A DNA stretch of 64,000 bases from Mobula hypostoma (taxonomy: Eukaryota), in assembly GCF_963921235.1 (NCBI RefSeq), contig NC_086102.1, positions 35,154,001 through 35,218,000 of the forward strand, written 5' to 3'. This document shows positions 1 through 64,000 of this stretch, in pieces; position 1 is the stretch's first letter, and each line of letters begins with the position of its first letter. The notes below the pieces were generated by a model. The model was not told where the DNA came from and searched no databases. It saw only the letters and a list, made by a program, of their open reading frames with translations. The translations under genes were made by a program, and so were the position numbers.

Positions 1-950
1 CTAGCCTGTCCAATCCCTTTAGGATCTTATACGTTTCAATGAGATCCCCCCTCAATCTTCTAAATTCCAACGAGTACAAGCCCAGTTCATCCAGTCTTTC
101 TTCATATGAAAGTCCTGCCATCCCAGGAATCAATCTGGTGAACCTTCTTTGTACTCCCTCTATGGCAAGGATGTCTTTCCTCGGATTAGGGGACCAAAAC
201 TGCACACGATACTCCAGGTGTGGTCTCACCAAGGCCTTGTACAACTGCAGTAGTACCTCCCTGCTCCTGTACTCGAATCCTCTCGCTATAAATGCCAGCA
301 TACCATTTGCCTTTTTCAACGCCTGCTGTACCTGCATGCCCACTTTCAATGACTGGTGTATAATGACACGCAGGTCTCGTTGCACCTCCCCTTTTCCTAA
401 TCGGCCACCATTCAGATAATAATCTGTTTTCCTATTTTTGCCACCAAAGTGGATAACTTCACATTTATCCACATTAAATTGCATCTGCCATGAATTTGCC
501 CACTCACTCAACCTATCCAAGTCACCCTGCATCCTCCTCACAGCTAACACTGCCACCCAGCTTCGTGTCATCTGCAAACTTGGAGATGCTGCATTTAATT
601 CCCTCATCCAAGTCATTAATATATATTGTAAACAACTGGGGTCCCAGCACTGAGCCTTGCGGTACCCCACTAGTCACCGCCTGCCATTCTGAAAAGGTCC
701 CGTTTATTCCCACTCTTTGCTTCCTGTCTGCTAACCAATTCTCCACCCACACCAATACCTTACCCCCAATACCGTGTGCTTTAAGTTTGCACACTAATCT
801 CCTGTGTGGGACCTTGTCAAAAGCCTTTTGAAAATCCAAATATACCACATCCACTGGTTCTCCCCTATCCACTCTACTAGTTACATCCTCAAAAAATTTT
901 ATGAGATTCGTCAGACATGATTTTCCTTTCACAAATCCATGCTGACTTTG
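1..950 (-). mobile_element. CR1-clade LINE, RT region (5'-truncated, continues off the window)
   Basis: ORF 522..932(-) has [36 protein letters not shown] and [10 protein letters not shown] motifs. Confidence 0.93.
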
Positions 951-2071
951 CTCGATCTACTTTCAACCATGATGAAGTTGGAAACAGGAATAATGGCCAT
1001 ATTGTGGGATCAAGTATTACAGCGTTTTCAAATGGCCAGTGCTTCTTTGCAAACATCAGGATAAGACCTGAACACAGTTTGTGCACTCTATGAATCCTTG
1101 CATGGATATATTCAAGGTGGTCTACTTTTTAGACATTGAGCAAAAACCAAGGATCTGACTAAGTGTGAAGATTATCAACAGCAAACTCGAAAAAAACACA
1201 AGCAAAATCGTGCGAATGATGATTTCACTGGTTCCAGCACTCTTGATCCATTTGTTGAATCTCAAACACCTTCTCAGAAGTTTACAAGCCGAACATTTCT
1301 TGCCATTGTTGACAGCTTGCTTTCCGCCCTGTCAAAAAGGCAGAAAGCTTACCCAAAGGTGAATGGTGTTTTTGGATTCCATCATCAGTTACAGTTGTTT
1401 ACACCTGAAGAGACCGTAAAGAGGTCATCAAATCTTATCAAATCATATTCGGAAGATCTGCAAGAAGGTCTTGATGAAGAATTTGTGCAGCTTACTGAAC
1501 TGTTAAAAACTGATCTTGCTTCTCATATTGGCGCCAAACAAGATCTTGTAGAGTTCCAGTTGTACCGTTTGATGACTCACAATTCTTTGGAGTCATGTTT
1601 TCCAAATGTAGAAAATGCCTTGCGCATCTATTTGTCACTCATGGTTACCAACTGCAGTGGAGAACGCTCATTTTCAAAACTGAAAGGGATTAAAAATGAA
1701 CTAAGGAGCACCATGAGTCAAAACAGATTGAACAATCTCACTCTAATGAGCATTGAACATGAACTTCCGCATGAAATAGACATTTCCAGTATCATCAACA
1801 AATTTGCTCATGCTAAATCTTGAAAATCTAACTTTTAAATTGTAGTTTTGTTACTTCTGACATTTGAAATTGATCCCTACATGTAAGTAATACTATTACT
1901 GAAATGTCAGACATTTGTTGTATTATCTGACTGTATGGCAAATGAAAAAAATTGAATTACTTTACTATGCAAGTAAATAATTTATGTTTTAATACTTAAA
2001 TGCATTAAAAAAAATTTAGGGTCCCTTTATAACATATGAAACAGGCCCCGCACTAGCTTAATTCGGCCCTG
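951..2071 (+). mobile_element. hAT (Tip100/ZMYM-like) transposon 3' half with transposase dimerisation domain
   Basis: ORF 1317..1823 has FPNVENALRIYLSLMVTNCSGERSFSKLKGIKNELRSTM; right terminus ...attcggccctg (CAGGGCCG-type TIR) ends at 2071, followed directly by CR1 endonuclease sequence MGDFNMQ. Confidence 0.82.
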
Positions 2072-4470
2072 CATGGGAGATTTCAACATGCAGGTCGATT
2101 GAGAAAATCAGGTTGGAAATGGATCTCAAGAGTGAGAGTTTGTTGAATGCCTACGAGATGGCTTTTAAGAACAGTTTGTTGTTGAGCCTACTAGGTGCTC
2201 AGCTATACCGAATTGGGTGTTATGTAATGAACTGGAGGTGATCAGGGAGCTTAAGGTAAAGGCACATTTAGGAGCCAGTGATCACAATATGATTGTGTTC
2301 AACTTGAAATTTGATAGGGAGAAAGTAAAGCCTGATGTAGCAGTATTTCAGTGGAGTAAAGGAAATTACAGAGGTACGAGAGAGGAGATGGCCAAAGTAA
2401 ATTGGAAGAAGATGCTGGCAGGGATGACAGCAGAGCAGCAATGGTGTGAGTTTCTGGGAAAGATGAGGAAGGTGCAGAATATCTGCATTCCAAAAAATGA
2501 AGAACTACACAAATGGCAAAATAGTACAACCTTAGCTGACAAGGGATATCAAAGCTAATGTAAAAGCAAAAGAGAGGACATACAACAAAGCAAAAATGAA
2601 TGGGAAGACAGGATTGGGAAGCTTTTAAAACCCTACAGAGAACAGCTAAAAGAATCATTAGGAGGGAAAAGATGAAATAAGAAATCAAGCTAGCAAACAA
2701 TATCAAAGTGGATAGTAAAAGCTTTTTCAAGTATGTAAAACTAAAAGCGAGATGAGAGTGGATATAAGACCACTAGAAAATGAGGCCAGAGAAATAATAG
2801 CAGGGGACTAGAGGATGGCTGCTGAACTAAATGAGTATTTTGCATCAGTCTTCACTGTGGAAGACACCAACCATGTGCCAGATGCTGAAGGGTGTGAGGG
2901 AATAGAAGTGACTGCAGTTACTATTACAAGGGAGTAGGTGCTCAAAAAGCTGAAAAACTTAAAGGTACATAAGTCACCCGGACCAGATGAAGTGCACCCT
3001 AGGGTTCTGAAAGAGGTAGTGGTAGAGATTGTGGAGGCATTAGTAATGATCTTCCAAAAATCATTGGACCCTGGTGTGGTGCCAGAGGACTGGAAAATTG
3101 CAAATGTCATTCCACTCTTTAAGAAAGGAGGGAGGCAGCAGAAAGGAAATTATAGACAGTTAGCCTGACCTCAGTGATTGGGAAGATGTTGGAGTCAACT
3201 GTTAAGGATGAAGTGTTGGAGTACTCAGTGACACAGGACAAGAGAGGACAAAGTCAGCATGGTTTCTTTAAGGGAAAATCCTGCCTGATGTACCTGTTGG
3301 AATTTTCTTGAGGTGATTACATATTACATGTAGGATAAATAAAGGCGATACAGTGGACGTTGTTTATTTGGCATTTCAGAAGGCCTTCGACAAAGGTGCC
3401 ACACAAGGCTGCTTACCAAGTTAAGAGCCCATGGTATTGCAGGAAAGTTACTGGCATGGTTAGAGCATTGGCTGATGGTAGGAGGCAGTGAGTGGGAATA
3501 AAAGGATCCTTTTCTGGTTGGCTGCCAGTGACCAGTGGTGTTCTGCAGGGGTCATTGTTGGGTCCACTTCTTTTTATGTTGGATATCAATGATTTAGTTG
3601 ATGGAATAGATGACTTTTTTTTTACCAGGTTTGCAGATGATACAAAGTTTGGTGGAGGGGCAGGTAGTGTTGAGGAAACAGGTGGGCTGCATTAGGACTT
3701 AGACAGATTAGGAGAATGGGCAAGAAAGTGGCAAATGAAATACAATATTGGAAAATGCATGGTCGTGCACTTTGGTAGTTGAAATAAATGTGCAGACTAT
3801 CTTATAAATGGGGAGAAAATACAAAAATCCAAAAATCTGAGATGCAAGGTGTTAGCATTCATTCAAAAGGTCTAGAATACAAGAGCAAGGATGTGATGCT
3901 GAGGCTTTATAAAGTACTGGTGAGGCCTCACCTTGAGTATTGTGAACAGTTTTGTGCTCCTCATCTAAGGAAAGATGTGCTGGCTTTGGAGAGGGCCCAG
4001 AGGAGGTTCACAAGGATGTTTCCAGGAATGCAAGGGTTATCATATGAGGAATGTTTGATAGCTCTGGGTCTGTACTCACTGGAATTTAGAAGGATGAGGG
4101 GGGATCTCACTGAAACCTTTAAAATGTTGAAAGACCTAGACAGAGTAGATGTGGAAAGGATGTTTCCCGTGGTGGTTAGTGTAGGACAAGAGAGCACAGC
4201 CTTAGGATAGAGGGGCATCCATTTAAAACAGATGCAGAGAAATTTCTTTAGCCAGAAAGTGGTGAATTTGCGGAATTTATTACCACAGGCAGCTGTGGAG
4301 GGCAGGTCGTTGGGTGTATTTAAAGCAGAGCTTGATATGCTCTTGATTGAATATGGCATCAAAGGTTACAGGGAGAAGGCTGGGGGGGGACTGAGGAGTT
4401 TAAAAAAAGGATCAGCCATGGCAGAGCGGACTCGATGGGCCCAATGGCCTAATTCTGCTCCTACGTCTAA
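2072..4470 (+). mobile_element. CR1 LINE ORF2 (EN-RT-3'UTR), degenerate
   Basis: GDFN, SDHN, KSPGPDEVHPRVLKE, FADDTK and RPHLEYC motifs in broken frames; 3' end aattctgctcct. Confidence 0.92.
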
Positions 4471-4941
4471 AACAAAGTTTTTCACTGTACTTCCGTACTT
4501 GGGGCAATGGCGTGGACTTATCTGATTTCCATCTCAGAAGTGCACAATCCTTTGGGTTATTGAATTTCTTAGCTACAAGCTTACCACCTGTCAGATGGTG
4601 CAAATAATCAAACTAATGTACCTATGGAGATGCTTACTTGGTAACTTGGTTTTGGGTTAATTATTGGCTAGAATGCAAGATTGTGTACATAGATAGGGTG
4701 AATTTTCAGAGTTATTTTTTCTGGGTTGGGTAATGGCGAACTGGAAGTGAAAGCACAGAAATATGCTCGCCCGGCATACAGTGTAGCCAGATAACTAACT
4801 TGAACGCCTTTCCCTAATAAACGACAGGCAAACTACCGCACAGAAAGCAGCCGATTTTCTGTAAACAACAGCAGAAAGGTAATGAACAATCTGCCAGAGG
4901 AGCTTGGCGGGGAAGGAATTGTCAATGTTCTGAACAATATA

Positions 4942-5610
4942 CAGGCAGTCCCCGGGTTACGAACGTCCCACTTACGGACAACTCGTACTTACGAACGGAC
5001 TGCCATAAAGCCTATTATATTAAAAATTTGACAGATACAATGGTTCATAATAACAAACGCACGCACTACTTTGTGATGCTCATGAAAACATTGTGCAGCT
5101 TCAGCGGTTTGTCGGCTCGAGGAAGGAGAATGCCATCCACCATTTTAAGTTGGATCACGTTGCCGTTAACACTGTGTTGAGTGTGTAACTTTGTACAGTA
5201 TTTAGCGATCAGAAAGAAGTGAAATGCCATCGGTCATTGGAAAAGCGTTAGGCTACAGTCAGTCAACGATTGGAATAATTTTAAAGGATAAAGTGATGAT
5301 AGCATTTGGGGAAGAAGACTGGGACCTAAAAACTCCAGAACTGAAAAAGTTTTTGACGAAAGAGTTAGTTGAAGCCTTTCATCTCCTTGAAGCATGGATG
5401 GCAAAGTTAGAGGAGCAAGATCCTAATACAGAGAGGTTCACCAAAGTTTACCGTACAGTTACCGAGGGCCTCAGCTGCCTCAAGGCCATTTATGTCGAGA
5501 AAAAGAAAAGCTCTGGATAGAAAGCTAAAAAATATACTATATACTAAGACAAACATTTGACTAACTGACGCTAAATAAGAACCGTATGTACCTGTTCTGA
5601 CTTACCTACA
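4942..5610 (+). mobile_element. Tigger/pogo-like DNA transposon, internally deleted
   Basis: TA followed by caggcagtccccgggttacga terminus; ORF 5224..5520 joins an HTH-like start (IGKALGYSQSTIGIILKDK) to a C-terminal DPNTERFTKV segment; right TIR missing. Confidence 0.7.
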
Positions 5611-6006
5611 AAACGCTGGAGGAACTCAACAACAGACATCCCACCTCTCCCGGAAGTTCCGGGAGTCTCCCGCATATCCCTGATGCCCGGAGATTATATA
5701 CAATATCCCGGAAATTGATTTTTTTGAGAGAGAAAGGGAGAGCGAGCATCCTGATTGGTCTCTCTTCGTGCTAAGTAGACCTATCAGTTTTCTTTGTGGG
5801 CAGGCTTTACAGTCGACCTCAGAAATAATGACAGTGTTGCTCACTGCACTGTTTGCAACAGTGACTTTTCTATTGCCCATGGTGGGTTAAAATGTAAACG
5901 ACATGTTGAGGTGAGGTTAACAGGTGTCATTCGTTCATTAGCATAGCTAACGTTATTTAAACCAGCTGGCTAGCTGCTAAGGAGCTACTCTATTGATGTC
6001 CTAGGT

Positions 6007-7219
6007 CAGTGGTCCCCAACCACCGGGCATGTGCTACCGGGCAGTGAGGAAACGATATGATTTGGCGATATGAAACGATATGAGTCGGCTGCACCTTTCC
6101 TCATCCCCTGTCACGGCCACTATTGAACTTGAGCACACGCAAGGTCATGACCCGCACGTCATCCATGTCAGCGCGGGAAGAAGATCAACTCCTCGAGCTT
6201 GCAAATGACGGTGGGCTGAAAAGTACATTTGACATAACATCTCTGCCGGCATTCTGGATCAAATTCAAGGCTGAATATCCTGAGATAGTCATGAAAGCAC
6301 TGAAAACATTGCTTCCATTTCCAACATATTTCTGCGAAGCGGAGTTTTCTGCGATGAATGCAACGAAAACTAAACTGCGGAATGGACTGGACATAAGGAA
6401 CCCCCTTCGAGTATTGCTGTCTCCCATCACCCCTCGATAGGACCGTCACGTTGCAGGGAAACAAGCCCAGGGCTCCCACTGATTCAGCGATATTGGTGTG
6501 TTGCAATGATTTGATATGTTCATACAGGGAAAATATGCGCTGTCTGTTTAATATTAAATTCATTAGATAAACCCTTTCAGAAACGAAATTGAGTGTATTA
6601 GCCTCTTATAAGTGAATTATAATTGACTTATCACCTATATTCCAGTCGTGATTAACACCCCCCCACCACCCCCAGAGTTGCCAACTGTCCCGTATTAGCC
6701 GGGACATCCCGTATCGTACACATTGGGCTAAATTGGTTTGTCCCATATAGGACCGCTGTTGTCCTGTATTTCCCCCGCTAAGGTAAAGCGTTTCTATGAA
6801 ACCTTTCGTGCCGAAATGGCGTAATGCGCAGAAGAAATTACCATTAACTTATATGGGAAAAAATTTCCAGCGTTCCCAGACCCAAAAAAAACCTAACAAA
6901 TCATACCAAATAACACATAAAACCGAAAATAAATAACACTAACATATAGTAAAAGCAAGAATGATATGATAAATACACAGCCTATATAAAGTAGAAATAA
7001 TGTCTGTACAGTATAGTTTCACTGAACAGAATCGTCAAAACCAATTTGGAGAAAAGCCATCGGCACGTACACGCATGCGCACACAGGTGCCCGCGCAAGG
7101 CTTCATAGTCATGGTAGTCTTTCTAGGGGTAAACACAATGAGAAAGTTGGCAACCCTACCGCAAGAATATTGTCAATATTAAACCGGCCCGCGGTGCAAA
7201 GAAAGGTTGGGGACCCCTG
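6007..7219 (+). mobile_element. hAT Buster/Charlie-type element with transposase C-terminal remnant
   Basis: TIR cagtggtccccaacc / ggttggggacccctg; 8-bp TSD tcctaggt / tcctacgt with central TA; ORF 6123..6440 has FWIKFKAEYPE...LLPFPTYFCEAEFSAM...KTKLRN. Confidence 0.88.
6673..7158. mobile_element. hAT-like MITE (TAGGGTTGCCA-type ends)
   Basis: cagagttgccaact / agttggcaacccta match at 12/14 as inverted termini; no TSD seen. Confidence 0.65.
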
Positions 7220-7471
7220 TCCTACGTGATGAGGCCAAACTCCCTGTAGACTTGCTTAAAGTTGTAATAGAATAAACATGATAATATAAGTACATATGTT
7301 AATGTCTTATTTTCTGCATATACCCAACTTGGTTTGCAGATTAGACAAAATCACTAAACAAAGTATTACATACACCCTTGGAGGTCGACCGGGGCGTGGG
7401 GGGGGGATATGGGGTTGCGGCGGTGGGGGTGCTACCTCCCTGAAATGAGTTTTTGCAGGGTGGGATGTCTG

Positions 7472-8458
7472 CAATAAGGTAGTAGGTGATAGGTGAAACC
7501 GGGAGGGGAGTAGCGTGAAGTAGAGAGTTGCGAAGTCAATTGGTGAAAGAGACAGAGGGCTGGAGAAGGGGGAATCTGACAGAAGGCCGGAGAAATCGAT
7601 GCCCATGCCAACAGGTTGGAGGCAACCCAGATGGAATATAAGATGTTGCTCCCCCAATCTGAGCGTGGCCTCATCGCGACATGGACTGACGTCTGAAGAG
7701 GAAAGGGAAGTAGAATTAAATAAGTGGCCAGCTGGAGATCTCTCTTTTTCTGGCCGACGGAGCGTAGGTGCTCGGCGAAGTGGTCTCCCAATCTATGTTG
7801 GCTCTCACCAATGTACACAAGGCCACACCCGGAGCACCGGATACAATGGATGACCCCCAACAGACTCACAGGTGAAGTGTCGCCTCACCTGGACGGACTG
7901 TCTGGGGCCCTGAATGGTAGTGATGGAGGAGGTGTAGGGGCAGGTGTGGCATTTGTTCCGCTTGCAAGGATAAGTACCAGGATGGAGATCAGTGGGGAGG
8001 ACTAGGGAATTGCTTTGGGAGCGATCTCTGCCATTGCTCGGAAATTGGGGGAGAGTGCTTGGCGGTGGGATCCCGTTGGAGATGGCGGAAGTTCCGGAGA
8101 ATTATGTGCTGAACGAGGAGGACAGGAGGAAACCTATCCCTGGAGAGGTAGCGGAAGGATGGGGGCGAGGGTAGACGTGCGCCAAATGGAAGAGATGCGG
8201 GTGAGGGCAGCATTGATGGTGGAAGAAGGGAATCCCCTTTCTTTGAAAAAGGAGGACAGCTCCTTCGTCCTGCAATGAAAAGCGTTATCTTTGGAGCATG
8301 TGCGTCGAGTCGGAGAATTTGAGAGCAGGGTTTGGCATTTTTACAAATAACAGGGAGGGACGGGTGCAGGCTGTATAAAGATACCAATAGATAAGGTGTT
8401 TCCAGAGACTGACACAGAGAGACCGAGAGAGGGGAGGGAGGTGTCAATGTTTCCAGCT
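7472..8458 (-). mobile_element. Penelope-like element fragment (RT C-terminus, GIY-YIG endonuclease)
   Basis: GVIHCIRCSGCGLVYIGESQHRLGDHFAEH; homologous to the copy at 51277-52888. Confidence 0.88.
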
Positions 8459-8778
8459 GAAGCCGAAAGGTCCGCGTGATTCCAAAAGGATCCAAGTGTT
8501 CGGACTTCGGACTGACCAATCCGCAGCCGGTAAAATGTTTCAGTCCTCTTTAATAATTGCAGTTGTAATGAGGGTTTTCGGGTAAGACTACTTTTATTGT
8601 GTTAAAATTCTGTAGCGACCCAAAATTAATTAGTGAGACATGTTGGCCGACTTATTTCGGACTTTCTTATTCGAAGATCAATTTTACGACCACCAAGTTC
8701 TTTGGCAGTTGATTTCCAAGTTTATTTTGTAAAGTTAATGTGCGTAGCTTCTGTCGGTATATGTTAGTGCTTATCGGG

Positions 8779-8851
8779 TGCTTGCTTGCTTGCTTGCTTG
8801 TTTGTTTGTTTGTTTGTTTGTTTGTTTAATTAATTAATTAATTGATTGATT
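8779..8851. repeat. Compound tetranucleotide microsatellite (TGCT)n(TGTT)n(TAAT)n(TGAT)n
   Basis: Read directly; ends just before a ttgcag splice-acceptor-like site at 8858. Confidence 0.9.
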
Positions 8852-8918
8852 ATTGCAGACGCGCACATTATAAGTGGTTAACAGATTGGTGTGCGCGGGA
8901 GTACCTGAATTTACCGAT

Positions 8919-9026
8919 ATGGACAAACGAGCTAAATCTAAAGACGTTTATGTCCAGCGTTCGCTGTTCGTGTTTTTGATGCTGTTAGCTCTGACACTGG
9001 TCTTTCTAACCCTGCAGAAGACAAAG
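8919..9026 (+). CDS. NXPE3: NXPE family member 3-like, coding exon 1 (N-terminal signal anchor)
   Basis: MDKRAKSKDVYVQRSLFVFLMLLALTLVFLTLQKTK: basic N-terminus plus hydrophobic stretch; AAG|gtgtgt donor in phase 0 matches the next exon. Confidence 0.75.
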
Positions 9027-9259
9027 GTGTGTATAATGGTAAAAGTAAAATGCTCAGTCTGCTGACCAAGGGTTAAAGTGATCGTGTTTATGTGAGCGTT
9101 CATCTCCCGTTGAGCTTCTGTCTACGGGAAACGGATTAAAATGGTCACAATCTGTTGTTCGTTACCCCTCTCCTCTTTGTACCAGGGACCTCACCTCTCC
9201 GTTCTCCATCCTGATGAGACGTTTCAACGGGAAGGTGGACAATTCTAGTGTTCCAATAT

Positions 9260-9670
9260 TCAATCAATATATGGAGGTCCCAACTACAGGAAGCGTGTTA
9301 TGACAACTCCTGCAAGAGAAGGAGCCAGGGCAGGTGACAGAAGTGGGTGTAGGGGATCTGGTTATAATAATTACATTAATTACAAGATAATTATGGAGAA
9401 GGATAAGACTAATCGTGACTTGAGTTTCTAAATTAGAGAAAGGACAATTTTGACGACATCAGAAAGGATCTGGCATCTGGGGATTGGGATATGTTGTCTT
9501 CCAGCAAAGGTATGCTTGGCAAGTGGAAGGCCTTCAAAAGTGAAATATTGAGAGATTTGTTAGAATAAAGGACAAGGCTAGAAGTTTTAGGGAACCCTAG
9601 TTTTCAAAGAGTATTGATACCTTGGTTAAGAAGGAGTGCATAGCATGTATAAGCAGCAAGGAGCAAATGG
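9260..9670 (+). mobile_element. CR1 LINE fragment (EN/tether)
   Basis: Degenerate EPGQV and WEAFKSEILR-like sequence. Confidence 0.6.
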
Positions 9671-9674
9671 TTCA

Positions 9675-12600
9675 TTAGAAGCATAAGACATAGGAGCAGA
9701 ATTAGGCCATTCAGCCCATCAAGTCAGCTCTGCCACTTGGTTATGTCAGATGCACTTCCCTCTCAATCCCACTGTCGTGCCTTCTCCCCATAACCTGGCT
9801 TATCAGGAATCTACCAACCTTCACTTAAAATACATCCAATGACTTGGCCTCCACAGCCACCTGTGGCAAGAAATTCCACAGATTCACCACCCTCTGGTGA
9901 TCAAAGTTCTTCCTCATCTCCATTCTAAATGGATGTCTCTCTATTCTGAGGTTGCACCCTCTGGTCCTGGATTCCTCACTACAGGACAAATCCTCTCCAT
10001 GCCTACTCTATCGAAACCTTTCAATATTTGATAGGCTTCAATGAGATCCCCCTTATTCTCCTAAATTCCAGGGAGTACAGGCCCAGAGCTATCAAATGCT
10101 TTTCAAATGATAAACCTTTTATTCCCAAAATAATTAGCCTAAATCTCCTTTGAATTCTCTCCAATGTCAGCACATCCTTTCTTAGATAAGGGACCCAAAA
10201 CTGCTTGCAATATTCGAAGCCAGGCCTCACCAGTGCATTATACAGCCTTAGCATTACATCCTTGATGTTACATTTTAGTCCTCTTGAAATAAATGCTAAC
10301 AGTGCATTTGCCTTCACTGACTCAACCTGCAAGTTAACCTTTAGGGAATCTAAAATCCCTTTGGACCTCAGAAATTTGAATTTTCTCTCCATTTAGAAAA
10401 TAGTCTTTGCTTTTTTTTCCCCTTCTACCAAAGTGCATGACCATATACTTCCCAAAGCTGTCTTCCATCAGCTCTTTCTTTGCCCATCCTCCTAATCTTT
10501 ATAAGTCCTTCTCCAGCCTCCCTGCTTCCTCAACGCTACTGGCCCTCCACCTATCTTCATATCGCCTGCAAATATGGCCACAAAGCCTTCAATTCTGTCA
10601 TCTAAATCATTGACATATAATGTAAAAGAAGCAGTCCCAACACCAACCACTGCAGAACACCACCAGTCACTGGCAGTCAATCTGAAAAGGATCCCTTTAT
10701 TCCCACTCTTTGCCTCCTGGCAATCAGCCAATGCTCTGTCCATGTTAGTATCTTTCCTGTAATACCATGGGCTCTTATCTCGCTAAGCAGCCTCATGTGT
10801 GGCAACTTGTCAAAGGCCTTCTGAAAGTCAAAGTGCACAACATTCACCGATTCTCCTTTGTTTATCCTGATGGTATTTCTTCAAAGAATTCGAACAGATA
10901 TTTCCGGCAAGATTTTCTCTTAAGGGAACCGTGCTGACTTAGGCCTATTTTATCATGTGCCTCCAACTACCCTGAACCCTCATCCTTAACAATCGACTCC
11001 AACATCTTCCCAACCACTGAGGTCAGGCTAACTGGCCTATACACTCCTTTCTTCTACCTCCCTTCTTTCTTGAATAGTGGAGTGATATTTGCAATTTTCC
11101 AGTCTCTAGAATCATACCAGAATCTAGTGATTCTTGAAACATCATTACTAATGGCACCAGAATCTCTTCAGTTACCTCTCTCAGAACTCTGGGGTGTCGT
11201 CCATCCAGTCCAGATGACTTATCTACTTCAGACCTTTCAGTTTCCCAAGCACATTCTCTCCAGTATTAGCAACTGCACTTATTCTGCCCTCAGCACTCTC
11301 GAACTTCTGGCATATTGCTAGAGCCAAACATAGCAGTATTACAGTGGAGTAAGGGGAAGTCATCCACAGTGAAGACTGATGCAAAGTACTTATTCAGCTT
11401 GTCTGCCATTTCCTTGTCCCTGTTACTACCTCTCCAGCATCATTTTCCAATGGTCCGAATCTCCTCTTGCCTCTCTTTTACTCTTTACAAATCCGAAAAA
11501 ACATTTGGTATCCTTTTTGAAATTATGGACTAGCTTAGATTCATATTTTATCCTTTCCTTCCTTACGGATTTTTTAGCTGTCTTCTGTTGGTTTTTAAAC
11601 ACTTCCCAATCTTCTAACTTCCCACTAATTTTTGCTCTAGAATATGCCCTCCTTTTAGCTTGCATGTTGAATTTGACTTCCCTTGTCAGCCACGGTTGCA
11701 TCATTCTGCTTTTAGAATACTTCTTTGGTATGTATCTATCCCATGCTTTTTGAATTGCTCCCAGAAACTCCAGCCATTGCTGCTGTGCCATCAGTTCTGC
11801 GAGTGTTCCCTTGCAATCACTTTGGCCAGCTACTCTCTCATGCCTCAGTACTTCCCTTTACTCCACTGTTATAATTATACGTTTGACTTTAGCTTCTCCC
11901 TTAACTTCTCTCTCTCAAATTGCAGAGTGAATTCTATCATATTATGATGAATGCCTCCTAAAAGTTCCTTTACCTTGAGTTCCTAATTAAATCTGGTTCA
12001 ATACCCAACACCTAATCCAGAAAAGCTGATCCCCTTGTGGGCTCATCCATAAGCTGTTCTAAGAAGCCATTCCATAAGCATTCTACAAATTCTTTCTCTT
12101 GGGATCCAAAATCAGCACCGACCTGTTTTTCTCAATCTACCTGCATATTGAAATCCCCCATGACTATCGTAACTTTGCCCTTTTGACATGCATTTTCTAC
12201 CTCCTGTTGTAATTTGTCGCCCTTACCCTGGCTACTGTTCAGAAGCCTATATATAACTCTCTTCAGGGCCTTTTTACCTTTGCAGTCCTTTAACTCTACG
12301 CACAAGGATTCAACATCTTCCAATCCTATGTCAACTCTTTCTAAAGATTTGATTTCATTTTTTAACCAACAGAGCCACACAATCCCCTTTACCTACCTGC
12401 CTGTCCTTTTGAAACAGTTCGTATCCTTGGATGTTAGGCTTCCAACTGATCTTTTAGCCATGATTCAGTGATGCCCACAATATCATACCTGCCAGTCTCT
12501 ACGATATCATCTACCTTGCTGTGCAAACAGTGTGCATTCATATATAACGCTTTGAGTCCCGTTTTGTCACCCTTTTCAACTTTGACACACTGTTACATTG

Positions 12601-13930
12601 CAACTCATCCCAGTGACTGCAATTTTGTCCTGTGATCTGCCTGCATTCTTGACAGTCTCTGCACACTGTTTTTGCTTGTATACCAATAGCCCCTTTCTCA
12701 GCCCTATCACTCTGTTTCCCATCCTCCTGCCAAATTAGTTTAAACCCTCCCCAACTGTTCTAGCAAACCAGCCTGGAGGGATATTTGAGTCCTGACGAAG
12801 TGCCTCGGTTTGAAATGTCGACTGTATTTCTTCCTATAGATGCTGCCTGGCCTGCTGCGTTCCACTAGCATTTTGTATGTGTTGCTTGAATTTCCAGCCT
12901 CTGCAGATTTCCTCATGTTTACAAGGATATTGTTCTCCCTGGGGTTGAGGTGTAACCCATCCCTTTTGTACAGTTCATAACTTCCTTAGAAGAGATCCCA
13001 ACGATGTAGACATTTGAAACTGTTTCCCCTGTACCCGTTCCTCAGCCACACATTCCTCTTACAAATCATCCAATCCTATCCTTGCGTGGCACAGGCAGCA
13101 ATCTGCAGATTGCTACTCTGGAGGACCTTCTTTTCAGTTTTACAACTAGGTCCCTAACTTCTCTCCTCAGGATGTCCTTTCTTTTTCTACCTTTGACATT
13201 GTTGTACCAAGACTTCTGGCTGCTCATTCTCCCCTTTTAGAATGTCATGGATCTGATCCAAGACATCCCTGACCCTGGCACCTGGGAGGCAACATACCAT
13301 CTGGGTACCTCTACTGCATCCACAAAATCTGGTGTCTTCGCCTCTACCTGTGGATTTCCCCATCACGACTGTAGTCCTCTTCTTCCTCCTTCCCTTCTGA
13401 ACCATGGTGACAGATGCAGTGCAGAGACCCAGTCACTGTAGCTTCCCCCTGCTAGGTCCTCCACACCCCCACCCCCTATCAGTATCCAAAGCAGTATACT
13501 TACTATTGAGGGGAACAGCCACAGGGGTGCTCTGCACTGGCAGCCCAGCTCTTTTCTCTGTCCTGACAGTCACACTGGTACCTGCCTCCTGTAACTTAGG
13601 AGTGACCATGTCCCTGTAGCTCCTATCTGGCACCTCCTCTGTTTCCTGTATAAGTCGAAGGCCATCGAGCTGCAGCTCCAGTTCATTAACACATTCTCTG
13701 AAGGGCTGCAGCTGGTGCAGATGTGGTTATCCGGGAGGCCGTAGGTCTCCCAGAATTCCCACATATCACACAGTCCCCGCAGATGAAGAATGAAGATGAA
13801 AAAGAAACTTATCAGATACTTACCTCGACTAAGCTTGTTCTTGCTGAAAACTGATGAACCAAAGCCTCCACACTCTAACACTGGTCCACTCACACAATGG
13901 CCACTCCACCTGTCCCTACCTTATTTTTAT
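9675..13930 (-). mobile_element. Near full-length degenerate CR1 LINE (ORF1 zinc finger/esterase + ORF2) in NXPE intron 1
   Basis: ORF1 motifs CDMWEFWE..LPDNHICTSC and VCCLPGARVRDV; ORF2 motifs ESLCVEL, MGDFNMQVD and LVRPGFEYC. Confidence 0.9.
12786..12920 (+). mobile_element. Penelope-like 3' terminal fragment with degenerate hammerhead motif, nested in CR1
   Basis: agtcCTGACGAagtgcctcggtttGAAAtGTCgact followed by the same tail as the 51277 and 62855 copies. Confidence 0.75.
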
Positions 13931-14604
13931 TTGCCCTTGCTAATGAAGGCTATTTGATAGGGCTGCTAGAAAACATAAAGAAATAAGATAATACAAGATG
14001 CTATCTTAACATCTCTCATAATTTTGGATACCTCTATCAAATCTCCTGTCATTCTCCTGTGCTCCAGGGTGCTCCTAGGAGTTGGACAATCAACGTGGGG
14101 GATGTTTAAAAAGAGCTAGCTTTCAATTAGGATGATGATCAAGAGTTTAAAGGCAGATCTTTGCAGCAGTTTCTTTCAGTCGATGAGCGACCAATCAGCA
14201 AGAAGGATTCATTAGAAATAGCCAATAAAAACAGCCCAGGTGCAAGTGGAGAGGCATTCTTGTGAGTGTGCCAGTGTGAAGAGAAATGGTTGATGATGTG
14301 TACTTCAGTTATTTTCCCCCAATTATATGCATTATATTGGTATATGTAAAGAATACTATTCCCTTCATTAACTGAGGTTAACTGTAAAGAATGTGCGAAT
14401 CAATTCATATTTCTCATTTGGTTAGCTTCAGGCACTGGTTCAGTAAATTCACTGTGCTCTCTAGGAAATAATTATAAGCATTTTTATCAATTTATTTTAT
14501 CTCCAATGTTTAGATGCCCTACAGAATATTATCTGCAGAAATCTTCACTGGAAAATACATGCTCTAATCACTGTATAACAATTCTATGATTTGAGCCATA
14601 TTCT

Positions 14605-15140
14605 TTCTTTCAAAATTTTTTATTAGTTTCTACATAAAAGAATACGGAGTACGAGAAAGCATATATAAAGGTTGAAAAAAAAACAACTTCCAGTTACATT
14701 GTATCTATTCGTAATAACAATCTCATTACCCGGTGGTCATGTAGGTTAGTTAAAGTTATATTGAAATATCCTAATTTATTACAAAAAAAATCTAACCCCT
14801 ACCAAGACCAAAGCTGTTTATTAAGGAGAAAAAAGGTAAAATACCTTCTTGTATAATAAAAATAAATAATAGCCAACATCTAAATTAAACAATGAATTGA
14901 GGGTTTTGAAAGTTTTGAAAATAATTTAGAAAGAGTCCCCACAATGTTTGATAGTCTTGATGAGATTCAGAAATTGAACGAAGAATCTTCTCCAAATCTA
15001 AACATTACATAACATCGCATAACCATTGAGCGTGAATAGGAGGAGAAACATTTTTCCATTTAAACAGAAGTGCCCTCCTAGCTAAATAAGAGAGCTAAAG
15101 GCTCTCTGATGTCTTCAACCTGATATCTTGTCCAGCAACA
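14605..15140 (-). mobile_element. L1-clade LINE 3' fragment
   Basis: T-rich end with tttatt (minus-strand polyA signal); degenerate ARRALLFKWK...LEKI-like ORF2 C-terminus on the minus strand. Confidence 0.6.
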
Positions 15141-15271
15141 ATACTGAATAGTATATTACATAATGAATATAATATTAGAACTATATTCTATAATGATTTT
15201 TGACTTGATAATGCTGAACATTAATAAAAAAATGAGTGTGATGATGTTAAAAATAATGTTCCGTTTCATAG

Positions 15272-16059
15272 TTCAAGCAGTTTTCAACTCCCAGAGGAAA
15301 GCCTGAAAGTAGCAAATATCCAGGTCTGAAAGATTATTCCACAATACAGCAGGAAGACAAAGTACAGGAGACTGAATGGATACACAGGCTGGTGCAGTTT
15401 GGGTATCTGAAAAACAGCTTCACTCCTGAAGAAAGATTGGAGGGTTCAGTCCTGATGAAAATGATTGAATGGCCAAAGCCTCCCATTGCCGAAGTTCCCT
15501 TTCAGAAAAGCAGTGACCCATCACATACTTGCTTTGTTATTTTAAATTCTGGAAAGACTTTCTATGTCGGAGAACAGTTACAAGTGATGCTGCGTATGTA
15601 TGATTTTGAAAGAAATCCAAAGCACTACGGGGGTGACTATCTCCAAGCCCGGATCCACACTCCAGAGTTGAAAGCCGGTTCAGCAGGAACAGTTATAGAT
15701 CACCAAAATGGAACTTATCACATCAATTTTACTTTATTCTGGCCAGGAGAAGTCCAAGTGTCTGTTTCCTTGGTTCATCCCAGTGAAGGGATCGAAGTAC
15801 TTTGGCCACTTCGTGAAGAACAGCCATTTAGAATATTTTTGACAAGTACTTTCAAATATGGGGCTATTTCAGAGGCTACCATATGCAATGTATTTTTACC
15901 TCAAACTAAACCAATTTGTAACTTTACTTATCATAACACTGGGGAGCCGTGGATCTGCTACAAACCAAAGAATCTTCCCTGCTCTTCTGATGTCAGCTAT
16001 AAACAAGCAGGATACGTGAAGCTGCCTTTGGCCGGGGAAGACCTCAGATTTTTCCAAAT
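15272..16059 (+). CDS. NXPE3: NXPE3-like coding exon 2 (neurexophilin/Ig-like domain)
   Basis: tttcatag| acceptor in frame; open for 788 nt; motifs PKHYGGDYLQARIH, AGSAG.V.DHQNGTY, FTLFWPG, VSLVHPSEG, TGEPWICYKPK.LPC; AT|gtacgt donor (phase 2). Confidence 0.93.
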
Positions 16060-16576
16060 GTACGTTATTGACATTATTTCTATTATATTGTAACTTCGTT
16101 TCTTGATTTAGCAAGACTGCAGCAAGATTGCTCTATGTGTGTGAGGTATGGAGCAGTATGGAATTGCAGGTATTTCATGTTGTAGTTTCCAGCTGATATT
16201 CCAATATTGAAATGTCAGCTGTAAACAACACAATGACATACCTGCAAACCGTTTTGGTACAGTGACTTGCAGTCTATTTTAGCTGTAGATTTCAAATGCT
16301 TCAAAATGCCAGGTAGTGGATTATTAATGTTCCCTAAAGACATACAATTACATATACCAGAGTGGTTTATGTTATAGTTAAAAGGCATCTCAAGATACCA
16401 AAATATATCTATTGAATAGAAGGTATAACTGTATAGTTTTCTTATTCTGTTGATAACTTTGTAATTGAATGTTTACAAATTGGATTGCGCTGGTGCTACA
16501 TTTAGCACTAATGCCAAATCAAATAAACACCAAAAAATCATAAATTTGGTTAAAGGCCATTTGAAGGAGTGTTAGG

Positions 16577-16840
16577 GTGGTTCATCTGAAAGAAGAGATC
16601 CAAATACTGAAACATAGCCAGACAGAGTGTATTTGAAAAGTATTTTCAAAGCTGGGGATGTTTCAGAGACTACAGTATGCAGTCTGTTTTTGCCTCAAAC
16701 TCAACCAATCAGTAACTTTATTGATCTCAGGACAGGGGAGCCCTGGTTCTGTTACAGATCAGAGAACCTTCCCTGGTCTTCTCGCATCAATCATGCTATA
16801 GGAGGATACGTAAAGGATGTTTTAATTGGAGGAGAAGCGG
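16577..16840 (+). pseudogene. Decayed partial duplicate of NXPE exon 2 (3' third)
   Basis: PDRVYLKSIFKAGDVSETTVC...TGEPWFCYR..LPWSSRINH..GGY aligns to about 15770-16040; frameshift near 16615; two Cys lost. Confidence 0.85.
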
Positions 16841-17045
16841 TGTGTTACATACATTTTCATTTATCCTTATTATGTTACTGGTATTCACAGTATTTTCGGG
16901 TTTTACTTCAACATTTGCAGCTTGTTGCTTCTCAATTTGAATTTATTTTGTTTCTTTATTTTGGAGTTGTAACTAATTTAAGAGGTTTCAAGAGTTTCAT
17001 CGAAGTTTCCTCCTACACTCCAAAAAGGTGCTGGTCAGTAGGTTT

Positions 17046-17540
17046 AATTAGATTAGATTAGACTAGATTAGATTATGAAGACATGCAGTCCTCTCTTATT
17101 GTCATTTAATAATGCATGCATTAAGAAATGAAACAATGTTTCTCCAGAATGATATCACAGAAACATATGACAAACCGACTGAAAAACTGACAAAAACCAC
17201 ATAATTATAACATATAGTTACAACAGTGCAAAGCAATACCGTAATTTGATAAAGAACAGACCATGGCACAGTAAAAAGTCTTAAAGTCTCTCGAAAGTCC
17301 CATCATCTCAGGCAGACGGTGAACCTCCAGTGCCGCAAACTTGCCGATGCAGCATCCCGGAAGCATCCGACCACAGTCTGACTCCGAGTCGATCCGAAAA
17401 CTTCGAGCTTCCGATCAGCTCTCCGACACTGAGCACTGAGCACCATCTCTGCCGAGCGCTTCGACCCCAGCCCTGGCAACAGGCAATAGGCAAAGCTGAG
17501 GATTTGGGGCCTTCCCCTCTGGAGATTCTTGATCGCACAG
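17046..17540 (-). mobile_element. Non-autonomous retroposon with (TCTAA)n tail, 5'-truncated copy
   Basis: Homologous to 33400-34010 and 47230-47857. Confidence 0.8.
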
Positions 17541-17614
17541 TCGCATTACATACTATAAATTATCGCTATGTTGATAGGAAAATTGGGGGAGGGTGGATAA
17601 ATATCTGAAAAAGA

Positions 17615-18590
17615 TGTCAGGGAGTGGTAGCACCTCTGGTGAGGGAACATGTAGCGTCCTTTTCAAGGCGGTTAGTCCACCTTTGGTCCCCACCTGGCAC
17701 TCAGCTCTCACCTGTGGCTCCCCATAGCTGTTTGCTTGCGACAGCGGCCACACCCCGGGCCATGGCTTCGACAAGCCGGCTAAACCAAGTGATCTTAGCC
17801 GGCGGGTCTCAAATCCTCGGTGAGATAGGGAGTTGTCTATCCCAGCATGTGAAGACAGACTCTGGCGGATTGAGTGGATGGGACCAATGGAAGGTCCAAC
17901 AGTCAAGAAGGCGGTTTCTGCAAGCGTTGTGGAATGTGTCGAGTACGACAAGACACAGAAGTTGTCCTGCTCATCCACTGCTCCTAGTCCCATCTCCAGC
18001 CGTCTCGACTTCTGTCTTGTCACTGGATCCAGATGGGAATTGGGAAGGGAGAGTGAGCCTGATGCTGCACAACCCTCCCTCACTTAAATCCAAATCATGT
18101 GCTGGTCCCGACACCATCAAATGGTGTCAAGATCTTCATCAACATCAATGTTGGACGAACAACAATCTGAAAAAGAACAGGTGAAAGGACAATAAGAGAG
18201 GAAGTGGGATTTCTCCAAGCACACCCAGTCCTAGAAGAGGAAATTATGTTCGAACATCTCTGCTTCAGCTGTCCATCGATTTCGATGTTGACTGTTTTTA
18301 CACGCCTTGCACAGTAATAAGACAGACGGTGTCGTGCCCCCACCATACAGTCTCTCTGGGCTTCCAAATCTGACGCTAAGTGGTACACAGGAGTGTTACA
18401 GACTTCGCGGAAAAGGAAGCTGCCCCGCAGTGACAACTAACCGGTCTAGTGATGCTGTCCGTTGTCCAGCACTCTGGTTCCTCCACGTGCCACCAAGGTC
18501 GCTGTACCATTGACCCTTTTGGATTCATCCGCCACAGACACCATCAGACGCCCTGCTGCCAGCGTCTTCGTTGGGTGCAGCCTTTGCCTG
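17615..18590 (+). mobile_element. Probable RTE-like non-LTR remnant
   Basis: GC-richer block with RTE-like 5'UTR character and scattered peptide words (TKVAV, QRLRW); no continuous ORF. Confidence 0.3.
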
Positions 18591-21500
18591 GATACACTAC
18601 TGTATTACAATACAGCATAGAACATAGAACAATAGAGCATAGGACAGGCCCTTCAGCCTATGATGTTATGCCAATCTTTTAACCTTTTAACCTACCCCAT
18701 GATCAACCTAACCCTACCCTCATATATAAGCCCTCCATCACTTACCACTCTCTGTGTCAAAAAAACTACCTTTCACAATGTTTCAGATCGAAAGCCTGCA
18801 TTAGAACTTCAGGTGGGAGAGGACAGATGGCCAGCATAAAGTTAGAGTGGTGAGAAAGGGTTCTGAGGCGAATCGTGGAATGAAAGGTGATAGGCATCTG
18901 TCAGTCCCCCACTCCGTTCACCTCCACTACTTGACCCTAGCTGCCCATCATTTTTCACCCGTCCTCAGTCCACCAATTTCCAGTGGGGTCATCTACAAAT
19001 TTGTAGGTCACTTTGGAGCTGTGCTCAGGTATAGAGAGAGTGGAAAAGGCGCTAAGCATGAAGCACTTGAGGAGAGCCTGTGTCGATCGTCAGTGAGGGG
19101 GAGATGAGATTCCTCGAATGATAGTGGTCTCTCAAGTAAAGAACTGAAGGGTCCAATTGCAGAGGGAGTTATGAACACCCAGGTCTTGGAATTTGATTAT
19201 TTCACTGGACAACAAATTAACTTTTATTCAATGTAATGCATTTAACTGCATAAGGGTGCTGGCACCTTGCAGTAAAGTTCAGCTCAGCTAAAAATAATTG
19301 ACGATTTTTGTTTATAGTCAGTGTCTGAGGCTTCTCGTTTAAGTGTCAACAATAATCAGCCAGCACTGATGGATTCCAGTTGCCCTGATACTGTTTCTCC
19401 ATGACTGCAATGTCCCGGTGAAACCTTTCACCATGCTCATCACTGACTGCACCAAGACTTTGCAGGGAAGCAGTCTAAATGGAATGCAGAAAGTTAATCT
19501 TCAGTTACATGTTGCCCTTCATGGTTTTGTGTGCTTGAAACGTGTTGTCAATCAGCTGCACATAGTTTGCTGCTCTGTAGTTGCCAAGAAAATTTTATAT
19601 GATTTTCTCTGGTCCCACTAGAAGTACTTTGAATTACTTGTCATTGATAACCTGTTTAATTTGTGGACCAACAAAAATTCCTTCCTGAATCATAAAATAA
19701 CATGTTGCAACATAGATTGGATGGTCAAATCCAGTCTGCCGTATAACAGATGTTAGACACTCCCAAATGCTGACTGACCCTACTCCTACCATTTACAACA
19801 CTGCTTATCTGGAGCTCATTCTTCCATCAAACCCATGACAGGCTGATAGGCCACATTCATCATGAGAAGCAGAGTGAGGCCATCGGTGTATTGAGGCAGG
19901 ATTATCTTCCTGCCAAAATCTGGACAGCAAGCAACGAGCAATTTGCTCTGACTATAGCTGCCATGAGATCTGCCGGGAAAGTGGAATCCCTGAGAGCTTG
20001 AGGGAGAGAATGCGAGTGAAGGAGAGAGCAGGAATTGGGGAAGGAGGGGTGGGGCAAAGGTCAGCAAACAAGAAGAAAGTGAAGACACAGAAGGAGAGAG
20101 AGAGAGAGAGTAGAGAAAGAATGAGGAGTGGCAAAGAGAATGGGGGGGTGCAAAATGGAAGTGGGAGGAAAGAGAAACAAGCACATAGAGAGAGAGAGAG
20201 AGAGGTTTCATGCATCTTTGAATGTATTTAATACAGACTAATGGAAACAAATTTCACTGCTCTGCCTGGAACTGGATCCCACCTGGTATTAATTCATGTC
20301 ATTTGCATCATCCAGCGCCATATCATATTGACTTGGTAATCGACATCCAGAGCAGCAGGGATTGTCAAACCTGGACTGGATCCAGAGACCTCTGCCCAAA
20401 TTCCATTCCTCTTCCCTTGCAGCATTTCATCTAAAAGAGTTTCAGATTGAGTGTAACCTCCACATCTGATTGGAAACCACACAATCGCTGGAAGTAGAGC
20501 ATAGGAAAATCCAGAGGACACAAAAGGCCAGAATTGGAGCACTGGAGAAATATTACAGAGACAATCACAAAAGAACTGAACACTATTATGATTTTAAATA
20601 ACATTAAACATTATAAAATCAAAACATTTTCCATTGAACAATTCATTTTGAGGTAGTTTTCCTTTGGATCATTTTAAAAAATGCTGGCATTTGGTTATTA
20701 TTTAGCACTTTGATTAAAAGTGCTGTTAATTTTAAATGTGAAAACACTTCGTTCTGAATTTCTGAACAACCCTATATAACACACTGAGATTAATTATACT
20801 GTCTAAACATTGTTATTTCAATTTTAGTAGGAAACAAAATATTGGATCGTGAGCAATTATAATCTGTCAAATCAAACATGGTATTACACATACCTCCTGA
20901 AAGGATTGATCTCAGTCCATTTGTTTATGAATTACTGAGCTCTATTATAGAAAAGATGAAGATGATTATACCTCGTCTCTATGGTTTTAACCACTGAGTG
21001 CTAATAATTGGCATAGCTCCATCAACATGCAGATCCAATCATGAGCCTTGGTGTCATTTGGGTGGAGTTTGCATCTCCCAAGTGCTCCAGTCTCCTCCCA
21101 AATCCTGAGGCATACTGGTTGGTAGGTTAATTGGCTATCATAAGCTACCCATAGTACAGGTGAGTGACAGGAGAATTACAGGGGAGCTGAAGGATTTGTG
21201 AGAGAGAACAGGTACAGGGAATTAAGTTGGGGAATTGTATGGGATTGAAGGAATGCTTTGAGAGCCAGCGTAGACTCCACAGGCTCCCCTTCTATGTTGT
21301 AAGAAAATATCGTTTATGATTATTACAAAGCTTTTTTAAAGTACAATCGTTTCATAGATTCTGTGATGAAAGTACAGAACAGGTTAAATAAAAGGTGCAC
21401 AGTTAGTTGGATGATATGAAACTTCAAGTATATTAACCAATAAATATTATTTAAATAGATTTACAGATCAAGCAGTTCCTGACGTCTATTCCACGTGAAT

Positions 21501-21614
21501 GCGGAATAGTGTATATCGGGTGGAATTTGATTGTAAACAAGGTGGGACAGCGGAATCACAAACAAGAGACAAGCTGTAGATGCTGGAAGTCCAAGCAACA
21601 CACACAAAACAACG

Positions 21615-21782
21615 CAGTGGCATTGTTCCGATCAGATTACTTACGTTTATTTGGTTGATAACAGTCAAGGGAGCTCCCTAATATCACCAGCATAAATTTC
21701 ACGACATGCTGGTGATATTAGGAAGCTCCTTTGATTGTTATCAACCAAAAGGGTGAATAATCGGATTGGAACAATGCCACTG
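21615..21782. mobile_element. Fold-back MITE (about 78-bp arms, 12-nt loop)
   Basis: cagtggcattgttcc...ggaacaatgccactg termini; inner 43-bp arms have 3 mismatches. Confidence 0.85.
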
Positions 21783-22070
21783 CACTGATCATCCTCAAGC
21801 CTAATGTATTGGTTGTTAGTTACAGAGTTTGATACTTTGAGAAACCTCAGTAGAAATATCATTCAATGTAGGGCAAGCTGGATTTCGCTGGATTTGATGA
21901 GTTCTATCAATCATACTATTAATGTTATATTTAATGCCAAAGTTTTGGAAGCTATATTAATTGCATTGGGCTAGGTTGGAGAAATAGAATAGTTAAGGAC
22001 CTCCTTCGAACTGTCTCCTGAATATTTTACAATGAACATGTGACTTAATCTATGGTATTGACATTTGCAG

Positions 22071-22144
22071 TGGAGTGACCGTCAAGAGACCCATATTACC
22101 CTGTGGCATTGGTCATGTAATCGTAAAGCCATCTCCACGACAAA
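22071..22144 (+). CDS. NXPE3: NXPE3-like coding exon 3 (74 nt)
   Basis: ttgcag| acceptor and |gtaaga donor; phases 2/1 fit both neighbours; (I)GVTVKRPILPCGIGHVIVKP resembles NXPE3 GVNIKMPV..GPDWVTVIP as recalled. Confidence 0.88.
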
Positions 22145-23009
22145 GTAAGATCATTTACAATCATATTAATAAACTCATAGTTTGTTTGGTATTTAGAGGA
22201 AATATAAATAGAGAAGTGGAGCAGTTGTTGACATAAATATCGCAGATTTTTCAAATAAAATATAATTTAATGCACATAGTTCTTTCTTGAATTCGATGAA
22301 CATCAGCAATGCATTCTTTTAAAATTTGAACTTGTTCAGCAAAATGTACAGTTTTGTTGGGTTAATATTGATCCAGAATTTTACGCTGAATATATTTATT
22401 AATTTCCACCCAATTAGTGATTGTTTGTTATACGGGAGATATCATGACCAAGGTGTATTTTTGTAACTTTAGAATAGTTTAGATCAGATTATGAGGACAC
22501 ACAGTCCTCTTTTATTGTCATTTAGTAATAAATGTTTTAAAATATAATTTAAAGTATAATTACTTCTCTAAGACTAACACCTCACTCCTATTCTAGTGCA
22601 TCAATTAGTGGAGATGGATCATCATGAAATATATATCTAGCCTGAGCATCTCGGCTAGATTCCACAGAAACAGCAGCAATAAATAAAATTGTTGACTTTT
22701 TTAGTGGAAAAGCTGTGAGTTAAAAACCATGGTCAACTAGCTGCTAATCACTGGTTTGATGCAGAAATTATAGGTGAGATAATTACTAACAATCTTAAGC
22801 ATCTTCGTATACAAGTTATTCAGAAAGTAAAATTTCATAAATAAATACTGGTGTTGGTCCCATTGAAGTGGTATCTCCTTTAATGCAGATATTGTATTGC
22901 AATTAATACAGAATTAGTGTTATTGATTGAAACATCTGGGGCCAATTTTTGAATAAACGACTTTTCAAGTTTCTATTTGATTCCTTAGAAACAGTCAGGA
23001 GCTTTACTA

Positions 23010-23790
23010 TCAAACTATGGGCAACATCTCTGTAGGCAAAAGAGATTTGGATCGAGGCCCTGCAGGGCTGAAAGTAGAGGGTTGCCAGCTGGTATGAAAA
23101 GGAATGAGGGAACGGTGAGACAGAGGTTAGCAGGCATTTGATAGGGCTAGATGATGAGTGGCTGAGATAATCATGAGCAATCTTAAACATCTAGGCAGAC
23201 AGAACCAAGTCGGGGCCAGAAATGTTGAGACCAGTGCTGATCGGAGATAGGTGGAAAAATAAGAAAAAGGAAAATCTAGCAGGTGGGGCCAGGTGGGAGA
23301 GGGGAGGGTAGAGACTAAGGCTAGTAGGTAGTAGATGGAACCAAATAAGGGACAGGTAATGAGAAGATGGAGCCATTTGGGGGAAGGGTTATGAAAGGTG
23401 AAAAAGGGAAGAAGGAATGCAGGTGGGTAGGTATGTGCAGAATGGGCAGATGGAGTGATGGGGCAGGATAATGAGTTTAGGTAACAAAGGCTGTAGGAAT
23501 GGAAAAGGCAAACAAACCAAGCGCCTGAGTGGATTGGTGGTAGTGGGAAAGGAACAGAGGGGGCATGGGTTACCTAAAATTGGTAAATTCAATGTCCCTG
23601 CCATTGGGCTGCAGGCTACCCAAAAAGAATTTAAGATGCTCTTCTAGGTCGTATTTGACTTCATGACGGTGGAAGAGGCTGAGGACAGGCAGGTCAGTAT
23701 AGGGAAGGGAAGTCAAAATGGCATACAACTGAAAACTCAAGATGGCTATCACAGGCATTCTGCAGAATGATCGGCTTCTGTGAAAGTTAC
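23010..23790 (-). mobile_element. Degenerate Penelope-like 3' fragment
   Basis: LEEHLKFFLGSLQPNGRDIEFTNFR matches the C-terminus of the 51708..52034 ORF. Confidence 0.75.
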
Positions 23791-24356
23791 ACAAGATAGA
23801 CAGAACACAGACATCCCTTCACATTTTGCTTTGAATGCACAGACATGAGAGACACCCCATATGTAGACCATTCTCTCCATATTCAACAACTGGAATAAAA
23901 GGAGAAAAGTTCCTTTCCCATACTTTATTTTCTGGTATAGACCACCACAGCTGCATTGGAAGCAATCAGTAGTTGGAAGGTTGAGCTAAGAGGCTCAATA
24001 AATGCATGTATATATATATTTCGTTTCCTTCCATCCTCTCTGAGGAAATGAAATTGATGTGGACAGGAAGCTAAACTCATTTGGATATAAAACAATAATG
24101 GATCATAAACTCAGAGAGAGCTTTCATGCCACCACTCTCCCAGGACACTCCAGCCCTGACAAGAATCTTAAGAATCTTAATCATTATCCAGATGACCTAT
24201 AGCTGAATTTAGTGACACAATTAATATCTTGCTTGGATTATAATACTCTTTCCCTCAGTGTAACTCCTTTTTATGGAATTTCCAATTCGTCAATTAAGAA
24301 TATATTGATAGCCTAAGTTACAGTGTTTCCCGCCGCATGTTTCTTCCTCGCTTTAG

Positions 24357-24572
24357 GCTCAGCCACAGATCTCGGGGAATGTGTTCGGGGAAAGCCAGTG
24401 GTATCACCGGCTGGCTTTTATTTTATGAACCGATGGACATCAACAACCTGTAATATTTGTCACTTTGACACTCCTGCAAAAATTACAAAGTGCCTTCGTG
24501 GGAAAAAAGTGTATCTGCTTGGAAATTCTACAATACGCCAGTGGTTTGAATACCTGAATGTCTTCCTTCCAG
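24357..24572 (+). CDS. NXPE3: NXPE3-like coding exon 4 (start of PC-esterase/SGNH-like domain)
   Basis: ttcttcctcgctttag| acceptor and CCAG|gttagt donor; SPAGFYFMNRW...ITKCLRGKKVYLLGNSTIRQWFEYL. Confidence 0.93.
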
Positions 24573-24639
24573 GTTAGTACAATTTGTCTGGCTTTTTAAA
24601 ATATAAAACTGAAATAAGCACTACTCTTTTAGAGCTTAG

Positions 24640-25460
24640 AAACAAAAAGGTGGGTCACTCGAGTGGGGGCGTATTATAGATCTCCCAATAGTCAGTAGGC
24701 ACTTGAGCAGCTGGCTGGAGAAATTGTTCATAGTTGTAAGAATAAGTGGTTGCATTAGTGGTACATCTGAATTTTCCCAGTGTTCACTGAACTCCCCAAA
24801 GTGTTAAAGGCCTGGATGGGGTGGAATTCGTGAAATGTGTCGAAGAAAGATTCCTAAGTCAATATGCAGGAGGACCCTAACTGGGTGGGTGCAGTGCCAG
24901 AAGTACTCTTAAGGAATGAGGCAGAGCAAGAAACCGAAGTGTTAGTCATGGGGCACTTTGGCTCTGTTCACCATAATTCCTATTGTCTTCAGATAGTGAT
25001 GGAAAAGGATAGGACAGGTCCACAGGTTAGGGCTAATTTTGGGGGAATCAGTTAAGCTCAGAATTATTTATATTGTTGAGACATCTTGTGAAATTAGTTG
25101 TTTTAAGCAGCAGCAGGTCAGTAGTATCAGTCCTGCCTAGTAAAAATTACAGAGCGCCAAATGGATTTCAATACAGGTAAATGTGAAATGATGCAAATTT
25201 GAAAGTCAAACAAGCATTGATCTTATACTACGAATGGTGGGGCACTAGGGAGTGTAATGGAGCAGAGGAGCCTTAGGGTACAAGTGCTTAGTTCTTTGAA
25301 AGCAGCAACTCAAATAGGCAGTGTGGTGAAAAAGGCATTGAGCACACTGACGTTCATCGGTCAGGGCACTGAGCAGAAGAGTTGAGACTCCATGTTGCAT
25401 TTGTATAAGTTGTTGGTGAGACTGCACTTGGAGTTTTGTGCAGAGTACTAGTCACCCTGT
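24640..25460 (+). mobile_element. CR1 LINE fragments in intron 4
   Basis: GLDGVEFVKCV, MGHFGSVHHNS and LVRLHLEFC-like degenerate motifs. Confidence 0.7.
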
Positions 25461-27533
25461 ATGTAAAATCGTGTTGCACTAAACATCGGAATTGACTTCA
25501 TTGGTAGATAAAAGGGTAAAATAACTGGCTGCTGTGAACTGCCCCTAGCGTGGATGAGCAATGACAGGAAAATGCCCGGTTGGTGTGAAGCAGTGAACAG
25601 GCACGAAGGAGAATGTTACCGGAAAATAAGTGAGGGAATGTGATTGACAGGAATGCGCTAAAAGCTGGCAGAGACAATGGGCCAAAAGGCCAAATTCTGT
25701 GTCATTAAAGATTACGAAATACAGAAACTCTGATAATCTGCCTACAGGAGCTCTCCAGGTTGCAGAAGACCTGACTTATAGAAATCTTGATGCAAATTCC
25801 CCTATAAATTTTTAAAACGCTTTTCAAGATATTCTAGATACAAAATGGTGAACTTTTTAATTCATTAGTACATCCATAATTCCTGAATATGTATATTAGT
25901 TATGAAGCACAAATGTCTTAAGAGGTTATGAATGTACTAATAATTCAAGAGGCAAACAGTCTTTAAAAGAACTGTTTACATGTAGCCATCCTGAGTAATT
26001 AAACAGATGCATTATTTTTAAGAATGCTGCTGCTGGTTCACATAGGGGTGGGGGTACAATGTAATAGATTTGCTTTGGAAACTCACAAGGCAAACTCTTC
26101 TATTGATACTTAAAAATCCTTATCAAAACATTGATACAGTAAGGCCATCAAAATTAATCAATGGATGTTGGATATTCTGATTCTGTACCACTGTAACCAC
26201 ACAGGGGAAGATAAAAAGAATGTTCATGTTCAAAGTTTACAATAAATTCTTTCGTGATGTGCGCTGCCAATGTCGGAACCCAAATGCGGAGGAAAGACAG
26301 ACTCTGATGTAGGGACAGTGACCAGAGTTTATACATAAGAATTCCAACAAAATGTCGGTGGCTCAGCCGAGCGACACTGCCAGATGTAACGTTCTCAGAA
26401 CTTGGACCCTGTGATTAGCACGAATCAGGTGTCCACTTGTATAATACAAGTAGCACAAAATCCCTGAACCTATCAAAGTAAACTTACGTTTAAACAGAAA
26501 GCACCAGGACACTGCATTCCAAACAGCAAGACCCTCCAGAAAAAAACACAAGGACCTCTAAATGATTAATGTATCTTATTAAACAACAATTAACCAATTC
26601 AGTTGCTTTTAAAATCCTCAGCCCAATGTTCTCTGGCTCCCAGCACAAGCTCAAAGAGCTCATACAAAATGTATTATCAAAAAATGTACTGTATATGTCA
26701 GCATATACTAAGTGGAGATTCATTTTCTTGCGGGCATTCACAGCAGACACAAAGAAATACAATGGAATCAATGAAAAACTACACCCAAACAAAGATGGAC
26801 AAAATAGCCATCATGTTAATCAACCCTGAGTAAAATTGTTCATTTTTTGACTTAGGGAAAAATTGGCTGAAGGACAATTGACAGGAACAGAACCCTAATG
26901 TAAACTGGTATGGGCCTGTATACGGAAATGAGCCAGATGCTGAATCAGATACTGTTTGACATCTCCCTTCTGACCAAGGGCCTGTTTCAAATTATTGGGA
27001 AATTGATTATAACACAGGGTAACATATACAGTACAACATACAGTTGTCCAGAAAGTTTGTTAATGTAAGAACACCGAAGTACCAGGTGTGCTGAATTATT
27101 GGGGTTTTGCTGTAATATGAGAATTGTTGGAGCTTGGAGTCTTTGGAGCAGCAGTTGACTTACTCACCTCAGGATACCCAGCCTCAATGCACATGTGACC
27201 ATAGTAGTTCTGTGGCTGCTCTAGACAACGTAATAGGATCCAACAATAGTAATATAACTGAATGTCAAAGAGGAGGTAATTCTCTCCCATTGGAAACAGT
27301 CATAGGTTGGCACTGTGTAGTTGGAAGGGTTCCAAATTGTTTCCAATTTGCCAGTCTATACTTGCTCTTTGATTCTGCTGTGAGAAATACCTCTGTTCAT
27401 TCAGCTCTATCCTTGTGAGGTAGGTAAATCAATGGCTCCCTTTGGTGTTATGTTCTTTGTATTTTCAGTTTCAAAAACATTAATATCTTCAATATTATAA
27501 CTTAACGACTTAAATATAATCTATTCTGTTTAG

Positions 27534-28087
27534 ATCTTAGAAAGTTCGATCTTGGCAACCGTACTAGGGTTGGCCTTTTGTGTGCTTTGGACAAAGAAAA
27601 CAATATCATGCTGGAACATCATGCTCACGGCCCACCAATGCAATTCAGAAGTGTTTCAAGTCATCATTTGTACTATATTTCAAAAACACTGGATGAAATT
27701 GAAGAAAGGAAAGACGTAGTTATTGGCATCACCTTATGTGCCCATTTCAACACTTTCCCTCTGGATGTTTACATCAGAAGGCTGCAGTATATCCGGAGAT
27801 CAATTCTACAGCTGCTCAGCAGGAATCCAGATACAGTGATTGTTATAAAGACTGGGAATGTATGGGAGCCTAGAGCAGGTTATATTCTTAACTACAATGA
27901 CTGGTTCTCTTATCAACTCGATGTATTGATGAGAAGAATATTTGTATACATGAACGTTGCATTTGTGGACGCGTGGGAAATGACCATAGCCCACTACTTG
28001 CCCCATAATATACACCCTCAACAAATTATTATAAAGTATGAAATAGACGTGTTTCTTTCATATGTGTGTCCTTCTGAAAAGGAATAA
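27534..28087 (+). CDS. NXPE3: NXPE3-like terminal coding exon 5
   Basis: tctgtttag| acceptor in phase 1; DLRKFDLG...HGPP...HFNTFPLDVYIRRL...DWFSYQLD...VDAWEMTIAHYLPHNIHP...FLSYVCP; TAA at 28085-28087; spliced CDS totals 1740 nt. Confidence 0.94.
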
Positions 28088-28149
28088 AGGTATTTGCTTA
28101 CCATGTAAAGCAAAATCTAGATAATAACATTGGAAATAGACTTAGGATG

Positions 28150-31100
28150 TAGACATAGAAACCTACAGCACATTACAGGCCCTTTGGCCCACAATGATGT
28201 GCTGACCATGTAACCTACACGACAAACTGCTGAGAATTTCCCGACCGCATAGCCCTCTATTTTTCTAAGCTCCATGTACCTACCCAAGAATCTCTTAATA
28301 CCTTATTGTATCCACGTCTACCACCATCGCTGGCAGTGCATTCCATCAGCCCACCACTCTGTGTGAAAAACTTACCTCTGACATCCCATTATACTTACTT
28401 CCACGCACTGTAACACTATGCCCCCCCTGTGTTAACCATTTCAGACCTGAGAAAAATTTCTGGCTATCCACACGATCAATGTCTCTCATCATCTTATACA
28501 CCTTTTTCAGGTCACCTCTCATTCCCTGTCTCACTAAGGAGTAAAGGTCACGTTCACTTAACCTATTCTCAGAAGGCATTGACCCCAATCCAAGCAACAT
28601 CCTTGTAAATCTCTTCTGCACTCTCTCTATAGTATCCACATCCTACCTGTAGTGAGGTGACCAGAACTGAACACAGTACTCCAAGTGGGGTCTAACTGAG
28701 GTCTTATATAGCTGTAACATTACTTCACAGCTCTTGAACTCAATCCCACGGGTTCCCAATGCACCATACGCCTTCTTAACAACACTGTCAACCTGTGCAG
28801 ACCCCAAGATATCTCTGATTCTCCACACTGCCAAGAGTCTTACCATTAATATTATGTCTTCAAATTGACTTACTAAAATGAACCACTTTACACTTAACTG
28901 GGTTGAACTCCATCTGCTACTTCTCAGCCCAGTTCTGTATCTTATTGGTGTATCACTGTAACATCTGACAGCTGTCCAGACTATTCACAACACCCCCAAC
29001 CTTTGTGTCATCAGAAAACTTACTAACCCACCCTTCTACCTCCTCATCCAGGTCAACTATAAAAATCACAAAGAGGAGGGGTCCCAGAACAGATCCCTGT
29101 GGAACAGCACTGGTCACCGACCTCCATGTAGAATATGAACCATCTACAATCACCCTTTACTTTCTGTGGGAAAGCCAATTCTGGATCCACAAAGCAAGGT
29201 CTCCTTGGATCTCATGCTTCATAACTTTCTGAATGAGCCTTGCGTGGGGTACCTTATCAAATGCCTTACTGAAATCTATATACACCACATCCACTGCTCT
29301 ACCTTCGTCAATGTGTTTTGTTACATTCTCAGAAAATTCAGTCAGGCTCCTAATGCATGACCTTCCCTTGACAAAGCCATGCTGACTATCCCTAATCAGA
29401 TAATGTTTCTCCAAATGCTCATAAATCCTGCCTCTCAGGATCTTCTCCAACAACTTGCCACCACTTAAATAAGACTCACTGATCTGTAATTTCCTGGCTT
29501 ATCTCTACTCCCCTTCTTGAACAAGGGAACAACATTTGCAACCCTCTAATCCTCTGGTACTTCTCCCTATAGATGACTCAAACATCATCGCTGGAGGCTC
29601 AGCAATCTCCTCTCTCACTTCCCACAGTAGCCTAGGGTATATCTTGTCCAAACCCAGTGACTTATCTAACTTAATGCTTTTCAAGAGCTCCAGCACAACC
29701 TCTTTCTTAATGACTATATGCTCAAGTGTTTCAGTCCTCTGCAAGTCATCCCCACAATTGCCAAGGTCCTTTTCCCTGGTGAATACTGAAGCAAAGTATT
29801 CATTAAGTACCTCCGCTACCTCCTCTGACTCCATGCACATTTGGTCCTATTCTCACATGGCTCATCCTCTTGCTCTTCACGTAGTTGTAGAATGCCTTGG
29901 GGTTTTCCTTAATCCTGTTCACTAAGGCCTTCTCATGGCCCCTTCTAGCTCTCCTAATTTTATTCTTAAGCTCCTTCCTGGAAACCTTGTAATTTTTCTA
30001 GAGTTCTAATATTACCTAATTTCTTGAACCTTTCGGAAGTTTTTCTTCTTAACTAAATTTTGCACATCCTTTGTACACCATAGTTCTTTTACTCTATCAT
30101 CCTTTCCTTGCCTCAATGGAACATACCTATGCAGAACGCCATGCAAATGTTCCCCGAACATTTGCCACATTTCTGCTATGCTTTCTACCCTGAGAACATC
30201 TGCTGCCAAGTTTCTGCCCAACAGCATCATATTTCCCCCTACCGCAATTAAATGTTTTTCCAAATTGTCTGCTCCTATCCCTCTCCAGCGTTATGGTGAA
30301 GGAGATAGAGTTGTGATCACTACCTCCAAAATGCTCTCCCATCAAGAGCTCTGACACCTGACCAGGTTCATTTCCCAATACCAGATCAAGTTCAGCCTCT
30401 CCTCTAGTTGGCCTATCTACATAATACATCAGGAAACCTTCCTGAACACACCTAACAAACTCCACCCCTGGCTTTAAGGAGATGCCAGTCAATCTTAGGA
30501 AAGTTAGTCTCCTATCAGAAGAATCCTATTATTATTGCACCGTTCCAGAATCTGCCTCCCTTTTGGCTCCCTGATGTCTCTGTTACTGGGTAGGATGTTA
30601 AAGGAAGGATGTGGGGTCGATTTTTAAAAAAAAAGAACATCCAGTAGAGTTATTAGCTCCTTCCTGTTTCTGACTTTCACCCACACTGACTCAGTAGACA
30701 ATTCCTCCATCAATTCCTCTTTTTCTGCAGCCGTGATACTATCCCTGACTTGCAATGCCTCTTTTGCCTCCATCCTGTCCTTCTTGAAACATCTAAAGCT
30801 TGGCACACTCAGAAGTCATTCCTGCCCGTGACGTCCAAGTCTCTGTAACAACCACAACGTCACAGTTCCACATACTGATCCATGCTCTAAATTCATCCAC
30901 CTTATTTATGGTACACCCTGAATTAAAATAGACACATCTCAAACTATCTGGCTGAGTTAAGTTTTACTCTATCATCTGCCTTTCCTTTCTCACAAACTCC
31001 CCACCAGCTGGCTCTTCTTCAGCACCAACTGCCTCTTCAGTTTGGTTCTCAGCCCCCTGAAAATCTAGTTTAACCCCTCCCCAATAACATTAGCAAACCT

Positions 31101-32150
31101 TCCTTCCATAACATTGGTTCCCCTTCAGTTCAGATGCAATCTGTCCCACTTGTACAGCTCACCCCTCCCCCCACCCCCCAGAAAGATTCCAGTGATTCAA
31201 GAACTTGAAACCATCTCCTCAGCCACTCATTCGTCTGCGCTATCTTCCTGTTCTGACCTTCCCTAGCCCGTTACACTGGGAGAAATCCGAAGATTACCAC
31301 TTTGGAGGTCCTGCTCTTCAGCTTCCTTCCTAACTCCCTAAACTTACTGCACAGGACCTCTGCTGCTCTCCTGCCTATGGCATAGGTACCAGCGTGTACC
31401 ACAACCTCTGGCTGATCACTCTCCCCTTCAAGAATATTCTGCAACTACTCAGAGACATCCTAGATCCTAGTACCCGGGAGGCAACGCACTATCCTGCCTT
31501 CTCTTTTGCTGCTGAAGAATCTTCTATCTGTCCCTTAACTACTGAGTTTCTTATGACTATTGGTCCGCCTGACTTCACCCTACCATTCTGAGGCTCAGAG
31601 CCGGCCACGGTAATATTGGTCTGGTTGCTGCTGCCTTGCCCAGATAGGACAACCCCTTGAGCAGTATCCAAAGGGGTCTGCCTGTGGCTGAGGGGAATGG
31701 CCACAGGGGGACCCTGCACTGACTTCTTGCTCCCTTTACCTCTCTCGGTCTTCACCCATCTACTCCCTGAATTCTGCACTGGGTGTAACCACCTGCTCAA
31801 AAGTCTTATCTATTAATTGTTCTGCTTCTCGGATGATCCTTAATTCATCCAACTCCAGCTCCTTAATGCCGTCTTTCATGAGCTGGAGCTGGCTGCCCTT
31901 CCTGCAGGTGTAGTCATCTGGGAGACCATCAGGTTCCATAAATTCCCACATCCTACAGGAGGAGCATTCCACTGCCATATCTGCCATCCTGTCTGCACTG
32001 TACAATGGGCAACCAAGACCAAATCAGCAATAATGAAAGGAAAAAGCTACCCTTCTTACCTGTTTCTTTGGCCTCAGCCTCTTCTCATCGAAGCCTCTAA
32101 GTTCCTACTCTGACTGTAGCCCCCATTCCGATGATGGCCGCTCCAATAGA
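28150..32150 (-). mobile_element. Near full-length degenerate CR1 LINE (ORF1 + ORF2)
   Basis: VECSSCRMWEF..LPDDYTCRK (ORF1); [38 protein letters not shown] and RPHLEYCVQFWSP (ORF2). Confidence 0.92.
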
Positions 32151-33072
32151 CCCCATCTCTCTTTCATGGTTTAAAAAATAAGAAGAATAAACCACACAAG
32201 GAGAAAGAACTCACCACGTTTCGTGATGCTCTGCCTGCCTTCCACTGCCGCGAATGCCTCTGATGCTTCCCGCGCCTGAGCACTGGCCATTGTTTTTAAG
32301 AAAAACATCAAGAACTGCATCTTCCAGCTCTCCACCCTGACCTGTATCCTGTGACAACCATCTTCATTATCCACACCTCTACCAATTCTGTGTCATCCAG
32401 AAACTTACTATCATCTGGCCCATATCAGTCTCCTCAAAAAACTCAGTCAGACCAGATACCCACTGGTCACACCGGGCATCCCTAATCTATCGTTTTCTTT
32501 CCAAGACACAGGAAGTTCCACAGATGCAACACATACAAAATGCAGGAGGGACTGAACAGATCAGGCAACATCTTTTGATAGGAATAAACAGCTGATGTTT
32601 CATCCAAGACCTTTCAGCAGGTCTAGGAAGAAAGGGGAAAAATGCCAGAGTAAGAAGGTGCCCACCTCTTTCCCTTCTTCCCTGGTCCATTCTCGTCTCT
32701 CATTAGATTCCTACCTCTTCAGCCCTTTATGGTTTCCCACCACCTGCCTGCTTCTTACTTCTTCCCCCCCTTAAAATTGATGTGCAATTTTAAACATGTC
32801 ATTTGTTTTGAGAAATTGAATTCTATTCTTTGAATTAATTTTTGTCATGGTTAATAAATGCTTTCTGTCACACATGATTCATATTCAGCTAGCACAGTTT
32901 GTTAGCATTCTTTACTGTAAGCTTCAATCAAAGTAATAATTTTAGCTTTGATATTCAACTATTTTGTTTCAACTTTGATTTTTGAATATCCAGGTTGTTT
33001 TCTTTGTGTCTTCACCAGTTGTGTGAAAATTGAAGTTGCATAGCAGAGCCATTATATAGAATTATGCTAAAG

Positions 33073-33235
33073 TAAGGGTGGTCAACCTTTTACATTCCAT
33101 GCATCAATTTTTTCACGTACGAGTTCTATATTAACATTTTTACAAGAATTGTGGGGGTACAAGAATTGTATGGTGCACCTGAACTTGTGCGTGAAAAAAC
33201 TTTGATGGATGAACGTAAAACATCGGCCACCCCTG
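33073..33235. mobile_element. hAT Charlie-like MITE, 163 bp
   Basis: About 54-bp imperfect TIRs (taagggtggtcaa... / ...tcggccacccctg); 8-bp TSD tgctaaag / tgcgaaag. Confidence 0.8.
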
Positions 33236-33399
33236 TGCGAAAGGATTCATTGAACAACCATAATCATTTCAGGGAACTTTAGGTTTATTGATGTTATTGT
33301 CTTAAATTACGATCAATAATTAAAGTGGTTTGAAGTCTAAATTAGACATGTCCGACTGGAGATGCTAAAATTAGAATTAGACCGAAAGGATACACAATG

Positions 33400-34010
33400 T
33401 TAGATTATGAGAACACTCAGTCCTCTTTTATTGTCATTTAGAAATGCATACATGCATTAAGAATGATACAATGTTTCTCTGGCGTGATATCACAGAAAAC
33501 AAGACTAACACTGACAAAACCACATAATTATAACATATAGTTACAGCAGTGCAAAGCAATACCATAATTTGATGAAGAACAGTCCATAGGCAGAGTAAAA
33601 AAAATAGTCTCAGTCCCCGAGTCGATCGACTCCCGAGTCCCCGATAGCGGCGGCTAAAGGGAGAAACTCCCTGCCATAAACCTCCAGACACCGTCAACTT
33701 GCCAATACCTTGGAAGCAGCCGACCCCAGCCGACTCGGTACGAGTGCATCTGTCCGAAAACTCCGAGCTTCCGAGCAGCCTCTCGAGCGCCATCCTCTGC
33801 CGAGCGCCTTCGACCTCTCCCCGGCAGCTGAAACACGCAAAGCCGTGGGTTTCGAGGCCTTCAGCTCCAGATGTTCCGGTTACCACACAGTAGCAGCAGT
33901 AGCAAAGCAGACATTTCAGAAATTTTCCAGATGTTCCGCTGTGCACTCACGTCTGTCTCCATCAAATCAGGATTGTGCACGGTCCCGTACTTGACAGACA
34001 ACAGATATTA
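33400..34010 (-). mobile_element. Non-autonomous retroposon (same family as 17046 and 47230)
   Basis: Shared agattatgag.acac.cagtcctcttttattgtcattta end and internal blocks. Confidence 0.8.
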
Positions 34011-34604
34011 TGTCACCAATATTACATCACCAATAGACCAGAAATCCTAGAGCTTGGGGAGTTTTAAATATCAAAGTTTTACCAACCAATTGATAAAAAG
34101 GAAAAATTGCATGTGAGAATAAACATGCAAATGTTCTTACAATAACTGAAAATAAATAAGCACGAGAAGATCATTGCATAATTGGGCATTCAATTTGTTT
34201 TACAAAGGGGAAAATACTTAACATATCTGCATAATCTCTGAGTGTGTGGGTTTCAGCCAAGCACTCCGTTTTGATTCCCCATTGCAGAGAAGTGCTGCCA
34301 GTTGAACTGAGTATTGCAAATTATCCCTTGGTCAAGGGAAGAGTCAAAAGGAATCAAAGAGGAGCTGACGGCTGTGTAAGAGAGAATGTGGAGTGGGGCT
34401 CATGGAATTGTTCTGCTGTGAGCTGGCATGAACTGGAGCAGCCGAACGCCTGCCTTCTGTGTTGAGATGAGCAGAAGCTCAGAACGAGTGCGAAGTAAGG
34501 GCTTGGAGAGGGTGGGAATTGGGAATCTGGAGTTTGAAGTGGAGCAGTCTCTGCAGAATGTTTTCTAGAAGAACTAGGAGAGGCAATATTATGTGGGCTG
34601 GTGG

Positions 34605-35144
34605 TCCCAGGGGCAGCCTACATGTACAATTGCACATCCAGCCTCCCAGGAGTTGTCTACATGTATGTGTAGACTGTATATGTACAGTCGCACACCCAGC
34701 CTCCCAGAGGTAGTCTACATGTACAGTCGCACACCCAGCCTCCCAGAGGTAGTCTACATGTACAGTCGCACACCCAGCCTCCCAGGGGTAGTCTACATGC
34801 ACAGTCGCACACCCAGCCTCCCAGGGGCAGTCTGCATGTACAGTCACACACCCAGCCTCCCAGGGGCAGTCTACATGCACAGTCACACACCCAGCCTCCC
34901 AGGGGCAGTCTGCATGTACAGTCACACACCCAGCCTCCCAGGGGCAGTCTGCATGTACAGTCACACACCCAGCCTCCCAGGGGCAGTCTACATGCACAGT
35001 CACACACCCAGCCTCCCAGGGGCAGTCTACATGCACAGTCACACACCCAGCCTCCCAGGGGCATTCTACACGTACAGTCACACACCCAGCCTCCCAGGGG
35101 CAGTCTACATGCACAGTCACACACACCGAGCCTCCTAGGGGCAG
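34605..35144. repeat. 39-bp minisatellite, left part (about 13-14 units)
   Basis: Unit acagtcRcacacccagcctcccaggggcagtctRcatgY; 13-aa periodicity in the ORF track. Confidence 0.95.
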
Positions 35145-35723
35145 TGTAACCGTCTCAGGGACATGTTTCATTGAAATGTTTATTTTATCTGTTTTTGTCA
35201 TAAATTCAAGATTAATTTATCACCTTAGAATATTTTATGTAAGGTTTATTTAATGCAGAGTTTAACAGGTCACATGACCAGGGTTAACTGGTCACATGAC
35301 CAGAGTTTGATAAAAGCATCACTGTGGTATTATGGGTCAGAACCAACATGGGAGCAGAGAAAGTCATATGGCCCTAAAATAACCTCATTCTACATGTGGT
35401 CCAAGAGGCGCACACGGTAATTGTTTTTCTTAATTTGTTTTATTTAATGTTGTTGAGGTGTCTTTATATGAACAGTGTGATACGTTTTAGTGATGTATTT
35501 GATTTCAGCACACTCCTGATGTGCTAACGTGTTTGGGCCTGTTTATCGGTGGACACTAGCTTGAGAGACTTTAAAAGACTGAGGGATGTATGTTTCAAAC
35601 TTTATGTTCTTTGTCTTGTAGTTTTCACGGTGTCTACTGAAGAGAGAGAGAGAAATAAAAATAAATCTTCATGGACATCTGTATGTTGCGTGGGCATTAT
35701 TTCATTGGACTGGTGCAGTAACA
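35145..35723 (+). repeat. BEL 5' LTR (579 bp)
   Basis: tgtaac...gtaaca; about 95% identical to the 3' LTR by hand count. Confidence 0.95.
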
Positions 35724-38065
35724 GTGAAAACGTGTAGCCAATGTGGCCGAGAGTTCAAAGTAAGGAGCACCGCGTGTCTGGGAAGAGAGGAGGAAGCACG
35801 ATCGCTGGAGTAGCGGGTGGCCGGAGAAGTTGTTGGAGAAAAGGCTTGTCGATTCAAGGGAGAAAACGGGAGTGTTGGCTCCTGACACCGTCGGGTTGAG
35901 AACACCGCGATTTCACCAAGAGAGAGCAACGTGTACCAGAGTAGGCTACAGCTTTCCAAATACCCTCTCTACAGGCTTCAGAGTGCAGGGTCTGTTTCAT
36001 TCCCTTGCTGTCTTCAGGCAGGAGAGTGCGGATCTGCAGATGGCGTCAGGTGCTCCCTTTGCAACCTTATGGACATACGTAAAATTTGAGAAATACTTGT
36101 TAAAATACTGGTTTGTTGATGAGGAAAGTAATTGATTTATCATTATAGCCTAATTGTTGTTCCTGCTTTACTAGTGGCATCGTTATGAATGTTCTTAAGG
36201 GTGTTTTTGATCTGAGAGTTCAAATGCATAATCAAAAGAGTATTAGGAGGTTAATTGAGTAAACAGTTACCAAATATTTGTACTTGAATTGCACTGACAA
36301 TTACATAGTTGCAAAAGGTTATATGCATCCTTAGCAATAACTTGGTGATAGATGCAGTCTTTCTTTTTCTAAATGTTCAATGCTACTTTAAGGAGAGTAG
36401 AACCTAGGAAATCTTCACTGGAAAGAAAGTTAACCCCAAAACTGCCGGAGCTTAAGCAACAAGAGGCTTCTCAGAGGGAGAGTGAATTCATCAAGCTATA
36501 TGAAAGCTGGAAAGACCAAGTTAGAGCTACACGTACCAAACTTAAGGATGAGTGCTCTTACCAAAACTTATGTGACATGGATGCTGTTGAAGGGCTGGAG
36601 ACACAAGTGAAAGATGTGTATGAAAATATACGATCCCAATCAGCACCTTCTACTGAGATTAGAAGAAAAATGGATTCCTGCACAGCAGTAACAGCAGATT
36701 TGAGGGGGCTAATGAACGTACGTATAAGTGAAGTGGGGTAAGAGGAGTTTGATGCTAAGGCGGAAAACGCAAGGCTTTGTATGGTGCTCAACAAAGAGTT
36801 TGCCCAGTCAATATTTGGGACTACAATCTCCAAATCCACTGCTTGTAGCCACCACGCAAGCTGTTTATCAGAACAGCAAAGCATCACAGCAGAAAGAGAA
36901 GAGTGTGCTGCACAGTTTGCTGCAAAGCAGGCCGAAATGGAGATGGAGGAGGCTATCGCTGTACAAAGGCAAGAACTTATAAGACTGAAAAGTCAGAGAG
37001 ATCTTCAAGTAATAGCCACAAATCTTAAGGCTTACTCTGAAGCTGACTCAGGTGAGGCCTTGGAGGAAAGTAGAACGGCAAGCAGTGAGCTGGCTAATTG
37101 TCTTCCAATACCTTATAAAGAAATTAAAGGGGAACAAACATGTAAGAACTATAACAATGAACAAACAAACAGTACTAACAATGAAGCATCACTAGTACAA
37201 GCCCTACATGACGTAATGGTTCTCACCAGACTTCCTGCACCCGAGTCCTCAGTCTTCTCAGGGGACCCACTTAGGTTCTCAGAGTGGAGCACAAGTTTTA
37301 AGGCATTGATAAAACAGCCATGCACAAATCCATGTGACAGGTTGTTCTACCTACAAAAATACATCAATGGTGAGGCACGATCTGTATTGGAAGGAAGTTT
37401 CTACAGAAAGGATGATGAAGCTGACGACCAGGCATGGGAGGCTTTGAATGCTTGGTACGGCCACCCCTTTGTAACCCAGTGCGCATTTAGAGAAAAACTG
37501 AATAACTGGCCAAAGATTGGCTCAAGGGAGTCAGTTAAACTGAGACAATTCAGTGATTTTCTGACAGCCTGTAGCAATGCCATGCCACATATCAAAGGGC
37601 TTCAGGTGTTAAATGACTGTGAAGAGAATCAAAGGATTCTCCAGAAACTCCCTGACTGGGTGACCTCTGGCTGGAATTGGTATGTCAGAAAGCAGTTGCG
37701 ACAAATGGGGAATTCCCTGATTTCAAGGAGTTTGCTGATTTTGTGGCACAAGAAGCAGAAATTGCATGCAATCCTGTAACATCCTTTCATGCCTTGAAGC
37801 CGACTGAAGAAAAGCCATCAAAAGACATGAAGCGCACAAAGGCTAACGTGTTCATCACAAATGTGAAAGCATCGGATGAATCAAGCACAGTGGTGGAAAC
37901 ATACAGTGCCATGGAGAACAGCTCAAAGGATTCAAACGGTTCCAAGAAGGTAAACACTTTGTTTTCATCTTCAAACCCAGTCACCTGCATGTGCTGTGGA
38001 GAAAGCCACTCCATCCACAAATGCCAGAAGCTCACCAATAAGACTGTGAAGGACAAGAGAAGGTT

Positions 38066-39822
38066 CATAGAAACCATAGAAAACCATAGAGAAACTACAG
38101 CACAGAAACAGGCCTTTTGGCCCTTCTTGGCTGTGTCGAACCATTTTCTGCCTAGTCCCACTGACCTGCACACGGACCATATCCCTCCATACACCTCCCA
38201 TCCATGTAGCTGTCCAATTTATTCTTCAATGTTAAAAAAGAACCCGCATTTACCACCTCGTCTGGCAGCTCATTCCATACTCCCACCACTCTCTGTGTGA
38301 AGAAGCCCCCCCTAATGTTCCCTTTAAACTTTTCCCCCCTCACCCTTAACCCATGTCTTCTGGTTTTTTTCTTCCCTTGCCTCAGTGGAAAAAGCCTGCT
38401 TGCATTCACTCTATCTATACCCATCATAATTTTATATACCTCTATCAAATCTCCCCTCATTCTTCTACGCTCCAGGGAATAAAGTCCTAACCTATTCAAC
38501 CTTTCTCTGTAACTGAGTTTCTCAAGTCCCGGCAACACCCTTGTAAACCTTCTCTGTACTCTTTCAACCTTATTACTATCCTTCCTGCAATTTGGTGACC
38601 AAAACTGAACACAATACTCCTGATTCGGCCTCACCAATGCCTTATACAACCTCATCATAACATTCCAGCTCTTATACTCAATACTTTGATTAATAAAGGC
38701 CAATGTACCAAAAGCTCTCTTTACGACCTTATCTAACTGTGATGCCACTTTTAGGGAATTTTGTATCTGTATTCCCAGATCCCTCCATTCTACTGCACTC
38801 CTCTGTGCCTTACCATTTACCTTGTATGTTCTACTTTGGTTTGTCCTTCCAAAGTGCAATACCTCACACTTGTCAGTATTAAACTCCATCTGCCATTTTT
38901 CAGCCTATTTTTCCAGCTGGTCCAAATCCCTCTGCAAGCTTTGAAAACATTCCTCACTGTCCACTACACCTCCAATCTTTGTATCATCAGCAAATTTGCT
39001 GATCCAATTTACCACATTATCATCCAGATCATTGATATAAATGACAAATAACAATGAACCCAGCACTGATCCCTGTGGCACACCACTAGTTATAGGCCTC
39101 CACTCTGAGAAGCAATCCTCTACTATTACTCTTTGGCTTCTTCCATTGAGCCAATGTCTAATCTAATTTACCATCTCTCCATGTATACCTAGCGACTGAA
39201 TTTTCCTAACTAACCTCCCATGCGGGACCTTGTCAAAGGCCTTACTGAAGTCCATGTAGACAACATCCACTGCCTTCCCTTCATCCACTTTCCTGGTAAC
39301 CTCCTCGAAAAACTCCAACAGATTGGTCAAACATGACCTACCACGCACAAAGCCATGTTGACTCTCCCTAATAAACCCCTGTCTATCCAAATGCTTGTAG
39401 ATTCTGTCTCTTAGTACTCCCTCCAATAACTTACCCACGACCGACGTCAAACCTGCCGGCCTATGATTTCCCGGATTACCTTTTGATCCTTTTTTAAACA
39501 ACGAAACAACATGAGCCATTCTTCAACCCTCCGGCACCTCACCCGTAGACACCGACATTTTAAATATATCTGCCAGGGCCCCTGCAATTTTAACACTAGT
39601 CTCCTTCAAGGTCCGAGGGAATACCCTGTCAGGTCCTGGGGATTTATCCACTTTAATTTGCCTCAAGATAGCAAGCACCTCCTCCTTTTCTATCTGTACA
39701 GTTTCCATGATCTTACTACTTGTTTCCCGTAATTCCATAGACTTCATGCCAGTTTCCTTAGTAAATACAGGTGCAAAAAAACCCATTTAAGATCTCATTT
39801 AAGAAAATCTATTTAAGATCCC
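38066..39822 (-). mobile_element. 5'-truncated CR1 LINE inserted in BEL gag
   Basis: Long RT ORFs 38152..38889 and 39163..39519; (catagaaac)n tail; splits gag between DKRRFI and NNLCFGC. Confidence 0.93.
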
Positions 39823-42800
39823 ATTGAATAATAACCTGTGCTTTGGCTGTCTTAGGAAAGGACATAATTCAAAGGATTGTAAGAGCAAAGCTACTTGTGG
39901 CATATGTAAGAAACATCATCCAACACCACTTCATGAAGACCGTCCTTCTGCTGCAGCAGACACATCTTCTAATGTTATGCAAGGGGAAGAAAACACATCT
40001 TCCCTTTCTTGCTGCATAGCCAGAGGCGATGGTGGGAGTACATCCATGATATTGCCTGTATGGATTTCTTCAATCACCACCCCTAAAACAGAGACCTTAG
40101 TGTATGCCCTATTGGATACACAGAGTAGCAACACTTTAGTAGTCCAAGAGGTATGTGAGAAGATGGGGGCAGGATTAGAGCCAGTCAAGTTAAAGCTTGC
40201 CATTATGATGGGAAAAGATTCCATTGTTCAGAGTTGAAGAGCTAGTGGGCTTAGAGTTAGAGGGTTTTCCTCACGAAGTTTCATCAATTTGTCACCTGCC
40301 TGTACCAGAGATTTCATCCCACTCGAACGTTCCCACATTCCTACCCCTGAAATGGCCAAGAGGTGGAAACACCTGAATAGAATAGCACAGGAAATACCAG
40401 AGCTGATGGATTGCGAGGTCAGACTCCTGATAAGCTACGACTGTGCGAGAGCATTGGCACCACGGCATGTCATTACAGGAGGTGACGATGAGCCGTATGC
40501 CATCAAGACTGACCTGGGTTGGAGCATTGTCGGCAGCTCACCGTGGGTCGCAAAGTCAACAGAAGTGACAGGTCTGTGCCATCGTGTATCTGTCAAAGGA
40601 CTTGCACCATTGACACCAGCCACTGTCATTAGAGCCCTTAAATCAGACTTTGGAGATGGAAACCCTGGGGGAAAGAGCATATCACAAGTTGACCACAAGT
40701 CCCAGGTCAATGAGCCACAGTCTTCGAAAGTGCAGTCCCTGGAGAACACGCGTACAGTCGAGAAAGGAGAGGTTTACAACTTGGGGCAAGTAAAACACTC
40801 ACTGCCTGAGAAGCTTCAACAGTTAGAGTTTTGTCTCAGAGTGGAGACTCATGAAAAAGGTGAAATAATCACACAGCTTGAGCAGGAAACAAAATCTTGC
40901 CAGCAAGAGACTATAAACTTGAATGAAAAAGTCAAAATTTTAGAAGATGACAAATCTCTCCTCCAGGAAGAACTTGAAAATGTCCAGGAAATGTCAGACA
41001 AAGTCGAGAATGAGAGAGAGTACCTGGAGGCAGAATTACTAAAAAATGTTGACAAGGTTGATCAATTAACTGAAGCACTAAAGACACTTCATATGCAGAA
41101 TAATTCACTTGTCAATGAATTAGATTGCTTCAGAGAAGAGAAATGTCATTTGATCAAAGAAAGAGAACAAAAGTGGTAAAAGAGGACAATTTTATAGAGA
41201 GACTTAAACGGTTCTCAAAATGGCATACAGCATTGAATGTGGTTAGCCAGATCCAGCAGCTAGCAAAGAGAACCAAAACAGCAAAACCCATACATGGTGA
41301 AGACAGAAGAAAGGCCAGTCTTGAGTTGTAAAATTGGCACAAAGGGACGCCTTCAAAGAGGAAATGCGAATACTGAGTCATAACAAACTGCCACACGGCC
41401 ATCCATTGTTCCAACTTGACCCAGTATTGCAAGATGGTGTTCTCAGGGTGGGAGGGCGATTAAAGAAAGCTCCTTTACCTCTCGACTTGAAGCATCCAGT
41501 AATCCTACCAAGAGATGGTGTGGTCACACATCTGATCCTAGATTACTGCCATGGAAAAACTCAGCACCAAGGCAGAGGACAAACACTTTATGAACTGAGA
41601 AGAAATGGTTACTGGGTTGTTGGTGGCAGCAAAGTTATGGCGAACTACATGAAACAATGTATTACATGCAGGAAAGCTCGCAGGCCAACAGAAACGCAAA
41701 AGATGGCGGATCTTCCTGCCAACCGTGTCGATCCCTCGCCACCATTCTCATACTGTGGGATGGATTGTTTTGGACCATTTCACACTAAGCAAAATTGTAA
41801 AGAGTACAAGAGATACGGTCTCATATTCACCTGTCTGTCCTCGAGGACAATTCACATGGAAGGCATCAGAGTTAACTACTGATGCCTTCATAAATGCTTT
41901 ACGGTGTTTTATAGCTATCTGTGGAGCTGAAAGACAAATCAGGTTGGATCAAGGGACAAACTTTGGTGCGAGAAATGAACTGACAAAAGCCTTAAAGGAA
42001 ATGGACAAAGACAGACTGACGGCTTACCTGGCCGAAAAACTATGTGACTTCACCATGAATGTACTTGATGCCAGTCACATGGGAGGTGTTTGGGAACAGC
42101 AGATTAGGACAGTTAGCGTCCTGAGCTGGGTCCTCTTACAGAGCGCTGGAAGATTAGATGATGCTTCTTTGAGAACTGTTTTCTATGAGGCCATGTCAAT
42201 TATAAACAGCCACCCACTCACCAGCCTAGAGCCACTTATCCCAAATCATTTACTTACCATGAAAACCTCTGTTCCGCTGCCTCCACCAGGAAAATTTATG
42301 GCAGAAGATCTGTATGCCAGGAAAAGGTGGCGCAGAGTGCAATATCTGACAGAGCAATTCTGGAGTAGATGGAAGAAAGAATATCTAGCAAACATCACCT
42401 TCAGACAGCGCTGGCACTCTTTAAGATGAAATGTGAAGATTGGAGATATTGTCATTGTAAAAGAGGAAGGGATTCCTCATAGTGAATGGAGACTTGGAAG
42501 AGTGCTTGATGTTTGTGAAGATGAAGATGGACTGGTGCGAAGAGCCACAATACAATTAGGAAATAAAAGGCTAGGATAAGAGAGTCAACGACTCATTAAT
42601 CCATCCATTTTTGAACGTCCTATTCATAAATTAGTTGTCCTTGTAGAGAACAACTAAAATGTGCTCCAATGGAACTAATTTCTAAACACACCTGTGTGGA
42701 GAGTTTAAAGTATCCGTCTTGACCTTAGAGTTTGTTACAAATACCAATTATTTGGTTCTGGAAATTACTAGATTTATTCAAAAATTTGTATAAAGATTAT

Positions 42801-42826
42801 CATAAATCATAGTAATTTGGTGGGAG

Positions 42827-43409
42827 TGTAACTGCCTCAGGGTCATGTTTCATTGAAATGTTTATTTTATCTGTTTTTGTCATAAATTCATGAATAAGTT
42901 ATCAGCTTAAAGTATTTTATGTAAGGTTTATTTAATGCAGAGTTTAACAGGTGACATGACCAGAGTTAACAGGTCACATGACCAGAGTTTGATAAAAGCA
43001 TGACTGTGGTATTATGGGTCAGAACCAACATGGGAGCAGAGAAAGTCATATGGCCCTAAAATAACCTCATTCTGCATGTGGTCCAAGAGGCGCACACGGT
43101 AATCGTTTTTCATAATTTGTTTTATTTAATGTTGTTGAGGTGTCTTTATATGAACAGTGTGATACGTTTTAGTGATTTATTTGATTTCAGCACACTTCTG
43201 ATGTGCTAACGTGTTTGGGCCTGTTTATCGGTGGACACTAGCTTGAGAGACTTTAAAAGACTGAGGGACGTATGTTTCAAACTTTATGTCCCTTTGTTTT
43301 CGTGTAGTTTTCACGGTGTCTACTGAAGAGAGAGAGAGAAATAAAAATAAATCTTCAAGGACATCTGTATGTTGCGTGGGCATTATTTCATTGCACCTGT
43401 GCAGTTACA
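42827..43409 (+). repeat. BEL 3' LTR (583 bp)
   Basis: Preceded by purine tract ggtgggag; tgtaac...gttaca. Confidence 0.95.
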
Positions 43410-43831
43410 GGCAGTCTACATGCACAGTCGCACACCCAGCCTCCCAGGGGCAGTCTACATGCACAGTCGCACACCCAGCCTCCCAGGGGCAGTCTATAAG
43501 CACAGTCGCACACCCAGCCTCCCAGGGGCAGTCTACAAGCACAGTCATACACCCAGCCTCCCAGGGGCAGTCTACAAGCACAGTCGCACACCTAGTCTCT
43601 CAGGGGCAGTCTACATGTACAGTCGCACACCCAGCCTCCCAGGGGCAGTCTACATGTACAGTCGCACACCCAGTCTCTCAGGGGCAGTCTACATGTACAG
43701 TCGCACACCCAGCCTCCCAGGGGTAGTCTACATGTACAGTCGCTCACCCAGCCTCCCAGGGACAGTCTACATGTACAGTTGCACACCCAGCCTCCCAGGT
43801 GCAGTCTACATGTACGGTCACACACCCAGCC
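43410..43831. repeat. 39-bp minisatellite, right part (about 11 units)
   Basis: Same unit as 34605-35144, resuming in register after the TSD. Confidence 0.95.
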
Positions 43832-46750
43832 TGACTATTGTGTTGTGGTGAAATACCTTCTCAATCATTAAAATTAAAAAGAGGTTGTGGGTGACTGGCT
43901 CCTTGGAGCTGATATACTGTACGTCTCTCTGCTCCGGCTAATCAGTGTGTATACCTCACCAGCGTTGAGCAAACGTTAAGCTATTCCCCAGCAGCTTCCA
44001 CTGCTACTGATCTCTTCCAGTCATTCTACTTGGAGATTTCTGGTGTATCACTGATGCAGCTGGACAATCCCGCAGTGCTGACAGCAGCTCCAAACTCCTG
44101 GTGTAAATGGCTTAAAAATACAAAGATGCCTGATACCTTCAGCAGACGAAGCACAGCTGCAACAGAGATGGACTGGGACAGAACCTCAGTACATTCCTGA
44201 GTAAACTTCTTCTTCATATAGAAGGCAGTTGTGGTCAGACCCAGCTGCATCACATCGGTGTTCTTCTCTGACCACTGTCCCCTGCGAGCCTTATGTCACT
44301 GATAAGAGGACCAGAAAGTAGGCGGGGGATGTAGTAGTTAACTGTCAATTTGCTAGACCCTGAGAACAGCAAGAACCGTAAAGTCTGCTTTCACAATGGC
44401 TGTCTGGTAGAAGGCACTAAAGTGAACATCAAGAGGTTCTTCATCGTCTGTGGTGTTTAGAAAGCAAGGCCTGGGGTAAGGGGAATTGTGTCGTCTCCAG
44501 GCAGACTTGGTTCAACTTCTCCGTCTGCAGTTGGAGTGGGTGGGGGGTGGTGTAGTGGATGTAAGAGAAGAACTCCAAGAGGTGAAGAGCCAGCATGCTG
44601 TTCTTTGCCTCGGAATCCCACAGAATTATTACTGGATCCAGGCTCTGCTTTGTGGAGCAGGATGAGACCCTCTCACATATCTTCTTCCAAGGGGGTTTAA
44701 CATGACAGGAGGACATGTGGTCCACAGCCTTAAGGAAGAGGACAGCTCAGAAACATCCTCACGAACAGACATACTCAGGAGCTACTGTTCTGTATGACAG
44801 ATAGTCTACAGAAAACAAATCCTCTCAGTACTTCCTGCCCTCTATCACGGAACTGTTAGGTGACAGCAAATGGGAGAGCTCGGATCCGCCACTGACTGGC
44901 TCCATTGCTTCCCTTAGCACAAACAAAACTCCTGGAAAAAATGTCTTCATGAGAGTTGTATTCAGCTGTGTGGGGCTGGATGGACTTCGACCTGCTGGAA
45001 GTGTATAATGCTATGCTTCTGGCTAGCAGCAAGTCAGACTCCATGAGGAAGGGCATCATTTCCCTCACTGACGAGCTGAAAGGGGAGAGGAAGAACATCA
45101 GGAAGTGAAGACCATTTCACTGTTGAATATAGACTCTAAGATCCTGTCCAAAACCTTCACCAATGGAATCAAGTTTGCTCTGGGGCAGGTGATCCACCCA
45201 GAACGGACCTGTGCTGAACCTGGCAGGAAAATCTCTGGTCAGGGCAAAGCTGTCAAAGATTTTGCCTTTGGGTGATACAAGGGTGTGGAAACCAGTCTGT
45301 TCAGCTTGGACCGAAAGAAGTCCTTCAGCAGGATATCAAACATATACATGGTGGATGTGGTCTCCAAAATGAGTTTTGGGAAGGGATTAGAAATTAGATC
45401 CAACTGCTCAACACAGATATCTATAGTCCAGTCCAAATTAATTAGTGGGAGGTAAATAGTTTCCTCATCAAGTATAGAGTCAGGTAGGGTTGCCCAATCT
45501 CCACTGTCTTTACTGTATGCTGTAAAGAACCCTTTGTTGAAATCATCAGGAAGGGCAAGGCAGTGACGTAACACATCAAAATCTTCTAGTAGATGGATGA
45601 TTTCATCGTTTTCTGCTCAGACCCATGGTCAGGTCACAAACTGATCAGCATCTGTGACCAGTTGAGTTGACAGTGAGGGCTAGAGTCAACCTCCAAAAGA
45701 GCAAGGCCAAACGCTCCCGACTGACCCAATGCCCTCTTTACCATCAGGTCCAACCACTTCAAGGTGCTGTATATCTGATTCTGTGTGGGTGAGGCTCGGG
45801 CTAAGTAACAGGAACTGGTTGGAGTGGATTGGGATTGTAAATAAAAAGAACTGAGTCTGTGGAAATGACACTCTATCAATTACTGGGAAGAACTTGTTTT
45901 TTAACCATATTATTTCCGGTTTTGCACTATTTTTAATTGAACTATTTAGTATACATATATACTGCAATTTATTTATTTATTTTCTTTCTATATTATGTGT
46001 TGCAATGTACTCCTGCTGCTGTTAACAAATTTCATGCCACATGCCGGTGATAATAAAGCTGATTCTGATTCTGAACAGATGTGATATGCTGTCAGAGCTG
46101 TTGTACCTGGCACAGGTCTGGCCTGTTCCTCATTCCTCTGCCTCGATAATTATCCAGTTTATCTGAGTGTCCAGGAAGGAATGGGTCCGATGGATCACTC
46201 TGCACAAGTTCCCAGAGAACTGGGCCAAAGTATACTAATATTGCTCTCATCTTGATGACCACCTACATTTGCAATTGTGTGAACCCTAAATATATGGGCA
46301 CCAGATGTTAGTACGTATTGAAGTCCTACTTTCCCTAGTGTTGTAGAAGATCGGCCTGGCTGCATTACTACACAATACCTCAGTCATCTGGACATTCTTC
46401 ACCTGCCTTTCATGGAGGAGGACTTCCAGTAAACTCCTTTAACCACAGGTCCACCAGGCAGTGTTCAAAGTGGAATGTCCTGCAGACGCTGCAGAACAGA
46501 GACTCTATGGATACAGGGGGGTGGTTCCCAGAGCAGACTGGCAGAACGCCTCATCATCAGAACACAATCCGGCACCAAGACCTTGCTTTTCCAGCAGTGA
46601 GAGGGGCCCTCACAGTCAGTGTTGTGTCTGTTCAACTGCACATCAAATAAGAAAAGAAGGAGCAGTTGGAGGAATAGTTAACTGATGCATTTACTTTGCA
46701 GAGAGAACAACAGACCAATGTGCATGTGTAAGTTATCAGTCAATATTCAG
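43832..46750 (+). mobile_element. Degenerate Tx1/L1-clade LINE ORF2
   Basis: LRLISVY, LGDF.C, FVEQDET, RPISLLNIDSKILSK-like and QVIHPERTCAEPGRKIS in broken frames. Confidence 0.75.
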
Positions 46751-46859
46751 TGCTAAGGAGAGACACAGCTGCAGAATAGAGGGGCATCATTTTAGAACGG
46801 GGACGAGGAGGAATTTCTTTAGCCAGAGAGTGGTGAACCTATAAAATTCTTTGCCACAG

Positions 46860-47200
46860 GATCTCAGCTGGACTGTACCTACTGGCCTTGTGGTATGGGA
46901 ACTGCAGTGCCCTCAACTGCAGAGAGTGGTGCGGACAGCCCAGCACATCTGTGGATGTGAACCTTCCTCTCTTCAGGACACTTACAGCAGCATGTGTATA
47001 AATGGGTGCAGAGAATCATTAGGGTCTCCAGCCACCCCAACCACAAAGTGTTTTAGCTGCTTCTGTCTGGCAAACGGTACCACAACATTAAAGCCAGGAC
47101 CTACAGCTTCTTTCACCAGGCCATCAGATCTATCAATACACATTGATCTGATTGCATATCTGACTGTCCATACATTTATACATAATAATTATGTATACAA
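46860..47200 (+). mobile_element. Rex1/Babar-like LINE 3' fragment
   Basis: LQRVVRTAQHICG.E.SSLQDTYS; SFFHQAIR-like end. Confidence 0.7.
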
Positions 47201-47229
47201 TCTTAGTGTTTGGCAATATCCTCCCACAT

Positions 47230-47857
47230 TAGATTAGATTAGATTATGAGGACACGCAGTCCTCTTTTATTGTCATTTAGTAATGCATGCATTAAGAAAT
47301 GATACAATATTCCTCCGGTGTGATATCAGAGAAACACAGGACAGTCCAAGACTGAAAAACAAAAACGGCATAATTATAACATATAGTTACAACAGTGCAA
47401 CAATACCATAACTTGATGAAGAACAGGCCATGAGTACAGTAAAAAAGTTCAAAGTCTCTCGAAAGTCCCACATCTCACGCAGACGGGAGAAGGAAGAAAA
47501 CTCTCCCTGCCATACCCGACCACAGTCCGACTCTGAGTCATCCGAAAACTTCGAGCTCCGATCAGCATCACTCCGACACCAAGTACTGAGCACCATCTCT
47601 GCTGAGCGTTTCGACCCCAGCCTCGGTCACCAGCAACAGGCAAAGCCGGGGATTTTGAGGCCTTCCCTCTGGAGATTCTCGATCGCACAGTAGCAGCAGC
47701 AGCGGCGAACCGGGCATTTCAGAAATTTCTCCAGATGTTCCTCTATGCCTTCTCACGTCTGTCTCCATCAAATCAGAATTGTGCACGGCATCCTACTTAC
47801 AAATACGATATCATTTCATCGGAGACCTGCGCGTGCTGCGTCGTGCCGCCATCTTCC
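47230..47857 (-). mobile_element. Apparently full-length (about 630 bp) non-autonomous retroposon
   Basis: Minus strand starts ggaagatggcggcacg and ends (TCTAA)n; no coding capacity; other copies in the window. Confidence 0.8.
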
Positions 47858-47869
47858 TGTCCAATCTCG

Positions 47870-50800
47870 AAGCTCCTTGCTGATTCACTTGGCAACTGGC
47901 TGAACTATGGATTCTGCACTTCCCTCCTTAGGTCTGGTTTCAGGAGGTCTACGCAGATCTCAGGTTCCTGCTCATGAACTGCATTGCAGGTGTTTGATTT
48001 GTCATCGCCTTAACAGAGTTCCGATACACAAAAAAGTTGTCCACCTTTGTACTGTAAAGAAATGTCCTCCTTGTCCATAGTTTTAATGGACGTCTTGAAG
48101 GTGTGGATAATCCTTTCAGCCAACCCATTCATTGTTGGGTGGTGAGGAGTTGACTTGAAATGTCTGATGCCATTTTTTTTCCATGAATAGTCTGAACTCT
48201 TCTGACATGTATTGTAGTCCATTGTCACTCACAGTTTGTTCTGGCTAGCCACTTTTGGAGAAGATAGTACTCAGAGCAGAAACAGTCTTTTCTGAAGTGG
48301 TTGGTTTCATTGGTATGACCTCAGGCCACTTTGAATGAGAATCCACAGCAATCAGAAACATGGAGTCCATAAATGGCCCAGCAAAGTCAATATGTACTCT
48401 TTGCCATGGTGAAGATGGTCACTCCCACAGGTGTAATGGTGCCTGTAGGGGTGCATTTTGAACTTTGGGTGGCATCCTGAACAGCTTTTGGTCAAGTCTT
48501 CAATCTGTCGATCTATTCCCGGCCACCACATGTAAATCTGCGTGAGACTCTTCATCTTGACCGTGCACCCAGGTATCCTTCATGCAGATTTTCTAACACA
48601 CTGGTGTGCAGTTTAGACAGAACCATAACATACGATCAATACATCTGGGTTCTTTGACACACAGACAATTGGTCTTGTCTCACTGAGGACTCTGGAAACA
48701 GGATTACCATGAGCTGGCCATCCTTGCATGGTGATGTCATAGACTTTTGACAAGTCGGGTCATTCCTTACTTCTTTTTGTATTTCAGAATATGTTACTAG
48801 CAGCTGGTCCACCCATGCAGTGTAGAACACTTCTGGGTCACAGAATGAAGACTTATCTTCAATTGCCAACAGTGGAAGACATGACAAGCCATCAGCAATG
48901 CTGTGTTGTTTCGTGCCCTTGAACTCTATGTCATAAGAGTGGGCTCCTAGGAGTTGTGCCTAATGTTGCAACCAGGTAGCAGACTTCACTAGGATTCTCT
49001 TCCTGTGAGTGAAAATCGACACAAGAAGCTGGTGGCCTGTCTTTAGAGTAAATGTTTGTCCATAGAGGTCAATCTGTGCATAATTGTGTTCTGCCCTTGT
49101 CAGTGATCTTGAAACAAATACAATCAGACGTTCAAATCCATCTTTCATAAGGTGTGACAAAATGGCACCAATGCCTTAGGGGGACATACTTCAAGCCGAT
49201 CTGATGAGCCTAGATGAGTCGTAATGAGTGAAGAGTTCATTTGATGTTATAAGTCTCTGCTTCTTTGAATGCTATTTCACACCTTTCTGACCATTCCCAC
49301 TTTGCTCCTGCCTGCAACAGTGTGTTCAATGGGTGCAGCACTGTAGCAATGTTTGGGAGAAGCTGGTGGTAGTAGTTTACAAGGCCCAAGTATGACCTGA
49401 ATTGCGACATATTTTCTGGTTTGGGTGCCTGTAGCACTGCTTCAGTCTTCTCTTGTGATTTATGTAAGTCATGCTTGTCAGTGACGTATCCACAATATGG
49501 GATTTCATTCTTAAAACACTCACATTTCTCTCTCTTTGCCTGCAGACCATACTCACTCAGCCTGGTAAGCACTTTATCAAGGTTCTGGAGGTGATTTTCA
49601 TCATTTTTGCCAGTCACAATGATGTCAACAAGGTAACCTTCTGTTCCTGGGATATCTTGGAGCACTTGGTCATTGGCCTTTGCCAATCTGCTGAAGCTGA
49701 TGCGACACCAAAACGAGACAATTATACTGGAACAGTCCCTTGTGAGTGTCAATTGTGAGGAACTTCCTGCTTGACTCCTCACTCTCCATTTGCAGATAGA
49801 CTTGTGACAAGTCAATCTTTGTAAACCTCTCCCTGCCTGCCAAAGATGCAAAAGTGTCTTCCATTTGTGACAAGGGATACTGCACAGTACGCAGCACAGG
49901 GTTGATGATCACTTTGAAGTCCCCACATATGCTAACAGCTTCGCCTTTCCCTTTCTTGATCACTGGGACAATGGGCTTGCCTCAATTAATCCACTCAACC
50001 TTGGAGAGAATGCCAAATGCCTCCAAGCTCTGAAGTTCAGAATCCACTTTAGGATGTAGTGAGTAAGGCACTGGATGCACTTTATGGAAATTTGATGTTG
50101 CTGCTTCATCCCGTTCAATTCTGGCTTCCATGCCTTTGAGTTTACCAATATCTTCCTCAAACACCTTCTCATTAGCATTCCGCAGCTGTGACAGTCTCTG
50201 GTTTGTGCTACTGTTTGGGCTGCAGTTGCCTGTTGATGACACATTGAGAGCATTGATTGTATGCCAGTCTATTTGGATTTTTCTCAACCATTCATGTCCA
50301 AAAAGTGCTGGCCCTCCACCTTTCAACACATAAAACTCTAATTGCTGTGTTTTGTCTCTTTGCTTTCAGTTTGCCTTTAGGAGATAATTATTCATCTGTG
50401 TAAGTCCTTAGCATCACTGAGTTCTCTCTCATGGTAGCTTAGAAAACAGTCTGTTGAAGTCAGCCTCTGAAATTCTAGACAAATCTGACCCTGTATCCAG
50501 GTTTATTTTCAGTTTTACACCAGACACATTTGTTTGGTTTTGTGTTTGAAACTTTTCCCTGTGTAGTTTTTCTCTTTGTTTATGCTTTTTGTCTGACTTG
50601 CATTCTCTCTTTCAGACCTTGTCTGTGACACTTTCTGCAAACTTTTTCTTTGAACTAACAGTCCTTTGCATCATGGGAGGATTTGCTACATCAATAAAAC
50701 TTTTGGCTTTTGGCACCATTCAGGGACATTTTGCACATCTCACAGTCTAAACTCTCTTTCTGTAATTTGCTGCATCTTCTGCTACAGTCTCTAACGATAT

Positions 50801-51276
50801 TGCAATGGACAATGCTGTTCGAAGGTTAGGTCCCTTTCTGACAGTATCCTCTTTTGACTGCATGCCACATATAAGCTTGTTCCTTAATGCATCAGAAAGA
50901 CCATCTCTCAAGATACAGTATTGGGAAAGTTTACGGAGTTTTCCAATGTATTCAGAAAAGCTTTCATCCTTTGACTGGTTCCTTTTATGAAATCTAAATC
51001 TCACAGCTATTACTAGTGGTTTGGGTTTCAAGTGATTTTGCAAAATTGCAACAATTTTATTGAACGTCTTGCTTGCTGGCTTTTCAGAAGTTACTACGTT
51101 GCATAAGAGACTGTAAATTGTAGCATCCATTAAGCTAAGAAGTGTGGAGATTTTCTTCATCTCATCTGCATCGTTAGTATCACAATACAGTTCAACCCTC
51201 TCGATATATGACCCTAGACCCCTTTAGCACTATCAAATTCAACTTTCCCAACTAAGGCCAGCAGCCTTATTTTTAC
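47870..51276 (-). mobile_element. Degenerate Gypsy/Ty3 (Mag-like) LTR retrotransposon gag-pol
   Basis: gag PLVIAVRFRFHKRNQ..ESFSEYI; RT ICGDFKV.INP, FTKIDLS, YLVDIIVTG; RNase H SRSLTRAEHNYAQID; integrase WWPGID and PHHPTMNGLAER; RT-RH-IN order. Confidence 0.9.
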
Positions 51277-52888
51277 GCAAACAACAGGAATTCTGCAGAT
51301 GCTGGAAATTCAAGCAACATACATCAAAGTTGCTGGTGAACGCAGCAAGCCAAGCAGCATCTGTAGGAAGAGGCGCAGTCGACGTTTCAGGCCGAGACCC
51401 TTCATCAGGACTAACTGAAGGAAGAGTGAGTAAGGGATTTGAAAGCTGGAGGGGGAGGGGGAGATGCAAAATGATAGGAGAAGACAGGAGGGGGAGGGAT
51501 AGAGCAGAGAGCTGGACAGGTGATAGGCAAAAGGGGATACGAGAGGATCATGGGACAGGAGGTCCGGGAAGAAAGACGGGGGGGGGGGTGACCCAGAGGA
51601 TGGGCAAGAGGTATATTCAGAGGGACAGAGGGAGAAAAAGGAGAGTGAGAGAAAGAATGTGTGCATAAAAATGAGTAACAGATGGGGTACGAGGGGGAGG
51701 TGGGGCCTTAGCGGAAGTTAGAGAAGTCGATGTTCATGCCATCAGGTTGGAGGCTACCCAGACGGAATATAAGGTGTTGTTCCTCCAACCTGAGTGTGGC
51801 TTCATCTTTACAGTAGAGGAGGCTGTGAATAGACATGTCAGAATGGGAATGGGATGTGGAATTAAAATGTGTGGCCACTGGGAGATCCTGCTTTCTCTGG
51901 CGGACAGAGCGTAGATGTTCAGCAAAGCGGTCTCCCAGTCTGCGTCGGGTCTCACCAATATATAAAAGGCCACATCGGGAGCACCGGACGCAGTATATCA
52001 CCCCAGTCGACTCACAGGTGAAGTGATGCCTCACCTGGAAGGACTGTTTGGGGCCCTGAATGGTGGTAAGGGAGGAAGTGTAAGGGCATGTGTAGCACTT
52101 GTTCCGCTTACACGGATAAGTGCCAGGAGGGAGATCAGTGGGGAGGGATGGGGGGACGAATGGACAAGGGAGTTGTGTAGGGAGCGATCCCTGCGGAATG
52201 CAGGGGGGGGGGAGGGAAAGATGTGCTTAGTGGTGGGATCCCGTTGGAGGTGGCGGAAGTTACGGAGAATAATATGTTGGACCCGGAGGCTGGTGGGGTG
52301 GTAGGTGAGGACCAGGGGAACCCTATTCCTAGTGGGGTGGTGGGAGGATGGAGTGAGAGCAGATGTACGTGAAATGGGGGAGATGCGTTTAAGAGCAGAG
52401 TTGATAGTGGAGGAAGGGAAGCCCCTTTCTTTAAAAAATGAAGACATCTCCCTCGTCCTAGAATGAAAAGCCTCATCCTGAGAGCAGATGCGGCAGAGAC
52501 GGAGGAATTGCGAGAAGGGGATGGCGTTTTTGCAAGAGACAGGGTGAGAAGAGGAATAGTCCAGATAGCTGTGACAGTCAGTAGGCTTATAGTAGACATC
52601 AGTGGATAAGCTGTCTCCAGAGACAGAGACAGAAAGATCTAGAAAGGGGAGGGAGGTGTCGGAAATGGACCAGGTAAACTTGAGGGCAGGGTGAAAGTTG
52701 GAGGCAAAGTTAATAAAGTCAACGAGTTCTGCATGCGTGCAGGAAGCAGCGCCAATGCAGTCGTCAATGTAGCGAAGGAAAAGTGGGGGACAGATACCAG
52801 AATAGGCACGGAACATAGATTGTTCCACAAACCCAACAAAAAGGCAGGCATAGCTAGGACCCATACGGGTGCCCATAGCTACACCTTT
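51277..52888 (-). mobile_element. Young 5'-truncated Penelope-like element (RT + GIY-YIG)
   Basis: MGTRMGPSYACLF, FLRYIDDC and GVIYCVRCSRCGLLYIGET; perfect 14-bp TSD agccttatttttac (51263-76 / 52889-902). Confidence 0.95.
51377..51412 (-). ncRNA. Minimal type I hammerhead ribozyme motif in the Penelope terminal repeat
   Basis: AGUC-CUGAUGA-a-GGGU(cucg)GCCU-GAAAC-GUC-GACU: core boxes, stem I, stem II and GUC cleavage triplet. Confidence 0.8.
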
Positions 52889-53239
52889 AGCCTTATTTTT
52901 ACTTTAGTTTTGCTAGTTGTGTCTCTCTCACTGTGTACTGTGCACTAGTACTCACGGGCGAAGAGGTTTTGTTGACAGTTGCTACGGGTGGTGTCTCGGC
53001 TCATCCCAAGCAGCTGTGTAATGGAAAACTCTGACCTACAGAATGTACCCGGAGACACACACCAAGATAAATATCAAGCGCTGCTTGAAGTTCATTAACT
53101 TGGTGAAGGACACTCTTTTGACTGCCTGACATTTATTGCTCTTCCAGCGCAGCAACAGGTCTGTAAGGCAATGCTGCAGATCGGCGCGGTCCAGGCTGCA
53201 CTGCCGCTCAGTATAGCCAACGTTACGGTGCCATATGGG

Positions 53240-54231
53240 AGAGCACATTCGAGGACCCAAAGATTGAAACAGGAGACACTGATTTAACAATAAGTGTGCG
53301 AGGTTAGTTATTTAAGAAATGAACAGTGAGGCACTAAGTCGCATCTAGCGAAACAAGCATTCGTCTAAGCTACCCAAAACCACTACACCATACATTCAGT
53401 TACTCTTTAAATGGATAGGTACTCTGCTAAACCTCCCCGATTTATAAAACCCAAGATAGCATGTTGCGAAACCCATAGCATGTTACGAACAGATACGTAA
53501 CTAAACAAACCGCGGGGAAGTTGGAGACCTTTTGGGGCACAGGCAATCTGATGGACTACTATAATGCACTGAGGTGTAACTACTGGACTTGTAATACAGA
53601 GTTTTATACTTTTGCCTTGTGTTTGTAGTTCAATGGGGCATCTGCGAGTGTTTTACTAGCCTAAGGGCTGAGTTACATGATGTAGCAACTTCCACCATAG
53701 GGCGCAGTTTATTCTGTTTCAAACCACTTCCACCATGCTGATTGGTTCATTTTAAAGTTTGTGATGCTTTTTGGTTGACATCTGGGCGTAATGGAGCCCA
53801 TCTCCGGTTCTGGGCACCTTGGGAGTATAAAAGACAGAGCGAACCCTCTGCGCGTATACTTTCTTTCCTGCCATCCACAGGGCGTGCCTCCGGGCTGAAT
53901 TCCTGACCAGTTCTAAAGGACCACTGAGAAAGAGAGCATTGCAGACACAGACACCCCCCCAGCTCCCCTGCGCTTTGTTTAGTTAAGTACTTGTACGTAA
54001 CATGCTTACTTCTTGGGTTTTTATAAATCAGGGAGGTTTAGCAGTGTTTCTGTTCATCTAAAGGGTAACTGAATGTATGACGTAGTGGTTTTGGGTAGCT
54101 TAGACGAATACCTGTTTAGCTAGATATCTGATTTAGTGTCTCACTGTTCATTTCTTAAATCAGTTGTTTCTTAAATCCCATTGTTAAATCAGTGTCTCCT
54201 GTTTCGCTCACTGGATCCTCGAACCTGCTCT
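53240..54231. repeat. Inverted pair of related LTR-like sequences (arms about 53240-53525 and 53958-54231)
   Basis: Shared blocks such as gaaacaggagacactgatttaacaat and ttcgtctaagctacccaaaaccactac in reverse complement; gattgg and tataaaa boxes in the spacer. Confidence 0.8.
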
Positions 54232-55247
54232 AGACTGTCAGGAAGGAACACAGTCTAAGCTTCTTGGGCAGACTTTGGTGGGAAAGCCTCTCAAAGTATA
54301 AAAAGAGCATCAATGAAGGGTGTTGGCCCGAAACATCAACTGTTCATTTCCCTCCATTGACACTTCCTGACCTGCTGGGTTGCTCCAGCATTTTGTCTGA
54401 TGCTATAGCTCAACCTCACTGGTCTGAAAATCAGTAGTTCTTATCTACAGTACTTGGAGAATAATTAGATTTGACAGATCTCATCTCCCCTGTTCCATTT
54501 TAAAGGCTAGCACTAAAATCACACTCTTGTCCCTCTAGTGATTTCAAATACAGACTCGCATGGGCTTGGACTTCTTCCCAGCTTCAGATCTCTGTCACAT
54601 CTCATGGTGGCCTGCTCACTGTTGAATTAGGAAGGTACCCCAACCTCCATACTCAGGGGATAAAGATTTTACCCTCATTTCCTTTAGCCGACGGGACTGA
54701 GGAGGGGTATGGGGATCTGCCTGCACTGCAGGCTTCCACAACATGTAGTTATTCATAAACTCACACATGTGCTATTACAGGCTCAGATGCCTCCTTAGAA
54801 ACCTCTTTCCAGGAGCACCTGGCTGTAGGCTTGGAGTGTGTCCATTGTGCCTTTCTACGTAGTATAAGCTTTCTAGAGAAACCAGATTGTCAAAGTCCCT
54901 CAGACCCATAGAGCCTTTTCCCACCCTTCTCATTCATTAAATAGTAGCATTCTCAAGCATGAGGGAGCATGCTGCTTGTAGTGTAAATCTCTAAGAGCTG
55001 TTTATGAAGGTCATAGCTGCAGAGTTACATGTCAGCAGCTGTAAGAATTTGCGTAGCGTTAATAAAGAAGCATGTGTCAAAAATGATAGTGCAGCTCTAC
55101 GCAGGGAAAAGTGACAACAGTGCGCCCTAAACTGAACACCACAAGTATTATAGGACCTTTATACTCCCTATTCGAACATTAGAAAATAAGAAATAGAAAT
55201 AGAAATAGTTCATTCAACAACTGTCACCTGTTTGCCATTCAATAAAA

Positions 55248-55670
55248 TAGATTAGATTAGATTCAACTGTCTTGTCATTGTGCCGAGCACAGATACAAAG
55301 CCAATGAAATGCAGTTAGCATCCGACCAGAAATGCAAAGAATAGTGTTATTTGCAAAATAACTGCGAATAAAAAGAAAGTGCTACAGCACACAAATATAA
55401 AAGTACTGAGACAGTACAATATGGGTGCAATACTGCTTAGCGCTGTGCTGAGAGGTTCAGCAGGGTCACAGCCTCAGGGAAGAGGCTCTTCCTGAGCCTG
55501 CTGGTGCGGGAGCGGAGACTCCTGTAGCGCCTACCGGATGGGAGGAGAGTAAAAAGTCCATGGTTAGGGTGAGATGCATCCTTGATAATGCTTTTCACCC
55601 TGCTCAGGCAGCGTTTATGGTAGATGTTCTCAATGGTGGGCAATTGGGTGCCGATAATCCGTTGGGTCAT
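55248..55670 (-). mobile_element. Rex1/Babar LINE 3' end
   Basis: IIKDASHPNHGLFTLLPSGRRYRSLRSRTSRLRKSLFPEAVTLLN; (TCTAA)n tail. Confidence 0.85.
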
Positions 55671-56109
55671 GACTGATCTTTGGTATCAACACACTTACCT
55701 GTATTATTTCTTTTAATATCTGAAAATCTATTAATTTCTATCTTGACTATACTCAGTGGCAGTCTCTACAGCTCTAGGAGGTAGCTCATTCAAAACATTC
55801 ACTATCCATTCAGATGTAGAGGATTCTTCATTGTTCTTTCCATAACAGTTTTGTTTTACCAGCCAGGGTTGTTTGCACTGAGCTGAACCCCTGAACCTGG
55901 AGAACTGGTGGACCAATCTTAGCTTGGCCTCTACCCTTTGATCTGTTTAGCATGGGTGACCCTACCAAGAGTCATAGCATAAAGTTCTGACTCCAACCAA
56001 TATAGTTCTCCACATCATTGAGGCAGATAAGCCCCCAAACCACAACAAGGTTGTGGTCCGCCTGGAGAAGTATTTTAATAAATCACCTGTTATTTTGAAC
56101 ACTAACTCC

Positions 56110-56805
56110 ATGTGATCTTTCAGTTTTCTCATACATCCCCTTCCAATCAGCTTTGGCCAGCTGCTTTATCATGCCTCGGCAGTTCCCTTCACTCCACTGT
56201 AGTACCAATACATCTGATGCTAGCTTCTCCGCTCTAACTGAAAGATCAATCAAGATCACCGCCTCCTTAGGGTTCCGTTACCTCATGCGCCCTAATCAAA
56301 TCTGGTTCATTACATAACACACACCTCAGAATGGCCTTTTCCCTATCAGGCTCAACCACGCACTGCCCTAAACAGCCATCTCTTTGGCGTTCCAGAAATT
56401 CATTCTCCTGGTATCCAGCAGGAATCAGATTGCCAATCTCCCAGCATATTAGAACATTGTTTTTATGCATACCTTTTCCATCTCCCATTGTAATTTGTAT
56501 TCCACATCCAGGCTAGAGTTCAGAGGTCTATATGCAACTCCCATCAAGCTCTTTATACTCTTGCAGTTTCTTAGCTCTGCCCATTAGGTTTCTACATCTT
56601 CCTGTCCTATGTCACTTCTTTCTGAAGATCTGATTACATGTTTTACCAACAGAGCCATCCTACCCCACTTTGTCTGCCTGCCTGGCCTTTTGATACAATG
56701 TGTATTCTTGAAAGTTAAGCTCCTAACTGTGATCTTCTTTCAGCTGCCACCCAGTGATGCCCAGAATGTCATACCTGCCGATCTCTAACTATGCTACAAG
56801 ATATT
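56110..56805 (-). mobile_element. CR1 endonuclease fragment
   Basis: QENEFLE...VVEPDREKAIL.CVLCNEPDLI. Confidence 0.75.
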
Positions 56806-57009
56806 GCACTCCCAACTGCCAGGAAATTGTTAGTTCATTGAAGCAAAATGCTGCAGATATGGAAAATCTGAAACAAAGAGAATCAGAATCAGATTTATCA
56901 CTGACTTATATGATGTAATATCTGTTGTTTTGCAGCAGGAGTACAGTGCAAAGTCAAAATTACTATAAAATACAAAAATAAATAAAGGTTGCGAAATAAA
57001 ATTAATAGA

Positions 57010-60000
57010 TGGTGATTATAGGAACAGTCAACATGGATTTGTGCGTGGAAGGTCATGTTTGACAAATCTTATAAAATTTTTTGATGAGGTTACTAAGAAA
57101 GTTGACGGGGGTAAAACGGTGGATGTTGTCTATATGGACTTCAATAAGGCCTTTGACAAGGTTCCACACGGAAGGTTAGTTAAGAAAGTTCAATCGTTAG
57201 GCATTAATATGGAAGTAGTAAAATGGATTCAGCAGTGGCTAGATGGGAGACGCCAGAGAGTAGTGGTGGATAACTGTGTGTCAGATTGGAGGAGGGTGTG
57301 TAGTGGTGTGCCTCAGGGATCTGTACTCGGTCCAATGTTGTTTGTAATATATATTAATGATCTGGATGATGGGGTGGTAAATTGGATTAGTAAGTATGCA
57401 GATGATACTAAGATAGGTGGTGTTGTGAATGATGAGGTAGGTTGCAGAGAACTTGCAGAGAAAACTTGCAGAGAAAATTAGGACAGTTAGAAGAGTGGGC
57501 TGAAAGATGGCAGATGGAGTTTAACGCTAAAAAATGTGAGGTGCTTCATTTTGGTAGAACTAATCAAAATAGGACATACATGGTAAATGGTAGGACATTA
57601 CAGAATGCTTTAGAACAGAGGGATCTAGGAATAATGGTGCATAGTTCCCTGAAGATGGAATCTCATGTGGATGGGGTGGTGAAGAAAGCTTTTGGTTTGC
57701 TGGCCTTTATTAATCAAAGCTTTGAGTATAGGAGTTGAGATGTAATGTTGAATTTGTATAAGGCATTGGTAAGGCCAAATCTGGAGTATTGTGTACAGTT
57801 CTGGTCACCGAATTATAGGAAAGATGTCAATAAAATTGAGAGAGTACAGAGGAGGTTTACTAAAATGTTGCCTGGGTTTCATCTCCTAAGTTACAGAGAA
57901 AGGTTGAACAAGTTAGGTCTTTATTCTTTGGACCGGAGAAGGTTGAGGGGGAACTTGATAGAGGTGTTTAAAATTATGAGGGGGATTGATGAGTTGACGT
58001 GGTTAGACTTTTTCCATTGAGAGTGGGGAAGATTCAAACAAGAGGACATGGGTTGAGAATTAGAGGACAACCATTGAAAGCTGCAGATTTTCCCCCAAGC
58101 CTCCTCTGAAAGTACCAACCCCGCTTCTTTCTCCCACTTCTCTTTAATATACAGTGTATTTACATTTTTAGCATGAGAGAGTGCATTATATAGGCGAGAA
58201 ACTGATTTACTAGGTATTGAACTGCAAGCCGAATTCAGAATCTTGAAAAATTCTAATTCTACTGTTGATAGGTCTGTATATCTACAACTCTGGTTAACAT
58301 AGTTTCGTATTTGAAGGTACCTAAAAAAGTCATTATGTTCTAGGCCATGTTTGTCCTGCAGGATTTGGAAACTTTGTAATACTCTTTTATCTATAAATGA
58401 GAGGTAGGTTGTAAGACCTTTCTTTATCCATAGCTCAAATCTTTTATCTCCTCTGTTGGGAAGGAATTCGGTATCATATGCACACCATCTAAAGAGTTTT
58501 AGCATGTTATTAATTCCACATGAATTAACCACCTTCTGCCATACTTTTAATGTAAGATTTATCCAAGCATTATTAAATTTTTCCAACTGGGCCATCAATC
58601 CTTTGTCAGCTATTGAGGCCTGAAGAGGAAAACTGTCAACTAATCCAAATTCTATTTCCTTCCATCTAGCCTTATATTCCCTATTACACCAATATAATTT
58701 CTCAGGCAAGGAAGAACCATACCTCCTCTTTCCTTCCCTAACTGTAAGGTGTTATATCGAATTCTAGGTTTCCTTCCTTGCCAAATGAAGCAGGAAATCC
58801 ATTTGTCCCATTCCCTGAATTGATTATCATCCACCTCCACTGGTAAAGTACGGAAAAGATATAATAACCGAGGAAGGATATTCATTTTTATAGTATTTAT
58901 CCTTGAATTTAAACTTAAAAAGGGGATAAAATTCCATCTATACATATCTGCTTTTATCTCTGAGATTAATGGCCCATAATTTACCTGTGACAGTGTTGAA
59001 AGATCCTTCGGCAGGGTTATTCCTAAATATTTTAATGATTTAGCTTCCCACTTAAGATCGTATGTATCCTGCAATTTTTTGGATGGTGTATAATTTAGGG
59101 ACATAACCTGCGTTTTCTTTACATTTATTTTATAACCTGATATTTTCCCAAAGTCATCCAACAGTGTAAACAATCCTATAAATCATTTTTCTGGTTCATT
59201 CAGATAGACCAAAACATCATCTGCGAATAACGCCACTTTCTGTTCAATCCCTGCCACCTTGATACCTTTTACGATTTCGCTCTGTCTTATTAGTTGGGCA
59301 AGTGGTTCAATATATAGCGCAAAAAGGAGAGGAGAAATTGGGCATCCCTGTCTAGTGCCTCTCTCTAAAATGAAGGAGTCAGAGAGGTCCCCATTTATCT
59401 TAATTCGGGCTGTAGAGCTGTCATATAGAGTCTGAATTACTTTAATAAACCTTTCTTGAAAGCCGAATCTTCCTAACACTCTGTATAGGAATGCCCAACT
59501 AACCGAATCAAAAGCTTTCTCAGTGTCCAATCCTACTACCATTGTCTCTGTCTCCTTCTTATTAACCTGTTCTAATATGTGCAGAGTTCTCCTTATGTTG
59601 TCCTGTGTTTGTCTTTGTTGAATAAATCCAGTCTGGTCTTCTTTGACTTGAAGAGAACATTGTTGGAAAAACATTATAAGATACTTCAAGACCCCATATC
59701 AGGAAAAATATAAAGATACAAATGTGATGTGTTGGAGAAGGTGCGGCTCCAAGGGGGCAAATCATTTTCATATTTTCTGGGATTGCCCTAAATTAAGTCT
59801 ATTGTGGGAAGGTATTCATAGAACATTAGTTAAGGTACTTAGGTCCCAGATACCTCTGAACTTTGAGACGCTCTATTTGGGGCATGTATTGTTCCTTATA
59901 AAGTTGCTGCAGGCCCTCTTAGCGGCAAGTAAGAAATCAATCACTAGAAAATAGCTAAATCCAATACCACCTACATTAGAAGATTGGTACGAAATTATCT

Positions 60001-60955
60001 TGGAAATATTTAAAATGGAAGAGTTGACTTACTCCCTGAGAACTCAAAAAGAAACATTTTATCAAATCTGGAATAAATGGATTGAATATATAACCCCAAT
60101 GCGAGCAGACTTTAGATGACTCTCCTAATGATTTATATTGCTCTTCTCATCAACACAGTAATATTGCTAACGTAAGCACCCCTAGTCTAAATGTTTGTTT
60201 GTTTTTTTGGAAAATAGAGAATTAACACAAGTAAAGGGAAAGATTTGGGAAAGGGATAAAAAAAATGAAAAAATTAAGTAAATAAGTACATAGGGATTGG
60301 ATAATTGTGTCTGCGGGCAGGAACAAGCACGAACAAATTGGGATATAAACACCTACAATGGTTGGTATATAGGCTTGTATGCAACATTTTGGACCAGTGG
60401 AAATGGTCCAGAAGGGTTGTATGGAAACTATTATTACCATTTTTCTTAACAACTAATTTCATTACTTAGCCTAATAGGTTAGATTTACCACAGTACATAA
60501 TTATCTATTTAAATGTTTATTTTCCTTCTATATCATCTCAATGTGTACTTAAGAATGTATAAATAATTGTAGTTTTATACATATAAAAAAATGGAAAAGG
60601 TTATATGTGTAAAAAAAGTACATGATAATTGTGAATTCCTTATCCAAATAAAAACAAAATTAAAAAAAAGAGAGATTTAGAGGACAAAAGTTTTAGGGGT
60701 AACATGAGGGGGAACTTCTTTACCCAGAGAGTGGTAGCTGTGTGGAACGAGCTTCCAGCAGAAGTGGTTGAGGCGGGTTCGATGTTGTCGTTTAAAGTTA
60801 AATTGAATAGATATATGGACAGGAAAGGAATGGAGGGTTATGGGCTGAGTGCAGGTCGGTGGGACTAGGATAGGGTAAGAGCTCAGCATGGATTAGAAGG
60901 GCTTAGATGGCCTGTTTCTGTGCTGTAATTGTTATATGGTTATATGGTTATATGA
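57010..60955 (+). mobile_element. CR1 LINE RT-3'UTR, split by an L1 insertion (57010-58070 + 60672-60955)
   Basis: QHGFVRGRSCLTNL, KYADDTK and RPNLEYCVQFWSP; sequence resumes after the L1 with GNFFTQRVV; (tatatggt)n tail. Confidence 0.92.
58071..60671. mobile_element. L1-clade LINE with inverted 5' segment (58071-~59640 minus; ~59640-60671 plus)
   Basis: Minus: QTGF, TEKAFD, GTRQGCPISPLLF, LFADD, SGYKIN. Plus: CWRRCG...HIFWDCP, 3'UTR, AATAAA and A-tail. 16-bp TSD gagaattagaggacaa / gagatttagaggacaa. Confidence 0.93.
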
Positions 60956-61809
60956 CTATAGTCACGCTGATCATTCATAAATCTCTTGGGGGTGGGGGGG
61001 AAAGGGTTGGAAGTTGGTTCTGAATTGCAGAATTTGAATCTTCAGGGAAAATGTTGATTGGGCTCAGCATTGTTTTACAATGAAAGCTTCGCTAGTTTTG
61101 TTGTTTGCATTTTGATGGGGTCCCTGACCTGAAACATCCACCCTCCCACTACAGAACTTCAGTCCTGGCAAAGTTGCTGTTTTATGCACAAACTCACAAA
61201 TGTGACAAGATTCAAATGTTAATCAATGTTTTGTCTTTAGTTTCTGTGGGAGTCGGAAACTTACTCACAGAAGTTCAAGGCACAATGTCACTCGACAATC
61301 GCCATGTTGACAATACAAACACAAAGGAGCTTTTACTGAATAATTTCATTTTATAAAAGTCTGAGAATTTGGTGCTGCTTTTAAGTTCGAAGGAGTTGAT
61401 ACTATTTTTATAATGACATAATTATTGCTACGCGATACAATGTTTGAGATATCATATACAACGAATGAGTTTTCCTGATATGGTAATCGCTTGAGATGAG
61501 TACGACTCCATGTACGAGCTGAGTGTGTTACACTTCATTGTTAATTGCCTGATTTACTATTAGGTGTGACAAACTGACTGATTTGCCTTGAACTTTGCAA
61601 TTATTAGAGCTGATTCTTCCACATTGAACTCATTGAGCCCAGGGTACCTATCAATCTATTGGAATGGTTGGAATGTAACACGTAGTGGTTGAAATATGAA
61701 ACCTTGGCTGCTGAACTGGCGAGATTACTGCTATTCTGCTGACGGAACGTTTGAAGGTTCGATCTTTGCCAACTGCACGAGTGGAGCAAAATATGATAAG
61801 GCATGGCAA

Positions 61810-62155
61810 CCTGTATAAGATGATGAGAGGCATTGATCGTGTGGATAGTCAGAGGCTTTTTTTTCCCAGGGCTGAAATGACTACCACAAGAGGGCACAGT
61901 CTTAAGGTGCTCGGAAGTAGGCAGAGGGGATTCAGGGGTAAGTTTTTTTACGCAGAAGGTGGTGAGTGCGTGGAATGGGCTGCTGGTGACGGTAGTGGAG
62001 GCGGATACAATAGGGTCTTTTAAGAGACTCCTGGACAGGTACATGGAGCTTATAAAAACAGAGGGCTATGGGTAACCCTAGTAATTTCTAAAGTAAGTAC
62101 ATGTTTGGCACAGCATTGTGGGCTGAAGGGCCTGTATTGTGCTGTAGGTTTTCTA
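61810..62155 (+). mobile_element. CR1 3' end fragment
   Basis: YKMMRGIDRVDSQRLF..TRGHSLKV. Confidence 0.85.
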
Positions 62156-62604
62156 ACCTATTTTATAGTGAAAGGGATTTTTTTCTTTCATCTATACATT
62201 TCATAACATATCACAAAATCAGTTAAATTCTCGTGCCTAGGGGAAAAATCCTCGCCATGAAAGCTGCCGGTTTGAGCTCTTGGAAGCGAACTCATGGTTG
62301 GGGTTCCGAATCACTAAAATATTATTTAACATACTTTCATATCGCTGGGTTGGTCATAGATTGTCTATCACAATTATTAACGTACGCTAAGTAAATATCG
62401 AATGAAAATTGAAGATCCTTCGGGAATCTTTCTCGCAAATCTTGTGCTCGGCGACTCCACTTTTAAAATGCACTAACATATGGATAAACTACAAAACTGG
62501 AGAAAAGCGGCAGCTCTTGCAAAAATGATGCAACTTGTCTTGTGGCCATGTCTTCTCTAGAAAAATAACGCTACTGTACAATGAACAAATGGCTACATTA
62601 AAAC

Positions 62605-62855
62605 GGCTCCATCTGCCATCTTTCAGCCCACTCTTCTAACTGTCCTAAATCTCTCTGCAAGTTTTGAAAACCTACCTCATCATCCACAACACCACCTATC
62701 TTAGTATCATCTGCATACTTACTAATCCAATTTACCACCCCATCATCCAGATCATCACTGGGTGATCACTGGGCGGCTGCAGAAAGAAGATCACAGTTAG
62801 GAGATGATCATTGATGATGCAAAGATCATCGCCAGAGGCTCAGCAATCTCCTCCC
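62605..62855 (-). mobile_element. Rearranged short CR1 fragments
   Basis: WISKYADDTK (62605-62755); a further fragment PGSDEMYPRLLWEAREEIAEPLA runs from about 62805 to 62905. Confidence 0.7.
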
Positions 62856-62913
62856 TCGCCTCCCACAGTAGCCTGGGGTACATCTCATCCGATCCCGGCC
62901 ACTTAACCAACTC

Positions 62914-63408
62914 AAACGTGAGAAAATCTGCAGATGCTGGAAATTCAAGCAACACACACAAAATACTGGCGGAACGCAGCAGGCCAGGCAGCATCTATAG
63001 GAAGAGATACAGTCAACGTTACGGGTCAAGACCCTTCATCAGGACTAACGGAAAAAAGAGATAGTAAGAGATTTGAAAGTGGGAGAGGGAGGGGGAGACC
63101 CAAAATGATAGGAGAAGACAGGAGGGGGAGGGATGAAGTTAAGAGCTGGGAAGTGGATTGGCAAAAGGGATACAAGGCTGGAGAAGGGGGAGTATCATAG
63201 GACAGAAATCCTTGGAAGAAAAAAAGGGGGAAGGGAACAGCAAAGGAAGATGGAGAACAGACAAGGAGTTATTGTGAGAGGGAAAGAGAAAAGCAAAAAA
63301 TAAATAAATAAATAAATAAAAATTAGGGAGGGGGTAAGAAGGGGAGGAGGGGCATTAATGGAAGTTAGAGAAATCATTGTTCATGGTTTGGAGGCTACCC
63401 AGACAGAA
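62914..63408 (-). mobile_element. Penelope-like 3' fragment with mutated hammerhead motif (63011-63046)
   Basis: Homologous to about 51280-51770; AGUC-CUGAUGA-a-GGGU(cuug)ACCC-GUAAC-GUU-GACU. Confidence 0.85.
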
Positions 63409-64000
63409 TAGAAACATAGAAACATAGAAAATAGGTGCAGGAGTAGGCCATTCGGCCCTTCGAGCCTGCACCGCCATTTATTATGATCATGGCTGATCAT
63501 CCAACTCAGAACCCAGCCTTCCCTCCATACCCCTTGACCCCTGTAGCCACAAGGGCCATATCTAACTCCCTCTTAAACATAGCCAATGAACTGGCCTCAA
63601 CAGTTTCCTGTGGCAGAGAATTCCACAGATTCACCACTCTCTGTGTGAAGAAGTTTTTCCTAATCTCGGTCCTAAAAGGCTTCCCCTCTATCCTCAAACT
63701 GTGACCCCTCGTTCTGGACTTCCCCAACATCGGGAACAATCTTCCTGCATCCAGCCTGTCCAATCCCTTTAGGATCTTATACGTTTCAATCAGATCCCCC
63801 CTCAATCTTCTAAATTCCAACGAGTACAAGCCCAGTTCATCCAGTCTTTCTTCATATGAAAGTCCTGCCATCCCAGGAATCAATCTGGTGAACCTTCTTT
63901 GTACTCCCTCTAAGGCAAAGATGTCTTTCCTCAGATTAGGGGACCAAAACTGCACACGATACTCCAGGTGTGGTCTCACCAAGGCCTTGTACAACTGCAG
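63409..64000 (-). mobile_element. Young CR1 LINE 3' end (continues off the window)
   Basis: Open ORF 63506..63994 YKALVRPHLEY...NFFTQRVVNLWNSLP; (catagaaa)n tail. Confidence 0.95.

Follow-up and report, generated by a model that had tools for sequence, protein, structure and literature searches.

A giantin-like coiled-coil exon piece in place of reverse transcriptase and RNase H in a BEL/Pao retrotransposon subfamily of Mobula hypostoma

The window analyzed here, a 64,000-nucleotide stretch of Mobula hypostoma DNA (contig NC_086102.1, positions 35,154,001 to 35,218,000 of the forward strand; coordinates below are counted from its first letter), contains a BEL/Pao element that spans positions 35145-43409. 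The element sits inside a 39-bp minisatellite, with about 12 units on one side (34680-35145) and about 11 on the other (43410-43832). Three short direct repeats, 87-93% identical and 13.8 kb apart, flank this region at 33400-33992 and 47239-47798 and are possibly two copies of another repeat. Elsewhere in the window, we take a 273-residue frame at 15272-16093 (+) to resemble an exon of an NXPE-family gene, and frames at 1140-1823 (+), 49237-49908 (-), 52031-52903 (-) and 57921-58751 (+) to resemble a hAT transposase tail, a Gypsy reverse transcriptase (RT), a Penelope-like RT and an L1-type ORF2, respectively. The features of the element are as follows.

35140..35144, no strand: left target-site duplication (TSD) GGCAG, within the 39-bp minisatellite
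35145..35723, plus strand: 5' LTR, paired with the 3' LTR, starting TGT and ending ACA
36373..38069, plus strand: gag with DUF1759 and the first zinc knuckle, broken by stops and frameshifts
38070..39822, minus strand: 1.75-kb LINE fragment, antisense, inside gag and private to the window copy
39823..40680, plus strand: further zinc knuckles, aspartic protease (LLDTQS, Asp near 40115) and post-protease linker
40681..40693, plus strand: 5' switch point, 13 nt common to element and donor (12/13 identical, same codon phase)
40681..41167, plus strand: captured sense-strand piece of a giantin-like (GOLGB1-like) exon, coiled coil
41160..41190, plus strand: 3' switch point (type A), return to pol just before the integrase, with the frame broken in the window copy only
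41168..42657, plus strand: pre-integrase linker and integrase (H2C2, DDE core, DUF5641), frameshifted in the window copy, stop at 42655-42657
42827..43409, plus strand: 3' LTR, TGT...ACA
43410..43414, no strand: right TSD GGCAG

The initial annotation had described a BEL/Pao element with paired LTRs, a TSD, gag and a DDE-type integrase, and had reported that RT and RNase H motifs are missing between protease and integrase. Our analysis bears this out. GGCAG stands on both sides of the LTR pair, and the two LTRs diverge by 4.5% (580 columns). Pfam profiles matched the gag DUF1759 domain (31.4 bits, cut-off 25.4), Integrase_H2C2 (30.8 bits, cut-off 25.5) and DUF5641 (27.5 bits, cut-off 23.1), and no RT or RNase H match was obtained by Pfam in the 313-residue frame at 40238-41179. 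The protease is labeled from its LLDTQS motif and its position, without a Pfam match. The coiled-coil character of the intervening region was likewise confirmed, as E, K, L and Q make up 50% of its residues and its hydrophobic periodicity of 3.5 residues was matched in 0/2000 shuffles. Two features had been overlooked: the antisense LINE fragment, which contains minus-strand RT-like frames and across which (38069/39823) the sister copies are uninterrupted, and a stop codon at 40235-40237 in the protease region. The window copy is dead, since gag is interrupted by the LINE fragment, a stop lies in the protease region and the frame is shifted both at the 3' junction and in the integrase. It is also a non-autonomous BEL/Pao derivative because its RT-RNase H is replaced by host sequence.

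The original content of the replaced interval is visible in sister elements. Seven of the 30 PF05380 loci examined (of 150 scored) are members of the family of the window element, with 89-93% identity in the protease region (39823-40680). These RT-bearing sisters have the pol order protease-RT-RNase H-integrase with PF05380 (L106 and others), and the 1.73 kb that they carry between the sites matching 40693 and 41166 contains PF05380 together with RT/RNase H motifs. The stretch lost to the capture thus reaches from the post-protease to the pre-integrase linker and comprises RT-RNase H, and the host sequence substitutes for part of the internal open reading frame and does not merely interrupt it. 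Together with the in-frame junctions of the sister copies, this upholds the proposed in-frame replacement of RT-RNase H by a host segment. Capture of a segment at 40688-41179, as initially delimited, also stands; its bounds do not, and we place them at 40681-41167, the first 13 nt being common to the element.

To identify the donor, we searched the M. hypostoma genome with 40688-41179 and obtained at least 25 matches, 24 of them inside the BEL/Pao family and one without element flanks. This single non-element match (L004, contig C45, from G000:C45:11814604) shows 95.5% identity along 487 nt, and 146 of 159 residues of the captured piece are identical to it. The donor frame runs on in both directions from the matched piece inside a 3,519-codon exon (10.5 kb), so that the captured piece lies wholly within one exon. 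Among the best 120 homologues of this exon, most are annotated as golgin subfamily B member 1-like and the others are uncharacterized or loosely named; cartilaginous-fish homologues in this set are 62-78% identical, and mammals are absent from it. Orthologues matching the exon range from skates to birds, and all nine donor homologues inspected have a C-terminal hydrophobic tail. Pfam gives the donor no name, and searches of the ESM Atlas and PDB sequences returned generic coiled-coil look-alikes only.

The genome holds a second giantin-family gene on contig C66 (L125), 47% identical to the donor gene at C45 (L026-L031). A tree of 20 rows places the C66 gene together with mammalian GOLGB1 and the donor among long GOLGB1-like proteins (support 100/100), a clade that comprises skates, sharks, sturgeons, turtles and birds and whose members are mostly 4,700-4,900 residues long. 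This placement rejects canonical giantin GOLGB1 as the donor, which on sequence comparison is a long giantin paralogue (GOLGB1-like) of the same genome. The orthologues of this paralogue in ray and sturgeon are 47-48% identical.

The initial annotation had instead suggested a CENP-F-like source. An insert derived from CENP-F, or a coil born within the element that resembles a host protein by chance, could draw on a weak CENP-F_leu_zip score (E=0.021); this score amounts to 15.3 bits where the cut-off is 34.5 and is one of 17 weak coil matches, and the name CENP-F is absent among the best 120 donor homologues. Set against 95.5% DNA identity to a giantin-like exon that continues in frame on both sides, this alternative is refuted and retains practically no probability.

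At least 24 dispersed copies carry the giantin-like piece. All 23 copies that reach it share a single 5' junction, at which parent and donor agree in 12 of 13 nt, and behind it lie two 3' junctions. Type A, represented by 17 copies including the window copy, carries about 0.5 kb of donor and keeps the integrase, returning to pol just before it beside a 15/21-nt similarity. Type B, with 5 copies plus one truncated copy that has the longer donor piece, extends through 639 nt of donor before rejoining the element in the integrase tail, where 10/11 nt match, so that the integrase core is absent. One further chimeric copy is cut by another insertion and is not assignable to either type, and no copy with more than 639 nt of donor was found. 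By chance, microsimilarity such as that at the three junctions would arise at 2e-6 to 3e-5 per position pair. Read as they lie, 23/23 copies keep the phase across the 5' junction, as do 5/5 across junction B and all 16 type A sisters across junction A; the window copy alone has a short private deletion at junction A. The frame break that had been noted before the integrase therefore exists, and its nature is corrected to a deletion private to this copy. We did not accept the in-frame junctions as proof of selection, as in-frame pairs account for 48-54% of the chance microsimilarities between the two coding sequences (a null of about 0.5 per junction) and all three junctions would be in frame with a chance of about 0.13.

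Eleven chimeric copies have both ends called, and their 5-bp TSDs are perfect in seven cases, have one mismatch in three and are unreadable in one; the readable TSDs are all different. The swap thus preceded spreading and integration, as shown by at least 24 copies with shared junctions and different TSDs, which substantiates the earlier description of a trans-mobilized derivative and rejects a post-insertion rearrangement in a single copy. None of the outcomes that the initial annotation had listed against its own reading (no host match, RT/RNase H profile matches in the interval, a single-copy chimera) occurred. LTR pairs diverge by 4.5-8.8% in eight chimeric copies (more than 500 columns each) and by 4.8-5.8% in three RT-bearing copies, indicating that both kinds spread in the same period and making the RT-bearing sisters, similar in age, candidate helpers. 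Both the cargo tree and the protease-region tree are star-like, with neither type A nor type B forming a clade, and give no order of the two types. One type A copy and one RT copy have a common protease haplotype (support 100/98), which reveals recombination within the family.

DNA contigs of two other organisms carry chimeric junctions, X6 that of type A and X11 the 5' junction, the latter through one contig reaching 33 letters beyond the start of the junction; judged from these contigs alone, the capture probably predates the species splits from X6 and X11. Contigs from two runs that we guessed to be RNA (4 of 24 runs were examined) represent mainly the donor transcript and may be of DNA origin; one depth-2 contig from a guessed-RNA run, which may also be DNA, crosses the 3' junction of the window copy. 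The NCBI ‘uncharacterized protein’ model P0125 (ray) matches the coil-integrase-tail frame of the type B copy L095 with 100% identity, and chimeric fusion frames account for spurious gene models such as this one.

The RT-bearing and integrase-bearing parts of the family are largely separate. Among 17 non-chimeric loci mapped, 11 have one common 1.1-kb integrase deletion, one has another large integrase loss, three keep the core and two are truncated. Conversely, 14 of 20 integrase-core matches (one partial) lie in giantin-bearing copies, three in RT-bearing copies and three in unassigned ones. RT and integrase are therefore found mostly in different subfamilies. The RT-RNase H subfamily with the 1.1-kb integrase deletion (L105, L108-L111, L126-L129, L131 and L134) is a mirror of type A.

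We evaluated selection by comparing nonsynonymous:synonymous counts of non-CpG variants common to at least three copies with those of private variants, the untyped chimeric copy being counted with type A. In the coil, shared variants (16:7) did not differ significantly from private ones (181:53, p=0.44), and the shared/private ratio of 0.67 was not different from that of gag-protease (p=0.64) in what is, for the coil, a test of low power; purifying selection on the coil was not detected by this comparison. Among the several tests run on the chimeric copies, gag-protease (77:45 shared versus 722:228 private, p=0.003) and type A integrase (19:14 versus 346:117, p=0.04) gave lower shared ratios. 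Indels kept the frame in 3/3 shared and 9/36 private cases in type A integrase (p=0.024), and 12 of 16 shared indels in gag-protease shift it. A stop is the commonest codon in none of 205 coil columns, none of 501 integrase columns and 6 of 896 gag-protease columns, all six within the first 130 bases. As stops are so seldom the commonest codon, the source elements probably had an open frame. The majority differences between coil and donor (12 nonsynonymous and 12 synonymous, junction-edge sites included) look rich in synonymous changes; we did not use them because at least three of the nonsynonymous ones are host-lineage changes according to an outgroup and the synonymous ones are not polarizable. 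The suggestion that the coil alters integrase multimerization or targeting finds no backing in these data, given a coil without detected purifying selection and a type B that spread without the integrase core.

We interpret the window element, with good confidence, as a dead copy of a BEL/Pao subfamily in which RT-RNase H was swapped for about 0.5 kb of host giantin-like sequence by RNA-level template switching. RT would have switched between the element RNA and a co-packaged giantin-like mRNA, guided by microsimilarity. A single original capture, comprising 639 nt of donor or more, would have given the shared 5' junction and would later have been resolved into the two 3' junctions, type A being most simply viewed as a further switch from a type-B-like longer RNA onto an integrase-bearing sister. 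The hybrid would then have been copied around the genome with RT supplied in trans by sister elements. We thus infer an RNA intermediate, a single capture and RT provision in trans. The donor mRNA, very long and with a purine-rich sense strand (2207 microsimilarities to the element versus 1137 on the antisense strand, about twofold), is a likely target for such a capture. The RNA step itself is unproven since the piece spans no exon junction; for the same reason, the earlier argument from an ‘intron-less’ segment is uninformative.

A DNA-level origin, in which microhomology-mediated templated insertion used the giantin-like locus or its cDNA to mend a break in a genomic element copy, which then became the source element, would equally place the piece inside one exon, and junction microsimilarity also fits end-joining. 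We consider it improbable: the piece is in sense orientation and comes from a coding exon, the combination of a single 5' junction with two different 3' junctions fits more than one switch in the course of reverse transcription, family members visibly recombine, and no LTR or internal piece of the family was found within 120 kb around the donor. These 120 kb likewise held no remnant of an element from which read-through into the donor could have started, an origin that retains some probability because the donor gene may reach further.

A different question is whether the coil serves the element. Template switching is compatible with a selected Gag-protease-coil-integrase open frame, in which the coil would serve as a linker, in frame, through which RT-less copies deliver integrase, or would confer a cis advantage similar to that of mouse IAP 1-delta-1, whose fusion protein acts in cis according to the text available to us of a review (PMC6466679). 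The chimeric copies would then complement the RT-positive, integrase-deleted subfamily. This agrees with the concentration of integrase cores in giantin-bearing copies, with the shared integrase deletion of most non-chimeric loci, with the stop-free majority frames of coil and integrase and with weak constraint on type A integrase; indeed, the constraint on gag-protease and type A integrase exceeds what a pure passenger RNA would need. However, flanking-gene constraint can be imported from helpers by recombination, as the common protease haplotype of a type A and an RT copy illustrates, the coil lacks significant constraint, type B spread without the integrase core and the in-frame joins fit chance. 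Three copies with both RT and integrase exist, and a few complete helpers could mobilize all defective types, which is simpler than complementation between subfamilies. Complementation between the RT-bearing and integrase-bearing subfamilies is thus possible, a selected open frame appears unlikely and a family split into complementing halves, with RT-positive integrase-less copies and RT-less copies whose coil linker was kept for delivering integrase, is doubtful. We favor, with moderate confidence, a coil that is a neutral passenger happening to keep the frame open.

Acutely transforming retroviruses carry host coding sequence, in frame, in place of replication genes, depend on helpers and show short junction homology. 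Unlike them, the giantin-like chimera is a germ-line retrotransposon in which no envelope was seen, and there is no sign that the cargo benefits the BEL/Pao element. A closer precedent is LTR-mediated retroposition, which generates chimeric retrocopies and for which Tan et al. 2016 (PMC5131818), in the text available to us, model RT switching between element RNA and host mRNA and name the BEL/Pao carriers BATUMI (fly) and BEL18_AG (mosquito). As in those cases, part of an internal open reading frame is replaced by partial host sequence in sense orientation, the junctions show microsimilarity, both LTRs are kept and a non-autonomous form with shared junctions has spread secondarily. The giantin-like capture hence displays the testable hallmarks of LTR-mediated retroposition, a mechanism that is already known and already reported for insect BEL/Pao elements. 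Compared with the cases in the available text of PMC5131818, it differs in residing in a vertebrate (cartilaginous fish) BEL/Pao element with at least 24 copies, in having one 5' and two 3' junctions and in being fused in frame with the polyprotein of an element that keeps its integrase; its cargo, lying inside one exon, spans no junction at which intron loss would show.

Mouse IAP 1-delta-1, as far as PMC6466679 describes it in the portion available, is similarly non-autonomous with an internal loss (1.9 kb) and an open fusion frame, and out-spreads its full-length relatives; a cis function, demonstrated experimentally for IAP, would be hypothetical for the chimera, and IAP lacks host cargo. 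Bovine ERVK D/C, MusD/ETn and recKoRV, in the corresponding part of PMC10924933, also have a central segment swapped for foreign sequence with flanks kept, are trans-complemented, outnumber in defective form the competent elements and recombine with them. These are retroviruses whose swapped-in piece is an old retroelement, whereas the chimera is a BEL/Pao element with a host coding exon. We found no published account of a BEL/Pao-giantin capture among the titles and abstract openings examined, which include few subscription papers; fish BEL carriers may be listed in the supplements of PMC5131818.

Two observations extend beyond the family of the window. A teleost protein, P0126 (NCBI, Metynnis hypsauchen), is 80-86% identical to L106 and to window positions 40406-40693, linker included, compared with 47-48% between the giantin-like orthologues of ray and sturgeon; this likeness to the ray BEL family raises the possibility of horizontal transfer, and the available part of PMC3118150 found no recent transfer between distant species. 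In addition, the genome contains SUDS3-like copies, with at least 119 Sds3 matches among 150 scored, and in three of six loci read (L118-L123) SUDS3-like sequence follows Gypsy-like protease-region sequence in one frame.

In summary, the giantin-like chimera is real and well resolved, and its cargo is probably a passenger. It represents a vertebrate BEL/Pao host-gene capture for which the donor, the RT-bearing parent, all junctions and at least 24 descendants are found in one genome, so that each step can be read directly, and its one 5' and two 3' junctions would be a record of repeated template switching. The lead of greatest interest is the recurrence of host capture in two superfamilies, with a detection bias toward in-frame coils possible. 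If in-frame coiled-coil capture is truly enriched genome-wide, cargo choice would be filtered by the element's own translation. If the family is indeed divided into complementing halves, then the implication, together with SUDS3 in Gypsy-like elements, would be a repeated and selective recruitment of host coiled coils by ray LTR elements, with the coils taking the place of enzymes in frame.
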